Assembly: GCA_963808235.1 (NCBI GenBank)
Contig: CAWEEQ010000004.1
Location: forward strand, 3,264,001-3,328,000
Source: an uncultured delta proteobacterium
GTDB taxonomy: Bacteria > Desulfobacterota > Binatia > Binatales > Binataceae
Length of the DNA stretch: 64,000 nt
Direction of reading: 5' to 3'
This document shows, piece by piece, positions 1 through 64,000 of this stretch. A program made the translations under genes and the position numbers. The notes beneath the pieces were generated by a model. That model saw only the letters and a program-made list of their open reading frames with translations, did not search any database and was not told where the DNA came from. Every line of letters starts with the position of its first letter. The first letter of the stretch is position 1.

Positions 1-1157
1 GGAAGTGCTGCGCTCACTCACGCCCGAGCAGCATTTCATCAGGTTCGTCGCGATCGAGTTGCAGAACGCGATGGGCGGGTCGGCGCGCGAACTCGATCTG
101 AAAGTCAAGCCGCCGGTCAAAATCATGGTCGTCGGCCTGCAGGGTGCGGGCAAGACGACTTCGGTTGCCAAGCTCGCGCGATGGCTAAAGTCCGAGCGCA
201 AACGCCATCCGATACTCGCCTCGACCGACATTTATCGTCCCGCCGCGATGGAACAATTGCGCGTGCTCGGACGCCATGCGGAACGTCGCGGTGGTCGATA
301 GCCGCGAAGACCAGGATCCGATCGAGATCGCGTCGAACGCGCTCGCCCGCTGTGAGACCGGTGGGCATGACGCGCTGCTGATCGATACGGCCGGCCGTCT
401 GCAAATCGACGAAGAGCTGATGGACGAGTTGTCGCGGCTCAAGGCCGCGCTCAACCCGCATCACATTATCTTCGTCGCCGACGCGATGACCGGCCAGGAA
501 GCTGCGAACGTCGCGGCGGGCTTCCACGAGCGCCTGGGCATCTCCGGCGTGATTCTGACCAAGCTCGACTCCGACGCGCGAGGCGGCGCGGCGCTTTCGG
601 TGCGCACGATTACCGGCGCGCCGATTTTGTTTGCGGCGACCGGCGAGAAGCTCGACGCGTTCGAGGTATTTCATCCCGATCGGCTCGCGTCGCGAATTTT
701 GGGCATGGGCGACGTGCTGACGCTGATCGAAAAGACTCAGCAGAATTACGACCAGGTCAAGGCCAAGGAACTCGAGCGCAAATTCAAGAAAAACGAATTC
801 ACGATCAAGGACTTTGCCGAACAAATCAGGGCGATCAAGAAAATGGGCTCGCTCGGTGACTTGATCGGGATGATTCCGGGGCTCAAGAAAGTAGCGGGCG
901 CGGCCGACTCCGAGGAGGCCAAGCTCGAGCTCGCGCGTATTCAAGCAATTATTGATTCGATGACGTTTCAGGAACGCGACAATCACCTGGTCATCAATGG
1001 ACGCCGGCGCGCGCGAATCGCCGCCGGCAGCGGGACTTCGGTCCAGGACGTGAATCGCTTTCTTAAACAGTTCGAACAGACGCGCAAAATGATGAAGAAA
1101 ATCACCCGCATGGGCGCGGGAAAAATGATGATGCGTGGACTGGGTCTCGGCAGCTAG
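1..1157 (+). CDS. ffh: Signal recognition particle protein Ffh (5' truncated by window; +1 frameshift at ~279-284)
   Basis: ORF 5..301 has GLQGAGKTT and DIYRPAA; ORF 276..1157 has DTAGRL, TKLDSDARGGAALS and the M-domain (RRARIAAGSG). The frames join if one base is removed at GCG GAA C GTC. Confidence 0.95.
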
Positions 1158-1178
1158 AATAGGAAACAGGAGAAACGC

Positions 1179-1433
1179 ATGGCACTAGTAATCCGGCTGC
1201 GCCGTCATGGCAGTCGAAAAAAACCCTTCTACCGCATCGTGGTGGCCGACTCGCGCTCGCCCCGTGACGGACGCTTCGTCGAGCAGGTCGGCACCTACGA
1301 CCCGGCTTTCGATCCTCCGCGGGTGTCGATCAAAAGCGACGCCGCCGACCGCTGGATCAAAGCTGGCGCTAAGCCCAGCGACACGGTAAAAAAACTAATT
1401 AAGCGGGCCCAAGCCGCAACGGTCTCCGCCTGA
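1179..1433 (+). CDS. rpsP: 30S ribosomal protein S16
   Basis: [31 protein letters not shown]; AGGAG RBS; ffh-rpsP synteny. Confidence 0.98.
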
Positions 1434-1460
1434 TGCGAACCCCTGCATCGGAGGCATCCC

Positions 1461-1697
1461 ATGAAGGACCTCGTTCAATTCCTCGCACAGCAACTGGTAA
1501 ACAATCCTGACGCGGTGGACGTGAAGGAGACGCAAGGCGACACTGCCTCTGTGCTCGAACTTCGGGTCGCGAAAGAGGACTTGGGGCGCGTGATCGGCAA
1601 ACAAGGAAGGACTGCGAAGTCGATTCGCACCATTCTGAATGCGGTCGCCTCCCGCACCAACCGCAAGGTCGTTCTCGAAATTGTCGAAGACCGCTAG
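1461..1697 (+). CDS. khpA: KH-domain RNA-binding protein
   Basis: DLGRVIGKQGRTAKSIR GxxG motif; position between rpsP and rimM. Confidence 0.93.
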   Translation: MKDLVQFLAQQLVNNPDAVDVKETQGDTASVLELRVAKEDLGRVIGKQGRTAKSIRTILNAVASRTNRKVVLEIVEDR

Positions 1698-1739
1698 CGG
1701 CCGCGGTCGCCAATTGCAGCGAATCAGACTGGAGTATCG

Positions 1740-2240
1740 ATGCTGCGCGTCGGACGCATAACCGGCGCTCACGGGCTTAAAGGCGCGCTGCGCTTTCGGC
1801 CCGACAATCCCGACTCGAACACGGTGGAACAAATCGCGCGCGTGTTCATCGAAAGCGCGGGACACTCGCGAGAGTTCAGAGTTACCAGCGTTGCGCGCCT
1901 GAACGCGACCACGCAGCGAATCACGCTCGAAGGGGTCACCGATCCGGACGTGGCCGACTCGCTCAAGGGCGCAATCGTGATGGTGCCGGCGGAGGACATG
2001 CCGGCCGCCAAGTCGGGCGAGTTCTACTACTACGAAGCGATCGGATGCGAAGTGTTTCTGAGCGGCGGCGCTCGCATCGGCACGATCGAGGAAATTTTTT
2101 CCAACGGGGCGCACGACATCTGGGTGGTGCGCGACGGCGAGCGCGAGTTCCTCATTCCGGTGATCGAAGACGTGGTCAAGGCGATGGATTTCGCCGCCCG
2201 GCGCGTGACTATCGAGCCAATTCCCGGCCTACTCGACTGA
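1740..2240 (+). CDS. rimM: 16S rRNA processing protein RimM
   Basis: VGRITGAHGLKG N-terminus, EFYYYEAIG, GAHDIWVV, LIPVI PRC-barrel. Confidence 0.95.
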   Translation: MLRVGRITGAHGLKGALRFRPDNPDSNTVEQIARVFIESAGHSREFRVTSVARLNATTQRITLEGVTDPDVADSLKGAIVMVPAEDMPAAKSGEFYYYEAIGCEVFLSGGARIGTIEEIFSNGAHDIWVVRDGEREFLIPVIEDVVKAMDFAARRVTIEPIPGLLD

Positions 2241-2304
2241 ACGCGGCGCACCCGGATAGATTTGGAGCCGGCGCGTGAGTCTAACCGTTCCGCCGAATCA
2301 TCCA

Positions 2305-2991
2305 ATGGAATTTCACGTAATCACGCTGTTCCCCGAGATGTTCGAGTCGCCGTTTCGTACCGGCATGATCGGCCGCGCGATCGAGCAAGGCTTGCTCGTG
2401 GTCAAAACGTATCCGCTGCGCGAGCACGGCCTCGGTAACTATCGCCAGGTCGACGACTCGCCGTACGGCGGTGGCAGCGGGATGGTGATGCGAGTCGAGC
2501 CGATTGCGGCCGCGATCGACGCGGTGAACGCCGCGCGGCCCGATCTCTGGCGAATTCTGATGACGCCGCAGGGCGAAGTCTTTGACAATTCTATGGCGCG
2601 CGATCTCGCCAAACGCGAGCCGGGCCTGATGTTTGTCGCGGGACGATACGAAGGAATCGACGAGCGCGTGCGCTCGCTGGTGGATCAGGAAATCTCGGTC
2701 GGCGACTACGTGCTGAGCGGCGGAGAACTTCCCGCGATGACGGTGATCGAGGCGGTGGGCAGAATGATTCCGGGCGTGCTCGGAAATCCCGAATCGCTGG
2801 AAGAGGAATCGTTCGCGGCCGGGATGCTCGAATACCCGCAATACACCCGGCCTGAGGAGTTCCGCGGGATGCGCGTGCCGGAGATTCTGATGAGCGGCGA
2901 CCACGGCAAGATTCGCGAATGGCGCCAGGCCGAAGCAAAACGCCGCACCGCGCGGCGGCGCCCCGATCTCGCCGATCGGCGCAAATTCTGA
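2305..2991 (+). CDS. trmD: tRNA (guanine-N1)-methyltransferase
   Basis: ITLFPEMF, VDDSPYGGGSGMVM, GRYEGIDER, SVGDYVLSGGE, LEYPQYTRP; ATG at 2305 taken as start. Confidence 0.97.
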   Translation: MEFHVITLFPEMFESPFRTGMIGRAIEQGLLVVKTYPLREHGLGNYRQVDDSPYGGGSGMVMRVEPIAAAIDAVNAARPDLWRILMTPQGEVFDNSMARDLAKREPGLMFVAGRYEGIDERVRSLVDQEISVGDYVLSGGELPAMTVIEAVGRMIPGVLGNPESLEEESFAAGMLEYPQYTRPEEFRGMRVPEILMSGDHGKIREWRQAEAKRRTARRRPDLADRRKF

Positions 2992-3008
2992 GTGTGCAAG
3001 TTCCGAGC

Positions 3009-3566
3009 GTGGCAGATCTTTTCGTAGCGCTGATTCATCATCCGGTCGTCAATCGTAACGCCGAGCGCGTCACCTCGGCGATCACCAGCCTCGATATCCA
3101 CGATATCGCGCGCGCGGCCCGCACCTACGATGTGCGCGGCGTGTTCGTGGTGCATCCAATTGCCGAGCAACGGAAATTCGCCGCCAGCGTGATCGATCAT
3201 TGGCGCTTCGACTTCGGCCGCACCCACGATTCGCGCCGCCGCGAGGCGCTCGAGCGCGTGCATATCGTCGCGGATCTCGATGACGCGATCGCGCAAGCCT
3301 CGCGAATCTCCGGCGCGCGACCGCTCATCGTGCATACCTCGGCCCGCACCGAAGCCGGCATCAGCTACACCGACTTGCGCTCGCAGATGGAAGCGGCCGG
3401 CGCGCCACCGCTGATGATCCTGTTCGGGACCGGATTTGGCATGTCGCCCGAAGTCGCCGAGCGCGCCGATATTATCCTCGCGCCCGTGCTGGGGCCTACT
3501 GACTACAATCATCTGTCGGTGCGGTCCGCGGCCGGAATTATCCTCGATCGATTGCGCGGCAAATGA
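3009..3566 (+). CDS. SPOUT-family RNA methyltransferase (TrmD-associated)
   Basis: ALIHHPVVN, SAITSLDIHDIARAARTY, FGTGFG, YNHLSVRSAAGIILDRL; GTG start inferred. Confidence 0.85.
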   Translation: MADLFVALIHHPVVNRNAERVTSAITSLDIHDIARAARTYDVRGVFVVHPIAEQRKFAASVIDHWRFDFGRTHDSRRREALERVHIVADLDDAIAQASRISGARPLIVHTSARTEAGISYTDLRSQMEAAGAPPLMILFGTGFGMSPEVAERADIILAPVLGPTDYNHLSVRSAAGIILDRLRGK

Positions 3567-3622
3567 TGTTCAGTACGCACGACTGTGCGCAGCTATAATT
3601 GCGAGAGTGGCGAGGAGATCTC

Positions 3623-4066
3623 ATGAAAATTGAGTTTCTGATTTTGGCCGACGCCGCGCAGGTCGTGGGAGGGAAGCTGTTCATGCTAGGCGGCGCCTGG
3701 AATCTGCATCGTTCCGGGAACTATCCGTCGCAATTCCAATTTTCCATCGCGCTAAGCGTTTTGGTGGCTTGGGACGAAGCGGGAATGGCGCATCCGTTCA
3801 CCTTGACGATTGCGGATGACGCGGGCATTCCGGTTGTTCCGCAGATTCAGGGGCAGTTCGAGGTTGGCAGATCAGACCAGATTCCCAAGGGAACCACGCA
3901 GCGAGCATTGGTGTCGGTCAACATGATGATGGCCGTGCCACGTCCCGGCAAATATATCGTTTCAGCCACGGCTGGCACGTCGAAAGTAGACACCAGTTTT
4001 GACGCGATCTTCGTTGGACAGAAGGTCGAGCTCGCATCTGAGAGTTCATCGGAAAAGGGAAATTGA
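3623..4066 (+). CDS. Conserved hypothetical protein (DUF6941-like)
   Basis: LADAAQVVGGKLFMLGG N-terminus, PRPGKY; AGGAG RBS before ATG 3623. Confidence 0.65.
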   Translation: MKIEFLILADAAQVVGGKLFMLGGAWNLHRSGNYPSQFQFSIALSVLVAWDEAGMAHPFTLTIADDAGIPVVPQIQGQFEVGRSDQIPKGTTQRALVSVNMMMAVPRPGKYIVSATAGTSKVDTSFDAIFVGQKVELASESSSEKGN

Positions 4067-4101
4067 ACACCGAAGCCGCAAACTGAGCACTGCCGAATCT
4101 A

Positions 4102-4130
4102 TTGAGTGGGCGGTCGCATTTCGGTAGGTT
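4102..4130 (+). promoter_or_regulatory. Possible sigma70 promoter for rplS
   Basis: TTGAGT-17 nt-TAGGTT upstream of the rplS ATG. Confidence 0.35.
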
Positions 4131-4158
4131 TAGGGGCTCGACTGAGGTCTTTCTTCCC

Positions 4159-4503
4159 ATGAACACCGTCATCCAGAAGCTCGAAGAGCGAGGGCTCCGC
4201 AAGGACCTGCCCGAATTCCGCGTCGGCGACTCAGTTCGCGTTCACGTCAAAGTCGTCGAAGGCGAGAAGGAGCGCATCCAGTCTTTCGAAGGCATCGTGA
4301 TCAAGATTAATCGCGGCGCAAATCGTGCCACTTTCACGGTCAGGAAAGTTTCCTACGGGGTCGGCGTCGAGCGAATCTTTCCGATGCATTCGCCGCGAAT
4401 CGACAAGTTGCAGGTGCTGACCCGCAGCCGCGTCCGCCGCGCCCGCCTGTATTACCTGCGGGATCTATCGGGCAAGGCCGCTCGACTCGATACCGCGACC
4501 TGA
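4159..4503 (+). CDS. rplS: 50S ribosomal protein L19
   Basis: [37 protein letters not shown]. Confidence 0.98.
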
Positions 4504-4521
4504 ACCCAAACAGAAGAAGTT

Positions 4522-4956
4522 TTATTCCGCGTCGGAAATGCCGGTCATGCGGACGGTTGCGTCCAGATATGCGCCCTCGCGAACAGTCAGGTTGCGCGCT
4601 TCGATATTTCCGAAGAATTTCGCCCGCGTCCCGAGCACGATTCGGTCGCATCCGGTGACGTCGCCGCGCAACTCGCCCATGATCAGCAAGCGCGGCGCGC
4701 AGACCTTTCCTTCGACCATTCCGGTTTCACCGATCACGACGAGGTCAATTGAGCGGACTTCGCCGCGGAAGCGCCCCTCGATTCTGACCGGCTCGTTGAA
4801 GATCAGCTTGCCGGAGACATTTACGTTGCGTCCGACTGCGACGCGCGTGCGCGCTTCCGCCCATGCGCTGCCCGCGTCGAACGGTATCTGCGTCGAAAAA
4901 ACCGATGCCTCGGTCGTCGACGCCTGTTGCTCATCGTTATGAGACTGCATATTCAT
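4522..4956 (-). CDS. Bactofilin / polymer-forming cytoskeletal protein
   Basis: Beta-helix repeats VRIEGRFRGEV, VVIGETGMVEGKV, GNIEARNLTVREGA. Confidence 0.85.
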   Translation of the reverse strand: MNMQSHNDEQQASTTEASVFSTQIPFDAGSAWAEARTRVAVGRNVNVSGKLIFNEPVRIEGRFRGEVRSIDLVVIGETGMVEGKVCAPRLLIMGELRGDVTGCDRIVLGTRAKFFGNIEARNLTVREGAYLDATVRMTGISDAE

Positions 4957-4962
4957 TGCTCT

Positions 4963-5985
4963 CTAGGGTGCGGGAAAAACGTGGCAAGCGACCGCATGGC
5001 CACCGCGTCCGGTCTCCAACTTCGGTTCGAGCGTCCTGCAAACATCTTTCGCATAAGGGCATCTTGGATGGAAGGCGCACCCCGATGGCGGATTCATCGC
5101 GCTCGGCATCTCGCCGGGCAGCTTGATGCGCTCGGGCCGCTGCGCGGTATCGACGGTCGGAATCGCCGAGAGCAGTGCGCGAGTGTAAGGATGGTGGGGG
5201 TCGCGGTAAATGTCGTCGCGCGATGCGATCTCGACAATTTTGCCGAGGTACATGATCGCCACGCGATTGCTGATGTGCTCGACGACGCGCAGATCGTGCG
5301 CGATGAACAGGTACGTCAGCTTGAGTTTCTCCTGCAGGTCCTGCAGCAGGTTGATAATCTGCGCCTGTATCGAAACGTCGAGCGCCGACACCGGCTCGTC
5401 GAGGACCAGGAAGCGCGGATTCACCGCGAGCGCACGCGCGATCCCGATTCGCTGCCGCTGTCCACCGGAAAACTCGTGCGGAAAACGATCCATCGCATCG
5501 GCGCCCATCCCGACCATCGTCAGCAGCTCGACGATTCGATCTTCCTTGGCCTTGCCGCGCGCAAGTTTGTGAATCTCGATTCCTTCGCCGACGATCGATC
5601 GCACCCGCATCCGCGGATTTAACGACGCATACGGATCCTGAAACACCAACTGCATCTCGCGGCGCAGCGCGCGTAACTCAGCGCGGCCAAGCGTCGAGAG
5701 ATCGCGGCCGTCGAAATAAACTCTACCCGCGGTGGGATCGAGTAGTTTCAGAATCAGGCGCCCGAGCGTCGATTTGCCCGATCCCGATTCTCCGACTAAC
5801 CCGAGCGTCTCGCCCGGTGAAATTTCCAGATTGACTCCCGCCACCGCTTTCACGGTGAGGCGGGTTCCGCCGATAATTCCGGTGCTTCCCGCCGGGAACT
5901 CTTTGCTTAGACCCTCGACGCGGACCAGTGCGGCATCGGCTCTGGGAGCCTGCGTGCCGAGATCAGACGCGGATGCAGGCGGCAT
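4963..5985 (-). CDS. Oligopeptide/dipeptide ABC transporter ATP-binding protein (OppF/DppF-like)
   Basis: [18 protein letters not shown]-terminal [11 protein letters not shown]. Confidence 0.93.
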
Positions 5986-6925
5986 AGTGGTTCGGGGCCT
6001 TTGCTTCGAAGGGCGGCTCGATTACCGAGCAGTCGGGAATTGCGCGCGGGCATCGCGGATGAAATCTGCATCCCGAGGGCGGATTCACCGCGCTCGGTAT
6101 CGTGCCGGGAATCGCCTGCAGGCGATGGTGCCGCGTGCCATCGATTCCGGGAATCGATTCGAGTAGCCCCTTGGTGTACGGATTCAACGGGTTGCGGAAC
6201 AGTTCCGCGCACGGCGCCTGTTCCATCACGCGCGCCGAGTAAAGAATCGTCACGTCGTCGGCATACTCCGCGACGATTCCGAGATCGTGCGTCACCAGGA
6301 TCACGGCGAGGCCGAGCCGTCCTTGCAGTTCGCGGATCAGATCGAGAATCTGCGCCTGGATCGTCACGTCGAGCGCGGTGGTCGGCTCATCGGCGACCAG
6401 CACTTTCGGATTGCACGACAGCGCCATCGCGATCATGACCCGCTGGCGCATCCCGCCGGACAGTTGATGCGGATAGTCGTCGACGCGCCGCTCCGGGTCG
6501 GCAATCCCGACCATCTTGAGCGCCTCGATGGTTCGATTGCGCGTCTCTACGCGCGAGGTCTGCTGATGCAAGCGAATCGCTTCGCCGATCTGACTGCCGA
6601 TCGTGAAGACCGGATTCAGCGAAGTCATCGGCTCCTGGAAAATCATCGCGATTTCAGCGCCGCGCACGTGCCGCATCTCGGGCTCGCTCAGCTTGAGAAG
6701 ATCTTTATCGCCGAAAATAATTTCGCCGCCCACGATTCGCGCCGATTCCGGCAGCAGCCGCATGATCGAGAGCACGCTCACGGTTTTGCCCGAGCCGGAT
6801 TCTCCGACCAGTCCCATCAGCTTGCCCGGCGCCACTGAAAAACTGACGCCGTCCACCGCGCGCACCTCACCGGCCTCGGTAAAGAACGAGGTGCGCAGCG
6901 ACTTTACTTCAAGCAGCGGTTTCAC
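5963..6925 (-). CDS. Oligopeptide/dipeptide ABC transporter ATP-binding protein (OppD/DppD-like)
   Basis: [33 protein letters not shown]. Confidence 0.93.
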
Positions 6926-6966
6926 GAGTAGCTCAACACTATCATCAGCGCGTAGCGGCCGCGAAA

Positions 6967-8049
6967 TCAGCCGGCGCCGGAGGGATCGAGGCGATCGCGC
7001 AGATGGTCACCGAGAAAGTTGAAGGACATCACGGCCAGGAAAATGAAGATGCCGGGAATCAAAATCCACGGGTAGCGCGCGAGGTTCTGCACATCCTGCG
7101 CCTGCGCGAGCAGGTTGCCCCAGCTCGCGGCGGGCTCCTGGATGCCGAGTCCGAGCAGCGAGAGCGCGCTTTCGCCGAGGATGAAGCCGGGGATCGAAAG
7201 CGTGGCGGCGACGATCGCATAGCCGAGCACCGACGGAATGATGTGCTGGGTGATGATGCGCCATCGCGACGCGCCCAGCGCGCGCGCCGCCTCGACGTAC
7301 GGTCGCGAGCGCACCGACGATGCCATCCCGCGGATGATTCGCGCGAAGCCGGCCCAACTTATGAAACTCATGATCGCGACGATCATGAAAAAGGTCGTTA
7401 CGGCGCTCAACCCCGATGGAATCACTGCGGCCAGTGCGAGCAGAAAATAAAATGACGGCAGCGACATCTCGATCTCGGACCATCGCATGATGAGGAAATC
7501 GACGGTGCCGCCGAGATAGCCCGACAGCGCGCCGACCGTGATGCCGAGCGAGAAACTGATCAGCACGCCGACAAGCCCGATACACATGCTGACCCGCGCG
7601 CCGTAGACGATTCGCGAGTAAAGATCGCGGCCGAGGCCGTCACTGCCGAGAATGAAATACGGCTCGCTCTCAGAGTCAGTGGTGAAGAGATGGCCGCCGG
7701 TAAAGAGGTGGATATAGACGCGGCGCGAAGGGTCGGGCGCAAATTTGCGCCTGCTTTTGTCGGTCATCACCATCGGATGCGCGTAGAAAAATCCATGCGA
7801 CCATTCGGACGGGGCGCTCAGGTGGACTGCCATAGGCGGACAGTCGGGCATGTCGCGGTTCTGATAGGTCGGATCGTAACACGCAAAAAATGGCGATGCG
7901 GCTGCGAGCAGGTAAAAGACCGCAAGGCAAATCGCGGACATGCGAACGGTGTACGACGCAATCTGCCACTCGCGGACGAACCCCGATGCGCGCGTCTCGG
8001 GCGCCGCCGCGCTCTGCAGATGCGCCTGCAATGCGACGCCGGTGCTCAT
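6967..8049 (-). CDS. Peptide ABC transporter permease (OppC-like)
   Basis: LGSDGLGRDLYSR, EAA loop YVEAARALGAS, ESALSLLGLG. Confidence 0.92.
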   Translation of the reverse strand: MSTGVALQAHLQSAAAPETRASGFVREWQIASYTVRMSAICLAVFYLLAAASPFFACYDPTYQNRDMPDCPPMAVHLSAPSEWSHGFFYAHPMVMTDKSRRKFAPDPSRRVYIHLFTGGHLFTTDSESEPYFILGSDGLGRDLYSRIVYGARVSMCIGLVGVLISFSLGITVGALSGYLGGTVDFLIMRWSEIEMSLPSFYFLLALAAVIPSGLSAVTTFFMIVAIMSFISWAGFARIIRGMASSVRSRPYVEAARALGASRWRIITQHIIPSVLGYAIVAATLSIPGFILGESALSLLGLGIQEPAASWGNLLAQAQDVQNLARYPWILIPGIFIFLAVMSFNFLGDHLRDRLDPSGAG

Positions 8050-9026
8050 TCCGCCGCCACCGACGAAAAATCTACGCGCGGATCGACCGCGACCAACGCG
8101 ATGTCAGCGAGCAGGTTGCCGACCAGCAGCAGGATCGTCCCCATCAACACCGAGCCCATCACCAGGTAGATATCTAGCGAGCGCACCGCGTCGAGCATCA
8201 GCAGCCCCAGGCCCTGCAGATTCATGACCGCCTCGACCAGGGCGGCGCCGCCGAGCAGGTCGCCCAGCGAATAGCCCGCCATCGTGACGAAGGGATTGAG
8301 CGCGTTGCGCAGCACGTGCTTGTAAATCACGACCCGCTCGGAAAGTCCCTTGGCGCGCGCGGTGCGGACGAAATCGGAGTTCTTGATTTCGAGAATCTGC
8401 GAGCGCATCAGCCGCATCAGGCCGGCCGTTCCGGAAATGCCGAGCACGAAAACCGGCAATATTAGATGATTGATGCGATCGGCGACCTTGCTCATCGGAT
8501 CGAGCGATGCGTAGTCGACCGAGAAAGTGCCGCCGATCGGGAACCATCCGGTCTTCAGCGCGAGGTACATCATCAGGAAGGCGAGGAAGAAATTCGGCAC
8601 CGACATCCCGAAAAAAGCGAGGAACGAAAGGAAGCGATCCCAGATCGAATTCTGATTGACCGCGACGATGATCCCGATTGGAATCGCGATCATCCACGAA
8701 AAAATCATGCTGCTCGCGGCCAGCACGATCGTGTTGAACGCGCGCGAGGCAATCAGCCCGGTTACACTTACCCGGTACGACAGCGAGAAGCCGAAGTTCA
8801 GATGAAGCACGCCCCATAGCCACTTCGCGTAGCGGACCATCAATGGTTGATCGAGGCCGAACTGAGCTTGGAGCTGGCGAATTACTTCGGGCGTGATGGT
8901 CGGGTTGAGCTTCAGATTCGAAACGAAGTCGCCGGGCACCAGCGACATCGCGACGAAGGAAATGAAAGTGATCCCGAGCAGTAGCGGGATCATGTTGAGC
9001 AGGCGGCGAATCAGGAAGCGGGTCAT
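8046..9026 (-). CDS. Peptide ABC transporter permease (OppB-like)
   Basis: FGLDQPL, DFVRTARAKGLSE, HVLRNAL. Confidence 0.93.
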   Translation of the reverse strand: MTRFLIRRLLNMIPLLLGITFISFVAMSLVPGDFVSNLKLNPTITPEVIRQLQAQFGLDQPLMVRYAKWLWGVLHLNFGFSLSYRVSVTGLIASRAFNTIVLAASSMIFSWMIAIPIGIIVAVNQNSIWDRFLSFLAFFGMSVPNFFLAFLMMYLALKTGWFPIGGTFSVDYASLDPMSKVADRINHLILPVFVLGISGTAGLMRLMRSQILEIKNSDFVRTARAKGLSERVVIYKHVLRNALNPFVTMAGYSLGDLLGGAALVEAVMNLQGLGLLMLDAVRSLDIYLVMGSVLMGTILLLVGNLLADIALVAVDPRVDFSSVAAE

Positions 9027-9110
9027 TGTGTCGGTTGAGTATCAGCGCCTGATGATTCGACGGATGCGGCGCGCAAAAGTTTCAATCGAGACGTTCAATA
9101 GCCAGGAAGT

Positions 9111-10832
9111 TCAATCGGCCTTGAATTGCATCCACTCCGGTTTGTACAACCCCCACACCGTGGGCTGATAGTTTTCGAGCGAGTTCTTCCACGAGGAGTA
9201 GCGCTGTTGGCGCACGGTTTCGATTATCGGGAGCTGATCGTGAAGAATCTGCTGAATCTTCCAGTAGTAGGGCGGGCGCTTGCTGATATCCATTTCGGAC
9301 GCGCCTTGATCGAGCAGCGTATCGATCTCGCCCTCCCACGGCGTCGCCGGAGCCGGCTGATTCGGATTCCAGATATGGAGATTGCCCGACGAGCGATAGA
9401 AGTTCGCGCCGTCGTTGGGCTCGATTCCGCCGGTGAATCCGATCAGTACGCAGTCCCAATCGAACGACGAATCGAGCTTGTCGACCAGGGTCGTAAATTC
9501 GAGCGGCCGATAATTCACCTTGATCCCCAGGCTCTCAACGTCCTGCTTGAAGATCGTGCATATCTCGTTGCGCTCGGGCGTGCCGGTATTGGTCGTCAGA
9601 TCGAACTCGAGGCGATTGCCCTTCGAGTCGGTGCGCACCCCGGGCTTCAGCAGATGATATCCCGCCGCTTCGAGCATGTCGGCGGCGAGCTTTGGATCGT
9701 ATTCGTAATCCTTGAGATTGGGATTGTGGAAGAGTTTATTTTCCGGCGAAATATCCGCGACTGCCGGCACCGCCAGCCCGTGGAAAACCAGATTGATCAT
9801 CGCGTTCTTGTCCACCATGTGCGCCATCGCCTGCAGGAATTTGAGATCCGTGAACCAGTTGAGTTTGGGATTGGTCACTCCGTTCTTAACGAAGCGGCGC
9901 GGGTTGCGGTTGAAAGAGAAGAACAGCGACCCGGTGTCGATACCGATATTCTTAACCGTGATATCGAGTTCTTTGCTCTTTGCCTTATCTTCCAGCGAGG
10001 GAACCTCTTCCGGACGCGGACCGTAAACGTCGATCTGCCCCGACAGGTAGCGCAGATACGCCGCGTTCTGGTCCTGCACGATCGTCACGGATTGCCCATG
10101 CAGACGCGGCAATTGCGCTCCTTGCTCGTCTTTCATGAAATAGTCGTTGTTCCGATCGTACTGCACGACCTGGCTCTGCGCGTATCGCGTCATGTGATAT
10201 GGCCCGTCGCCGATCAATTTGTCCGGAGGCGTATCGATTCCCCAGGTGTGATTGAAATTTCCCGATTTCCACACCGGCTCGAGGATATGCGCCGGCATCA
10301 CCGGGATTCCGATCGAGTAGAAAAGCGGAGCAAACGGCTTCGGCACATGCATCACGACCGTGTAGTCGTCAGGCGCCTCCGCGATGATCCGTTTGTGGTC
10401 GACAGTCAGCGTCGGACGAATACTATTGGGCACTTTGGGATCGTAGATGACGTCGAGGGTGAACAGCACGTCGTGCGCGGTCATCGGCTGGCCGTCAAAC
10501 CATTTAACGTCGTGGCGGAGGTGAAAGGTGATCGTCTTGTTGTCCGGCGCGACCTCCCACTTCTCGGCCAAGCCGGACTCCGGCAACGTGGTCTTCGGGT
10601 TCACCCGGATCAGACTCTCGAACAGGTCGCTCGTGAGCTGCCCCGAAGTCGCATCGGTGATCAGAATCGGATTGAAGGTACGCGGATCGCTTGCGGTTGC
10701 GGTGTAAAGGATTTGACTCGCTTCGTGATCCTTGCCGGACCGATTCACCCGGCATCCGAGCACCAGCGTCACCGCCGCGAAAACGAATGCCAACAGGAGC
10801 GCGGATCGCATCACGGATCTCTCAGCTCTCAC
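9111..10832 (-). CDS. Peptide ABC transporter substrate-binding lipoprotein (family 5)
   Basis: Lipobox-like LVLGC, DPRTFNP, VKWFDGQPMTAHDV, GDGPY; operon position. Confidence 0.92.
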   Translation of the reverse strand: MRAERSVMRSALLLAFVFAAVTLVLGCRVNRSGKDHEASQILYTATASDPRTFNPILITDATSGQLTSDLFESLIRVNPKTTLPESGLAEKWEVAPDNKTITFHLRHDVKWFDGQPMTAHDVLFTLDVIYDPKVPNSIRPTLTVDHKRIIAEAPDDYTVVMHVPKPFAPLFYSIGIPVMPAHILEPVWKSGNFNHTWGIDTPPDKLIGDGPYHMTRYAQSQVVQYDRNNDYFMKDEQGAQLPRLHGQSVTIVQDQNAAYLRYLSGQIDVYGPRPEEVPSLEDKAKSKELDITVKNIGIDTGSLFFSFNRNPRRFVKNGVTNPKLNWFTDLKFLQAMAHMVDKNAMINLVFHGLAVPAVADISPENKLFHNPNLKDYEYDPKLAADMLEAAGYHLLKPGVRTDSKGNRLEFDLTTNTGTPERNEICTIFKQDVESLGIKVNYRPLEFTTLVDKLDSSFDWDCVLIGFTGGIEPNDGANFYRSSGNLHIWNPNQPAPATPWEGEIDTLLDQGASEMDISKRPPYYWKIQQILHDQLPIIETVRQQRYSSWKNSLENYQPTVWGLYKPEWMQFKAD

Positions 10833-11709
10833 CGTGACGGAACGCCCCTACGTCCAGGCTCAGATTCATCAGAGTCGCTCCAGGAGCGGGTGTCAGCACG
10901 AACGTCGAATTGGGAACATCGCCATTGACGATCGGCCTCGTGTATCGAAACGTGACATGACTTTGTGCGGTTGGAAAATCCGCGTCGACGACGTACGGAA
11001 ACATCACTCCGCCGATATCATGATAGTCGCTGTAACGCACGTCGTAGTTGACCCGGCCGTCGGACCCCGTCTCGCGCACCATCGCGAGCTGCCCGTTCGC
11101 AAATCCAAGCTGACGGGTCCCCGACGGAGGCAGAATGTAGGTCGCAACCATCATCTGGCCGTCACTCGATGTCGAGTCAGGGATCATTCCGGATATGAAG
11201 TCGCGCGGCGCAAGTCCCATCAACAAACCCACCGCGTCCGCCGGAGCCATCGGAATTCGCACGTACTTGTAGAGCGTAGCCGCGTTCGCCGCGCCGCGCA
11301 TGAAACGATTCTGCCCCGGCTCGAAGATGGCGAGATCATCGCCCTGCGCCGCGAGCAGCAGCGCGACTCCGAGTGGCGACCGCGCCTCGACGCGCAAGCT
11401 GTTCGGCCGCGCCACGACGATGTCTTCCCGCGCCTTCAGATGCTGGCCAGGGGCGGTGTATTCCATGATTGCCGGCGTCTGCATCGAGGCGAGCGCTCGG
11501 TCGCGCTCGGCCAGCGCCGCAGTCAATTTCTGCACCTGGTATTTTCCGGCGTCCCATCCCGGAATCGGCGTCTCGGCGTCGGGTCCCTTGGGATAAGTAA
11601 CAACGCACGCCGAAAGACCAAGCATCGCGACCGCCAGCATCGATGCCAGCGCCGCATGCGAGATTCTTTGACGGCGGCGGAGTCGCTCAGTGCCCGGCGC
11701 TGGCGGCAT
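10822..11709 (-). CDS. LolB/LolA-fold outer-membrane lipoprotein (start uncertain)
   Basis: Lipobox LSAC; ARPNSLRVE and YSDY...FP motifs; follows a TPR lipoprotein as in TPR-lolB loci. Confidence 0.6.
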   Translation of the reverse strand: MPPAPGTERLRRRQRISHAALASMLAVAMLGLSACVVTYPKGPDAETPIPGWDAGKYQVQKLTAALAERDRALASMQTPAIMEYTAPGQHLKAREDIVVARPNSLRVEARSPLGVALLLAAQGDDLAIFEPGQNRFMRGAANAATLYKYVRIPMAPADAVGLLMGLAPRDFISGMIPDSTSSDGQMMVATYILPPSGTRQLGFANGQLAMVRETGSDGRVNYDVRYSDYHDIGGVMFPYVVDADFPTAQSHVTFRYTRPIVNGDVPNSTFVLTPAPGATLMNLSLDVGAFRHGES

Positions 11710-13471
11710 TCTGCAGGACCTGGATTTTATCCTTGAGCCGCGCAACCTGGTCGGTTTCCTGCGCCTTCTTCAGCGCGTCGGTGTACTCATTTTTCGCTTC
11801 CCCGACCTTGCCCAGCCTGCGATACGCATCGCCAAGATGCTCCGTAATCGTGGGGTCGCTGCCGGTCAGATTGACCGCGCGTTCCAACTGCTCGACGGCG
11901 CGCTTGTAGTCGCCCTGCTGATAGTAAACCCATCCGAGGCTGTCGACGTAGAATCCGTCTTCGGGCTCGATATCGAGGGCCCGCTTGATCAGCTTCTCCG
12001 CTTCGGGGAGATTGGTGCCCTTCTCTGCGTAGCTGTAGCCGAGGTAGTTGAGCGCCTGCGCGTTGGAAGGATTCAGCTCGATCGCCTTCTTCATCTCCAC
12101 CATGCCGTCGTCGCGCTGCTTGTTCTGATCGAGCGCGGCGCCGAGGGTGAAGTGAAACTTGTCGTTCTTGGGGTCGGCCGCGACCATTTTTCGCGCAAGT
12201 TCAATCGCCGCCGGGAAGTCCTTCTTTTCCTGGTACACGCCGACCATGAAGCCCTCGATCTCCGGATCGTTGGGCTTCTTCGCGAGTGCTTCCTTCAGCG
12301 CACTGAGCGCCTCATCGTACTTGTTCTGCTTGTCGTACAGATAGGCGAGCTGCTCGCGCGATTCCACGTAGTGCTCGTCGTCGTTCGGAATCTTGTTGAA
12401 CTCGGCAATCGCCTTCTCGCTCTCGCTGAGCTCCGTGTACACCGTGCCGAGATAGTAATGCACCCGGTAGTTCTTCGGCTCCGAGCCGAGCACGAGGTTG
12501 AACTCGGTTGCGGCATCGTCGAAATTTCCCTGCTCGACGTACAGCAGCCCGATTTTGGTCCGCGTGTCGGCGGGATTGGTCTCAACCTGCTCGACGCGCT
12601 TGAGCTCGTCGAGCGCCTGTTCATATTTTTTCTGACCGACCAGGATTTCGGCCTTGCGCTTTCGGACCAGCTCGTTGTTCGGATTGATCTGGGTGATTTT
12701 GTTGTAATAGACGAGCGCGTCCTGCGGGCGCTCCTGGCGCTCGCGGAGCAGCGCAAAGTCGAGCAGCACCAGTTCCGACTGCGGATTCAGATCGAGCGCC
12801 TTCTGATAATATTTTTCCGCCGCAGCGTAATTCTTCGACGCCACCATCACCTTGCCGGCGTAGTAGTAGCCAAGGAAGGAATTCGGATCGAGCTTGATCA
12901 GCTGCTGAAAAGTTTTCTCCGCTTCGCCGTAATCGTTGCGCTTGGCGTAGAGCGTTCCGAGATAGAGGTACGCTTCCTGGTTTTTCGGATTGAGGCGGAG
13001 CACTTCCGTGTAATCTTTCTCCGCCGCGGTGTCATCGCCGAGCGCCGTGCTGATTCCCGCGCCGAGCAGGCGCGCGTCGGCGGAATCGGGATTGATCGCA
13101 AGCGCCTGGTTCACCAGATCGAGCGCCTCCTTGAGCCGCCCGTCGCGCACGTACAGAGTCGCCAGGCGAACCTTCAGCGCCGCGTTGCCCGGATCGTACT
13201 GGGCCGCCTCGGCGTAGTCCTTCAGCGCCTCTCCGCGATCGCCCTCATTCATGGCGAACTCGGCCTTCAGGAACGCGCTCATCGCGCGCGCGTCGGAGGG
13301 AATTTCCACCGCCGGCGCGCCGCCGAAAGGATTGTCGCCCCCGACGCTTACGGTGCGAATCGGTTCGGGCTTCGCACTGGTGATTCGACTGCAGCCGACA
13401 AACGCGATCGACGCGGTCGCCAGCGCCACGCCTTCGAGCGCGATCAACGCGCGTTTAGTGAAACAATTCAT
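11687..13471 (-). CDS. Tetratricopeptide-repeat lipoprotein
   Basis: Lipobox FVGC; many TPRs; C-terminal ALNYLGYSYA...DSLGWVYY...EHLGDAY. Confidence 0.9.
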   Translation of the reverse strand: MNCFTKRALIALEGVALATASIAFVGCSRITSAKPEPIRTVSVGGDNPFGGAPAVEIPSDARAMSAFLKAEFAMNEGDRGEALKDYAEAAQYDPGNAALKVRLATLYVRDGRLKEALDLVNQALAINPDSADARLLGAGISTALGDDTAAEKDYTEVLRLNPKNQEAYLYLGTLYAKRNDYGEAEKTFQQLIKLDPNSFLGYYYAGKVMVASKNYAAAEKYYQKALDLNPQSELVLLDFALLRERQERPQDALVYYNKITQINPNNELVRKRKAEILVGQKKYEQALDELKRVEQVETNPADTRTKIGLLYVEQGNFDDAATEFNLVLGSEPKNYRVHYYLGTVYTELSESEKAIAEFNKIPNDDEHYVESREQLAYLYDKQNKYDEALSALKEALAKKPNDPEIEGFMVGVYQEKKDFPAAIELARKMVAADPKNDKFHFTLGAALDQNKQRDDGMVEMKKAIELNPSNAQALNYLGYSYAEKGTNLPEAEKLIKRALDIEPEDGFYVDSLGWVYYQQGDYKRAVEQLERAVNLTGSDPTITEHLGDAYRRLGKVGEAKNEYTDALKKAQETDQVARLKDKIQVLQNAASAGH

Positions 13472-13734
13472 CGTGAAAAGGGATTCCTGCGAAACTTATC
13501 GATTAGAAGTAACATCTACCGCTAACATCACGCTATCCGGATCGTCAACATCGGATCGTCAAGATCAGACGTTGCGCGCCATCATACGGATACAACCAAC
13601 GCCCGGGCTTTCCCTACATTATAAGATTTCCGCACTCGGATGCGACTGGGTAACTACTCGTCGCGAGCGGACCGCAGCTTGCCACCGCCCATCGCCTCCG
13701 ATAGAGCCGGAGTCTGCGCCCTCTGGACGAAATC

Positions 13735-15108
13735 GTGGAACCAGCAACCGCCAGCACTCGAGTCGCGCGCCCCGATGCGCGCAAGCTCGGCCTGATCCCG
13801 CTTGTATGCGTGATGTATCTGGTTGTGAGCGGCGGCGCGTACGGCCTCGAGGATGCGGTCCGGATGGCGGGTCCGCGCCTCACGATACTGCTATGCCTCA
13901 TCGTGCCGATAACGCTCAGCCTCCCGACCGCTCTGATGGCCGCGGAGCTCACCGCGCTGATGCCGGTGGAGGGCGGCTTTTACTTCTGGGTCAAAGAAGC
14001 GCTCGGACCTTTTGCCGGTTTCGCAGAGGCGTACCTGACCATCCTCTACACCGCCGTGGACATGGCGATTTATCCGGTGCTGTTCGCCGGCTACCTGTCA
14101 TTCCTCGTCCCGCTCGGACCGCTGGCGCAAGTCGCAATCGGTATCACGCTGGTATGGTGCGCGGGTGGGCTTAATTTTCTCGGCGTGCGGCCGGTCGGGA
14201 TGACCTCGATTGTGCTCAGTGCAATTCTGATCGCGCCGTTCGCGGTTCTCGTGATCGCGGGATTTCCACACCTGGTCCACTTCAAAATGCCGACCCCGCC
14301 GCTCTTCGGCACCGATCCCGTGGGCGCGCTCGCCGCCGGTTTGACCGTGGTCATCTGGAATTTCGGCGGATGGGAAAACTTGAGCGTGGTCTCGGCCGAG
14401 ATCGAAAATCCGCGCCGCAACTATCTTCGCGCGATTCTGATCGCGCTACCGATCATCGTCGCCGGATACCTTCTCCCGCTCGCAGTCTCGGTCTCCGGCT
14501 CGGCCAGTGCCTCGGGATGGGGAATCGGATCGTTCTCGCGGGAGGGCTACCGAATCGGCGGCCCCCTCCTTGGCGCCGCGCTCGCAATTGGCGGCGCCGT
14601 GATGTCGTTCGCGGTGTTCGAAGCCGGGATGCTCTGGATATCGCGGATGCCGTTCATCCTGGCCCGCGAGCGCTACCTGCCGGCCTCGCTAACCAAGCTG
14701 TGGTCCGCGACCGTAACCCCCGGCAGATCGATCCTGCTCTGCTGCGTCGTCTTCACCCTGCTGGTCCCAGTGGGCTTCGTGGCCCTGGTGGTGCTCGACG
14801 TCTTCTTCTACATGGCAGCGCTGACATTGGAGATGGCGGCCCTGATCCGCCTGCGCCAAACGATGCCCGATCGAAAGGAACTCTTCACAATAGGAGGCGG
14901 CCGCGTCGGCCTGGCCCTGGCAGCTATCCTCCCAATCCTAACCTGGCTGGCAACGTTCGGCCTGGCAGTATCAAGCGGCGACGGCAAAACGGACTTCATC
15001 CTCGCAATCGCCCTCGGCGTCTGCGTATGGCCAGCCTATGCACTGTGCCGTCGCCATTACGGCGGGCCTCCACCGATCGATCCTCCGCCAACAACCATCA
15101 CCGCCTGA
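13735..15108 (+). CDS. APC-family amino acid/polyamine permease
   Basis: VSGGAYGLED, AELTALMPVEGGFYFWV, WNFGGWE; ~12 hydrophobic segments. Confidence 0.88.
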   Translation: MEPATASTRVARPDARKLGLIPLVCVMYLVVSGGAYGLEDAVRMAGPRLTILLCLIVPITLSLPTALMAAELTALMPVEGGFYFWVKEALGPFAGFAEAYLTILYTAVDMAIYPVLFAGYLSFLVPLGPLAQVAIGITLVWCAGGLNFLGVRPVGMTSIVLSAILIAPFAVLVIAGFPHLVHFKMPTPPLFGTDPVGALAAGLTVVIWNFGGWENLSVVSAEIENPRRNYLRAILIALPIIVAGYLLPLAVSVSGSASASGWGIGSFSREGYRIGGPLLGAALAIGGAVMSFAVFEAGMLWISRMPFILARERYLPASLTKLWSATVTPGRSILLCCVVFTLLVPVGFVALVVLDVFFYMAALTLEMAALIRLRQTMPDRKELFTIGGGRVGLALAAILPILTWLATFGLAVSSGDGKTDFILAIALGVCVWPAYALCRRHYGGPPPIDPPPTTITA

Positions 15109-15221
15109 ACCCGGCTCCTTTCCCTCGCCGGCCGAGTGTTGACACCGAGGGTAGGTATTAAGTTGGGACGACTGTTCGCCTTCAAGCTATAATAGTTCTA
15201 TCCCACGCCAAGGAATCACCG

Positions 15222-16217
15222 ATGGGCCTCCTCGTGAACGGCAAATGGCGCGATGCCTGGTACGACACCGAAAATACCGACGGCCGGTTCGAGCGCCGTG
15301 AAGCTGGGTTCCGGAATTGGATCACTCCCGACGGCGTTTCGGGGCGCAGCGGCCGCGCCGGATTCAAAGCCGAGCCGGGCCGCTATCATCTCTATGTATC
15401 GCTGGCCTGCCCATGGGCGTGTCGCGCGCTGATATTTCGAAAACTCAAAAGACTCGAAAATATTATTTCGCTGTCGGTCGTTGACCCGTTTATGGGCGAG
15501 AACGGATGGTCTTTCTCGGCGCCCGATGGCTCGATCACTCCCGGATCGACGCGCGACGACATGATGGGCGCGCGTTTTCTCTATGAAATTTACCTGAAGG
15601 CGGAGCCTTCCTACACCGGACGCGTCACCGTCCCCGTGCTGTGGGACAAGCGCAAAAGCACCATCGTAAATAACGAATCGTCAGAGATAATCCGCATGCT
15701 TAACAGCGCTTTCGACGAATGGGCTGGCTCGAAACTCGACTACTATCCGGCGGATCTTAGCGACGAGATCGATCTCATCAACTCGGTCGTCTATGACAAC
15801 GTGAACAACGGCGTATACAAATGCGGCTTCGCCACTTCACAGGACGCTTACGACGAATCTTTCGATGCGCTTTTCAAGACCCTCGACGATCTCGAGGCGC
15901 GCCTTGCTCGCCAGCGCTACCTGGCCGGATCCCAGCTCACCGAAGCCGATTGGCGTTTGTTCACGACACTGGTCAGATTCGATTCCGTTTACTATGGGCA
16001 CTTCAAATGCAATCTGCGGCGCATAATCGACTACCCCAATCTATGGAACTACACCCGTGAACTCTTCCAGCTTCCCGGAGTCTCCGAGACGGTGAACCTG
16101 TTCCACATCAAGCGCCACTACTATGCAAGTCACGTAACCATAAATCCCACGCGCATCGTCCCAAAGGGCCCGGCAATAGATTTCACCATCCCCCACACCC
16201 GCGCGCGCGGCGCGTAG
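15222..16217 (+). CDS. Glutathionyl-hydroquinone reductase (GST omega/YqjG-like)
   Basis: RYHLYVSLACPWA, VTVPVLWD, IVNNESSEII, NNGVYKCGFA. Confidence 0.93.
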   Translation: MGLLVNGKWRDAWYDTENTDGRFERREAGFRNWITPDGVSGRSGRAGFKAEPGRYHLYVSLACPWACRALIFRKLKRLENIISLSVVDPFMGENGWSFSAPDGSITPGSTRDDMMGARFLYEIYLKAEPSYTGRVTVPVLWDKRKSTIVNNESSEIIRMLNSAFDEWAGSKLDYYPADLSDEIDLINSVVYDNVNNGVYKCGFATSQDAYDESFDALFKTLDDLEARLARQRYLAGSQLTEADWRLFTTLVRFDSVYYGHFKCNLRRIIDYPNLWNYTRELFQLPGVSETVNLFHIKRHYYASHVTINPTRIVPKGPAIDFTIPHTRARGA

Positions 16218-16418
16218 TCCGCCACGCCCGAACCGAGCTCACCCTGTCGTCCCGAACGCAGCCGAGGGAGGTCTGCGAAGCGATTTCTTTCCGATCCGCG
16301 CCCCGCCACCGGTTGATACCTCTGCCTGAACCTGAATCGAAAGCAAACAGCAAGTTAACACGCGTTGCGTTGCCATTGCATTTCGTGTACATGATTTCGC
16401 CAGTCTCGGGGGGAAGCG

Positions 16419-17690
16419 TTGACCAGGCTCAGAACGATCTCGCGATGGATCTCTGTCTCGTGCATCCTCGCTAGCCTGGGTTTGGCTCGCCCGGCGTTCT
16501 GCCAGCCGACCCCAAGCGCAACGCTCACTCCGACCGCGACGATCACTCCGACGCCGACGCTCACGCCCACGCCGACCCCGACCGCCACACCGACACCGAC
16601 CGTGACGCCCACGCCAACCTGCGATCAGACTGCGAGATCTCCCAGGCCGATCCTGCCCGGGATCTCGGGTGGCAACGAATTAGACTTCGTCGGAGTCAAT
16701 GGAGTGCGCGAGTGCTTCGGAGGAACGCTTGGCTCTCTGGTCCAAGATTCAAGTGGCAAGGACTACTTCATCTTGAGTACTAATCGGGTTCTCGCGCGCG
16801 TTAACAAAGCCGCTCCGGGCGAACCTATCGTGCAGCCAGGGCGGCAGGACACCGCGTGTAGAACGGGCCCGCGCAACGTCATCGGCAAACTGACCGAGTT
16901 CGGCGCGATCGATTTTGCCCATGGTGCGGAAAACTTGGCCGATGTGGCGATCGCCGCAGTCAACTCCAAAAAAGTCTCCTTGACCATGGGTATCTTCAAT
17001 ATTGGTCCCGTTTCGGAGACGCCCATAAGCGTAGACCCGAACATAAACCCGGCAATCATCGGGCTGAATGTCCAGGAGATGGGCGCGGGAACTTGCCAAA
17101 CGCTGGCGGTGGTAAACGCCGTCAACGTAAACGTGACGACCAACTACGGTCACTTCCCGAAGCCCAAACTCGCAAACTTCGCAAAACAGATTCAGATCAC
17201 CTCGATGAACCCGTTCACGACGGACGACATAGGATCGCTCGTGGTGACCGGGCCGACCGACGTATCGTGTCCTCAGCCCGTTGGCCTTCTGTTTGCCATC
17301 GGCACTGTTAACGGTGTCGGCGTCGGCTTCGCGACTCCCGCCCAAGCCGTACTTGACCGCCTGAATAACCTGAAAAAAGGAACGGTCAGCGGCCTGCAAT
17401 TCGTAGGCTCATGCACCGCTGCGACGGTCGCTCCCGCCGCGCCCACCGTCAAGGGCTTCAGCGCTGAGACGATTCAGGCCGCCACCGATACCAGAGACCA
17501 TCACGTCGAGGAATTGATGAGCGTTCCCGGGGCCGTCGGGACTGGAGTCGGTTTCGGCGATACTCGCGACCAGCTCGCGATCATCGTCTATGTAAAACGA
17601 TTGACTTCAGAACAGCACAACACTGCTCTCAGCGAGATCGAAGGGATTCCCGTGGTGCTCAGAGAGACGGGAGAAATTGTCGCTTACTGA
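16419..17690 (+). CDS. Secreted trypsin-like (Nal1-type) protein, catalytic His/Ser replaced; PT-rich linker
   Basis: Signal peptide, (PT)n linker, GTLGSLV, ILSTNRVLA, GEPIVQPG, DVAIA, DDIGSLVV, VGLLFA. Confidence 0.7.
   Translation: MTRLRTISRWISVSCILASLGLARPAFCQPTPSATLTPTATITPTPTLTPTPTPTATPTPTVTPTPTCDQTARSPRPILPGISGGNELDFVGVNGVRECFGGTLGSLVQDSSGKDYFILSTNRVLARVNKAAPGEPIVQPGRQDTACRTGPRNVIGKLTEFGAIDFAHGAENLADVAIAAVNSKKVSLTMGIFNIGPVSETPISVDPNINPAIIGLNVQEMGAGTCQTLAVVNAVNVNVTTNYGHFPKPKLANFAKQIQITSMNPFTTDDIGSLVVTGPTDVSCPQPVGLLFAIGTVNGVGVGFATPAQAVLDRLNNLKKGTVSGLQFVGSCTAATVAPAAPTVKGFSAETIQAATDTRDHHVEELMSVPGAVGTGVGFGDTRDQLAIIVYVKRLTSEQHNTALSEIEGIPVVLRETGEIVAY
16502..16620 (+). repeat. Low-complexity Pro/Thr coding repeat
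   Basis: PTPSATLTPTATITPTPTLTPTPTPTATPTPTVTPTPT. Confidence 0.9.
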
Positions 17691-17816
17691 GGACAATTGA
17701 CCTGGCCCGATCGCGCGTCTGGCCCTCGCCGTCGCCATACCCGCTAGAGGATTACGAGCGCCTGTAGACAAACAGGCAAGGTGCGGATTTAATTCTGCGC
17801 ACCGGAGCGGACACCA

Positions 17817-18554
17817 ATGCGACGAAACCTCTCTTTTTCTAAAGCCCTTATAGTCATCTTCTTTTGGAGCGCCGGCGCTCTTGCGCAGACCGGACCTTCT
17901 CCGACATCCGCGTGCTTAAGCCAAACAACCAACCTCGGCCAGCTCAAGACCGCTCTATTGGATTACGAGAGATCTGGCGGCTACGAACGTGACATCAAAA
18001 CCACCGTCGATGGGGCCAAAACCTTTCTGGCGAAGCAATCCGCTCGAAAAGGGAACCTCGCGATCGTGCTCGACATCGACGAGACTTCGCTATCGAATTG
18101 GCCCGAGCTCAACGCGGACGATTTCGGATACTTCCGCACGGGACCCTGCAATCTATCGGCTGACGGGTCCGTTCAGGCGCCGTGCGGATGGAACCAATGG
18201 GTTGAACTGGCGAAGGCGCGACCAATCGAACCCACCCTCGAACTCTATCGTCAGGCGCGAGCACAGGGCCTGCACGTCTTCTTCATCACCGCTCGCAGCG
18301 AGTCTCAGCGCCTACCCACTGCAGCTAACCTTCGGGCCGCGGGTTACGAGGGATGGAGTAACGACGACCTCAAGATGAAACCCGACGACTTGCATCGACA
18401 GTCTGTAGCTCCCTTCAAAACCGATGCTAGGAGGAGGATCGCCGAACAAGGATATACCGTCGTGCTGAACATGGGCGATCAGGATAGCGACCTCACAGGA
18501 GGCTACGCCGAGCGAACTTTCAAACTCCCTAACCCGTTCTACTACATTCCCTGA
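17817..18554 (+). CDS. Secreted HAD-superfamily (class B-type) acid phosphatase
   Basis: Signal peptide; VLDIDETSLSN, FFITAR, NMGDQDSDL, FKLPNPFY. Confidence 0.9.
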   Translation: MRRNLSFSKALIVIFFWSAGALAQTGPSPTSACLSQTTNLGQLKTALLDYERSGGYERDIKTTVDGAKTFLAKQSARKGNLAIVLDIDETSLSNWPELNADDFGYFRTGPCNLSADGSVQAPCGWNQWVELAKARPIEPTLELYRQARAQGLHVFFITARSESQRLPTAANLRAAGYEGWSNDDLKMKPDDLHRQSVAPFKTDARRRIAEQGYTVVLNMGDQDSDLTGGYAERTFKLPNPFYYIP

Positions 18555-18555
18555 C

Positions 18556-20643
18556 CTATGGGGTTCCGATGATCGTGAATACGCTCGTAGTTGGCAAACT
18601 CTTTGCCGATTTGAACAACCCGACAAGTTGTAAGGTCATATCCATTATCTCAGGTGTTCGACCGGCAAACTCCGGACCGGGAACCACATAACCTTCGCCA
18701 TCGTACGTTACCCCCAAGATCGGCCAGTAGGTCTTCGCCACCGGTGCAGTTTTGTTAAGTACGAACATGGGCTCGCATCTGAACCCACTGTCTTCACTCG
18801 TTCGATAATTCAGCGTGACAGCAGCCGGATTTTTTTCGTTGGGCGGAGCTAAGCAAATGTCATCGGGTATAGTTCGATTTAATTCAGGATTGTACTTAAT
18901 TGCGATTGTTCGTAGCGGTGTTGGCCGGTTGTCCTGTGGATCTGTTGGTCCTATTTCTCTCCGGACGATCTCCCCTAGGTAGTAGATGATACCGTCGGCT
19001 GATCTCGGAGCTAATTCGATTTGAACCGCCTTCGAAAAGTCTATCTCACTTCCGTGGCTCTTGCCGTACTTCGAGCAGCTCGGCTTAGCTTCGCCAATAC
19101 CCTCAGTGCATTCTTTCTTTAGATGACCTTGACCAGGAATGAGCATGCAGTCGGCTTGACAATGAGAGTATTCGGGGAGCAGATCGGGAAACTTCGTCTT
19201 TTGCTTCCCACTTTTCAATTTTACCTCCTCCGTGTTACGGCGCCAGTCCGGGTTGTCGATAGCGGTTAGCTGCAACGCGATTTCCGGACCTAGAGTCAGG
19301 GCTTTAAAGCCCAATTGACTAGGGGCGTTCGCGCTATCTGGGGTCAGACTGGCAGCGCCGCCGTTTAGGGTCCCTGCGACCGCTGTATTTTGCGGCAGTG
19401 TCTTCTTCTTGCCACCGCACGCTGCTGCACTCTTGGCAATCGAGTCGGCGATGGCGGAATGCAGTTCGCTCGGCTGAGGACCGCCCCAACGAGGCGGGCG
19501 GAAGCATAATTGAAAGCCCGAGCTGGACTTCTGAGCGCGATAGAGCGTGGATGGCAGATCCGAAAGTTGGTCGCTGAGTTTGCTCGCTTGAACATCCGCG
19601 TCTTGGAAATTACATATCTTATTGAGGTCCGCGACTACTTCGTCGTCAGTTTTACCAGGAACTGGATGTCTACGAAGAGAATCGCGCCAATCGCTCTCAT
19701 CGCCATCACAGTTTGTTATCCCGCTGCTAGGAGGCACGACCGTGGCTATTTGGCCGGCGAGATCGGCAAAGGTCTTCGGAGGATCGCAGATTCCCTGGAG
19801 TTTCTTGAGGTCGTCTTTCTCGTTACCAGGGTCCAATCTGGCAAGTAACTCATTCCTTTCGTTCGCAGCGAGATCGCACCACTTTACTTGTTTGACGTCC
19901 AGCCCCGCGGTCGCAGCTCGGGACAGATCAGTAAGCTCTTCTGCTTCGTCGGCGGTAAGCACTGCACCAACTGTGGTGACCTTGGATTTCGACTCCGTGC
20001 TAAGCCCCAGGTTGAGCAAATAGTCGATCACAACTTGAAAACGATCGAAGTCTTGATCTCTTCCGACGTTGTTGGGGATTTCCAGAATGTTGGTATGCCC
20101 TTGCTTGTCAGTCTGTTTGATTACGATCTGAGCGACAAAGAGATTGAAGAGCATCGTCGCGGAATACCGCTGCTCGTAGTACAAATCCAGCGTATCCAAA
20201 GGAATTGGACTCATGATTCCTTCGTAGAAATCCTGCGTATCCAAAATCGCTACTGCGAAGGTCGGACCTCCGGAAAACGTCGCGGTCGGCGCTAACGTCG
20301 TCGCCACGCTGCCGCCGCCCTTCCTCAGAGGCCAGCTTCCACTTAGCCCTCCCGTGGAGGTAGCGTTACCAGACACGGTCGTAACGCCACTGAATTCTAG
20401 CGGGCGGCGCTTGCTGGCGCGCAGGACGTTCAGCAACAAGTCTTGATCCTGGACCTCTTCTGCTTCCTTGTTGTACTGCACCGCTCGGTCGGAGAATCTA
20501 TCGACAACCACACAACCCGCGATACCAGAAGTTGCCGCCAATAGAAGCACAATCGCCGCGCGCAGCCGCGGACGGCTCAAGGTCAACTGCCAAATCCGTC
20601 GCCTGATACCAGGCAAGGTCTCTTCCGACCTGCTTTGAGTCAT
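18556..20643 (-). CDS. Large hypothetical lipoprotein
   Basis: Lipobox IAGC; YN...LLLNVLRA...P motif; many A/T-ending codons compared with the flanks; ATG 20643 taken as start. Confidence 0.7.
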   Translation of the reverse strand: MTQSRSEETLPGIRRRIWQLTLSRPRLRAAIVLLLAATSGIAGCVVVDRFSDRAVQYNKEAEEVQDQDLLLNVLRASKRRPLEFSGVTTVSGNATSTGGLSGSWPLRKGGGSVATTLAPTATFSGGPTFAVAILDTQDFYEGIMSPIPLDTLDLYYEQRYSATMLFNLFVAQIVIKQTDKQGHTNILEIPNNVGRDQDFDRFQVVIDYLLNLGLSTESKSKVTTVGAVLTADEAEELTDLSRAATAGLDVKQVKWCDLAANERNELLARLDPGNEKDDLKKLQGICDPPKTFADLAGQIATVVPPSSGITNCDGDESDWRDSLRRHPVPGKTDDEVVADLNKICNFQDADVQASKLSDQLSDLPSTLYRAQKSSSGFQLCFRPPRWGGPQPSELHSAIADSIAKSAAACGGKKKTLPQNTAVAGTLNGGAASLTPDSANAPSQLGFKALTLGPEIALQLTAIDNPDWRRNTEEVKLKSGKQKTKFPDLLPEYSHCQADCMLIPGQGHLKKECTEGIGEAKPSCSKYGKSHGSEIDFSKAVQIELAPRSADGIIYYLGEIVRREIGPTDPQDNRPTPLRTIAIKYNPELNRTIPDDICLAPPNEKNPAAVTLNYRTSEDSGFRCEPMFVLNKTAPVAKTYWPILGVTYDGEGYVVPGPEFAGRTPEIMDMTLQLVGLFKSAKSLPTTSVFTIIGTP

Positions 20644-20857
20644 GAACTCCCCCCGAACTGGTAGCGCCCCCCTACCCACTTAAAGGCGGCGAAGATACGC
20701 GCGCACTTCTACACGAAATCCATTCCATGTGGCAACAGGGAGTCACCAGCAGAACCCGATCCGCGCCAACAAGCATCGACCTTCGGATAGGGAGGGCGGG
20801 CTCGGGGCCAACCGAGCGTAGCTGGTAGGTGAGGGTTCCCGCGCTGTGACGATGCCT

Positions 20858-22636
20858 CTACTTCGGCGTCAGCCGGTACAGCGCAACTGCCTGATTCTGC
20901 TGCACCATCTCGACACTAAACTTCGCCGCCAACTGATCGAGTTCGCCCTTGAGCACGTCGGCATAGTCCTGCGTCTCGGGCGCGGCTATCAGGAGAAAGA
21001 CCGGCGTCCTCGCGCTGATTGCCGATGCGAGCGCGTCCGTCTCGCCAGTTATCTGCCCGCCATCGAACACCACCGGCGGCACCGCGCCGTTCCATCCCGC
21101 GGCGCGTTTTTCGTACAGGCGATGCAGATGGTAGTCGGTGAATCGCTCGCCCGGGTCGAGTGAGTTCAGACCAACGAAGCGCCGATTGTTCGAGGGCAGA
21201 TACAGTTCGAGAAATTGCAGCGAGATGTTGCTGACCACGGTCGCATCGCGAGGAATGGATTGATCTAATGACACCAGCGAGGCGACCATCGGAGATTTCG
21301 ATGGCGTCGCGCTCAACCGTGCGACCGCTTCTGAAGCCAGCGACACGATCAGCAGCACGTCGAGCACGATCACGCCTGCCGCTGCCGCGAGCTGACCGGC
21401 GCTGCGATTAGGATTGCGCAACAGGTCGCGCATCCATCGATTCGCCGTCGCCGCTCCGGCGCCCGCCGCGATGAACAATACAAACGCCGCCGGCAAAATG
21501 AACGCCACGTCGGTGAACAGGTAGAAGCAGTACAGCCCGGCCAGTGCGGCAAGGTATCCGAGCCCGAACCACAGGATGCGCCGCGCCGCGGGCTTGTCCG
21601 ACGCGCGAAGTATCGCGAGGAATCCGACAATCGCGAACATCGCCGCCGCGAATGGGTACAGGAAGTAGCGCACGTCGCCGCGATCACCGAGCATCCCGTC
21701 GAGTCCCAGAAGCGTCGTCACGTAAACCAGCACGTTGCCATGCGGATTTCGCGGCATCGTCGGACCGAACAGATACGCGATGCTGAAGGTCTTCCCGCCA
21801 CTGCCATAGACTTCCGGCACCCACCACGCGTAGCCGCTGGCAAAGGCACTGCCGAGATGAATCGAGTTCTGATGCAACTGCCACCCGACCGGAATCGCAA
21901 ACCCGATCGCGATTGCGATCGCCGCTTTAACGAGACTCGAATGATCTCGACGCTCGAGCGGCACCATCACGACGCACAACGCGAGCCCGGCAAGTATCGT
22001 GACATTGGTCGGACGAATGATCGTCGAGAACCCGGCCAATAAACCGAACATCAACCATGCGGACATGCGCGCCCAGCTCGGCGATTGAGGCGCGTCGTCT
22101 GCAGTCGCTACCATCAGCATCTGCGCGGCACAAATCGTAACGAATAAGGTCGGTACGTCGCTCATCATGAGGGTCGAATATGTGATGAAGACGGGCGAGA
22201 GCGCGAGCAGTAGTGCCCCAATCACCCCTGCCGCGCGACCAAACGCCCACACTGCCAACACAAAGATAGCGAAGACCGATAATATCCCGAGCGCACAAGA
22301 GAGCAGCGGAACTTGTGAGATTGCGCCGTGGCAGAAGGATTCCAGAATCAGCGGGTAGCCGCCGGTGTACCGCGACGGGTAAGTATATCCACCGAAATGC
22401 AGTACCGCACCGCGACCATTCGCCAAGTTCACCGCCGATGCGGCGTACTCAAGTCCATCCGGCCATGGCATCAACTCAAATCCGCGCCGCCAGCCTGCAG
22501 ATCGGACCATCATCAAGGTGAGCAACTCTATCGCCAGCAAGATTCCCCAACCGACGATTCCCCACTCGAGCATTCCAAATTCGAGGAAGCGCGATTGGGA
22601 TGCGACGGGCTCCTTCGATGACTTCGCGCGGCTCAT
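20858..22636 (-). CDS. Polytopic membrane glycosyltransferase (GT-C/ArnT-PMT-like)
   Basis: PDGLEY acidic loop after TM1, GYPLIL, MSDVP, IRP; many TM helices. Confidence 0.7.
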   Translation of the reverse strand: MSRAKSSKEPVASQSRFLEFGMLEWGIVGWGILLAIELLTLMMVRSAGWRRGFELMPWPDGLEYAASAVNLANGRGAVLHFGGYTYPSRYTGGYPLILESFCHGAISQVPLLSCALGILSVFAIFVLAVWAFGRAAGVIGALLLALSPVFITYSTLMMSDVPTLFVTICAAQMLMVATADDAPQSPSWARMSAWLMFGLLAGFSTIIRPTNVTILAGLALCVVMVPLERRDHSSLVKAAIAIAIGFAIPVGWQLHQNSIHLGSAFASGYAWWVPEVYGSGGKTFSIAYLFGPTMPRNPHGNVLVYVTTLLGLDGMLGDRGDVRYFLYPFAAAMFAIVGFLAILRASDKPAARRILWFGLGYLAALAGLYCFYLFTDVAFILPAAFVLFIAAGAGAATANRWMRDLLRNPNRSAGQLAAAAGVIVLDVLLIVSLASEAVARLSATPSKSPMVASLVSLDQSIPRDATVVSNISLQFLELYLPSNNRRFVGLNSLDPGERFTDYHLHRLYEKRAAGWNGAVPPVVFDGGQITGETDALASAISARTPVFLLIAAPETQDYADVLKGELDQLAAKFSVEMVQQNQAVALYRLTPK

Positions 22637-24171
22637 CGCAGCGCGTCTCCGCGACCGCCGACAGTGCCGACGCCGCGCGCATCGGCGGATGGCTCCTCGT
22701 CGTGCTGCTCATCCCGCGGATCGTGCGGATGCTCTATCCCGAAGTTTGGGTCGAGGACGATTTCTACCTCGAAAGCGCGTGGCTGGTGAGCGTCGGGATG
22801 CGCCCGTACCTGGATTTCGTTCATCCGCATATGCCGCTGCTCGAATGGATCGCGGGTGGCTACCTCAAGTTGTTCGGCCCGAGCCTTCTGTCGCTCGAAG
22901 TCCTGAACGAAGCCGCGATTTTCGCCTCTAGTCTCCTTACGTACTCGCTGGCGCGCCGCGTCTCCGGTCGCCCGGCCGCGATCGCCGCGTCGATTCTATA
23001 CGGATATAGTTCGCTCGTCTTTCGCTACCATGCCTACGAGCGCGAATCGTTCATCGCCCCGCTCATCCTGCTCGCCGCACTCGTGACCCTCGACGACACG
23101 ATGCCCGCAATCCGCCAAGCGGTCATCCTCGCGATAATTTTCTTTGTCGCATGCGCGATCAAGCTGACCGCGGTGATTCCCTATCCCGTGATTCTCTTGT
23201 TCATCGCGATCGCCTACCGCCGAATCGGGGCCGCGGTCATCTCGGGCGCCTTCTTCATGCTCGCGCTTGCCGGTTTCAGCGCAGTGCTCTACCGGCTGTA
23301 CGGCTACGAGTTCGTTTTCCAGACGTTCGTATTTCACTTTCTGAAAGGGCGCGATTCCGGCTTCGACATCGCGCTCTACCCGCGCATGATCCTCGACATC
23401 CTGGGCCCGCTTTTCGTGCTTGGATGCTGGCGAGTCTACGCCGATCGGATTTTCAACCGCCGCGTGATTCTAATTTTGGCGACCGTGGCGGCTGAATATG
23501 CGTTTTATGGAGTGCTCAGTCCAACCGCGTGGGGCCACAACTACCTGGAAGCGATCCCGTTCATTGCGATCGTCGCCGGTATCGGCGCTGCGGGGCTGGT
23601 TGCCGCCGCCGAAGATTCTCGCGAGCGATGGCGCCGGCTCGTGACGGGCGCGGCCCTGATCGTGATCTTTCTCTTCTGGATCACGCCGCTTGTGAACGAG
23701 AACTGGCTTCATGGCAGCGTCTATGGATTCGGTTTCGTGCCGCGCGCGGAAATCGCGCAGCTCGCCGACGCGCTGCGCATTTCCAGCAAGCCCACAGACG
23801 ACGTGATCGCGCCGTCGTTCATATGCTTCGCGGCCGGGCGCCGCGAGCTGATCCGCTATCCGGAAACCTACGGCGTTTACCGCGAAGGGAAAGAGGAATT
23901 CGAGCGTGACGGATTTTTCGCCGCGCGTCGCCATCTTGGCAAGGCCGATTTTTTTCAGCTGATATCCGATACCAGGCATTTCTGGACCGAGCAGATGCGC
24001 ACCGCGATTGGATCCGGAAAAGTCTCCGCCGTCATTTCCGACTCGCCGGTTCAGTTACTGCCGCTGGTTTTGATTCCCGACAATTATTTGACCCAGAGCG
24101 GTTTCCATCCCGTGCTGACCACCGAGCATTTCACGCTGTGGACGCGTGGCAACACCGGCGCAGCGCCCTAG
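22618..24171 (+). CDS. Polytopic membrane glycosyltransferase (GT-C/ArnT-PMT-like)
   Basis: EDDFY, GMRPYLDFVHPHMP loop, AIKLT; many TM helices; start uncertain (22600 or 22618). Confidence 0.72.
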   Translation: MTSRGSSQRVSATADSADAARIGGWLLVVLLIPRIVRMLYPEVWVEDDFYLESAWLVSVGMRPYLDFVHPHMPLLEWIAGGYLKLFGPSLLSLEVLNEAAIFASSLLTYSLARRVSGRPAAIAASILYGYSSLVFRYHAYERESFIAPLILLAALVTLDDTMPAIRQAVILAIIFFVACAIKLTAVIPYPVILLFIAIAYRRIGAAVISGAFFMLALAGFSAVLYRLYGYEFVFQTFVFHFLKGRDSGFDIALYPRMILDILGPLFVLGCWRVYADRIFNRRVILILATVAAEYAFYGVLSPTAWGHNYLEAIPFIAIVAGIGAAGLVAAAEDSRERWRRLVTGAALIVIFLFWITPLVNENWLHGSVYGFGFVPRAEIAQLADALRISSKPTDDVIAPSFICFAAGRRELIRYPETYGVYREGKEEFERDGFFAARRHLGKADFFQLISDTRHFWTEQMRTAIGSGKVSAVISDSPVQLLPLVLIPDNYLTQSGFHPVLTTEHFTLWTRGNTGAAP

Positions 24172-24765
24172 CTACTTTTTGCGGCGCGGGGGGCGGTAGC
24201 GCGACGGAACACGGCGATGAGGCGGCGGATTGTAGACGTGCATGAACGAGAACGCGGCAATCGTCAGCGCGTGCATGATCGCGCCCGTCGCGATGAGTTC
24301 GCGAATCTCGGTCATCGGCACCAGCACTACTTCGGTCTCTTCGTTGCCGAGTGCCACCGGGCGGTCCACCTCGCGCACGTTCTCGGCGAGAAACGAGAAA
24401 CAGATGTTGCCCTGGATCGCGGGATTCGGATGGACCCGGCCGAGTTCCACGATAGTATCCGAATCGTAGCCGCTCTCCTCGATCATCTCGCGACGCGCCG
24501 CATGCATCGGGGCCGCATCTTCCGGATCGATCATCCCGCCAGGAATCTCAAGGGTGAACTCGGCGATTCCGTGCCGCCATTGGTTGATCATCACGACCTT
24601 GCCGCTTCCCGTCAGCGGAATGATATTCACCCAGTTCGGCGCGTCGAGGATGAAGAAGTCGTATTCACCGCGCCGCGAATGTATCGATCGGCGCCGATGT
24701 AGATCGAAGATAGGAGTGCGATAGGCGACATCGCTCCGGAGCGTTTTCCACTTGCGCGGTTTCAT
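24172..24765 (-). CDS. NUDIX hydrolase (ADP-ribose pyrophosphatase-like)
   Basis: Nudix box GGMIDPEDAAPMHAARREMIEESGY; QWRHG, LEIPGG. Confidence 0.9.
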   Translation of the reverse strand: MKPRKWKTLRSDVAYRTPIFDLHRRRSIHSRRGEYDFFILDAPNWVNIIPLTGSGKVVMINQWRHGIAEFTLEIPGGMIDPEDAAPMHAARREMIEESGYDSDTIVELGRVHPNPAIQGNICFSFLAENVREVDRPVALGNEETEVVLVPMTEIRELIATGAIMHALTIAAFSFMHVYNPPPHRRVPSRYRPPRRKK

Positions 24766-24784
24766 AACGCGGTGGGATTCGCGG

Positions 24785-25214
24785 CTAGAACAAGCGAGAG
24801 AATTCGATTGCCGGGCAGCGGTCCATGATTACGGTCATTCCGGCTTGCTGGGCCCGGCGGGCCGCATCGAGATGGATCACGCCGAGCTGGCACCAGAGGA
24901 TGCGCGCGCCCTTTGCGATCGCGTCTTCGAGGACCCCGGGCACGAACTCGGAGCGTCTGAAAACGTCAACTATTTCGACCGGCTCCGGAATCGACGCGAC
25001 ATCGGGGTAGCATTTTTCACCGAGCTCAGCTTTGAGCGCGTCGGCGCCGAGTTGCGGATTGACGGGAATCACCTTGAAGCCGCGGCTTTTTAGCAACTTG
25101 GCGATTCGAAGCGAGTCGCGCGCCGGATTATCCGAGCATCCCACGACAGCGACCGTCGCAGGCCGCGAGAGGATCGCGCGAATCTCCGAGTCCGGCGGAT
25201 TGCGTGAATTCCAT
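24785..25214 (-). CDS. CoA-binding protein (YccU-like); +1 frameshift a few codons after the start
   Basis: NPPDSEIRAIL..VAVVGCSDNPARDS, VIPVNP, DVFRRSE, WCQLG, MDRC. The nearby ATG (25214) is out of frame by one base. Confidence 0.85.
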
Positions 25215-25219
25215 CGCCG

Positions 25220-25741
25220 CTATTCCTGGAACAGGCGCTCGATGATTGTCGGGACCAGGCGCCTGATTTCCTCGCGGCACTCGGCGAACACCAGGTCGCC
25301 CTTCTCGTATGGATCGTCGATATCGCCAGTCTCGCCGGCGAACGATCGGAGTGTAAAAACCGGCCGTGCGTTTGCGCCCGGAAAACGATCGACCAGCTCG
25401 CGCGCCTGCTGCTCGGTCATCGCGATTATGAGGTCGGCGTCCTCGAGCATCTCGGGATGCCGTTTCAGGTCGGTCGAGACGGCCTCATCGCCGAGATCGA
25501 TGCCGACTTCGCGCAGCGCCATCCGCGTGTCGAGCGAGACCAAGGCTCCGTCGCGCGCATACGGCGCGATTCCCGCCGAGGTGATGGTAATTTGATGGTC
25601 GAAGCCGAGCGCGTCGAGTTCGCGGCGCAGAATATGTTCCGCCATCACGCTTCGCGCGGTGTTGGCCGCGCAGATGAACAGGATAGAACGAAAGCGCGGC
25701 TCACGTGGAGCCGCGCCTTTCGGTTTCGCATTGGTGGTCAA
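25220..25741 (-). CDS. Low-molecular-weight protein tyrosine/arginine phosphatase family
   Basis: ILFICAANTARSVMAE (CX5R), SAGI, ADLIIAM, IDDPY; TTG start inferred. Confidence 0.85.
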   Translation of the reverse strand: MTTNAKPKGAAPREPRFRSILFICAANTARSVMAEHILRRELDALGFDHQITITSAGIAPYARDGALVSLDTRMALREVGIDLGDEAVSTDLKRHPEMLEDADLIIAMTEQQARELVDRFPGANARPVFTLRSFAGETGDIDDPYEKGDLVFAECREEIRRLVPTIIERLFQE

Positions 25742-25764
25742 AAATCTGTACGCGTCGGGACGAC

Positions 25765-26697
25765 CTACACGCCTCCGCCCATCACCTCGCCCATGCTCTC
25801 TTTTTTGGAAACGCCTTTGGCGATTTCTTCCTTGAGCTTGGCGCCGAGTTCCGCCGGCTCCCACATCGAGCCTTTCTTCGAAACCTTAGCCGCCGTGTGC
25901 CATCCCTTCATCAGCCACACGTTGCCCATGCCCACGCGGAACACTTCTCCGTGACAGTCTTTGGCGTCATCGCTCGACAGCCACGCCACCAGCGGCGCGA
26001 CGTGCGCAGGCGTGAACGCGTCCCATTGTCCCGCCTTTTGCGCCATGCCGGCGGCGGTCTGCGGGGTCGCGTCTACGGTCAGGCGGGTGCGCGCGACCGG
26101 CGCGATCGCATTGGCGGTGACGCCATAGCGGCTCATCTCGCGGTCCACGATTATCGCCATCGCGGCGACCGCGGCCTTGGCGGCGCCGTAGTTGCTTTGT
26201 CCCGCGTTGCCCAGGATGCCCGAGTCGGAACTGGTATTGATCAACCGTCCGTTGAGCACGTTGCCCGCTTTGTGCTGCTCGCGCCAATAGGCGGTCGCGT
26301 GGCGAGAAACGTTGAAGGTGCCCTTCAGATGGACGGCGACCACCGCGTCCCAATCCTCTTCGCTCATGTTGAAGACCATGCGGTCGCGCAGGATGCCGGC
26401 GTTGTTGACGACGATGTTGAGCTTGCCGAAATTGTCGATCGCGCAATCGATGATTCGCTTGGCGGACTTGAAGTCGGTCACGCTCTCGAAATTGGCGACC
26501 GCCTCTCCGCCGGCCGACCGAATTTCCTTGACCACGTCCTCGGCGGGCGAGCGCGATTGCCCGGTACCGTCGAAATGTCCGCCCAGATCGTTGATCACGA
26601 CTTTCGCGCCGTGCTTGGCGAGCAAGAGCGCCTCTTCGCGCCCGATACCGCGGCCCGCGCCGGTAATTACCGCTACTTTTCCATCCAGTAGTGCCAT
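25765..26697 (-). CDS. Short-chain dehydrogenase (MFE-2/17beta-HSD-like)
   Basis: TGAGRGIG, VVINDLG, NNAGILRD, NYGAAK. Confidence 0.92.
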   Translation of the reverse strand: MALLDGKVAVITGAGRGIGREEALLLAKHGAKVVINDLGGHFDGTGQSRSPAEDVVKEIRSAGGEAVANFESVTDFKSAKRIIDCAIDNFGKLNIVVNNAGILRDRMVFNMSEEDWDAVVAVHLKGTFNVSRHATAYWREQHKAGNVLNGRLINTSSDSGILGNAGQSNYGAAKAAVAAMAIIVDREMSRYGVTANAIAPVARTRLTVDATPQTAAGMAQKAGQWDAFTPAHVAPLVAWLSSDDAKDCHGEVFRVGMGNVWLMKGWHTAAKVSKKGSMWEPAELGAKLKEEIAKGVSKKESMGEVMGGGV

Positions 26698-26701
26698 CTC
26701 G

Positions 26702-27304
26702 CTAGTTCCTCTTTTTTTCCTTGTCGTTCGGATTTTGAGCTTGTGGAGCTTGCTGGGCGATTTCGCCCGGCCCTATTACGTCGAAGTCTTCCTTGGGTTC
26801 CATCAATGATTCGTCCAGATGCGCGGGTAATTCGTAGATCAGATCGATTGTCATGCGCGACTTATCCGCGTCGCTCGGATACAGCATGATGCTTCCCGGA
26901 CGCCCGTTGTAATGAAAGTCGCACGACCAGGTCTTGCGCGCCGACATGATGAGCGACGAGGTTATCCGAAAGTCATTCTTCTTGAGCGCGTCCTTATAAT
27001 AGCCGACCATCTGCGGGAAATCGCCCTGCGCGCTTAGCAATATCTCGCGCATCGCACCCTTGGGTTTGCGTACATGCTCGACGACCGCGCCCGGATACAT
27101 CGGCATCTGCTTGTACAGGTCCGGCGGCAGCACTTTGCTCGGTTCATCGGGCGCCGTCATCGAGGACTGCACGGGCGGAGGCGCGGTGATTGGCGACGGA
27201 GGAGTTTTGCAGGCGGCGAGTCCAGCGAACAAGGCTGCGGTGAGCAGTCCTTTACCCGGGAGCGACCGTGCAAGTCTTGAAATGAACAAGTCGGGCGGAT
27301 TCAC
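26702..27304 (-). CDS. Hypothetical lipoprotein (start uncertain)
   Basis: Lipobox LAAC, Pro-rich linker, MPMYPGAVV motif. Confidence 0.65.
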   Translation of the reverse strand: MNPPDLFISRLARSLPGKGLLTAALFAGLAACKTPPSPITAPPPVQSSMTAPDEPSKVLPPDLYKQMPMYPGAVVEHVRKPKGAMREILLSAQGDFPQMVGYYKDALKKNDFRITSSLIMSARKTWSCDFHYNGRPGSIMLYPSDADKSRMTIDLIYELPAHLDESLMEPKEDFDVIGPGEIAQQAPQAQNPNDKEKKRN

Positions 27305-27388
27305 CGTCTTATTAATTGAAAGAAGGCCGTTATTTTTCAAAACGTTAATCGACAAAAAAATAATGACCGCATCGCGGTCACGATCTGG

Positions 27389-27426
27389 CAAGTTCTGGAT
27401 AGACTTGCAAGTTCTGGATAGACTTG
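27389..27426. repeat. Perfect 19-bp tandem duplication
   Basis: CAAGTTCTGGATAGACTTG twice. Confidence 0.9.
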
Positions 27427-27650
27427 AACGACCGATAAGTCAAGGCAATTCGATCCCAGGGAGGATCGGTTCGCGCTTGATTTCCCATGGTCGAGCGGCC
27501 CGCTTTTGGCGTACAATCAAATCGGGTTGCGGCTCGATGATCCAGAATCGCGCAACCTTTTACGGCTGCGGCGCGAGCTACCAGGTTTGCGCTGTGCCAA
27601 TCGGATCGACCGGCGAACGATCCGATTTTTTACGCGCCGAGAAGCGACTC

Positions 27651-27680
27651 TTGACAAATACTTGGCATTGTTGCATTCAG
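27651..27680 (+). promoter_or_regulatory. Candidate promoter for the exbB-like operon
   Basis: Perfect TTGACA at 27651; -10 element weak. Confidence 0.35.
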
Positions 27681-27880
27681 ACTTTCCGCCATATCCGGAA
27701 GACTTTATCGTCTCTGGCCGGCCGGTGGGAGCTTGATTTGTTGGGGTTACGGCTCGACGGCGCGGGACTCGTGCCGGAGAGCATCGCGAAAGACAGTTTG
27801 GGACAGTTTGGGGTAACGGTTCGGGGCGGACCAGAATATCTCCGCCCAGATCTATTTTAACACTTCTAGAGGGATAAGAG

Positions 27881-28522
27881 ATGCAAAGCAATTTTGGAAT
27901 TTTGGGAATGATCCAAGAGGGTTACTACGCTACGTACCCCCTGCTGTTCATTTCGGTCATCTGCCTCGCGATCATTTTCGAGCGCGTGTGGGCGCTATGG
28001 GGCGTCGGCCCGAAGACCGCGAAGCTGGCCGACTCGCTGGTGCCGCAACTCCGCCAGGGCAAGTTCAACGAGGCGTTGCAGGCAACCCAAGCGCGGGGCA
28101 CCGCTGCCGAGCGCATCTATCACACCCTGATCTCGGGATCGCAGACCATGGACCGCGACCATCTGCTCGAGCTCGACGACGAGCGTCGCTACCAGGAAGG
28201 GCTCGAGTTCAAGCGTTACATCTGGGTGCTGGCGACCGCCGGCGCGTCGGCGCCGTTCATCGGGCTGTTCGGCACCGTCGTCGGAATCCTGGTCGCATTC
28301 CAATCGATGGCGATCATGGGCACCGGCGGTTTCTCGGTCGTCGCGGCCGGTATTTCGGCGGCGCTGATCTCGACCGCGCTCGGACTTGCCGTCGCGATCG
28401 TCGCGGTCATATTCTACAACTACTTCTCGGTTAAGGTTGAGAACATCAACGCCATGCAGCACATCAACGATGATCGCCTGATCGACGCCGCGCTGCAGGG
28501 GAGACAGGCGCGTGGCAATTAG
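27881..28522 (+). CDS. MotA/TolQ/ExbB proton-channel protein
   Basis: IIFER, APFIGLFGTVVGI, VAAGISAALISTALGLAVAI; three TM helices. Confidence 0.93.
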   Translation: MQSNFGILGMIQEGYYATYPLLFISVICLAIIFERVWALWGVGPKTAKLADSLVPQLRQGKFNEALQATQARGTAAERIYHTLISGSQTMDRDHLLELDDERRYQEGLEFKRYIWVLATAGASAPFIGLFGTVVGILVAFQSMAIMGTGGFSVVAAGISAALISTALGLAVAIVAVIFYNYFSVKVENINAMQHINDDRLIDAALQGRQARGN

Positions 28523-28964
28523 CGGACCTCATACCGGCGGAGGCGGCGTCTTCGACAGCATTAACATCACGCCGCTCACCGACATCTTCCTGGTCCTCCT
28601 GATCATCTTCATGGTGACGACTTCCGTCACCATCGAGTCTGCGGCGCACGTCGACCTGCCCAACGCGACCAACACTGCGCCCGAGAACAAGGGCGTCATC
28701 GTCACCTACACGACCCAGCACGAGCTGTTCGTGAACTCCAAGGACGTGCCCGAGCGCGAACTGCGCTCCAGCCTGAGCGAGGCGCTGGGCAAAGTCGATG
28801 CGAAGATCGTCGTGTTCCAGGGCGATCGCAAAGTGCTGCTCGGCGACATGGTCCGGATTCTGAACATCGCCAAGGCCGCCGGCGCAACGCAAATAGCGAT
28901 CGCGGCCAAGCGGGCCACGGGTGCGCAGATGGCCAATTCCTCGGGTGCAGGTGGAGGACAATGA
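28512..28964 (+). CDS. ExbD/TolR family protein (copy 1)
   Basis: INITPLTDIFLVLLIIFMV with the conserved TM Asp; VDLP; FQGD; overlaps the exbB stop. Confidence 0.92.
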   Translation: MAISGPHTGGGGVFDSINITPLTDIFLVLLIIFMVTTSVTIESAAHVDLPNATNTAPENKGVIVTYTTQHELFVNSKDVPERELRSSLSEALGKVDAKIVVFQGDRKVLLGDMVRILNIAKAAGATQIAIAAKRATGAQMANSSGAGGGQ

Positions 28965-29019
28965 TCGGGTCGCGGTACGCTCGAGACCTGAAAGTCACCG
29001 CCCTTAGAGGTGTTTGCTC

Positions 29020-29478
29020 ATGGCAATGACTTCAAATCAAGGCGGCGGGGTTTTCTCCGACATCAACATCACCCCGTTGACCGATATTTTTCTCGTCCTG
29101 CTGATCATCTTCATGGTGACCACCGCAGTGACGATCGAATCCGCCGCGCACGTCGATCTGCCCAAGGCCGAGCAAGCGGCCCCGACCGACAAACCCAAGG
29201 GCATCATCGTGACTTACACCGCGGATCATCAGATCTACGTGAACGACAAGATCGTAACCGAACCGGAGCTGGTGCCCCAGTTGCACGCGGCGCTACAGAA
29301 TTCGACCGACAAGATCGTAGTATTCCAGGGTGACCCCAAGGTCATACTTGGAGACATGGTGCGCATCCTGGATCTCGCCAAGTCGGCGGGTGCGGAAGCG
29401 ATCGCAATCGCAGTGTCGTCACTTCCTCCCGGTGGCGGTGGCGCGCCGGCCGGTGGAGCGCCCGGCGGCGGAGTATAG
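29020..29478 (+). CDS. ExbD/TolR family protein (copy 2)
   Basis: INITPLTDIFLVLLIIFMV; IDLP-type VDLPKA; FQGD. Confidence 0.92.
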   Translation: MAMTSNQGGGVFSDINITPLTDIFLVLLIIFMVTTAVTIESAAHVDLPKAEQAAPTDKPKGIIVTYTADHQIYVNDKIVTEPELVPQLHAALQNSTDKIVVFQGDPKVILGDMVRILDLAKSAGAEAIAIAVSSLPPGGGGAPAGGAPGGGV

Positions 29479-29564
29479 GAGTTTGATTTTCGAACCAAAT
29501 GGAATGAACGAGGATCTCGGCTCGGTCGCGGCAATCGCGGCTTAGGCAGGGAGCGCGCGCAAAT

Positions 29565-30791
29565 ATGATCCCAGTAATTGTAGTTTTACTTGTCCTCTCG
29601 ACCTTCGTGGTCGCCTTCATCTTTTACCGCATAATCGGCAAGCGCGAGCGTTTAGCCGAGGCCAATCGCGACGACGACGAAGCTGATGCGACCCGCCTGC
29701 AATCGATGAAAGACGCGCTGGGCCTGCTGATTGGGCCCTTCCCGCTCTCAGTCGCTCTGCACGTTATCGCCCTCCTGTTCCTGATCATCACGGTCCACGA
29801 ACAGCGCGGACGCGAACTGATCATGGTGAACCTGGAAGCAGGCGGCGGCGGAGGCGGGGGCAACGAGATGCAGGATCTCGATATGCCTGAAGTGCCGATG
29901 CCCGACACGGCGCCGCAGCAGATGGAGCAGCCGACCGCGGTCGACACCTCGCAAGCGGTGGGCCTGGCCAATGATTACGTGCGCGCGGCCGGCGGCGGCG
30001 GAATCGGAATCGGGCGCGGCGGCGGCATGGGCTCGGGCTACGGACACGGAATCGGCTCAGGGTTCGGCGGCTTTATAGGCGAACTGCGGCGCAAGGGACT
30101 CGACGTGGTGCTGGTCATCGACGGGACCGGCTCGATGAACCTGATCATCGACGATGTGAAAGCCAAGATGGCGCAACTGGTCCAGTCGATCCATCGGCTG
30201 GTGCCGATCGCGCGCATCGGGATCATCGTGTTCGGTGGCAAGGGCGAGAAGATGAGAATCCAGCCGCTGACGCTGTCACCGCAGAAGCTTGGCGACTTTT
30301 TGAACAGCATCCAGGCGATGGGCGGCGGCGAATGGGAAGAGGATACCTACGGCGCGTGCGAGCAGGCGATGGAGCGGATGGACTGGAAGCCGTACGCCAA
30401 GAAGGTGGTGGTGCTGGTCGGCGACTCGCCACCGCACAAAGAGGACTTCGGTCCGCTGCTCGCAATGATCCGCAAGTTCAAGGACAACAACGGCACCTTC
30501 AACACGGTTGACGTAGCGGCGGAAGAGCATGAACGGTTCGAGCGCGAGTTCTGGCTGAAGGTGCATCGCGAAGAGCCGCCCAAGATCTCGCCGCTGCCGG
30601 AGTTCTACCGGCAGACCCAGGCGGCGTACAAAGTGCTCGCGAGCGCCGGTGGCGGCTCGATGAAATCGCTGACCAAGGACGCGAAAATCAACCAGCAGGT
30701 GCTGATCCTCGCCTTCGGCGAACAATGGCAATCGCAAGTCTCCGCCTTCGGCCGAGGCCTCGGCGGCGGCTCGGGTGGCGGCGGCGAGTAA
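29565..30791 (+). CDS. Membrane-anchored vWA-domain protein with TonB/TolA-type S-x3-H anchor
   Basis: Two hydrophobic segments, the second LSVALHVIALLFL; Pro/Gly-rich spacer; vWA motifs LDVVLVIDGTGSM, GGGEWEE, VLVGDSPPH. Confidence 0.85.
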   Translation: MIPVIVVLLVLSTFVVAFIFYRIIGKRERLAEANRDDDEADATRLQSMKDALGLLIGPFPLSVALHVIALLFLIITVHEQRGRELIMVNLEAGGGGGGGNEMQDLDMPEVPMPDTAPQQMEQPTAVDTSQAVGLANDYVRAAGGGGIGIGRGGGMGSGYGHGIGSGFGGFIGELRRKGLDVVLVIDGTGSMNLIIDDVKAKMAQLVQSIHRLVPIARIGIIVFGGKGEKMRIQPLTLSPQKLGDFLNSIQAMGGGEWEEDTYGACEQAMERMDWKPYAKKVVVLVGDSPPHKEDFGPLLAMIRKFKDNNGTFNTVDVAAEEHERFEREFWLKVHREEPPKISPLPEFYRQTQAAYKVLASAGGGSMKSLTKDAKINQQVLILAFGEQWQSQVSAFGRGLGGGSGGGGE

Positions 30792-30844
30792 AAGTAAATA
30801 TATGGGACCGGCCCGTCGTCCAGTATGATCAGGGCCAGGACGCC

Positions 30845-31438
30845 ATGAAAAACTTCAGGATACTTAGCGCGGTCGCCGTTGCGGCCGCGCTTTTCTTTTC
30901 GCAAGGCGTAACCCATGCGCTTGCGATGGATCTGCGGCATGCACGCGCGCAGAAGGATCTCACGCCTGCGCTTCAGCAGTCGCTCGAGGACAAACTCTCC
31001 GACGTGGCCGAGCCTTACTTCAACGAACAGGACGAGGCGAAAACCAAGGGCGGGAAGTACCTCGACTTGCAGCAAAAGTTCGAATACCTGCCGACCTACG
31101 GACCGCGCGGGCAGCTGACGGTGAGCTGCAAGATGGGCGGCGTCGAGTATGACCTCTCGAAGAAAGACGCGAAGGGCGCCACCTCCAAGGGCCTCGCAAC
31201 CGGCGTGTTGAAATACCTGGTCTTCACGTACGCACTGGAAGGTGGAAAATGGGTCCAGGTCGCGAAGCCGAAGTGGGAATCGCAGGATCTCGGCGTCGCG
31301 GGCGCCAAGCAGATGAGAGAGAGCCTCGCACGCGGCGAACAGCGCAAAGCCGCGATGCAAAAATCGATGCAGACTCATCAGGCCGCGTCCGCAGCCGCCG
31401 CTGCCGCTCAGAAAGCCGCCGACAGATCGAGCCAGTAA
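30845..31438 (+). CDS. Secreted hypothetical protein
   Basis: Sec signal MKNFRILSAVAVAAALFF...ALA; AGGA RBS; GC-type codon usage. Confidence 0.75.
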   Translation: MKNFRILSAVAVAAALFFSQGVTHALAMDLRHARAQKDLTPALQQSLEDKLSDVAEPYFNEQDEAKTKGGKYLDLQQKFEYLPTYGPRGQLTVSCKMGGVEYDLSKKDAKGATSKGLATGVLKYLVFTYALEGGKWVQVAKPKWESQDLGVAGAKQMRESLARGEQRKAAMQKSMQTHQAASAAAAAAQKAADRSSQ

Positions 31439-31470
31439 GCACGACGCCCCTATTAGCCTCGCTCTGACAG

Positions 31471-31827
31471 GAGACCCTTGCATAACCGGCTGTTGGAGTT
31501 GGCGCTACAGCGCTCGCGCGCTCTTTTTGTGTCATCCTGACCGAAGCGAGCAACGCGAGCGTAGCGCAACGACCTCGGACCGCTTCGCGCAATCGAAGCC
31601 GGTTCCGGTTTCGAGTCACCGCGTCCAATCCATCCGTCGTCCTGAAAGGAAGCTTCTGGAGTCGAAGGACCTCCGCGAAACGACGCTTTCTTACTGACGC
31701 GCTCTTTTTTTGTGTCATTCTGAGCGCAGCGAAGAAACCCGAATCTTTCTCGGAGCAAAACACTTCGACTTCACTTAGGCTTGCGAAGCCGACCTGCTCC
31801 GAATTCAATATACAGTTATGCAAAGGG
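31471..31827. mobile_element. MITE-like/IS-remnant element with imperfect terminal inverted repeats and internal REP-like units
   Basis: Left GAGACCCTTGCATAAC versus right GTTATGCAAAGGG; three internal GTC(A/G)T(C/T)CTGA units; no transposase ORF. Confidence 0.5.
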
Positions 31828-31966
31828 AAAGGCCGACGCTCTTCGCGTAGCGGTCAGTAAAAAACGAGCGGCGGCTGAGGGTCACTTCGGCAAGTCGATT
31901 TGGAGAAACCGAAGAAAGTGATCAAGCCGCTTACTCGCCAACGAGCCTGTAGCCTCGAGACTCGGG

Positions 31967-33415
31967 TCACCCGCCTGACGCGGCGGCGCGATCGACAGCG
32001 TTGCTCTGCACCCGGCTATGGAACCGGCCGTAACCGAAATAGATAAACATCCCGATCGCGAGCCATACGAAGAAGCGAATCCAGGTCACGAGCGGAAGAC
32101 TCGCCATCAGGTAAAGACAGAAGACCACGCCAAGAATCGGCACCAGCGGCACGAACGGGGTGCGGAACGGGCGCCTCAGCTCCGGCTCGACGCGGCGCAA
32201 AATCCACACTCCGGCGCATACCAGCACGAACGCGAACAGCGTCCCGATATTGGTCAGCTCCGCGATTTCCTGGATCGGCAGCAGCGCCGCCGTGATTCCA
32301 ACCGCGAAGCCGGTCAGGGTGGTGGGAATGTACGGGGTGCGATATTTCGGATGAATCCGGCTGAACGCCGGCGGCAGCAATCCGTCGCGTGAGACCGCGA
32401 AGAATACCCGCGACTGCCCGAGCATCAGCACCAGCAGCACCGAGGTCAGCCCCGCGACCGCGCCGAGCGAGATGAATCCCGACAGCGCATGCATCCCGCG
32501 CAGCACGAATGCCGACGCGAGCGGCGCGTTCACGTCTATATCATGCGCCGGGACCATCCCGGTCAGCACGCCGGCGACCAGGATATATAGCAGCGTGCAT
32601 ACGAACAGAGAGCCGAGGATACCGCGCGGCAGATCGCGATTAGGCTCGACTACTTCCTCCGCGGCGGTCGAAACCGCGTCGAATCCGATGTACGCGAAGA
32701 AGATCACCGCCGCGCCCTTCATCACTCCGCTCCAGCCCATCGGCGCAAACGGACTCCAGTTCTGCGGTTCGACGAAAAACGCGCCGACCACGATCACCGC
32801 GCCGATCACCGACAGCTTTATCCCAACGATGATCGAGTTGAGCCGTGCGCTCTCGGAAATCCCGATATACAGCACGTAGGTGATCAGAAGAACGATGAGC
32901 AGCGCGGGTAGGTTGATGATCGCACCCGGCTTCGATCCGGGAGCATTCGTCAGCGCAACTGGCAGATGTATCCCGAGCCCGTGGAGGATGACGGTCAGGT
33001 AGCCGGACCATCCCACTGCGACCGCGGCTGCGCCGACCGCGTACTCGAGCACCAGGTCCCATCCGATGATCCAGCCGACCAGCTCACCCATCGTCGCGTA
33101 TGAATATGAGTACGCGCTGCCGGCCACGGGGATCATCGCGGCGAACTCCGCATAGCATAGCGCCGCCATCGCGCACGCGAATCCTGAAACGACGAATGAA
33201 AGCACGATCGCGGGGCCGGCATATCGCGCGGCGGCAACTCCGGTCAGCACGAATATTCCCGCGCCGACGATCGCGCCGATGCCGAGCAGAGTCAGGTCGA
33301 GGGCTCCTAGAGCGCGTTTGAGGCCTCCCGAGCGCGAGTCCGCGTCGGCCATCAATGCCGCAATCGGTTTGCGCCGGAAAATTTGTGCTCTGAGACCGGT
33401 GCCGTTCATCCCCAC
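31967..33415 (-). CDS. APC-family amino acid permease
   Basis: LGIGAIVGAGIF, CYAEFAAMIPVAGSAY, FFAYIGFD, NIGTLFAF. Confidence 0.93.
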   Translation of the reverse strand: MGMNGTGLRAQIFRRKPIAALMADADSRSGGLKRALGALDLTLLGIGAIVGAGIFVLTGVAAARYAGPAIVLSFVVSGFACAMAALCYAEFAAMIPVAGSAYSYSYATMGELVGWIIGWDLVLEYAVGAAAVAVGWSGYLTVILHGLGIHLPVALTNAPGSKPGAIINLPALLIVLLITYVLYIGISESARLNSIIVGIKLSVIGAVIVVGAFFVEPQNWSPFAPMGWSGVMKGAAVIFFAYIGFDAVSTAAEEVVEPNRDLPRGILGSLFVCTLLYILVAGVLTGMVPAHDIDVNAPLASAFVLRGMHALSGFISLGAVAGLTSVLLVLMLGQSRVFFAVSRDGLLPPAFSRIHPKYRTPYIPTTLTGFAVGITAALLPIQEIAELTNIGTLFAFVLVCAGVWILRRVEPELRRPFRTPFVPLVPILGVVFCLYLMASLPLVTWIRFFVWLAIGMFIYFGYGRFHSRVQSNAVDRAAASGG

Positions 33416-33440
33416 TCCCCCTATGCGGCGCGCGATGCGC

Positions 33441-34223
33441 TCACCACGCCTGGTATCCGCCGTCCACTGAGATTACTGATCCGGTAACGTAGCTTGAGGC
33501 GGGCCCCGCAAGGAAGATGACCGCGCCGCGAACTTCATCGGGCAGCCCCAACCGCTTCATCGGCGTGAACGCTTCCATCCGCGATTTGTTCGCCGGCTTC
33601 GCCATGCCCGCTTCAGTCGCCTCGGTGGGAATCCATCCCGGCGCGATCGCGTTGACGAGAATGTTGTAGCCCGCCCATTCCACCGCGAGTTGGCGGGTCA
33701 AGTTCGCCAGCGCCGCCTTGCTCGCCGCATACGCCGATAGCCGATACACCGAACTCGCCACCGACGCATATATCGAGACCATGTTGATGATTCTGCCGGG
33801 CTTGCCTGTCTCGATTAGACGGCGCGCGACCCGCTGCGAGAGCATCATGGGCGCGGTCAGATTCACCGCGATCGCTTCGTCCCACGCCTCGCGCTTGAAA
33901 TTCTCGGCGCGGCCGGTCGGGGAGACTCCCGCGTTGTTCACCAATATATCGATATCGCCGAGCGCCGCCGCCGACTCCGCCATCATGCGATCCAGATCGG
34001 CCTCGCGCGTTACGTCGGCGCCGATTCCAATCGCCTTGATACCGTGCGCCTTTGCGAGCTCCGCTGCGATCCGCTTGACGCGATCCTCGCGCCGCGCGAC
34101 TAGCGCAACGTCCGCACCCGCGAGCGCGAGCGCCTTCGCACACTCCACTCCCAGGCCCGACGACGCGCCGGTGACCAGCCCGCGATGCCCTCGCAGCGAG
34201 AAAAGCGATTCGAGCGAATCCAT
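33441..34223 (-). CDS. Short-chain dehydrogenase/reductase
   Basis: TGASSGLG, NNAG, YAASK, NAIAPG, VDGG. Confidence 0.92.
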   Translation of the reverse strand: MDSLESLFSLRGHRGLVTGASSGLGVECAKALALAGADVALVARREDRVKRIAAELAKAHGIKAIGIGADVTREADLDRMMAESAAALGDIDILVNNAGVSPTGRAENFKREAWDEAIAVNLTAPMMLSQRVARRLIETGKPGRIINMVSIYASVASSVYRLSAYAASKAALANLTRQLAVEWAGYNILVNAIAPGWIPTEATEAGMAKPANKSRMEAFTPMKRLGLPDEVRGAVIFLAGPASSYVTGSVISVDGGYQAW

Positions 34224-34256
34224 TTCGTGAATCCTTGTGCGCGCGAACGAGGCTCG

Positions 34257-35303
34257 TCAGTCGCCGAATACTTCGCCCGCCGCCTGCGCCGCTGCGGCCA
34301 CCGCGCGATCGATATCGGCGCGCGTGACTCCATGATGCGTCACGGCGCGAAACGAGGTCGCCTCGCGCATCGAGATCAGAACGTCGCGCTCTTTCATTGC
34401 CGCCGCGAAGCGCCGCGCCGCCTCGGCGTCGCCGTCAACATCGAACACCACCATGTTGGTGCGATTCGTCACCGGACGGACATTGAGGCCCGCAACCAGC
34501 GCGAAGCCCTGCGCGAGTGCGCGCGCATTTTGATGATCGTCTGCGAGCCGATCGACCATTGTCGTCAGCGCGACGATTCCCGCCGCCGCGATAATTCCCG
34601 CCTGGCGCATCCCGCCGCCGAGCACCTTGCGGGTCCGATGCGCCCGCGCGACAAATTCCTTGCTCCCGCACAAAAGCGAGCCGACTGGACACGAGAGCCC
34701 CTTGGATAGACAGAACGAAACCGTGTCGGCATAGCTCGCGATATCTTTCGCGGTAGTCTCGAGCGCAACTGCCGCGTTGAAAATTCGCGCGCCGTCCAGA
34801 TGCGTCGGCAGCCCGCGGCGATGCGCCGCCTCGGAAACTTCCGCCATGTGCGACAGCTTGATCGGCGCGCCGCCGCATCGGTTGTGCGTATTCTCGATCA
34901 CCACCAGCGCCGGCTGCGCAAAATGCGCGTCTCCCGAGGTTCCAAGCTCGCGTCTAAGTCCGTCGAGATCCAACTCGCCCGCTTCGGTGTTCGCGACGGG
35001 AGTGAGCACGATGCCTCCCAGAGCCGACGCGCCGCCCGCCTCGTAAAGATTGGTATGCGACTCCGCGCCGACGATCGCCTTGGTACCGCGCGCGCAATGG
35101 GTCAGCATCGCGGCCAGGTTGCCCATCGTCCCGCTCGGCACCAGCAGCGCGTCTTCCTTGCCGGTCATCGAGGCCGCCATCGCTTCGAGCCGGTTCACGC
35201 AGGGGTCCTCGCCGTAGACATCGTCGCCCAGCTCGGCGCGAACGATCGCCTCGCGCATCTCGGGCGTCGGTAGGGTGACAGTATCGCTGCGCAGATCGAT
35301 CAA
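34257..35303 (-). CDS. ltaE: Low-specificity L-threonine aldolase
   Basis: IDLRSDTVT, GDDVYGED, SGTMGN, ENTHN, HLDGARIFNA, CLSKGL; TTG start inferred. Confidence 0.92.
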   Translation of the reverse strand: MIDLRSDTVTLPTPEMREAIVRAELGDDVYGEDPCVNRLEAMAASMTGKEDALLVPSGTMGNLAAMLTHCARGTKAIVGAESHTNLYEAGGASALGGIVLTPVANTEAGELDLDGLRRELGTSGDAHFAQPALVVIENTHNRCGGAPIKLSHMAEVSEAAHRRGLPTHLDGARIFNAAVALETTAKDIASYADTVSFCLSKGLSCPVGSLLCGSKEFVARAHRTRKVLGGGMRQAGIIAAAGIVALTTMVDRLADDHQNARALAQGFALVAGLNVRPVTNRTNMVVFDVDGDAEAARRFAAAMKERDVLISMREATSFRAVTHHGVTRADIDRAVAAAAQAAGEVFGD

Positions 35304-35329
35304 AACGCGACGCTCATCGCGGGCCTGAG

Positions 35330-36385
35330 TTACTGCCCCGCAGGATACAGGGTGGTGACGTTGCCGCTGCTCGTATCGACGACCTCGACCGCGTTTTCGG
35401 TGGTGTCGGAGAAGTAGAGCTGCTTGCCATCGCTGCTGAGCGCGCATCCGGAACCGATATGGCCGTTGACCAGCGTCAACTTGGTTACAGTGTTGGCACT
35501 GAGGTCGATCTTGCGGACTGAATGGTTGTCGGCGTCGAGCACGTAGAGCGCGGTTCCGTCCGTGCAGATCGCGCCCGGATTGTCGAACTGAGCTTGCAGC
35601 GCGGGACCGTCCTTGTCCCCTTCTTCGCCGGTACCGGCAATCGTGGTGGTCTCCATCGAAGAAAGATCGATCTTGCGAATCACGTCGTTGCCGGTGTCCG
35701 CGACGTAAATCGCCTTCTTGTCGACGGCGACTCCGCGCGGACCACTGAACTGCGATTTGCTCGCGGCGCCATCGGTCTTGCCCGACGTTCCCGGCTGCCC
35801 GGCAATCGTCTTGACGGTCATGTCGGCAAGCGTGATGCGCCGGATTGCGCTGTTGCCGCTGTCCGCGATGTACAGCGCTTGTCCGTCGGTCGCGATCTGC
35901 GTCGGGAGATTAAAGTGCGCCGCGGTTCCATGGCCGTCTTCGGTGCCGGCGATATTTGCCGTACCCGCAATCGTCGTGACAGTCCGGCTCGGGATGTTCA
36001 CCTTGCGGATGTCGGAATTATTGGTATCGCACAGGTAGAGATCCTGTCCGACGATCGTCATCCCGTCGGGACTGTTGAAGCGCGCCGCGTCGCCGATTCC
36101 GTCGTTGCTGCCTTGCTGAAATGTTGTCCCCGCTACGATCGTCAGCGATTTCGACGTAAGATCGATCGCCGTGATCGTATTGTTGCGGCTGCTCGAAACA
36201 TAAGCCGCGCGCCCATCGGTCGCGAGCCCGGCGGGAAAATCGAGGCGCGGTCCGGTCTGAGATTGCATCCCGCTTATCGGCGATTGCGCCTTCGCGGGTC
36301 CGCCCGCGGCAAGTATCGCGAGCATCGCGCCTGAAGCCAGAATCCATTTCAATGAAGATGCCGACGGTGTCATCTGCGACCTCAC
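35330..36385 (-). CDS. Secreted NHL-repeat beta-propeller protein
   Basis: Signal peptide; repeated ARFNSPDG / LYIADSGNSAIRRI / TIAG units. Confidence 0.88.
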   Translation of the reverse strand: MRSQMTPSASSLKWILASGAMLAILAAGGPAKAQSPISGMQSQTGPRLDFPAGLATDGRAAYVSSSRNNTITAIDLTSKSLTIVAGTTFQQGSNDGIGDAARFNSPDGMTIVGQDLYLCDTNNSDIRKVNIPSRTVTTIAGTANIAGTEDGHGTAAHFNLPTQIATDGQALYIADSGNSAIRRITLADMTVKTIAGQPGTSGKTDGAASKSQFSGPRGVAVDKKAIYVADTGNDVIRKIDLSSMETTTIAGTGEEGDKDGPALQAQFDNPGAICTDGTALYVLDADNHSVRKIDLSANTVTKLTLVNGHIGSGCALSSDGKQLYFSDTTENAVEVVDTSSGNVTTLYPAGQ

Positions 36386-36426
36386 TCAGGTTTGTTGCCG
36401 GTTGCCACGCGCGCTCTGTCCGCAAC

Positions 36427-37293
36427 TTATGGAAAGATCGCTTTCACTACTTCGTCGATTGCCCGCTTGCTGTCCGCTTCGTCCGTCAGCGACCACGTGA
36501 CCGCGACCGTCGCCGCGCGCCGCGGCGCGATTCCCTGCCGGATCAGTTCGCCGGCATAGATCAGCAACCGCGTCGAGACGCCTTCTTCCAGTCCCGACGC
36601 CTTCAGATGCCGCACCTTCTCGCCCAGCACCGCGAGTTGCATCGCGATATCTTGCTCGACTCCGGCTTCGTGCGCGATGATCTCGACTTCCTTGTCAGCC
36701 GGCGGATAGGTGAATTCGATCGTCACGAAACGCTGACGGGTCGAATGCTTCAGGTTTTTCTGGATGCTCTGGTAGCCCGGGTTGTACGAGATTACGAGCA
36801 GGAAACCGTCGTGCGCCTCGATCGTCTCACCGCGCTTTTCAATCGGCAGAATTCGCCGATGATCCGACAACGGATGTATCAGGACGGTGGTGTCCTTGCG
36901 CGCTTCCACCACTTCGTCGAGATAGCAAATCGCGCCGCGCCGCACCGCCTGGGTCAGCGGCCCGTCGACCCACACCGTTTCGTCGGCCTGGATCAGAAAG
37001 CGTCCCACCAGGTCGCTGCCGGTCAGGTCCTCGTGGCACGCGACCGTGATCAGCTCGTTGGGCCCGTCGGGCAGCGAAGCCAGTTGATGCGCCATGTGCT
37101 CGACGAAACGCGTTTTGCCGCATCCCGTGGGTCCCTTGAGGAGCACCGGCAGGCGCGCCTTGTACGCGGCGGTAAAGATTTCCACCTCGTCGCCGATCGG
37201 CAGATAAAAAGGCGCCGCCGCTGGATCGAGGTGGCGTACCTCCGGTCCCTCGGCCTGCAGCCGGGTGTCGAACTTTTTTAACTCAATCCCCAT
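36427..37293 (-). CDS. CbbQ/NirQ/NorQ-family AAA+ ATPase
   Basis: [56 protein letters not shown]. Confidence 0.93.
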
Positions 37294-37416
37294 CGGTTCC
37301 TTCTGGCGGACGGATTGCAAACGTCTAGGGCGCGATTCTAAGAGACTTCCGCGCAAGCATTCAAGGCAAGCAGGGGGCCAACCCCGCGCCCAATGCGGAG
37401 CCCAATGCGGGATTCC

Positions 37417-38853
37417 TCACGCGCGACGTGGCTGATAGGTCGCGGTGCCGTCGCGGCTATCCTTGACCTCGTACCCGCGAGCCTCCAATTCCTTGCGCAG
37501 TTGATCGGCGAGGTTGAAGTCCTTGGCCTTTCGCGCCGCCGCACGATTATCGATCAGTTGCTGCACGTCCGCGGGAAGTTCGGCCGCGAGCGCGGATTCC
37601 CGATGCTTTTCCAGATCGAGTCCCAGCACTGCGTCGAGCGCCCGCAGCGTCGGCCACGCGGCGAAGTCCTTGCGCCGGTATGCCTCCGCGATCAGTTCCC
37701 GAGCCACCGCGAGAGCTTGCGGCGTATTCAGATCGTTGTTGATCGCGTCATGAAAGCGCTCGTAATATTCCGCCGCCCAGCCCGGACTCTCGATCCCTTC
37801 GGCCGCAGATTCCGGGGGAACGTTGCGCGCGAACTCCCAAAAATAATCCAGGTTGCTCTGCGCCGCGCGGATCGCCTCATCGCTAAAGACGATCTCCGAG
37901 CGATACTTTGCGCCGAGGCAGAAAAGCCGGAACGCTAGCGGATCGATTCCCGCCTCCGTGAGATCGGCCAGCAGCGGGAACTTGCCCGCGCTCTTGCTGA
38001 TCTTGGTGCCCTCCTTGCCGACCAGGAACGCGTTATGCACGAAGTAGCGCACGAACGGCTTATGCGTCGCGCTCTCCGACTGCGCGATTTCGTTCTCATG
38101 ATGCACCGGGATGTGATCGATTCCTCCGGTATGAATGTCGATCGTCTCGCCAAGGTACTTCATAGACATCGCGGAGCACTCGATATTCCAGCCAGGATAG
38201 CCGCGTCCCCACGGACTCTCCCATTGCATCAGGTGCTCCGGCTGGTTCAGCACCCACAGCACAAAATCATGCGGACTCCGCTTATCCGCGGAATGCTCGA
38301 GCCGCTGACCTGCATCCTGTTCATCGAGGCTCTGGCGCGAGAGCCGCCCGACGCGATTCTCACCGCGATATCTTTCAAGATCGAAATAAACGCCGCTTTT
38401 GGTTACGTACGCGAATCCAGCCTCGAGGATCCTCGCGATAAGCGCGATCATGTCGGCAATATGATCGGTCGCGCGGCACAGGTACGGTGCCGGTGGCAGT
38501 ACGATGTTCAATCGGGCGCAATCGCGCTCGAACAGTTCCAGGTATTGATTTGCGATCTCGAGTGGAGATTTCCCCTCCGCGCGTGCGGTTTTCTCAATCT
38601 TGTCCTCGCCTTCATCAACGTCGCCGGTCATGTGTCCGACGTCGGTGACGTTCATCACGTGACGTACGTGATAGCCGTTGAACGCGAGTGCGCGTCTGAA
38701 GCTGTCGACGAAAACATAGGCGCGCATGTTGCCGAGATGCTGCGGTAGGTACACCGTCGGGCCGCACGAGTAGAGCGTCACGTTGGGCGGAGCGAGCGCC
38801 TGGAATTCCTCGACCGCGCGGTCGAGCGTATTGAAGATGTGAAATGGCTTCAC
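37417..38853 (-). CDS. cysS: Cysteine--tRNA ligase
   Basis: YSCGPTVY, HLGN, NVTDVGH, WESPWGRGYPGW, ECSAMS, HHENEIAQ, KISKS; GTG start inferred. Confidence 0.93.
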   Translation of the reverse strand: MKPFHIFNTLDRAVEEFQALAPPNVTLYSCGPTVYLPQHLGNMRAYVFVDSFRRALAFNGYHVRHVMNVTDVGHMTGDVDEGEDKIEKTARAEGKSPLEIANQYLELFERDCARLNIVLPPAPYLCRATDHIADMIALIARILEAGFAYVTKSGVYFDLERYRGENRVGRLSRQSLDEQDAGQRLEHSADKRSPHDFVLWVLNQPEHLMQWESPWGRGYPGWNIECSAMSMKYLGETIDIHTGGIDHIPVHHENEIAQSESATHKPFVRYFVHNAFLVGKEGTKISKSAGKFPLLADLTEAGIDPLAFRLFCLGAKYRSEIVFSDEAIRAAQSNLDYFWEFARNVPPESAAEGIESPGWAAEYYERFHDAINNDLNTPQALAVARELIAEAYRRKDFAAWPTLRALDAVLGLDLEKHRESALAAELPADVQQLIDNRAAARKAKDFNLADQLRKELEARGYEVKDSRDGTATYQPRRA

Positions 38854-38867
38854 TGCGAGACGCCGCG

Positions 38868-39296
38868 CTAGTGCGCTCCGGCCACCGGCGTCTTCAACCT
38901 TCCCTGCGCGTCGCGCGCGTAGCGCGAGGCCGCGATTCGCTTGTACTGCCGATCCGCCAGCCACGCGTACGGCGGGATGTACCACAAGTACGCGAGATAG
39001 CCTTTGAGCCCGCGCTGCCGGCGCAGAATTTCGTTAATCGCGCGAGCGCCGCGGTAAACGCGCCCACTGTCGTCCACCGCGTGCAACTCTTCGAGCAAAT
39101 TTTCGAGCTTCAAATCGGGAAACTTCGCGCGCACCTCTTCGTCATTCAGATCAAACGGCTCGATCAACCCCGAGTTGTCGAACTGGTTGATTCCATCGAC
39201 GCTGGCGCGGCACAGCTCGCACGACCCGTCGAACAGAATCGCAAGCTTGCCCTCCGACGCTCTACCGCCGCTCGCCGATTCGTCGCGTGCGCTCAT
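38868..39296 (-). CDS. DCC1-like thiol-disulfide oxidoreductase (DUF393)
   Basis: ILFDGSCELC (DxxCxxC), YKRIAASRY. Confidence 0.85.
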   Translation of the reverse strand: MSARDESASGGRASEGKLAILFDGSCELCRASVDGINQFDNSGLIEPFDLNDEEVRAKFPDLKLENLLEELHAVDDSGRVYRGARAINEILRRQRGLKGYLAYLWYIPPYAWLADRQYKRIAASRYARDAQGRLKTPVAGAH

Positions 39297-39310
39297 ACTC
39301 CGGCGGCCCT

Positions 39311-39826
39311 CTAGCGCCGCGACAACCTCGGGTTCGCATTCATCCGGCGCAGCCGTGTGTTCTCATTTATGATTCGCCATTCGTAACCGTCGATCAGCGA
39401 CATCCACGCAGCCTCGACCGTGTTGGTCGACTTGGCCATCGTCGTCCACACCATCTGCCCATCGGCAAATTTCTTCACCGATACGACGTCCGCCTCGGTC
39501 GAAGCGCCGGTCGCATGCTGGTAGGTTTCGATCACGCGCACCGGCTCCAGGTATGGAAAATATTTGAGCAGCGCTTTGCGCAGCGCCACGTCGAGCGCAT
39601 GCAACACGCCGACGCCAGACGCCGCTTCGGTCTCCTCGACCGTACCGATCCGAATAATGATTGTCGCATCGACGGTCATCTTGCCGTCGTAGACATCGTC
39701 GATCACGCGCCGCCGCACGATCTCGAACGGTGCCACGTAGTCGTTCAAGGCGCGCAGCTTCGCCAGTTCGCGCGACGCCTGCGGCGGTTCCGCTTCGTAG
39801 AAATCTGCCTGCCGTTCAGTACTCAT
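39311..39826 (-). CDS. Stand-alone isopropylmalate/citramalate synthase regulatory (LeuA dimer) domain
   Basis: DATIIIRIG, SGVGVLHALDVALRKAL..YFPYL, WTTMAKSTNTVEAAWMSLIDGYEW resemble the CimA/LeuA C-terminus. Confidence 0.75.
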   Translation of the reverse strand: MSTERQADFYEAEPPQASRELAKLRALNDYVAPFEIVRRRVIDDVYDGKMTVDATIIIRIGTVEETEAASGVGVLHALDVALRKALLKYFPYLEPVRVIETYQHATGASTEADVVSVKKFADGQMVWTTMAKSTNTVEAAWMSLIDGYEWRIINENTRLRRMNANPRLSRR

Positions 39827-39927
39827 CGGGAATACCCGCAAGGTGACCGCGATATATCTATCGATCGATTATCGTAAGGGCGCGAGCGGCTTTCAAGCGC
39901 GAGCGGAGTTGCCATAATGGTTGACTT

Positions 39928-41952
39928 GTGACGCGAATAACCGAATCTCCGCGATTCCAACCTTCCGCCGTGCACGTGCGCCTGTTGATAGTCGTCGCGG
40001 CCGCAAGCGCAATACTTTTTGCCACGCCGCGTCGCGCGCTCGCCGCTCGGGTCAGGATTCCTCTTACTATCGATTACATCACGCTGCGCGAGGCCCTGAA
40101 ACGCAAGCTCTACACCGCGCCCGGCGGTCGCGCGCCGCTGTGGAACGGCGGCGACGATTGCCAGTTTCTATATGCCGAGAATCCCCAGTTCTCGCGCGCG
40201 GATGCGAGTTCCAACGTGAAACTTGAGACCGCCACCAGCCTCGGTCTCGGGCTGGCGGTCGGCAGCCAATGTCTGAACGGGGTCAATTGGAGCGGCATCG
40301 TTGAAGCACTTGGCACGCCATACATCGCGCCCGGACTTCAACTCAAATTTCATTTCAGCGATCTCAATCTCTACGACTCGCAGCATCAAAAGACGACGCT
40401 GATGTCGCAGGGCTTCGACCTGATTAAGAATGACCTCCTCCCCCAGCTCGACGCGTTTTCATACGATCTGAATCCGAGCGTCCGCCAACTTTCCTCGCTG
40501 ATCGGCGATTCCTCGACGCCCGAGGTCGCCGATCGCATTCGCGCCGCGATCGCGACGCTCACCGCCGAGCCGGGTATCGCCGCGCTCGACGACGGGATCC
40601 GGGTGATTGTCGTGATGACCGTGCCGGACACGGCCATTCCCGGCGCCGACCGTTCCGATGCGACCCCCTCGCCCGCCGAGCTCAAAGCGTTCCAGACCAC
40701 GCTCGATCAATGGGATGCGTTCCTGGTTTTTGCGGTCAAGCAACTCGGCGACTCGGTCGGCGACAAGCAGTTCCGCGACAAGTTGCTGAAAATTCTGCTC
40801 GACAGCAGGTATCGGCTGGTCCAGGCGCTTCAGCATCCGCCGGAAAACGCGGGACCTGATCCGGTGCGGATTATTTTCCTCGACGAATGGCGTCAGCTTC
40901 ACGACGCAGTCCGCTCCGCCGCGGCGCGCGGGATGCTCGGCGCCCGCGCGCTCGAATTCCTGTCGTTCATCTCGGCGGGCGACGCGTTGTTTGCGCTCGA
41001 TCAGGCGGCACCCGCACTTGGGATGCGAATTTCGGCGCAGGATCTCCGCCGCCTCGCGCATATCATGGCGCCCAACGCGGCCGGCGACCCGCTCCGATTC
41101 GACTATCATGAGGATCGCGATCTGAAGAAGCTGTTCGCGATGCCCCCGCCGCCCGAGAGTCGCGGCCCCCTCGACACTTCCGAAGACGCGCCGCCCGCTT
41201 CGCTGAGGCCGCCGGCGCCTGCGCTCACAGCACCATCGCACTCGACGCCCGGGCCGAGCTCGTTGCTCCACAAAGACTGGCTCGCGATCTTATCACCGAG
41301 CGATGCGGCCGCCGCCGAATCGGTAATCGTCCCGCGTCTTCAGGACGTCGCTGCCCGGCTCTTTCGGGTCGTCTTGACCGAAGAGAATGCCGCCCCGTAT
41401 CGCCAGGACATGGCAGTGCTGCTCGATCTCAGCGCCGAGTACGCGCTTGGCAGCGGCGAAGTCGACGGGGCCAACGGCAAAATGTATGTGGTTCTGATCA
41501 AAAGCACCGCGTGGCAGGAAAGCTGCTGGCGGCAATTCATAAAGGTCGGCGCGCGGGTGCGATGGCTGGAATCGCCGACCGGCGACATCGGCCTGATGCA
41601 GGTGAACAAACACATCTGGCGCGGCTTTTTCAGTCTCGAGCGGCTCGAATGGGACGTGCTCTACAACGCCGGCGCCGGCGCCGAGGTTCTCGCCGAGATG
41701 ATGCACTTCACGATCTCGCAGCCCCGGCAGGATCCCGTGCCGGTCGCCGAAAATCTGGCCCGCTCGACCTATGCCGCGTACAACGGCGGTCCGGCCGAGT
41801 ACAATCGATGGCGTCGGCGCGAGCCCCCGGCGCTTCGATTGATCGACAACCAGTTCCTCGAAAAGTACCAGACGCTCGCGAGCGGCGCGCCGATCGACAT
41901 CCTGTACTGCGCCCGCGAATCGATCCGCCGCCGCGACATTCGCTCGCACTAG
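39928..41952 (+). CDS. Secreted protein with C-terminal lytic transglycosylase (SLT) domain
   Basis: Signal peptide; AWQESCW, GDIGLMQVN, YAAYNGG. Confidence 0.82.
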   Translation: MTRITESPRFQPSAVHVRLLIVVAAASAILFATPRRALAARVRIPLTIDYITLREALKRKLYTAPGGRAPLWNGGDDCQFLYAENPQFSRADASSNVKLETATSLGLGLAVGSQCLNGVNWSGIVEALGTPYIAPGLQLKFHFSDLNLYDSQHQKTTLMSQGFDLIKNDLLPQLDAFSYDLNPSVRQLSSLIGDSSTPEVADRIRAAIATLTAEPGIAALDDGIRVIVVMTVPDTAIPGADRSDATPSPAELKAFQTTLDQWDAFLVFAVKQLGDSVGDKQFRDKLLKILLDSRYRLVQALQHPPENAGPDPVRIIFLDEWRQLHDAVRSAAARGMLGARALEFLSFISAGDALFALDQAAPALGMRISAQDLRRLAHIMAPNAAGDPLRFDYHEDRDLKKLFAMPPPPESRGPLDTSEDAPPASLRPPAPALTAPSHSTPGPSSLLHKDWLAILSPSDAAAAESVIVPRLQDVAARLFRVVLTEENAAPYRQDMAVLLDLSAEYALGSGEVDGANGKMYVVLIKSTAWQESCWRQFIKVGARVRWLESPTGDIGLMQVNKHIWRGFFSLERLEWDVLYNAGAGAEVLAEMMHFTISQPRQDPVPVAENLARSTYAAYNGGPAEYNRWRRREPPALRLIDNQFLEKYQTLASGAPIDILYCARESIRRRDIRSH

Positions 41953-41962
41953 CGCTGGGCGA

Positions 41963-42721
41963 TCACATCGCGAGGCCGCCGTCGAGCTGGATTACTGCGC
42001 CGGTTATGTATGAGGCGGCATCGCTAAGCAGGAACGCCGCCATCGGCGCCACGTCCTCAACTTTTCCGAAGCGACCGAGCGGAATCATCGCGAGCGCCTG
42101 CGCGCGATTCTCCTCGGGCATCGCCGCGGTCATGTCAGTCTCGATAAATCCAAGCGCGAGCGCGTTGACGCGAACGTTGAGCCGCCCGACTTCTTTCGCG
42201 ACCGACTTGGTAAGCCCGATCAATCCCGCCTTGGCCGCGGAATAATTCGCCTGCCCGGGCAGTCCGATCAATCCGCTGACCGAGCTGATATTCACAATCG
42301 ATCCGCGCTTCGCCTTCATCATCATGAACGCCGCCGCGCGCGCGAAGTTGAACGGCCCGGTCAGATTGACGCGGATAACTTCGCTCCAGTCGTCTTCCGA
42401 CATCATCACGAAAACCTTGTCGCGGGTGAGGCCTGCGTTATTGACCAGCCCGTCGATTTGCCCGAATTCCTTCTTGGTCGCATTGACCATCTCGCGCACG
42501 TTCTTCAGATCGCCGACGTCGACTTTGTACGAGAGCGCTTTCACGCCGAGCTTTTCGATCTCGGCCTTCAATTCCGCCGCCTGCTGATCGCTCTTCAGGT
42601 AGTTGAACGATACGTTGGCGCCGCGGCGCGCGACCTCGAGCGCGATCGCCCGCCCAATTCCGCGAGTCGCGCCGGTAACGATAATTCCCCGCCCTTCGAG
42701 ATCTTTCAACTTGCACGACAC
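41963..42721 (-). CDS. 3-oxoacyl-ACP reductase family SDR (FabG-like)
   Basis: TGATRGIG, NNAGLTRD, GQANYSAAKAG, GFIETDMT; GGAGA RBS. Confidence 0.9.
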   Translation of the reverse strand: MSCKLKDLEGRGIIVTGATRGIGRAIALEVARRGANVSFNYLKSDQQAAELKAEIEKLGVKALSYKVDVGDLKNVREMVNATKKEFGQIDGLVNNAGLTRDKVFVMMSEDDWSEVIRVNLTGPFNFARAAAFMMMKAKRGSIVNISSVSGLIGLPGQANYSAAKAGLIGLTKSVAKEVGRLNVRVNALALGFIETDMTAAMPEENRAQALAMIPLGRFGKVEDVAPMAAFLLSDAASYITGAVIQLDGGLAM

Positions 42722-42736
42722 TTCTCCAAAGTATCT

Positions 42737-43304
42737 CTAGTCGGTTTCCCGCCGCCGTCATCTCGCGCTCCAGAAGCGGCCGATACTGATCGATGTACGA
42801 CAGATAATTGTATCCGAAGCTGCGCTCAAGCTCGGCGTCGTACTTCGGCGGCTCGGCGTCGAGATCTTTCGCAAGCCACGTCACGAGCATCCACTCCTCG
42901 GAGCGGGGCGCTTTGCGCAGCGCGTCGCGCCGTAGCATCACCTGTTTCGGCTCGAGACCGGTGAGCCGCGCGAGCAGCGGGATCAACTCGCTCTCATTCT
43001 TCGTCATCTCGTCGCGCGCGAATAGATTCACCGAGTAAATGAGCATCGTCGCGATACATGCGGCGACGGTATCGGGCGTCGCGCGATCGCCGTACCGGGC
43101 GAGCGGTCCATTCGACGAAAGCGCATAGGCGAGGAACTCCGCGTTGGCGTCGAGCAATGTCGAAATAAACTTCAGTGCGCGCGGCGACCCCGACTCGCGT
43201 AAACGCGCGCGCGTCGCATCGAGTCCAGGCTTCGCCAGCCGCCGCATAAAGCGCCGGCGCGCCGGCGACAGCCAGTAGAGCAATCCCGCGAGCATCGCGG
43301 GCAT
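42737..43304 (-). CDS. Hypothetical protein (probable +1 frameshift just before its stop)
   Basis: GC-type codon usage to ~42750. As read, the frame runs on out of frame into the FabG-like gene; removing one G gives GAA ACC GAC TAG. Confidence 0.55.
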
Positions 43305-43330
43305 GGGTCTAACACAGCGCGCCCGAGAAT

Positions 43331-43360
43331 AAAAAAGGGCCGCTCCCAATGGAACGGCCC
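43331..43360 (-). terminator. Rho-independent terminator after the iscA-like gene
   Basis: Minus strand GGGCCGTTCC-ATTG-GGAGCGGCCC-TTTTTT. Confidence 0.85.
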
Positions 43361-43399
43361 AAATCGAATCTTCGTTGTGACTGGTTAACTGGTTACATG

Positions 43400-43795
43400 C
43401 TACGCGCTGAACGACGACCCGCATCCGCAAGTGCGGCTCGCGCGCGGATTGTCGAAGCGGAATCCCGCGCCGTGCAGACCTTCGACGTAGTCGAGCGTGG
43501 TGCCCGCGATATACGGCAGCGAGATCTCATCGACGTACACCAGCACGCCGCCAAAATCCGTCACCCGGTCGCCGTCCTTCAGCGTGTCGAAATTGAGCGA
43601 GTACTGGAACCCGGAGCATCCGCCGCCGGTCACGCCGATTCTGAGTCCCTGCCCCGCACCGAGGCCTTCCTTCGCCTGCATCTTGCGCACCATCTCGATC
43701 GCGGTCGGCGTGAGCTTCACGTCGGGCAGCGACGCGGTGTCGATTCGCTCGACCGGCGCCTGTTCGCTATGCTCGTGATTAAGTTCTTCGGCCAT
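43400..43795 (-). CDS. Fe-S cluster A-type carrier (IscA/ErpA/HesB)
   Basis: GGGCSGFQY, FDNPRASRTCGCGSSF. Confidence 0.95.
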   Translation of the reverse strand: MAEELNHEHSEQAPVERIDTASLPDVKLTPTAIEMVRKMQAKEGLGAGQGLRIGVTGGGCSGFQYSLNFDTLKDGDRVTDFGGVLVYVDEISLPYIAGTTLDYVEGLHGAGFRFDNPRASRTCGCGSSFSA

Positions 43796-43953
43796 ATTTT
43801 TTGACTTCCTTCAGTAAGAAGCGCTTACTCATCGGTACCTGCGCTCTACCAAGGAACTAATCTTAGCGTAAGAATCGAGTCAATGCATCCGGTGTCAACT
43901 TGGGCCAAAAGCCCCTTTAAACCTTGCGGAAATACTAGCGCCTGACCGATTTC

Positions 43954-45081
43954 ATGAATGTTTCACGTGAAACATTGGCCCGGACCGCGCGTGAACTTGG
44001 ATTCGGGCTGGTCGGCTTCTCACGCCTCCGACGACTCGAGGAGCGAGAGGATTTTTACCACCGATGGCTCGCCGACCGCGGTCACGCGACGATGGACTAC
44101 CTGGCCCGCGAACCTGAGCGGAGATTCGATCCGCGCCATCTCGACCCTCGCTATAAGTCCGTCGTGAGTCTGGGCTACCCGTACGCGCCTCCTGCGCCGC
44201 CTGAAACCTTCGCCGGCATCGACTGGCGCGCCGAGATGCGCGGACGTATCGCCGCGTATGCGCTCGGCCCCGACTACCACGACTACGTGCTGAAGCGCGC
44301 CCGCCTCATCGCGGACATGATCACCAAAAACCAGCTCGGTTCGATCGCGCGCGCTTACGTCGATACCGGCCCGGTCTTCGAGCGTGAGTGGGCGACCGAG
44401 GCGCGGCTCGGATGGTTCGGCAAAAACACGATGCTTCTGAATCGCGATCATGGCTCATATTTTTTTCTCGCCGAGATTTTCACCGACATGGAGTTCGAGC
44501 CGAGCGCGGAACCGTATCGCGAGCATTGCGGAACCTGCCGACGATGTATCGATCTGTGCCCGACTGGCGCGCTCGCCGAGGGCTACGTGATGCGTTCGGA
44601 TCTTTGCATCTCGTACCAGACGATCGAAAATCGCGGCTCAATTCCGCGCGAGCTGCGCCCGAAGCTCGGCAACTGGATCTTCGGATGCGACATCTGCAAC
44701 GAGGTCTGCCCCTGGAACGACACCTCGAGTGCCGATGCGAACGCCGCGCACGAGCTTGCCCCGCATCTGCCGGACCTGCTCGCCCTCGACGACAATGCGT
44801 TCAGCGCCCGCTTCACCAAGAGCGCGGTGAAACGCGCCAAGCGCCGCGGACTATTGCGCAACGTCGCGGTCGTGCTCGGCAACACGCGAAATCCCGACGC
44901 GATTCCGGCGCTCATACAAGCGCTCGAACACGAGCGCGAACCATTAGTCCGCTCACACGCGGCGTGGGCGCTCGGACAAATCGGAGGATCGGCCGCGAGG
45001 TACGTCCTCGAGCTCGCGAGCACCCGCGATAACAACCTCGCGGTTCGCGCCGAGATTGCTTCGGCGCTCGAAACAAACTGA
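43954..45081 (+). CDS. queG: tRNA epoxyqueuosine reductase
   Basis: AYALGPDYH, YVDTGPVFER, GWFGKN, CGTCRRCIDLCPTGA, FGCDICNEVCPWN, HEAT tail. Confidence 0.95.
   Translation: MNVSRETLARTARELGFGLVGFSRLRRLEEREDFYHRWLADRGHATMDYLAREPERRFDPRHLDPRYKSVVSLGYPYAPPAPPETFAGIDWRAEMRGRIAAYALGPDYHDYVLKRARLIADMITKNQLGSIARAYVDTGPVFEREWATEARLGWFGKNTMLLNRDHGSYFFLAEIFTDMEFEPSAEPYREHCGTCRRCIDLCPTGALAEGYVMRSDLCISYQTIENRGSIPRELRPKLGNWIFGCDICNEVCPWNDTSSADANAAHELAPHLPDLLALDDNAFSARFTKSAVKRAKRRGLLRNVAVVLGNTRNPDAIPALIQALEHEREPLVRSHAAWALGQIGGSAARYVLELASTRDNNLAVRAEIASALETN
43959..43974. promoter_or_regulatory. parS: parS centromere site
   Basis: Perfect TGTTTCACGTGAAACA inside a 20-bp palindrome (43957-43976). Confidence 0.9.
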
Positions 45082-45129
45082 TCGGCTGCGCTTGTCAAAA
45101 CCGCGTCGCTTAGGGAACACTGAATACGG

Positions 45130-45969
45130 ATGCCCATTGAATCCACAAGCGACGCGCGGCGCGAATTTGCGATAATCGCGGCGAGAGAGCCGGTGCCGCT
45201 GGCGCGCGGCGCCTTGTTGATTGCCAAGGAAGAGTATCCCGACCTTGACATCGACGCGTATCTCGACAAGCTCGCAACGCTCGCACGCGAGGCGGAGCCT
45301 ATAGTTCGCGCCGGCGAAGACACCATCGAGAAGGTCCAGTTACTGTCGCACTTCTTGTTCGAGCTGAAGGGATTCGAGGGCAACGCGGAGAATTTCAAGG
45401 ACCCGCGAAACTCGTTCCTGAACGACGTGATCAATCGCCGGCTCGGAATTCCGATCACGCTGTCAGTCATTTATCTCGAAGTCGGCCGCCGACTCGGAAT
45501 CAATCTCTATGGCGTCTCCTTCCCGACTCATTTCCTGGTCAAGGCGGTCGACGAACGCGGCGAGCTGATCATCGATCCGTTCGTCGGCGGCAAGATTCTT
45601 TCGCTCGACGAGATTCGCGCGCGTCTGACGCAAATCTACGGGCAGCCGGTCGAGCTGAATCCAGCGATGCTGAAATCGCGCGGCGCGCGGCACATCCTGG
45701 CTCGGATCCTCCGCAACTTAAAAATCTTTTACCTCGACGCGTCGGATTGGACTCGCGCGCTGGCGGCGCTCGATCGGATCATTCTGCTCGAGCCGCGCGC
45801 GCTTGAGGAGCTGGTCGAACGCGGCAGCCTTTTCGAGCGGCTCGAATGCTTCAAGCCGGCGCTCGATGACTATCAGAGTTTCCTGTCGCAAGCGCCCGAG
45901 CATCCCGCCGCTGACGCAGCCCGCGAAGCGGTGCTGCGCCTGATTCGCCAGGTAGCACTAATCAATTGA
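45130..45969 (+). CDS. SirB1 / transglutaminase-like protein with TPR tail
   Basis: EEYPDL, GFEGN...DPRNSFLN, RLGIPITLS, FPTHF, IDPF, RILRNLK. Confidence 0.88.
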   Translation: MPIESTSDARREFAIIAAREPVPLARGALLIAKEEYPDLDIDAYLDKLATLAREAEPIVRAGEDTIEKVQLLSHFLFELKGFEGNAENFKDPRNSFLNDVINRRLGIPITLSVIYLEVGRRLGINLYGVSFPTHFLVKAVDERGELIIDPFVGGKILSLDEIRARLTQIYGQPVELNPAMLKSRGARHILARILRNLKIFYLDASDWTRALAALDRIILLEPRALEELVERGSLFERLECFKPALDDYQSFLSQAPEHPAADAAREAVLRLIRQVALIN

Positions 45970-46002
45970 CCGCGCTGATCAACTGACCCGGCCGCTTCTT
46001 CG

Positions 46003-47430
46003 ATGGCTGCATCTCCGAAAGGCGATTTTTTCCAATCGAGCCGCGCCGCGGTAAACGATCATGAGCTGCGTCGCAAGCTCGAGAGCGCGAGCGCGCGCCA
46101 TCTCGATCACTTCGCCCAGGTCAAAGCCGAGTTCCCCACCTACGACGAAGAACGCGAGGCGGCGCGAAGAATAAAAACCGACGCTATCGCTCATCTCGAC
46201 GAGTTGCTGATCGAGCTGACGACGAAGCTCGAAGCGCTCGGATGCAAGGTGTTCTTCGCCGAGGACGCAAAGCAAGCGCGCGACTATATTGTCGCGCTCG
46301 CGAAATCCAAAGCTGCGAAAAACGTCGTCAAGGGCAAGTCGATGACGACCGAGGAAATCGAACTCAACGGCGCGCTCGAAGCCGCGGGAATCGACGCAGT
46401 TGAGACCGACCTCGGCGAATACATCGTGCAGCTTCGCGGCGAGAAGCCGTCGCATATAATCACGCCCGCGATTCACCTGTCGAAGGAAGACATCGGCCAG
46501 CTCTTCACCGACAAGTTCGGCATCGAATACACCAGCGAGCCGGAAAAACTCACAGCCGAGGCGCGCGATCGTTTGCGCGCGATTTTTCTCGCGGCGGATT
46601 TCGGCGTCACCGGAGTCAATTTTGCGATCGCCGAGACCGGCACGCTCATCATCGTCGAGAACGAAGGTAACGGGCGCCTGTCGAGCACGATGCCGGAGAC
46701 ATTCGTCGCGGTGATGGGAATCGAAAAAGTGATCCCCAAGCTGAGCGACGTGAGTCACTTTCTGGAGATCCTCGCGCGCACCGCGACCGGTCAGAAGCTG
46801 ACGACCTACACCAGTTTCATCACCGGACCGCGTCGCGAGGGCGAGCTCGACGGACCGATTGAGATGCACGTCGTGATTCTCGACAATGGGCGCAGCGCGA
46901 TGCTCGCGGACCCGGTTCTGCGCGAGGCACTGAACTGCATCCGATGCGGCGCGTGCCTTAACGTATGCCCGATCTACCGGCGAATCGGGGGCCACGCGTA
47001 TCGTTCGGTTTACCCGGGACCGATCGGATCGATCATCAGTCCGAATCTTTTTGGCAGCGCCGCCGGATACCTGCCGTTCGCCTCGACGCTGTGCGGCGCG
47101 TGCAAGGATATCTGTCCCGTAAAGATCGATATCCCGCGTATCCTGCTTCATCTGCGATGGAAAGAGACTACCGGCAAGCGTCCGCTAAAGTGGCCGCGTG
47201 CGATCAGGCGAGCGCGATCCGGCGCGCGCAGGTTCGCCGGCATCGCGCGGCATCCGCGCATCGCAAGATTGCTCGGCAGACTCGCGGCGGCGCTCCTGAA
47301 GCCGTTCTCCCACGATGGCTATCTCCGCCGAATGCCACCGCCGTTCGGCAACTGGACCAAGTACCGGAATTTTCCCCGGCCGCGTCCGCGCGATCGGAAG
47401 ACTCCTGAGGCAGAGACTCCGGCAACCTGA
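46003..47430 (+). CDS. lutB: Lactate utilisation Fe-S protein B (LutB/YkgF)
   Basis: KGKSMTTEE, ETDLGEYIVQL, PSHI, ENEGN, CIRCGACLNVCP, CGACKDICP. Confidence 0.92.
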   Translation: MAASPKGDFFQSSRAAVNDHELRRKLESASARHLDHFAQVKAEFPTYDEEREAARRIKTDAIAHLDELLIELTTKLEALGCKVFFAEDAKQARDYIVALAKSKAAKNVVKGKSMTTEEIELNGALEAAGIDAVETDLGEYIVQLRGEKPSHIITPAIHLSKEDIGQLFTDKFGIEYTSEPEKLTAEARDRLRAIFLAADFGVTGVNFAIAETGTLIIVENEGNGRLSSTMPETFVAVMGIEKVIPKLSDVSHFLEILARTATGQKLTTYTSFITGPRREGELDGPIEMHVVILDNGRSAMLADPVLREALNCIRCGACLNVCPIYRRIGGHAYRSVYPGPIGSIISPNLFGSAAGYLPFASTLCGACKDICPVKIDIPRILLHLRWKETTGKRPLKWPRAIRRARSGARRFAGIARHPRIARLLGRLAAALLKPFSHDGYLRRMPPPFGNWTKYRNFPRPRPRDRKTPEAETPAT

Positions 47431-47432
47431 AC

Positions 47433-48125
47433 GTGGCCGAAATTCATAAAATAATCGCGAACGTGAAGAACGCGCTCGATTCAGGCGCGCCCTCGATCGA
47501 TCATGCCGGAAGCGCACGCAACGCAATGCCCGTCGCACCGTCGGCGCATCGCGCAGAGCTCGCAACTTCTTTCGCGCGTGAGCTGGAGGCAGTTGGCGGC
47601 ATCTTTCTCGGAATACTCAGTCCAAGTGCGATGACTAGTCGAATAGTCAGTCTGGCGGCAGAGCTCGATGCGAAAGCAGTAGCTATTGGCCGAGGTCTCG
47701 AGACCGATATGGGCGTGATTGGCGAGGCACTCGAGCGCGCGGACCGTAAGATAGTGCGCACGCTGCCGGTCGCGGATATCGAGCGCGCCGCGATGCGCGC
47801 GCGGGTTGCCGGCGCAGGCCTCGGGATCGCTGAGGCGGATTTCGCAATCGCATCGACCGGCACTCTTGCGGTTGTCTCGACCGATTCACGGCCGAGTTCG
47901 CTGACCTTGCTGCCGCCTGCAAGTCTGGTGATCGTTAGAATCGATCGGATAATGCCAACGCTCGCCGACGTTCTCGCGGCGCTCGGGCCCGACGGCGTCG
48001 CCGCGCATCGCTTGACGCTCATCACCGGGCCGAGCCGCACCGCGGATATCGAGAAGCGAATCGTGCTCGGCGTCCATGGCCCCAAGTCGCTTCATGTAAT
48101 TATCGTCTGGCCCGACAATGACTGA
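47433..48125 (+). CDS. lutC: Lactate utilisation protein C (LutC/YkgG)
   Basis: AIASTGT, LITGPSRTADIE..IVLGVHGP. Confidence 0.9.
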   Translation: MAEIHKIIANVKNALDSGAPSIDHAGSARNAMPVAPSAHRAELATSFARELEAVGGIFLGILSPSAMTSRIVSLAAELDAKAVAIGRGLETDMGVIGEALERADRKIVRTLPVADIERAAMRARVAGAGLGIAEADFAIASTGTLAVVSTDSRPSSLTLLPPASLVIVRIDRIMPTLADVLAALGPDGVAAHRLTLITGPSRTADIEKRIVLGVHGPKSLHVIIVWPDND

Positions 48126-48840
48126 GGTTCAACTTTTCTCGACCTGCCTAGCCGAGGAATTTTTTCCGGAAGTCAACGACGCCGCGGCGACCGTCCTGGA
48201 GCGGCTGCGGCTTAAGGTCACGCCCATTCGCGGCGCGTTTTGCTGCGGACAGGTCGCATTCAACGAAGGCATGCGCGATGAAGCGGTCGCGCTCGCGCGC
48301 CGTTTTCTGAATTCGGTCCAAGTCGACATTCCGATCGTCGCGCCATCGGGCTCATGCACCAGCATGCTGAAAATCTTTTACGGCGACCTGTTGGCCGGCG
48401 ATTCAGCGCTCGCGGCGAAGGCGAATGCTATCCGTCCCTGGATCTTCGAGTTCTCGCAATTCCTGGTCAACGTGCTGAAAGTGAAGTACGTCGGCGCTCG
48501 CTACGAACGCGCCGTCGCGTATCATCCGTCGTGTCATCTGATGCGCGAGCTGGGCGTGCGCGACGAACCGATGACCCTGCTGAGCGCGGTTGGCGGAATC
48601 AAACTTTGCGAGCTGCGCGACCGCGAGGAGTGCTGCGGATTCGGCGGGATGTTCTCGGTCAAGTTTCCGCATATCTCCGCCTCGATGCTCGAGGACAAAA
48701 TCGCGCGGATCAAAGAGAGCGGCGCCGAGGTGGTCGTCGCGAACGACTGCGGATGCCTGATGCAGATAGGCGGCGGCCTGAGCCGCGCCGGCGAGAAGAT
48801 CGAGCTGCGGCATCTCGCCGAGGTGCTCGCGTCGAGATGA
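48118..48840 (+). CDS. lutA: Lactate utilisation protein A (LutA/YkgE, CCG domains)
   Basis: FSTC, CCGQ, SGSC, YHPSCH, CCGFGGMFS, DCGCLMQ. Confidence 0.92.
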   Translation: MTEVQLFSTCLAEEFFPEVNDAAATVLERLRLKVTPIRGAFCCGQVAFNEGMRDEAVALARRFLNSVQVDIPIVAPSGSCTSMLKIFYGDLLAGDSALAAKANAIRPWIFEFSQFLVNVLKVKYVGARYERAVAYHPSCHLMRELGVRDEPMTLLSAVGGIKLCELRDREECCGFGGMFSVKFPHISASMLEDKIARIKESGAEVVVANDCGCLMQIGGGLSRAGEKIELRHLAEVLASR

Positions 48841-48913
48841 CAAGCTTCAGAAGTCTACCGGCACGGCCTTTGGTGGTTGCTCGGCTAATGATGTGATAAA
48901 AGCCAGCATACCG

Positions 48914-49144
48914 ATGAAGTTCAACCGCATCACAGTCGATCCGCGTCAAATGAATGGAGTTCCCTGCATTAGGGGCCTGCGGATTCCTGTAGCGACCGTG
49001 GTCGGGATGGTGGCGGACGGCATGACGCGCGACGAAATTCTCAAAGCCTATCCCGATCTAAAGGCCAAGGATGTCGAAGAAGCACTCCGCTACGCTGCAG
49101 AGGCTGTCCGCGAACGCGAATTGCCGCTGCGCTCCGCCTCTTGA
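48914..49144 (+). CDS. DUF433 antitoxin
   Basis: [40 protein letters not shown]. Confidence 0.9.
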
Positions 49145-49533
49145 GATTTCTCGTCGATAATTCTCTATCGCCGCTTGTCGCCGAAGGTCTGCGCAAGGCC
49201 GGACATGACGCCGCTCATGTACGCGAATATCGGATGCAGAGCGCTGACGACCGGCGGATTTTCGATCGCGCCAAGCGCGAACGCCGGATCATAGTCGCGG
49301 CTGATACCGACTTCGGCACCCTTCTCGCTCTCCGCGAAGCGCGAGAGCCGTCTGTGATCCTCTTCCGTCGTGCCTCGCAACGTCGTCCGGAAAAGCAGGT
49401 GCGTCTTTTACTTGCGAATCTTGGCGAAGTCGAGAAATCCCTGGGCGAAGGGAGTGCGGTCGTGTTCGAGGACTCGCGCGTGCGGATTCGGCCCCTGCCA
49501 ATCAAAAGGGTAGCGCGCCGGCACAAGCCGTAG
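49141..49533 (+). CDS. PIN-like toxin (DUF5615/VapC45-like)
   Basis: [31 protein letters not shown]; 4-nt overlap with the antitoxin. Confidence 0.88.
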
Positions 49534-49556
49534 TCCGCAAGAATCCCGGATCTGTC

Positions 49557-51266
49557 TCAGTGGTGTTCGTGCACGTAGAGGCCTGGGGCGCGCTCGCCGG
49601 GCTTGAAACGCTCACTGCCGAGCGAGGCCGGCGCGAGTCGTTCGCCGCCGGAGCGTGCGGCGAGCCACTTGATCCAGTGATCCCACCAGGTGCCCTTGTT
49701 CTCCGCCGCGCTTCGCATCCATTCGTCGGGATTCTCGGGAAGCCGCGCGCCCACGTAGTAGCGCGCTTTGAAGTTTCCGGGCGGATTCACGAGGCTCTGG
49801 ATGTGGCCGCTCGAGCCGAGCACGAATTCGGTTCGTCCGCCGAACATCGCGGTCGCGCGGTAGCAGGCGCGCCATGCGCAGATGTGATCGGTCATCCCGG
49901 CAACCAGGTAGAGGTCGCCTTTCACGGCGCGGAGATCGATCGGCGTGCCGAGAACTTCGACCTCCCCGCCATGGGTCAGCGGATTACGGAGAAACAGATC
50001 CAGAAAACCTTCATGGAGCTTCGCCGGCAGGTTGGTCGAATCCGCGTTCCAATAAAGGATGTCGAACGGCGCGGGATCCTTGCCGAGCAGATAGTTGTTG
50101 ACCCAGTAGTTCCAGACCAGGTCGTTGGGCCGGAGCCACGCGAAAACGCGCGCCATGTCCGCGCCGTCGAGCACGCCCTTTTCCGCCGAGCGGTCGATTG
50201 CCGCCTTGATTGCATCTTCGGTCGCGAACATCCCGGTCATCGAGGGCAGACTCGTATCCAGCATCGTGACCAGCAGGGTCGCCGCGTTGACGCGGTTGTC
50301 GCCGAGTGCGGCCAGATGCCCGAGCGTGAGCGCAGTCGTGATGCCGCCGGCGCATACGCCGAGCACGTTGCAATCGGGGCTGCCGGAAATTTCGCACGCA
50401 GCTTCCATCGCCTGCTTGCACGCATTGACGTACTCGTCGACACCCCAGTCGCGATCGCGCGGAGTCGGGTTGCGCCAGCTAATCGCGAACAGCGGGACGT
50501 TATGTTTGGTCGCGTACTCGAAGAAGCTGCGCCCCGGCGCGAGATCCATGATATAGAACTTGTTGATCTGCGGCGGGATGACGACCAGCGGCCGTTCGTA
50601 AATTTTCTCAGTCGCGGGAGCGTATTGAATCAGCTCGAAGAGCGGCGTGCGGTAGACGACCGCGCCGGGCGAGATTGCGAGATTGCGGCCGACTTCGAAC
50701 GGACGCTTGTCGACCTGCTGCGGCATCCCGCCGTTGTTCCACAGATCGGAAATGAAATTGCGCATCCCCGTCACCACGCTCATCCCCGCGGTGTCAAAGG
50801 CGCGCTTGAGCGCGGCCGGATTGGTAAAGAACCCGTTGGTCGGCGCGAGTGCTTCGGTCATCAGCGTGATCGCGAACTTCTGCTGCTCGACATCCTTCCA
50901 TTCGACGCCGTCGTCTTCATTGACGAGATCGTGCATCGCGATCCGCCACGCGAGATAGGACTGCATCAGGCGCCGAAAGATCGGATGCTCCGACCAGGCG
51001 TTATCGATGAAGCGCTTGTCGCCGGGCTCGGGCGCTAGCGTCGACCTGCCACCGGCGATCTGTCCGAGTTCGAATGCAAGCTGGAGCGCGCGAGAAGCAA
51101 CGTTCGCGGGATCGCCGCCGAGATGCGCGAGCAACCGTCCGAACGTTCCGAGCACCTGCGTCCCGTCGAGTCCAACGAACGGATTTGCGCCGAGGATCGC
51201 GTTGAGCGCCGGATGGTTTTCCTCGGGCGACAATATTTCAAGCTGTCGTTTCGCCACATTTTTCAT
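49557..51266 (-). CDS. phaC: Polyhydroxyalkanoate synthase (class II-like)
   Basis: PPQINKFYIMDL, ISWRNP, lipase box GVCAGG, LRPNDLVWNY, DHI, SSGHI, WWDHW. Confidence 0.93.
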   Translation of the reverse strand: MKNVAKRQLEILSPEENHPALNAILGANPFVGLDGTQVLGTFGRLLAHLGGDPANVASRALQLAFELGQIAGGRSTLAPEPGDKRFIDNAWSEHPIFRRLMQSYLAWRIAMHDLVNEDDGVEWKDVEQQKFAITLMTEALAPTNGFFTNPAALKRAFDTAGMSVVTGMRNFISDLWNNGGMPQQVDKRPFEVGRNLAISPGAVVYRTPLFELIQYAPATEKIYERPLVVIPPQINKFYIMDLAPGRSFFEYATKHNVPLFAISWRNPTPRDRDWGVDEYVNACKQAMEAACEISGSPDCNVLGVCAGGITTALTLGHLAALGDNRVNAATLLVTMLDTSLPSMTGMFATEDAIKAAIDRSAEKGVLDGADMARVFAWLRPNDLVWNYWVNNYLLGKDPAPFDILYWNADSTNLPAKLHEGFLDLFLRNPLTHGGEVEVLGTPIDLRAVKGDLYLVAGMTDHICAWRACYRATAMFGGRTEFVLGSSGHIQSLVNPPGNFKARYYVGARLPENPDEWMRSAAENKGTWWDHWIKWLAARSGGERLAPASLGSERFKPGERAPGLYVHEHH

Positions 51267-51377
51267 TTCGGCACCTCAAGTGGAACGCGGCGCATCGAGG
51301 ATTCAATTGACCCGTAGCAAAGGGACCTTGTCCGCGGCAAGGCGGCTAGCATAGCGCAAATCGCGCGCGAACAGCCG

Positions 51378-52388
51378 CTACGAATCGAGCAATTCGAGCC
51401 CGTGCTCGAACATCCGCGGCGCCGACAACGCCGTATCCTCCCACAATGGATCATGACGCTTGCCGCGCCGATGCAGCATCAGGTTGAAGCATGTGATCAC
51501 GCCGAACCGGTAGCCCGCAAACGCGCGGAACCATCGCACTTCGGACGTGGAAACCGGAAAGCCGGCAACTTGCGCGTAGGCATCCACGATTTCGTCGGCG
51601 CCGAGCAGCGCGCCACGGCCGATATCGGGCCCGACCCAGCTTGCCGGATCGGAAAAGAAGCAAATCCATCCGAGGTCGAGCAGGGTAGCGCCGACCAGCG
51701 AGATTTCCCAATCGATCAGCGCGACGACGCGTTCCTCGCTGAACAGAACGTTAGACCATTGGAAGTCGCCGTGAACGCATCCGATGCGCGTGCCGTCGGG
51801 CAGGCTCGAGCGCAAACGCTCGCGGAGTTCAGGGGCACGCGCGACCACGGCGGGATCGAGCGTCGGGCGATCGAGCAGGTAGTCGAGGCGTTTGAGCTCT
51901 TCGCTGAGCGCGAACGGCTCGCCCCACGCCTCGCGACGCTGCTCCCATCGGACGTTGTGGAGCGCGGCCATCGTCTCGATTCCCTTGCGCGCCAGCCGTT
52001 TCAGATGCGCGACGGGCAGCGTGGATTCGTTCAACTTGAACCCGTCGACAAAGCCGCCCACGAAATACGGACGCTCGAAGAACTCAGCTTCGTCGCCGTA
52101 CCAGATGATCGGGGGTACCGCGACCGGGGTGTCGGCGAGCGATGCCATGACTTTAGCTTGCCGCACGATGTCGGCGGGTCCGGAGATCTTTACCCCGGGT
52201 GGCGCAATGCGCACCACGAATCTTCCCGCCGGCGCGCCGCCGTCCGAGCGCTCGAGGACGAAGCTGTAACTGAATCCGGCGTGACCGGGCAGCGCCGCAA
52301 GCGAATGCGCTCGTGCTCCAGCGTCGCCGGTTTTCGCGCGCACCAATGCGGTCAGCTGCGCGGCAACTTGCTCGAATTTCTCCGCCAT
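51378..52388 (-). CDS. Aminoglycoside phosphotransferase-like (ACAD10/11-type) kinase
   Basis: VHGDFQWSNVL, LIDWE, DLGW. Confidence 0.85.
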   Translation of the reverse strand: MAEKFEQVAAQLTALVRAKTGDAGARAHSLAALPGHAGFSYSFVLERSDGGAPAGRFVVRIAPPGVKISGPADIVRQAKVMASLADTPVAVPPIIWYGDEAEFFERPYFVGGFVDGFKLNESTLPVAHLKRLARKGIETMAALHNVRWEQRREAWGEPFALSEELKRLDYLLDRPTLDPAVVARAPELRERLRSSLPDGTRIGCVHGDFQWSNVLFSEERVVALIDWEISLVGATLLDLGWICFFSDPASWVGPDIGRGALLGADEIVDAYAQVAGFPVSTSEVRWFRAFAGYRFGVITCFNLMLHRRGKRHDPLWEDTALSAPRMFEHGLELLDS

Positions 52389-52419
52389 TGAAATCGACGC
52401 CGCCGCTTATCCTCTCGAC

Positions 52420-53070
52420 TTATCCTCGCATCCTGGCTTTCGCCGACCCGGGATGCAGACTCGCCGTGGCGCTCGGCCGCGATTCGACACGCTTGAACCA
52501 CGCGTTCACATTTTTGAGCGAGGGATCGATCTTCTGCCCGACGCTCCCGCCAAAATCGAGCGCGCAGTACAATATAATGTCCGCGACCGTGAACCGGTTG
52601 CCCGCGATATACTCCTTGCCCTGAAGCTGGGCGTCGAGCCATTTCAGCTTGTCCTGCACGATCGCCTTCAGCCCTGCCGACGCCTCCGGCAGAATCCGCA
52701 TGCGCGTCTTGAACAGCTCTGCGCCCTCGGCATAGCGAAAACCGTTGTACAGATGCTCGGTGATTTGCAGTTCGACCCGCCTCTGCCATTGCCGAGCTTC
52801 GGCGCGCTCCTCGGCGGTGGTGCCAATAAGCGACGGCGCAGGATGCTTCTCTTCGAGGTACTCGAAGATCGCGACCGTCTCGCCGATACACTTGCCGTTG
52901 TCGAGTTCCAGCGCGGGCAGTTGCCCGCCGGGATTGCGATCGGTATACGGCGCCTTGCGATTTTCCGCGCCCATCAAGTCGACATCCTTGATCGGAATCG
53001 AAATTCCCTTCTCTGCCAGGAACATTCGCATCGCGCGCGGATTGGGTCCAAGCGAATCGTAGAGTTGCAT
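52420..53070 (-). CDS. Glutathione S-transferase family protein
   Basis: PNPRAMRMFLAEKG, NPGGQLPALE, ETVAIFEYLE, FTVADI. Confidence 0.9.
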   Translation of the reverse strand: MQLYDSLGPNPRAMRMFLAEKGISIPIKDVDLMGAENRKAPYTDRNPGGQLPALELDNGKCIGETVAIFEYLEEKHPAPSLIGTTAEERAEARQWQRRVELQITEHLYNGFRYAEGAELFKTRMRILPEASAGLKAIVQDKLKWLDAQLQGKEYIAGNRFTVADIILYCALDFGGSVGQKIDPSLKNVNAWFKRVESRPSATASLHPGSAKARMRG

Positions 53071-53188
53071 AGTCAATCACCTCGCAAAAATCAGTGTCGG
53101 GCCGGACTATACAACAGGCTGCGCGAAGGCGGGAACCCCAAATCGCAGCGTGTTGCGTTGGCCGGAAGCGCTCATGTAGGACTTTGCC

Positions 53189-54673
53189 ATGCGATTTTGT
53201 CCGCACTGCGGTGCGCCGCTGATAGCCGGCGCAAAGTTCTGCGTGGAATGCGGCCGCGGACTTGCCGGCGGCTCAGCCTCTGGAGCGGGAGAAACCGGCG
53301 GCGTTCTGCGCCGCAACATGCCGCTCACCAACGCGTTTGTCGTTGTGTTCGTGGCGATTGCTCTGGTCGGGCTGTTCGCGGCGGTGTGGATCAGATGGCA
53401 GACGCCTGAAGCTGTGCGCGAGCAGGTCGCGAACATACCGCCGGTAATTGCGGCACCGAGTGCCGGCGCGTCGGAGAGCGCTGCGCCGAATAGCGCCGGC
53501 GGACCGCCGCAAACCGAGGTGGCCAATCCGGCCGCGGGCGGAAGTCAGAATGGCGATCTCCCGGCCGGTCATCCAAGGATAGAGTTACCGACCGAGGCTC
53601 GCACCTTCATCGACAAAATCGAAAAAGAAGCGCACTCGAAGCCGAGCGACATCGCTGCGTGGAACAAACTCGGCGCGGTCTCGATGCGCGCGGCGATGTT
53701 CGATCAAACCTACTACGGCAAGGCCGAAGAAGCTTACGGGCACGTGCTGAAACAGGAGCCGGACAACCTCGACGCGCTGCGTGGAATCGGCGATATCGAT
53801 TACGACAAGCAGCACTACGACGAAGCGATCGCAGCCTACGAACACTACCTGAAAAAGAAACCCGACGATCCCGAAGTCCGCACCGACCTCGGCACGATGT
53901 ACCTCTACACCGGCAACGCCGACCAGGCGATCGTACAATACAAAAAGGCGGTCGCGGCGAAGCCCGGATTTTTCCAGGCGTACTACAATATGGGAATCTC
54001 CTACGCGCAGGAGAACAAACCCGCCGAGGCGGCGGCCACGCTCAAGCAAGCGATGGCGCTAGCGCCCGACGATGCGGCGCGAAAACAGGTGACAGACTTG
54101 ATCGCGAAGCTGAACGGCGCACCGGCGGCCGTGGCTACGATCGCACCACCGCAAGTTGCATCGCCGGCGGCGAAGAACAGCGTCGCGGCAGCGTCGTCGC
54201 CCGCAGCGAAGAACTCCGTGATCGCGGCAGCTTCGTCGCCCGCGGCAAAGAACAGCGTCGCGGCGGCATCGTCGCCGGCGGCGAAGAACTCCGTGATCGC
54301 GGCCGCTTCGCCTGCGACGTCTCCGGCAGCCGCATCGGCGAAAACGTCGGCCTCACCTACGGCGGCGCCCAGCGCCGAGTCGACTGCGGGGACAGGCAAG
54401 GATTTCCACAGTGCGATCGAGCAGATGGTCAAGGGCATTCCCTTCGCAGGACCGAAGGTCGGCTCCGTAGAGTGGCCCGACCAGCTCAAGGGCAAGGTCC
54501 TGATGGATAATTTTCCGATGGATCAAATGCCACCCTTTGCGAAAACCAAGTTCCTGAACGACCTCACCGCCGGGATCGACGCCGCCAAGAAAGACAACAA
54601 TATTTCCGCTCCCGTCGAGCTTGATATTGTCGACAGCGCAAGTGGCAAAGTCATGGAAACGATTACTCACTAG
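53189..54673 (+). CDS. Zinc-ribbon, single-TM, TPR protein with tandem peptide repeats
   Basis: FCPHCG...FCVECG, TM helix, LPAGHP, TPRs, Ala/Ser repeats. Confidence 0.85.
   Translation: MRFCPHCGAPLIAGAKFCVECGRGLAGGSASGAGETGGVLRRNMPLTNAFVVVFVAIALVGLFAAVWIRWQTPEAVREQVANIPPVIAAPSAGASESAAPNSAGGPPQTEVANPAAGGSQNGDLPAGHPRIELPTEARTFIDKIEKEAHSKPSDIAAWNKLGAVSMRAAMFDQTYYGKAEEAYGHVLKQEPDNLDALRGIGDIDYDKQHYDEAIAAYEHYLKKKPDDPEVRTDLGTMYLYTGNADQAIVQYKKAVAAKPGFFQAYYNMGISYAQENKPAEAAATLKQAMALAPDDAARKQVTDLIAKLNGAPAAVATIAPPQVASPAAKNSVAAASSPAAKNSVIAAASSPAAKNSVAAASSPAAKNSVIAAASPATSPAAASAKTSASPTAAPSAESTAGTGKDFHSAIEQMVKGIPFAGPKVGSVEWPDQLKGKVLMDNFPMDQMPPFAKTKFLNDLTAGIDAAKKDNNISAPVELDIVDSASGKVMETITH
54161..54316 (+). 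repeat. Coding tandem repeat SPAAKNSV(I)AAAS, four copies
   Basis: Alternating 36-nt and 39-nt units. Confidence 0.9.
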
Positions 54674-54711
54674 CGGAGCGCGCGAATGGTCATTCGCATC
54701 ACGGGAGCCGG

Positions 54712-55248
54712 ATGCAGGGAAGACTGGTCAGGCTGCGCGGTTACGAAAAATCCGACGCACACGCGATGCTGCGGTGGGCTTCAGATGAAGATGTCACGCG
54801 ATGGCACGGGCCGCCCAATCTGCCGGCATCGCTCGCGCAGGTGGAAAAATTTATCGAGATGGGCTCGACGCCGGCCGACACGGCAAAGTATTTCGCGATC
54901 GAAACGCTTGCCGGCCAGCTGGTCGGCGACTGCGGACTCCGGTCGATCGACTGGAAGTGCCGCAAGGCTGAGTTCTTCATCACGATCGGCGAGAAACAGC
55001 TCTGGGACAAGGGCTATGGCAGCGATGCGCTCCGGGTCGTGACACGGTTGGCATTCGAAAAAATGAACCTGAATCGATTGTGGCTCACCGTCCTGGTGGA
55101 TAATCCCCGCGCGGTGCGGTGCTACGAGAAGTGTGGCTTCGTCCGTGAAGGCCATCTCCGGGATGAGAGTTACGTGGACGGAAAGTACCGCGACGTAATC
55201 CTGATGGCTCTTATCCGCGCGGACTACGACGCCGTCGCGCAGTCATAA
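54712..55248 (+). CDS. GNAT acetyltransferase (RimL/SpeG-like)
   Basis: WDKGYGSDAL, NLNRLWL, NPRAVRCYEKCGFVREG. Confidence 0.9.
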   Translation: MQGRLVRLRGYEKSDAHAMLRWASDEDVTRWHGPPNLPASLAQVEKFIEMGSTPADTAKYFAIETLAGQLVGDCGLRSIDWKCRKAEFFITIGEKQLWDKGYGSDALRVVTRLAFEKMNLNRLWLTVLVDNPRAVRCYEKCGFVREGHLRDESYVDGKYRDVILMALIRADYDAVAQS

Positions 55249-55264
55249 CAGGAGGAGCTATCCG

Positions 55265-55660
55265 ATGGAGTCAAAATCTTTCGAACGCATGCGCCGCGCC
55301 GGAGATAGGCAGACGCTTAAGTTGACTCACTATGGCCGAAAAACGGGCAACCCGTATGAGGTTGTCATTTGGTACCTGGTTGAAGGCGACCAGCTATACC
55401 TGGTCTCCGCGAATGCGAATAGAAACTGGGTACGCAACGTAAAGTCGCGGCCTGACATTTCACTGCGTATCGGCGACGAAGTCTTCAACGGCAAAGTACG
55501 CGTGATCACCGATCCGAAGGAGCGCGAAAAGGTGAGCGCACTGGTCGAGCGCAAATACTGGTACGTGCTCCCGATGCTCCGCCTGGCCCGCTTCCTAAGC
55601 TCGATGGGAGTTCTACGCGACAACAGCGCCGCCTTCGAAGTAATCCTGTCGGAAAACTAA
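55265..55660 (+). CDS. Deazaflavin-dependent nitroreductase-like (DDN/split-barrel) protein
   Basis: LTHYGRKTG, NWVRNVKSRP; AGGAGG RBS. Confidence 0.78.
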   Translation: MESKSFERMRRAGDRQTLKLTHYGRKTGNPYEVVIWYLVEGDQLYLVSANANRNWVRNVKSRPDISLRIGDEVFNGKVRVITDPKEREKVSALVERKYWYVLPMLRLARFLSSMGVLRDNSAAFEVILSEN

Positions 55661-55702
55661 CTATCGGCCAACGAGTGAGGACGCCCGGCTTCTGCAATAC
55701 CT

Positions 55703-56176
55703 CTAACTCGGCTCTCCACCCTCAGTGACCCGCTTCAAACTCTCCACCCAATTCTGATGACCGCGCACCAACATCGGCCGCAAATACCACCACGCAATCT
55801 TCGGCACGATCCCGTTCTGGCATTCCTCGGTGATGACGCGGCATCCGCCGCCCTTGCCATCAGGTTCGATTAGCCACCCGTGATGCGCCTTGAGCACGCC
55901 GCGCGCGTCCCATCCGAGTTCGTGCGACGGTTCGAATACGATCACCTTACTGGTGACGGTAGCCCCAAAAGTCTTCCATCGAAATTCAGTGCCAGGCGCG
56001 AGGTCAGGCGGATTGCCGCGAAGAAAACTCACATTGGCGCTATTGCTGTACCACTCGGGCCATTTTGCGGCGCGAATAAGCCATCGCCACACCTGCTCCG
56101 GCGCCGCGTCAATCGCAATCTCATTGCGCGCGTACACCGACGAATTCTCAGGTTCAAATCCCGCCATCCATTTCAT
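55703..56176 (-). CDS. SRPBCC / polyketide cyclase family protein
   Basis: IDAAPEQVWRWL..WPEWY, FRWKTFG, AHHGWLI. Confidence 0.82.
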   Translation of the reverse strand: MKWMAGFEPENSSVYARNEIAIDAAPEQVWRWLIRAAKWPEWYSNSANVSFLRGNPPDLAPGTEFRWKTFGATVTSKVIVFEPSHELGWDARGVLKAHHGWLIEPDGKGGGCRVITEECQNGIVPKIAWWYLRPMLVRGHQNWVESLKRVTEGGEPS

Positions 56177-56247
56177 AAGTATTCCAGCTCCGATACCCGA
56201 TACCTCGCCTGTGATCACAGGCAGTAGCGTATGGCGGCCGTCTTCTT

Positions 56248-56273
56248 ACCTCGCCCGTTATAACGGGCGAGGT
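56248..56273. repeat. Perfect 26-bp palindrome
   Basis: ACCTCGCCCGTTA-TAACGGGCGAGGT. Confidence 0.9.
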
Positions 56274-56300
56274 CTCGGAAAAGCTGTCCCCCAATAATTC

Positions 56301-56326
56301 GGGGGCTGGGATTGCTCCCAGCCCCC
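56301..56326 (-). terminator. GC hairpin downstream of nrdJ, possible terminator
   Basis: GGGGGCTGGGA-4 nt-TCCCAGCCCCC; U-tail poor. Confidence 0.5.
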
Positions 56327-56397
56327 TCCCGTCACCACATCCGCCGCCCCCACCACAACCCCTGAAGCACGACCCGCGTCGCGCCTTCTTCCAAATT

Positions 56398-56528
56398 GGA
56401 CCCCGGAGAATTCATCATCCCCATTCCGGGAACTGGCTAATTCTTTCGCCGCTCGATAGCTACCGCCGCCTCCCCCACAACCTCATCGCCAGTCCCGAAG
56501 CCTCCCCTCTGCCAATCCCCCGGGGTCC
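56398..56528 (-). ncRNA. Candidate structured RNA downstream of nrdJ
   Basis: Nested stems that pair better on the minus strand through G-U pairs, with purine-rich internal loops. Confidence 0.35.
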
Positions 56529-56566
56529 TTGATACTCATTCTAATACTCAGTCCAATACTCACTTC

Positions 56567-59389
56567 TTACGAGCACCCACTCGTAGTGCCGCAGTTCATG
56601 CATTTGTAGCAGGAGCCGTTGCGCACCATGATGCTTCCGCAATCCGGACACGGCGGCGCATCCGCCTGGTTGATAAACGCCTGGCGCATCCCGGTGTCCT
56701 TGCCTCCACGCAGACTCGGCATCGGCGCCAGCACAACCGGCGCACTCGCCGCATCCGCCTTCGCGGTCAAACTTTTTTCAGTCTCGATAATTCCAACTTC
56801 GCGCTTCGCTTCCTCGTCGAGGAATTTCGACGCCATCCATCGGAACAGGTAATCCACGATCGATTTCGCGTACGGGATTTGCGGATTCTTGCTGAACCCA
56901 GACGGCTCGAAGCGCATATGCGAGAACTTGTCGACCAGGAACTGCAACGGAACACCATACTGCAGCGCGAACGAAATCGCGGTCGCAAACGAATCCATCA
57001 GCCCCGAAATCGTGGACCCCTGCTTCGACATCGTGACGAAAATCTCGCCCGGCGTGCCGTCTTCGTACATGCCGACCGTGATGTATCCCTCGTGGCCGGC
57101 GATATCGAATTTGTGCGTGATCGATTTGCGCTCGTCGGGCAGCTTGCGCCGCTGCATCCGATCGTCCACCGCCGCGATCGTCGCCGCCGCGTCAACCGCC
57201 TTCTCGATGTCTTTCCGGCCAGTGTTGAGCGGCTGCGTGCGCTTCGATCCGTCACGGTAGATCGCGACCGCCTTCAGACCGAGCTTCCACGCCGTTACGT
57301 AAGCATCCCCGACTTCATCGACGGTCGCTTCCGCCGGCATGTTGATCGTCTTGGAAATTGCGCCCGAGATGAACGGCTGCACCGCACCCATCATCTTGAT
57401 ATGCCCAAGATACTGAATCGTGCGCGATCCCGAGCGCGGCTTGAACGCGCAATCGAATACCGGCAGATGCGCATCGGCAAGCTGCGGCGCACCCTCAATA
57501 GTGTCGTTCTCATCCAGGTACTCGACTATTTCCTGCACTTCCTTCGAGTCGTAGCCGAGCCGCTTCAGCGCGCGCGGCACCGTGTTGTTAACGATCTTCA
57601 GCATCCCGCCGCCGACCAGTTTCTTGTACTTGATCAGCGCGATGTCGGGCTCGATTCCGGTGGTGTCGCAATCCATCATGAACGCGATCGTGCCGGTCGG
57701 CGCGATCACCGTCGCCTGCGAATTGCGATAGCCCGCTGCGGTTCCGAGCTTCAGTGCCTCGTCCCATGACTCGCGCGCGGCGCGCAGCAAGTCGAGCGGC
57801 ACATACGACGTATCGAGCTTGTAGGCCGCCCCGCGATGACGCTCGATAACTTTCAGCATCGGCTCGCGATTGGGCGCGTAGCCGGAGAACGGACCCATCT
57901 GCTCGGAGATTCGCGCCGATTGCAGATACGCCTCGCCGGTCATCAGCGCGGTAATCGCCGCCGCGTAGCTGCGGCCCTGGTCGGAATCGTAAGGCATCCC
58001 GAGCGCCATCAGCAGCGCGCCCAGGTTCGCGTATCCGAGTCCCAGCTCGCGATATGCGCTCGCGTTCTTCGCGATCTCGTCGGTCGGATACGACGAATTG
58101 TCAACCACGATATCCTGCGCGGTGATCATCACGTCGATCGCGTGGCGAAACGCGCGCACGTCGAACTCGCCGCGCTCGTCGATAAATTTCATCAAATTGA
58201 GCGACGCAAGATTGCACGCCGAGTTGTCCAGATGCATGTACTCGCTGCACGGGTTGGACGCGTTGATTCGTCCGCTCGCCGGGCAGGTGTGCCATAGATT
58301 GATTGTCGAATCGAACTGCATCCCGGGATCGCCGCATGCGTGCGCGGCTTCCGCGATCCAGCGCAGCATCTCTCGCGCGCGATACGTCTCGGCGACGTCG
58401 CCGCCCTTCACGTAATGGGTCTGCCAACTGCCGTCGTCGAGCACCGCGCGCATGAACTCGTCACTCGCGCGCACCGAATTGTTCGCGTTCTGGAAGAACA
58501 CCGAGCCGTACGCCGGCCCGTCGAGCGACGAGTCGTAGCCCGCCTCGATCAGCGCCCACGCCTTGCGCTCCTCTTCGACTTTGCAGTTGATGAATTCCTT
58601 GATATCGGGATGCTCCGCGTTGAGCACCACCATCTTGGCCGCGCGCCGCGTCTTTCCACCCGACTTGATCACTCCCGCCGATGCGTCCGCCGCCTTCATG
58701 AACGACAGCGGGCCCGACGCGGTCCCGCCCGACGACAGCTTCTCCTTGCACGAGCGCAGCGCCGACAGATTCACTCCCGCGCCCGAGCCGCCTTTGAAAA
58801 TCATCCCCTCGTTGCGATACCAGCCGAGGATCGATTCCATGCTGTCGTCGACCTTCAAGATGAAACACGCCGAGCACTGCGGCTTCGCTTCGATACCGAC
58901 GTTGAAATAAACCGGGCTGTTGAACGAGGCCTTCTGGGTGAGCAGAAGATGCGTCAGTTCGGCATGGAACGTTTCGCGCGCTTGCGCGTCGGCGAAGTAT
59001 GCCTGCTTCTCGCCCCAACCGGAGATCGTATCCGCCACGCGCGAGATTAGCTGGCGGACGCTGGTCTCGCGCCTGGGCGTGCCGATCTGTCCGCGGAAAT
59101 ATTTCGAGACCACGACGTTGGTCGCGGTCTGCGACCACGCGCGCGGAACCTCGACGTCCTTTTGCTCGAATACGATTCGCCCGTCTTCGCCCGAGATCAC
59201 CGCGCTGCGCAAATCCCATTCGACTTCCGAAAACGGCTCGACGCCCGCGGTCGTGAAAAACCGATCGAGCGTGACGCCGCGGCGCCGCACGGCTGTGTCG
59301 TCCAGGCTCGGGGCGCTCTGGATTCTGCCGGTTGTCTTGCTTGCCTTTGGATCCATTTCCGACTCAGTTTCGATCGCTCCCCCGCCCAT
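56567..59389 (-). CDS. nrdJ: Class II adenosylcobalamin-dependent ribonucleotide reductase
   Basis: FNSPVYFN, PQCSACFI, GGKTRRAAKM, ASNPCSE, ACNLAS, APTGTI, ISKTIN, C-terminal Zn-ribbon; GGGGAGGG RBS. Confidence 0.96.
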   Translation of the reverse strand: MGGGAIETESEMDPKASKTTGRIQSAPSLDDTAVRRRGVTLDRFFTTAGVEPFSEVEWDLRSAVISGEDGRIVFEQKDVEVPRAWSQTATNVVVSKYFRGQIGTPRRETSVRQLISRVADTISGWGEKQAYFADAQARETFHAELTHLLLTQKASFNSPVYFNVGIEAKPQCSACFILKVDDSMESILGWYRNEGMIFKGGSGAGVNLSALRSCKEKLSSGGTASGPLSFMKAADASAGVIKSGGKTRRAAKMVVLNAEHPDIKEFINCKVEEERKAWALIEAGYDSSLDGPAYGSVFFQNANNSVRASDEFMRAVLDDGSWQTHYVKGGDVAETYRAREMLRWIAEAAHACGDPGMQFDSTINLWHTCPASGRINASNPCSEYMHLDNSACNLASLNLMKFIDERGEFDVRAFRHAIDVMITAQDIVVDNSSYPTDEIAKNASAYRELGLGYANLGALLMALGMPYDSDQGRSYAAAITALMTGEAYLQSARISEQMGPFSGYAPNREPMLKVIERHRGAAYKLDTSYVPLDLLRAARESWDEALKLGTAAGYRNSQATVIAPTGTIAFMMDCDTTGIEPDIALIKYKKLVGGGMLKIVNNTVPRALKRLGYDSKEVQEIVEYLDENDTIEGAPQLADAHLPVFDCAFKPRSGSRTIQYLGHIKMMGAVQPFISGAISKTINMPAEATVDEVGDAYVTAWKLGLKAVAIYRDGSKRTQPLNTGRKDIEKAVDAAATIAAVDDRMQRRKLPDERKSITHKFDIAGHEGYITVGMYEDGTPGEIFVTMSKQGSTISGLMDSFATAISFALQYGVPLQFLVDKFSHMRFEPSGFSKNPQIPYAKSIVDYLFRWMASKFLDEEAKREVGIIETEKSLTAKADAASAPVVLAPMPSLRGGKDTGMRQAFINQADAPPCPDCGSIMVRNGSCYKCMNCGTTSGCS

Positions 59390-59550
59390 CGCCGCACCCT
59401 CCCCGCTCTGGTTACATCCGCATTACGCTAAGATTCCCGCTCCGCTTCCAGCGCATCCTGGTCTCGTCGCCGCAAATAATCTTTCATCGTCGCAAAGCGT
59501 GCCGTGGGCGAATATATGCTCGCTGCTACCGTGGCCTGTCAAGCCCCTAC

Positions 59551-59598
59551 CCCCTACAGGTGGTATAGGACAACTTGTTCACAAACCATATATTAGGT
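59551..59598. promoter_or_regulatory. Tandem NrdR-box-like sites
   Basis: CCCCTACAGGTGGTAT (59551) and AAACCATATATTAGGT (59583), 32 bp apart, similar to acaCwAtATaTwGtgt; minus-strand TTGACA at 59537-59542. Confidence 0.6.
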
Positions 59599-59778
59599 TG
59601 TTGATAACTTTTGGTAAATGTTCGCCATGATTAGAAATTGTTGTGAAATAGACCCATACTATTAGTCAATCTTATCGTCTAGAGTCTCCCCGTCAGATAA
59701 ATCCGGACGGCTTGGCGCAACTCGCCGCTGGTTTCCTTGGTAGGCGCGCGGCGAGCGCGGAGCTATCGTGATCGACTC

Positions 59779-60225
59779 ATGGCAACTCGACGCCACAGGG
59801 CCCCGCAGCAGATCGGCGCCGCGATGCAACCGCTGCTCGATCGACTCGACCGCGAAGGTCACTTCGCGATCGTGCGGCTGGCGAAAGCGTGGCCCGAAAT
59901 TGTCGGCGAAACGATCGCGCGACGCACCGAAATCGTCTCGCTCAAATTCCATACCGCGGTCGTGAAAGTGTCGGGCGCGATGTGGATACAAGAACTCAAC
60001 TTGATGAAGGCGCAAATCTTATCGCGCGTGACCGCGCAGCTCGGCGACGACGTTGTGCGCGAGCTGCGGTTCGTGCAGGGACGTCTCAGCCGGCGCGAGC
60101 GTCCGAAATTGCGCACGGTGCCGCGCGCGGCGCGGAAATCGATCGAGCTGCCCGAGCTCAAGGATCCCGAGTTGCGCGCGGCCTTCGAGCGATTGATCGA
60201 AGCCTGGGGCCGCGCCGCTCGATAA
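59779..60225 (+). CDS. DciA / DUF721 family protein
   Basis: AWPEIVGETIARRT, WIQELNLMKAQIL, VRELRF. Confidence 0.85.
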   Translation: MATRRHRAPQQIGAAMQPLLDRLDREGHFAIVRLAKAWPEIVGETIARRTEIVSLKFHTAVVKVSGAMWIQELNLMKAQILSRVTAQLGDDVVRELRFVQGRLSRRERPKLRTVPRAARKSIELPELKDPELRAAFERLIEAWGRAAR

Positions 60226-60251
60226 GCGCTCGCCACGCGACGCGATCGCAC

Positions 60252-60713
60252 TTAGATCTTCTTCCCTCTCGCCAGCTTAGGTTTCGACGCGTCGAGGCGC
60301 TTGGTCAGATAATAGTAGGCGTGCCCTTCCGGATAGTTGTCGAGCGTACCGAAGACTCTGTAACCCAACTTTTCGTAAAACGGGCGCGCTTGGAAACTGA
60401 AAGTCTCGAGAAATGAATCGGTACATCTTTTTTCAAGAGCGTAGCGCTCCGCCGCCGTCATCAGCCGGCTCGCGTGCCCGCGCCCGCGAACCCGCTCGTC
60501 CACCCACAGCGTGCCGACATGAAGCCATCGCGCCCAGATTTGCCCCATCAGGCCGCCCAGCACCGAGCCGTCAGGGTCCATGACGTAAAATCCGATCGGG
60601 TAATAGGGCGCATGGCCCGTCACTGCGATATTGTGATTGTCGACTCCGTTCTGCACGAAGTTCTTAATCTCCCTCGAGGCGAACGGGTCCATTACGATTT
60701 TCGGCGTTTTCAT
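60252..60713 (-). CDS. GNAT acetyltransferase
   Basis: LWVDERVRGRG, ETFSFQARPFYEKLGY. Confidence 0.9.
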   Translation of the reverse strand: MKTPKIVMDPFASREIKNFVQNGVDNHNIAVTGHAPYYPIGFYVMDPDGSVLGGLMGQIWARWLHVGTLWVDERVRGRGHASRLMTAAERYALEKRCTDSFLETFSFQARPFYEKLGYRVFGTLDNYPEGHAYYYLTKRLDASKPKLARGKKI

Positions 60714-60831
60714 TTTTCTTCTGGTACCACTTTGGCAGCGCGGCTCCTACCGGTCGCCTCGCGCAGTCTCGGCCGCCGTCTGAATCCTCGGTGAGACGAT
60801 TTCGTACTTATTCCTGTGAGGGAAACGGCTC

Positions 60832-62478
60832 GTGAATGAATCCGGCGACTCACTAAAATTGGATCGCGCGATTCACGTCCTGAACCGGCTCGCATTCGGG
60901 CCGCGTCCAGGCGACGTCGAGCATGTCCGCGCGATCGGTCCCGACGCCTACGTCCACGAGCAGTTGTACCCCGACTCGATTCCGATTCCCGACGACTTGA
61001 TCGAAAAAATCCGCGCCTATCGCACCTTGCACATGACGCCGATCGCCTTGTTCACCGAGTACTATCGCCCGCTCATGCAGGCGCGGCGCAGCGCCAAGGC
61101 CGAGGCCGGCGGCGACAAGGTCGCGGTAAAAGACGCGACCAAGGACGCGCGCATCAAGCAGCGCGTTGTCATGCGCGAGGCGGCCGAAGCGCGCATGGTC
61201 CGCGCGATCGAGGGTCCGCGCCAGTTGCAGGAAGTGATGACCGCGTTCTGGTTCAATCACTTCAACATCTTCGCCGGTAAGGGACTCGACATTATCTGGA
61301 CCGGCGCTTTCGAAGAGACCGCGATTCGCCCGCATACGATGGGCAAGTTCCGCGACCTGCTCGGCGCCACGGCGCATCATCCCGCGATGCTCTTCTATCT
61401 CGATAACTGGCAGAACACCGCGCCCGGCAGTCCCGGCTCAAAGGGCAAGTTCGAGGGGATCAACGAAAACTACGCGCGCGAGTTGATGGAGCTGCACACG
61501 CTCGGCGTCAACGGCGGATATTCGCAGGCCGACGTGATCGCGCTCGCGCACGTCCTGACCGGATGGGGAATTCCGAAGCCACGGGACGAACGGATGCAAG
61601 GCGATGGTTCGATTGCTCGATTCGGACGGGTAGGATTCCGCCGGCAGAGTTTCATGCGTCGAAGTCAGCAGCCGGTCGATCCGAGCGGATTCTTTTTCGA
61701 TCCCACTCGCCACGATTTTTCGAGCAAGACTTTTTTGGGCCATCACATCGAAGGTTCCGGAGTCGACGAAGGCGAGCATGCGCTCGATATCCTCGCGCGC
61801 AGCCCCGTCACCGCGAATCATCTGAGTTTCCAACTCGCCCAGTATTTCGTCGCCGACGATCCGCCCAAGCCGCTGGTGAGCCGGATGGCGCAACAATACC
61901 TCGCGACCGACGGCGACATCCGCGCCGTGCTCAAACTGATGTTCACTAGCGCGGAATTCTGGGACAGCCGCACCTACGGCGCGAAGTTCAAGACTCCGTA
62001 CGAGTATGTGGTCTCATGCGTGCGCGCGAGCGGCGTCCCGGTGCGCAACTACCGCCCGCTCTTCGGCACCATGCAAATCCTCGGGATGCCGATCTACGGA
62101 TGCCTGACGCCCAACGGTTATGCCGACACTCAGGACGCCTGGTTGAATCCCGACGCGATGATGACCCGGCTCAGCTTTGCGACCGCGCTCGGTTCGGGAA
62201 ATCTGCCGCTGGAAAATCCACCGTTCGAAGAAGACGCCACCGCCGACGGCGGGCGTGCAGATAAAGAACCTCCAGTCGTGCGCAAGGGCGCAGGGCGGGT
62301 CAATATCAAGTTCGACGCCGGCGCGCACGGACCCAAGATGACGCCGCCCGATCCCGCGCTGCTGGCCTCGACCCTGGGCGATTATTTTTCACCGACCACG
62401 GCCGCCGCTGTGGAGGCGTCGCCGAGCAATCTGCGCGCGCCTCTAATCCTCGGCAGTCCCGAGTTCATGAAGCGGTAG
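60832..62478 (+). CDS. DUF1800 family protein
   Basis: LNRLAFGPRPG, FWFNHF, HPAMLFYLDN, NENYARELMELHTLG, KFKTPYE, SPEFM. Confidence 0.92.
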   Translation: MNESGDSLKLDRAIHVLNRLAFGPRPGDVEHVRAIGPDAYVHEQLYPDSIPIPDDLIEKIRAYRTLHMTPIALFTEYYRPLMQARRSAKAEAGGDKVAVKDATKDARIKQRVVMREAAEARMVRAIEGPRQLQEVMTAFWFNHFNIFAGKGLDIIWTGAFEETAIRPHTMGKFRDLLGATAHHPAMLFYLDNWQNTAPGSPGSKGKFEGINENYARELMELHTLGVNGGYSQADVIALAHVLTGWGIPKPRDERMQGDGSIARFGRVGFRRQSFMRRSQQPVDPSGFFFDPTRHDFSSKTFLGHHIEGSGVDEGEHALDILARSPVTANHLSFQLAQYFVADDPPKPLVSRMAQQYLATDGDIRAVLKLMFTSAEFWDSRTYGAKFKTPYEYVVSCVRASGVPVRNYRPLFGTMQILGMPIYGCLTPNGYADTQDAWLNPDAMMTRLSFATALGSGNLPLENPPFEEDATADGGRADKEPPVVRKGAGRVNIKFDAGAHGPKMTPPDPALLASTLGDYFSPTTAAAVEASPSNLRAPLILGSPEFMKR

Positions 62479-62486
62479 CTGGAGCT

Positions 62487-63806
62487 TTGCCGATGGAACC
62501 AATTGACGAAAAAGATTTTGACGGAACCGGCGGATGCGCGAACTGTACTCCGCGCCTTGCGACACCTATCAGCCGGCGCGCATTCATCCGCCGCGCCGCG
62601 CTGCTTTCCGCCTCAGGAATCGTGCTGCTGAGTCCGCATGCGTGGGCCGCACGCTCGGTAGATACTTCAAGCAAGCGCCGTCTCATCGTGGTGTTCCTGC
62701 GCGGCGCGGTCGACGGACTCAACGTAGTGGTGCCACACGGCGAGTCAACGTACTACGACGCACGTCCCACGATTGCGATTGGACGCATGGGCGCGAGCGA
62801 TGGAGTGATCGATCTCGACGGCCATTTCGGGTTGCATCCGGCGCTCGCGCCGCTCGAGGCGAATTGGCGTGACGGCACGCTCGCGTTCGTACAGGCGTGC
62901 GGCTCGCCCGATCCGACTCGCTCGCATTTCGACGCGCAGGATTTCATGGAGAGCGGAACGCCCGGCGTGAAATCGACGCGCGACGGATGGCTCAATCGCA
63001 CCATCGCGCAGATTCCCGGAACTCATTCTTCGACCGAAGCGCTCAGCCTCGGGCCGACGGTGCCGCGAATTCTGAGCGGCGCGCAGCCGGTCGCGAACAT
63101 CGCGCTCGGACGAGCCGCCGCGCGCCCGATGCCGATGGATCGGCCGATCATCGAAGCCGCGTTCGATCGTTTGTACACCGGCAACGATTCGATCAGCCGC
63201 GCCTATCGCGACGGCCGCGAATCGCGCAAACGCCTGATAAGCGAGCTGACGCAAGACATGGTGCAGGCCGACGCGGGAGCGCCGTCGCCGCAGGGATTCT
63301 CCGACGACACCGACCGCCTCGCGCGGCTAATCGGCCGCGATCCAACTATCCGCGTCGCGTTCATGGCGCTAGGCGGATGGGACACGCATATCAACGAGGG
63401 CGCGGCCACCGGCCAACTAGCAGGGCATCTAAAGCCGCTAGGCGAAGGCCTCGCGAGCCTCGCCAAGTCACTCGGCCCCAGCTACCAGGACACGGTAATC
63501 CTCGTAATCTCGGAATTCGGCCGCACGATGCACGAGAACGGCAACGGGGGCACCGATCACGGCCACGGCAACGTGATGTGGGTGATGGGCGGGCCGGTGA
63601 AGGGCCGCAAGGTGTACGGCAACTGGCCGGGCTTGTCGACCGCAAACCTGTACCAGGAACGCGACCTCGCAATAACAACCGACTTCCGCGAGCCAATCGC
63701 CACGGTTCTACGCTCGCACATGCAGTTCTCCGACGCGCAAATCGCGCGAGTCTTCCCCGCCTGCCCGCACGCGACCGGCCACGTCGATGGATTGATCAAA
63801 GTCTGA
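62487..63806 (+). CDS. DUF1501 family protein, Tat-type signal
   Basis: SRRAFIRR, FLRGAVDGLN, RSHFDAQ, GGWDTH, SEFGRT, GTDHGHG. Confidence 0.92.
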   Translation: MPMEPIDEKDFDGTGGCANCTPRLATPISRRAFIRRAALLSASGIVLLSPHAWAARSVDTSSKRRLIVVFLRGAVDGLNVVVPHGESTYYDARPTIAIGRMGASDGVIDLDGHFGLHPALAPLEANWRDGTLAFVQACGSPDPTRSHFDAQDFMESGTPGVKSTRDGWLNRTIAQIPGTHSSTEALSLGPTVPRILSGAQPVANIALGRAAARPMPMDRPIIEAAFDRLYTGNDSISRAYRDGRESRKRLISELTQDMVQADAGAPSPQGFSDDTDRLARLIGRDPTIRVAFMALGGWDTHINEGAATGQLAGHLKPLGEGLASLAKSLGPSYQDTVILVISEFGRTMHENGNGGTDHGHGNVMWVMGGPVKGRKVYGNWPGLSTANLYQERDLAITTDFREPIATVLRSHMQFSDAQIARVFPACPHATGHVDGLIKV

Positions 63807-63825
63807 CCGCACCAATCATTCAGAC

Positions 63826-63853
63826 CCGCCGGATCGGTAGGTCGATCCGGCGG
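63826..63853. terminator. Hairpin between convergent genes
   Basis: CCGCCGGATCG-6 nt-CGATCCGGCGG. Confidence 0.55.
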
Positions 63854-63864
63854 TATACTCTCAG

Positions 63865-64000
63865 CTAGCGTATCGCACTGGCCAAATGATCTGGTGTCGC
63901 CTTTCGGGCCTGCTGTTCGAGCGCGTTGACACGCTCAGATAGAGCATCGATTTGGTCATCTTTTTTCCGGAGGGTATCGAGCTGCTTTTGCAGCGCCGCG
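63865..64000 (-). CDS. C-terminal coiled-coil end of a gene extending beyond the window
   Basis: Open frame AALQKQLDTLRKKDDQIDALSERVNALEQQARKATPDHLASAIR-stop. Confidence 0.6.
   Translation of the reverse strand, partial: AALQKQLDTLRKKDDQIDALSERVNALEQQARKATPDHLASAIR

Follow-up and report, generated by a model that had tools for sequence, protein, structure and literature searches.

To our knowledge, TonB and TolA were for long the sole known arms by which energy reaches the outer envelope from proton motors of the ExbBD and TolQR type, and both engage their motors by a Ser-x3-His motif in a transmembrane (TM) helix. The locus considered here raises the question of whether there is a third arm. 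It lies in a window of 64,000 nucleotides (C4:3264001-3328000) from a soil bacterium (Candidatus Binatus) of the lineage Binatia, at window positions 27881-31438, and consists of five co-oriented reading frames in the order exbB-exbD1-exbD2-vwa-ds (Table 1). We suggest, with moderate confidence, that the operon codes for a proton motor of the TolQR/ExbBD type and for a vWA force transducer that would dock on the motor and pull. If this is true, motors of this type have, besides TonB and TolA, an arm with an integrin-like, metal-dependent grip, and would power more than nutrient import and envelope maintenance. The locus is not the first to raise this question, since a paper of 2025, 'Origin and Evolution of Bacterial Periplasmic Force Transducers' (Mol Biol Evol 2025;42(6):msaf138; PMC12204202), did so in predicting a class of vWA force transducers in silico.

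Table 1. Genes of the operon and predicted features of the 408-aa protein (window coordinates)
Feature	Position	Strand	Details
ExbB/TolQ-like proton-channel subunit	27881..28522	+	213 aa; Pfam MotA_ExbB, E 3.7e-26
ExbD1, ExbD/TolR-like	28512..28964	+	150 aa; Pfam ExbD, E 6.4e-23
ExbD2	29014..29478	+	154 aa; Pfam ExbD, E 3.7e-25
vWA-headed TonB-like transducer (predicted)	29565..30791	+	408 aa; Pfam VWA_2, VWA_4, VWA
Extra N-terminal hydrophobic helix, residues 2-21	29568..29627	+	helix 2-33 in AF2 model
Candidate motor-docking helix, residues 55-77	29727..29795	+	Ser62 (29748-29750), His66 (29760-29762), Leu73
Candidate 'motor box' strand, residues 85-91	29817..29837	+	LIMVNLE; alternating hydrophobic pattern, inferred
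Gly/Pro/acidic linker, residues 92-165	29838..30059	+	pLDDT 42-63 except short helix 128-143
Periplasmic vWA domain (predicted), residues 166-400	30060..30764	+	pLDDT 93-98 over most of 170-370
MIDAS loop D186-G-T188-G-S190	30120-30134	+	in vWA domain
DS, secreted protein	30845..31438	+	197 aa; signal-peptide-like N-terminus; ORF 30725-31438, likely start 30845

The five reading frames of the operon lie where the initial annotation had placed them, and the strings it quoted (LSVALHVIALLFL, GGGGIGIGRGGGMGSG, DGTGS and GDSPPH) are each present in the 408-aa translation. The exbB and exbD1 frames share 11 nt, and the operon is intact in both sibling loci examined. NCBIfam models score the window ExbB at 100.7 bits for TolQ and 76.6 bits for ExbB, in both cases below the equivalog cut-off (221 and 206, respectively). 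A GGGAG motif lies 11 nt upstream of the ATG at 29565, and no motif of this type precedes Met48 of the same protein. In three soil studies, RNA-library contigs match exbB, exbD or the vWA gene, and an exact RNA-library contig of 241 nt covers 29529-29769; both are evidence of presence only.

The fourth gene product is the one on which the question turns. A word-index search returned 781 homologues of the 408-aa protein, and 3432 representative clusters match it at E<=0.001. The initial annotation had proposed that one of its helices is an anchor of the TonB/TolA type, and the two residues concerned, Ser62 and His66, are invariant in all 41 aligned relatives, which are 24-56% identical to it. 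A regular expression for S-x3-H within an uncharged helix matched 120/120 close homologues, 75/85 representatives no shorter than 330 aa and 84/87 vWA ORFs of the fetched loci. Among the remaining ORFs of these loci that reach 330 aa, it matched 14 of 586; the frequency of the motif in the family is far beyond chance. Position 73, seven residues after the His, is Leu in 21/41 relatives and hydrophobic in the others, and position 77, a Val in the window protein, is Ser in just 4/41. Beyond the helix, the columns of the 'motor box' hold Val or Ile at position 88 in 22/41 and Leu, Ile or Val at position 90 in 38/41. Since the AF2 monomer (mean pLDDT 81.1) has no strand at residues 85-91 and its pLDDT is below 50 over 83-107, we infer this element from the pattern and count it as a candidate. 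The linker that follows aligns poorly and varies in length across the family.

The C-terminal head is a vWA domain by sequence and by predicted structure. Pfam VWA_2 matches residues 181-288 (E 5.5e-11), the best Foldseek matches are all vWA domains (BatB 3ibs, Rpn10, TEM8/CMG2 and integrin I domains, with E values of about 4e-9 to 1e-7), and the AF2 model is confident over the domain; the hybrid of a TonB/TolA-type anchor with a vWA head, as first proposed, is supported. The MIDAS loop is close to invariant (D186 41/41, T188 40/41, S190 39/41); further columns of the domain hold Asp or Glu at position 256 in 36/41 and E259 in 41/41, whereas D287 of the MIDAS is kept in just 31/41. The head is predicted to be periplasmic, as the initial annotation supposed: seven Lys/Arg precede the helix in the adjoining loop as compared with two following it, and in paralogues a cytoplasmic anti-sigma or FHA domain lies directly N-terminal to the same helix. 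The extra N-terminal helix of the window protein is specific to Binatus-type orthologues and present in relatives at 51-57% identity (P0122, P0123, P0125, P0126), the paralogues having the anti-sigma domain in its place.

Its sequence features place the 408-aa protein among the vWA force transducers of the SHLS type. The SHLS motif is described as Ser-x3-His-x6-Leu-x3-Ser in the N-terminal TM helix, followed by a linker, domain II, that is some 100 residues long (PMC12204202). In the window protein the Ser, His and Leu are present but the final Ser is not, nor is that Ser conserved among the relatives; residues ~92-165 form a Gly/Pro/acidic stretch of low pLDDT, and the C-terminal domain is a vWA fold with pLDDT >90. 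As in the Tichowtungia aerotolerans family, a Ser/His helix, a disordered linker and a C-terminal vWA domain are encoded directly behind a tolQ-like and two tolR-like genes. The window locus differs in its recent ExbD duplicate, its extra N-terminal helix and the presence of canonical TonB and TolA in the same genome. Neither Binatus/Binatia nor Desulfobacterota is mentioned in the main text of that paper, according to which no deletion phenotypes are on record for vWA force transducers (PMC12204202). A second vWA family described there has a TolR-like transpore helix with a proton-binding Asp, no SHLS motif and no tolR/exbD at the locus (PMC12204202); we rejected it for the window protein, whose helix has Ser and His and no Asp, and beside which two exbD genes are found.

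The resemblance to TonB itself extends to the Ser-x3-His helix, the Pro/Gly-rich periplasmic linker, the position of the gene behind exbB-exbD and probably the kind of motor. However, no TonB_C domain (PF03544, PF13103) was detected in the 408-aa protein at E<=0.1, and BLASTP found no similarity to the genome's own TonB. As the head is a vWA/MIDAS domain, a TonB box is not expected to be its target. With TolA the protein shares the anchor, the Gly-rich stretch after it and a motor of the same family, but the operon is without a TolA C-terminal domain, tolB and pal, and a complete Tol-Pal cluster lies elsewhere in the genome.

The linkage of the vWA gene to the motor genes is kept across phyla, even where the gene order has changed, as the initial annotation would lead one to expect. 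Among the loci fetched from the same phylum, the vWA gene adjoins ExbB and one or two ExbD genes in 7/7, in three gene orders, and among those of gammaproteobacteria the order ExbB-ExbD-ExbD-vWA is found in 63/80, with one further locus cut by a contig end (64/80 linked). In the other 16, exbB/exbD were not seen within 2.5 kb, 9 of these having 1.7-7 kb of upstream DNA. As motor genes were not seen close to the vWA gene at these loci, and are absent from those of the Binatus paralogues, adjacency is not obligatory.

The initial annotation likened the operon to the Myxococcus AglR-AglQ-AglS gliding motor, which reportedly combines one TolQ-like with two TolR-like subunits and has its vWA adhesin in CglB. 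The likeness in gene content is real, and both systems include a vWA domain, but it does not extend to the history of the genes. ExbD1 and ExbD2 are 69% identical, share an Asp-bearing TM segment (NITPLTDIFLVLLIIFMV in ExbD1), and form a single clade of four rows (support 97/95) that falls within a set of same-class relatives with one ExbD each; ExbD1 is 92% identical to its orthologue in the sibling genome G167. From sequence and tree the pair is a recent, genus-level duplicate and no old heterologous pair, whereas the two TolR-like subunits of the gliding motor are distinct and anciently diverged, and work with Glt proteins. Moreover the window vWA domain sits on an inner-membrane transducer, that of CglB on an outer-membrane lipoprotein.

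A survey of the whole genome clarified how the motor stands in relation to TonB and TolA. There are two MotA_ExbB and three ExbD matches, and one motor set is the TolQR of a TolQ-TolR-TolA-TolB-Pal cluster (C4:~2922-2927 kb). TonB_C matches lie at C4:2450866, 671746 and 2924597; they include an orphan canonical TonB (87.7 bits) and a second TonB_C protein which adjoins a TonB-dependent-receptor-like barrel, neither with a motor of its own, and the receptors, including a Plug-domain receptor at C4:3800116, also have none. All of these matches fall outside the window, which is without TonB_C, TonB-dependent receptor, tolB or pal as had been noted. The claim that the vWA protein acts instead of TonB or TolA could not be upheld, since with such an inventory the window motor stands beside TonB and does not replace it. 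Given only two MotA/ExbB-family genes in the genome, the motor is probably shared with the orphan TonB and probably energises the TonB-dependent receptors too. That it is the only non-Tol motor is a statement about an assembly which is 92.95% complete; the sibling G167 (100%) has a third, canonical TBDT-ExbB-ExbD-TonB cluster, and the statement depends on the orthologous G000 locus being without exbB/exbD. What the locus adds to the class is the lineage Binatia, where a vWA transducer coexists with canonical TonB and Tol-Pal and a small motor inventory.

A further particular of Binatia concerns the partner gene. A TPR gene frequently co-occurs with vWA transducers and is no requirement (PMC12204202). 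In same-class and gammaproteobacterial relatives a large TPR protein follows the vWA gene, with TPR hits in 7/7 tested, four of them above the Pfam cut-off, whereas no TPR gene was found in or beside the window operon, where the small secreted protein DS takes its place. The best match in the genome to a relative's TPR partner is weak and lies far away (24% identity, E 2.5e-15, two in-frame stops). DS has no match in Pfam or NCBIfam; its 259 homologues are all named hypothetical and come from Candidatus Binatus wherever an organism is named, so that the family appears to be Binatus-restricted. Its AF2 model (pLDDT 82) consists of a long helix, a four-stranded sheet and a long Ala-rich C-terminal helix, with no match in the PDB at E<=0.001. 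A paralogue, DS2 (39% identity, E 6e-23), lies behind the orphan tonB in the present genome and in 5/5 sibling genomes. The initial annotation had named DS as a possible substrate of the MIDAS clamp. The arrangement is what one would expect if each transducer had a DS-type accessory, and the DS family could include a binder of each head or of a feature common to both.

Taking these observations together, it is possible to envisage how the vWA arm would work. The Ser62/His66 helix may dock against the outer face of the ExbB pentamer, in the manner of TonB and TolA; in published AF3 models, the SHLS helix contacts the motor through its conserved His (PMC12204202). The short hydrophobic strand after the helix may touch the periplasmic domains of ExbD, and the Gly/Pro-rich linker of roughly 75 residues would bridge the periplasm. 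The vWA domain, with its ligand-free D-x-T-x-S metal site, could then grip a periplasmic or outer-membrane ligand, and proton flow through the motor would lead to a pull on, or release of, what it holds.

Other explanations of the operon have to be weighed against this. The vWA protein could be a Bat-like protein, of the aerotolerance type, that merely lies beside exbBD, its Ser/His helix being an ordinary membrane anchor. Like BatA and BatB of Bacteroides and Leptospira it is a membrane-anchored vWA protein, its nearest solved folds include the Bacteroides BatB (3ibs) and the aerotolerance-related 4jdu, and there is a weak NCBIfam BatB match (E 0.0029), but the score of 16.8 bits against NF047506 is far below the family cut-off of 350 and the flanks hold unrelated enzymes and a permease in place of MoxR, DUF58 or other Bat genes. 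An ordinary anchor would be expected neither to keep Ser and His at 24% identity nor to stay with exbB/exbD through changes of gene order, and we know of no Ser/His motor-docking helix as a defining feature of Bat proteins; we therefore regard this explanation as very improbable. Somewhat less remote, and still improbable, is that the operon does no more than supply the orphan TonB with its Ton motor, the vWA protein being an accessory in the assembly, anchoring or regulation of ExbB/ExbD and with no ligand of its own. That this is the only non-Tol motor beside two TonB_C proteins and TonB-dependent receptors, and that a DS-family gene stands behind the orphan tonB as well as behind vwa, would agree with such a role. 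The near-invariant MIDAS loop and a vWA surface conserved across phyla argue for a ligand, however, and G167 keeps the operon despite its separate canonical TBDT-ExbB-ExbD-TonB cluster. The class is also reported in species without discernible TolA and TonB, such as Tichowtungia (PMC12204202).

It is unlikely, if less so, that the vWA protein is a motor-docked sensor rather than a puller, with ligand binding by its head gated by the motor or the proton-motive force and relayed to the cytoplasm. At the second-paralogue loci of sibling genomes, an N-terminal anti-sigma-type domain (H-x3-C-x2-C) is fused to helix, linker and vWA in 6/6, and the gene overlaps that of an ECF sigma factor. From residue ~45 of the window protein onwards, these paralogues share 86-90% identity with it. 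Outside these lineages, some longer relatives begin with an FHA domain (P0223). The window protein, however, has no cytoplasmic domain but just a second hydrophobic helix and a loop of 33 residues, and no anti-sigma paralogue was found in its own genome at E<=1e-30. Signalling and pulling are in any case compatible, since TonB-dependent signalling needs force too, and the force transducer remains the reading that we prefer. The anti-sigma fusions of the siblings, with the other particulars of the Binatia locus, hint at a signalling role. An extended scheme, about which we are doubtful, would have one ExbB/ExbD motor serve both TonB and the vWA arm, with DS and DS2 each attending its own and the ExbD duplication reflecting a division of labour, or would make of the class a force-gated signalling module. 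No description of a zinc-type anti-sigma domain fused to such a transducer was found in the literature searched; on the signalling reading, the fusion would be a proton-motor-coupled anti-sigma factor.

Translation of the window gives five tightly packed genes on the + strand at 27881-31438 (table), and all the peptide strings cited for them in the initial annotation are present in it. The exbB, exbD1 and exbD2 products are nearest to TolQ/ExbB and TolR/ExbD in NCBIfam, all under the equivalog cut-offs; they are predicted motor subunits of the ExbB/ExbD-TolQ/TolR family, with scores that assign them to neither Ton nor Tol. The operon is flanked by unrelated enzymes and, on the opposite strand, an amino-acid permease gene, and the entire operon is intact, together with the divergent gene upstream of it, in both sibling loci examined. 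A promoter and terminator scan gave nothing exceeding shuffles with a bearing on operon structure, and an Rfam search of the window gave no match. The names carried by close homologues place the source organism in Candidatus Binatus / Binataceae.

Genes of the vWA-linked motor operon (window positions) and of the orphan tonB locus elsewhere in the source genome
Feature	Position	Strand	Domain matches and remarks
ExbB/TolQ-like, 213 aa	27881-28522	+	Pfam MotA_ExbB, E 3.7e-26
ExbD1, 150 aa	28512-28964	+	Pfam ExbD, E 6.4e-23
ExbD2, 154 aa	29014-29478	+	Pfam ExbD, E 3.7e-25
vWA protein, 408 aa	29565-30791	+	Pfam VWA_2, VWA_4, VWA; best E 5.5e-11, residues 181-288
DS, secreted, 197 aa	ORF 30725-31438, likely start 30845	+	signal-peptide-like N-terminus; Pfam: none
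Orphan tonB (352 aa), then DS2 (DS paralogue, secreted, 177 aa)	locus L010:4244-5901 (source genome G000, contig C4, ~2450 kb)		

Proteins of this kind have been described as vWA force transducers in 'Origin and Evolution of Bacterial Periplasmic Force Transducers' (Mol Biol Evol 2025;42(6):msaf138, PMC12204202). In the main text of that paper the class has a helix with a Ser/His/Leu/Ser (SHLS) motif, a domain II of ~100 residues and a vWA C-terminal domain, and is reported from Proteobacteria, Planctomycetes, Verrucomicrobia, Bacteroidetes and Rhodothermaeota; AF3 models there have the conserved His mediating the docking of the helix on the motor, the function is given as unknown and no deletion phenotypes are reported. 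A full-text search turned up no further paper dealing with these proteins. The window locus matches the class, as the main text describes it, in helix, linker, head and synteny, and adds a member to this published class; it is real, conserved and mechanistically suggestive.

The AlphaFold2 model of the 408-aa protein, built on 41 relatives (mean pLDDT 81), has an N-terminal helix at residues 2-33, a second membrane helix at 58-81, a low-confidence stretch at 83-165 with one short helix within it, and an alpha/beta domain at ~166-400, most of which is modelled at a pLDDT of 93-98. Foldseek matched this domain to vWA domains only (BatB 3ibs, Rpn10, TEM8/CMG2, integrin I domains and ITIH1; E 4e-9 to 1e-7), and these matches, with the Pfam VWA families, bear out the vWA domain first called from the sequence alone. 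In an alignment of 41 full-length relatives (24-56% identity) Ser62 and His66 are invariant and Leu is the commonest residue at position 73 (His+7); the fourth SHLS position is not kept, being Ser in 4/41. Within the head D186 is invariant, T188 is found in 40/41, S190 in 39/41 and D287 in 31/41, and a GGG[D/E]xxE loop is nearly invariant. The head thus has a D-x-T-x-S first loop of the MIDAS type, set in surroundings particular to this family.

Conservation of the S-x3-H motif, which the initial annotation had likened to that of TonB and TolA, extends beyond this alignment. A regular expression for S-x3-H within an uncharged helix matched 120/120 close homologues, 75/85 representatives with a length of 330 aa or more (of the ten missed, two have the His, not the Ser) and 84/87 vWA ORFs of the fetched loci, against a background of 14/586 other long ORFs in the same loci; of the three vWA ORFs missed, one has A-x3-H and two are truncated by contig ends. 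When the 408-aa protein was compared by BLASTP with the TonB of its own genome, low-complexity Gly matches were all that appeared.

The inter-helix loop holds seven Lys/Arg as against two in the 23 residues past the second helix, and cytoplasmic domains (anti-sigma type, FHA) immediately precede the Ser/His helix in paralogues and distant relatives. On both grounds the vWA head is predicted to lie in the periplasm, where it had originally been put, and not in the cytoplasm. We prefer the start at 29565 because its ATG is preceded at 11 nt by a Shine-Dalgarno-like GGGAG, which is lacking ahead of Met48, and because relatives at 51-57% identity share the first helix; a start at Met48, with a protein that crosses the membrane once, was dropped for the same reasons.

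Our synteny survey covered two groups, the phylum of the window and a single gammaproteobacterial subfamily; the representative homologues also include planctomycete and Bacteroidota-type relatives. Matches at E<=1e-20 were found in 19/151 sampled genomes of the phylum, nine of them full-length: in the source genome G000 (Candidatus Binatus), all 4 sampled same-class genomes and 4 of one further family. ExbB plus one or two ExbD adjoin the vWA gene in all seven phylum loci fetched, in the orders ExbB-ExbD-vWA, vWA-ExbB-ExbD and vWA-ExbB-ExbD-ExbD. For the Gammaproteobacteria a subfamily alignment was searched against one genome per species, and the best 80 of 201 relatives (Porticoccaceae, Cellvibrionales, Haliea and other MAGs) were scanned with ExbB/ExbD profiles built from first-round matches in these very loci. 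Among these best 80 of 201, ExbB-ExbD-ExbD-vWA is present in 63 (once with ExbB as two ORFs), ExbD-ExbD-vWA at a contig end in one, and no motor gene lies within 2.5 kb in 16, seven of which have <1.1 kb of upstream DNA and nine 1.7-7 kb. Two MAGs each contributed one linked and one motor-less locus (L099/L090 and L105/L106, with merely 78 nt of upstream DNA in L106), so unlinked vWA copies can be second copies. Linkage maintained through changes in gene order within the window's phylum, and its recurrence in Gammaproteobacteria, is good comparative evidence of a functional tie, though adjacency of exbB/exbD to the vWA gene is not obligatory. Nine motor-less loci (L069, L071, L072, L075, L083, L089, L090, L101 and L109) have S-x3-H and a downstream partner of ~745-760 aa with no exbB/exbD within 2.5 kb, and in L069, L072 and L101 a secreted protein of 650-673 aa is encoded upstream of the vWA gene.

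The best-supported reading of the locus is that put forward in the main text of PMC12204202. The Ser62/His66 helix would dock on ExbB, a short hydrophobic strand past the helix may engage ExbD, the linker would cross the periplasm, and the vWA/MIDAS head would grip a putative ligand on which the motor would exert force. Relatives in which the same helix-linker-vWA unit is fused to anti-sigma and FHA domains hint that the vWA protein may also have a signalling role, which may coexist with pulling. A match to the 408-aa protein at E<=1e-30 occurs in 22/24 other genomes of the genus (counting G168 and G173, both flagged unpublished and used for this tally alone), several with two or three copies; at this threshold G000 has the motor-linked copy only. 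All six second-copy loci fetched (L150, at 5271-7546, from the sibling genome G165; L151; L165-L168) encode ORFs of 480-534 aa with an N-terminal H-x3-C-x2-C, the motif of zinc-binding anti-sigma factors, followed by an S-V-A-L-H helix, linker and vWA domain. These paralogues are 86-90% identical to the 408-aa protein from residue ~45 on, and in 6/6 loci their gene runs into the end of one for an ECF sigma factor (Sigma70_r4_2, Sigma70_ECF), with no exbB/exbD at any of the six. Pfam at E<=0.01 did not call zf-HC2 on the single second copy scanned; the precomputed domain list of the homologue P0106 includes PF13490. The second copy would thus join an anti-sigma factor to a motor-docking helix of the TonB type.

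In other lineages, distant relatives 570-700 aa long carry an N-terminal FHA domain, to go by P0223, the one scanned, where it lies ahead of the S-x3-H helix and vWA (E 5.6e-12). The terms 'anti-sigma' and 'FHA domain' are absent from the main text of PMC12204202, and a literature search, judged by titles and abstracts, found no paper on the anti-sigma/vWA/ECF combination. A third vWA paralogue (~52% identical, helix S-I-A-I-H) lies near a TPR protein of 697-698 aa in 2/6 paralogue loci (L150:12049-15868 and L168:6374-11876); in L151 and L165 it adjoins the anti-sigma paralogue.

The motor was first proposed to work with the vWA protein instead of TonB, which is wrong at the level of the genome. 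G000 (92.95% complete) has two MotA_ExbB and three ExbD matches in total; one motor set is the TolQ-TolR of a TolQ-TolR-TolA-TolB-Pal(-CpoB-like) cluster and the other is the window's. It also encodes the orphan canonical TonB (TonB_C 87.7 bits, with its own S-x3-H), a Plug-domain receptor, and a 259-aa TonB_C protein whose gene is immediately behind that of a TonB-dependent-receptor-like barrel of 829 aa. The sibling G167 (100% complete) encodes a third motor as well, in a TBDT-ExbB-ExbD-TonB cluster (L169:2765-7339) whose receptor is 78% identical to the 829-aa protein of G000. At the G000 locus (L011:4729-7952) the receptor gene overlaps the TonB gene, leaving no room for exbB/exbD between them, and it looks as though the third motor has been deleted from this locus relative to G167. 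Given the two-motor inventory and this overlap, the window's motor would be the sole candidate other than TolQR for energising TonB in G000; cross-talk of TolQR is known in E. coli.

Nor is the ExbD pair arranged as in AglRQS, with AglQ and AglS as analogues. ExbD1 and ExbD2 are 69% identical and form with their G167 orthologues a genus-level clade (support 97/95) that falls inside the single-copy ExbD of same-class relatives (96/98). The tree has long branches, and the two gammaproteobacterial copies, which fall into two old clades in it, are of unsure placement.

In same-class and gammaproteobacterial relatives the vWA gene is followed by one for a secreted protein of 728-954 aa, with TPR matches in 7/7 tested (four exceeding the Pfam cut-off), whereas the window operon has DS instead. 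The DS family comprises 259 homologues, from Binatus only and all 'hypothetical' where named. DS has neither a Pfam nor an NCBIfam match; its model (pLDDT 82) starts with a long helix, followed by a sheet of four strands and another long helix rich in Ala, and has no PDB match at E<=0.001 (NTF2/cystatin-like and Tim44-like rows are weak) and none above 0.86 in Atlas. DS2, 39% identical to DS over 114 residues (E 6e-23), is encoded directly behind the orphan tonB, and 5/5 sibling genomes have exactly two DS-family members, of which one follows tonB and the other belongs to the vWA operon. In view of this twin, an accessory role alongside the transducers is likelier for DS than that of a substrate specific to the vWA head.

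Three soil metatranscriptome runs, each from a different study, contain 0.05-0.10 of the stretch's sampled words. The RNA-library contigs are short, map to exbB, exbD1 and the vWA gene, and are mostly 90-95% alike and therefore derived from relatives; one exact contig of 241 nt covers 29529-29769, spanning the 29565 start. They indicate presence only, and the parts left uncovered, among them most of the DS gene, are uninformative.

The divergent gene beside the operon (26702-27391, - strand) encodes a protein of 229 aa that begins like a lipoprotein (…GLAAC…) and matches nothing in Pfam; the gene keeps its place in 2/2 sibling loci, and none of the seven phylum-level loci showed it. At the other end, 530 nt separate the operon from the convergent permease gene, and this gap contains a 35-nt direct repeat, 86% identical, at 31515-31549 and 31698-31732.
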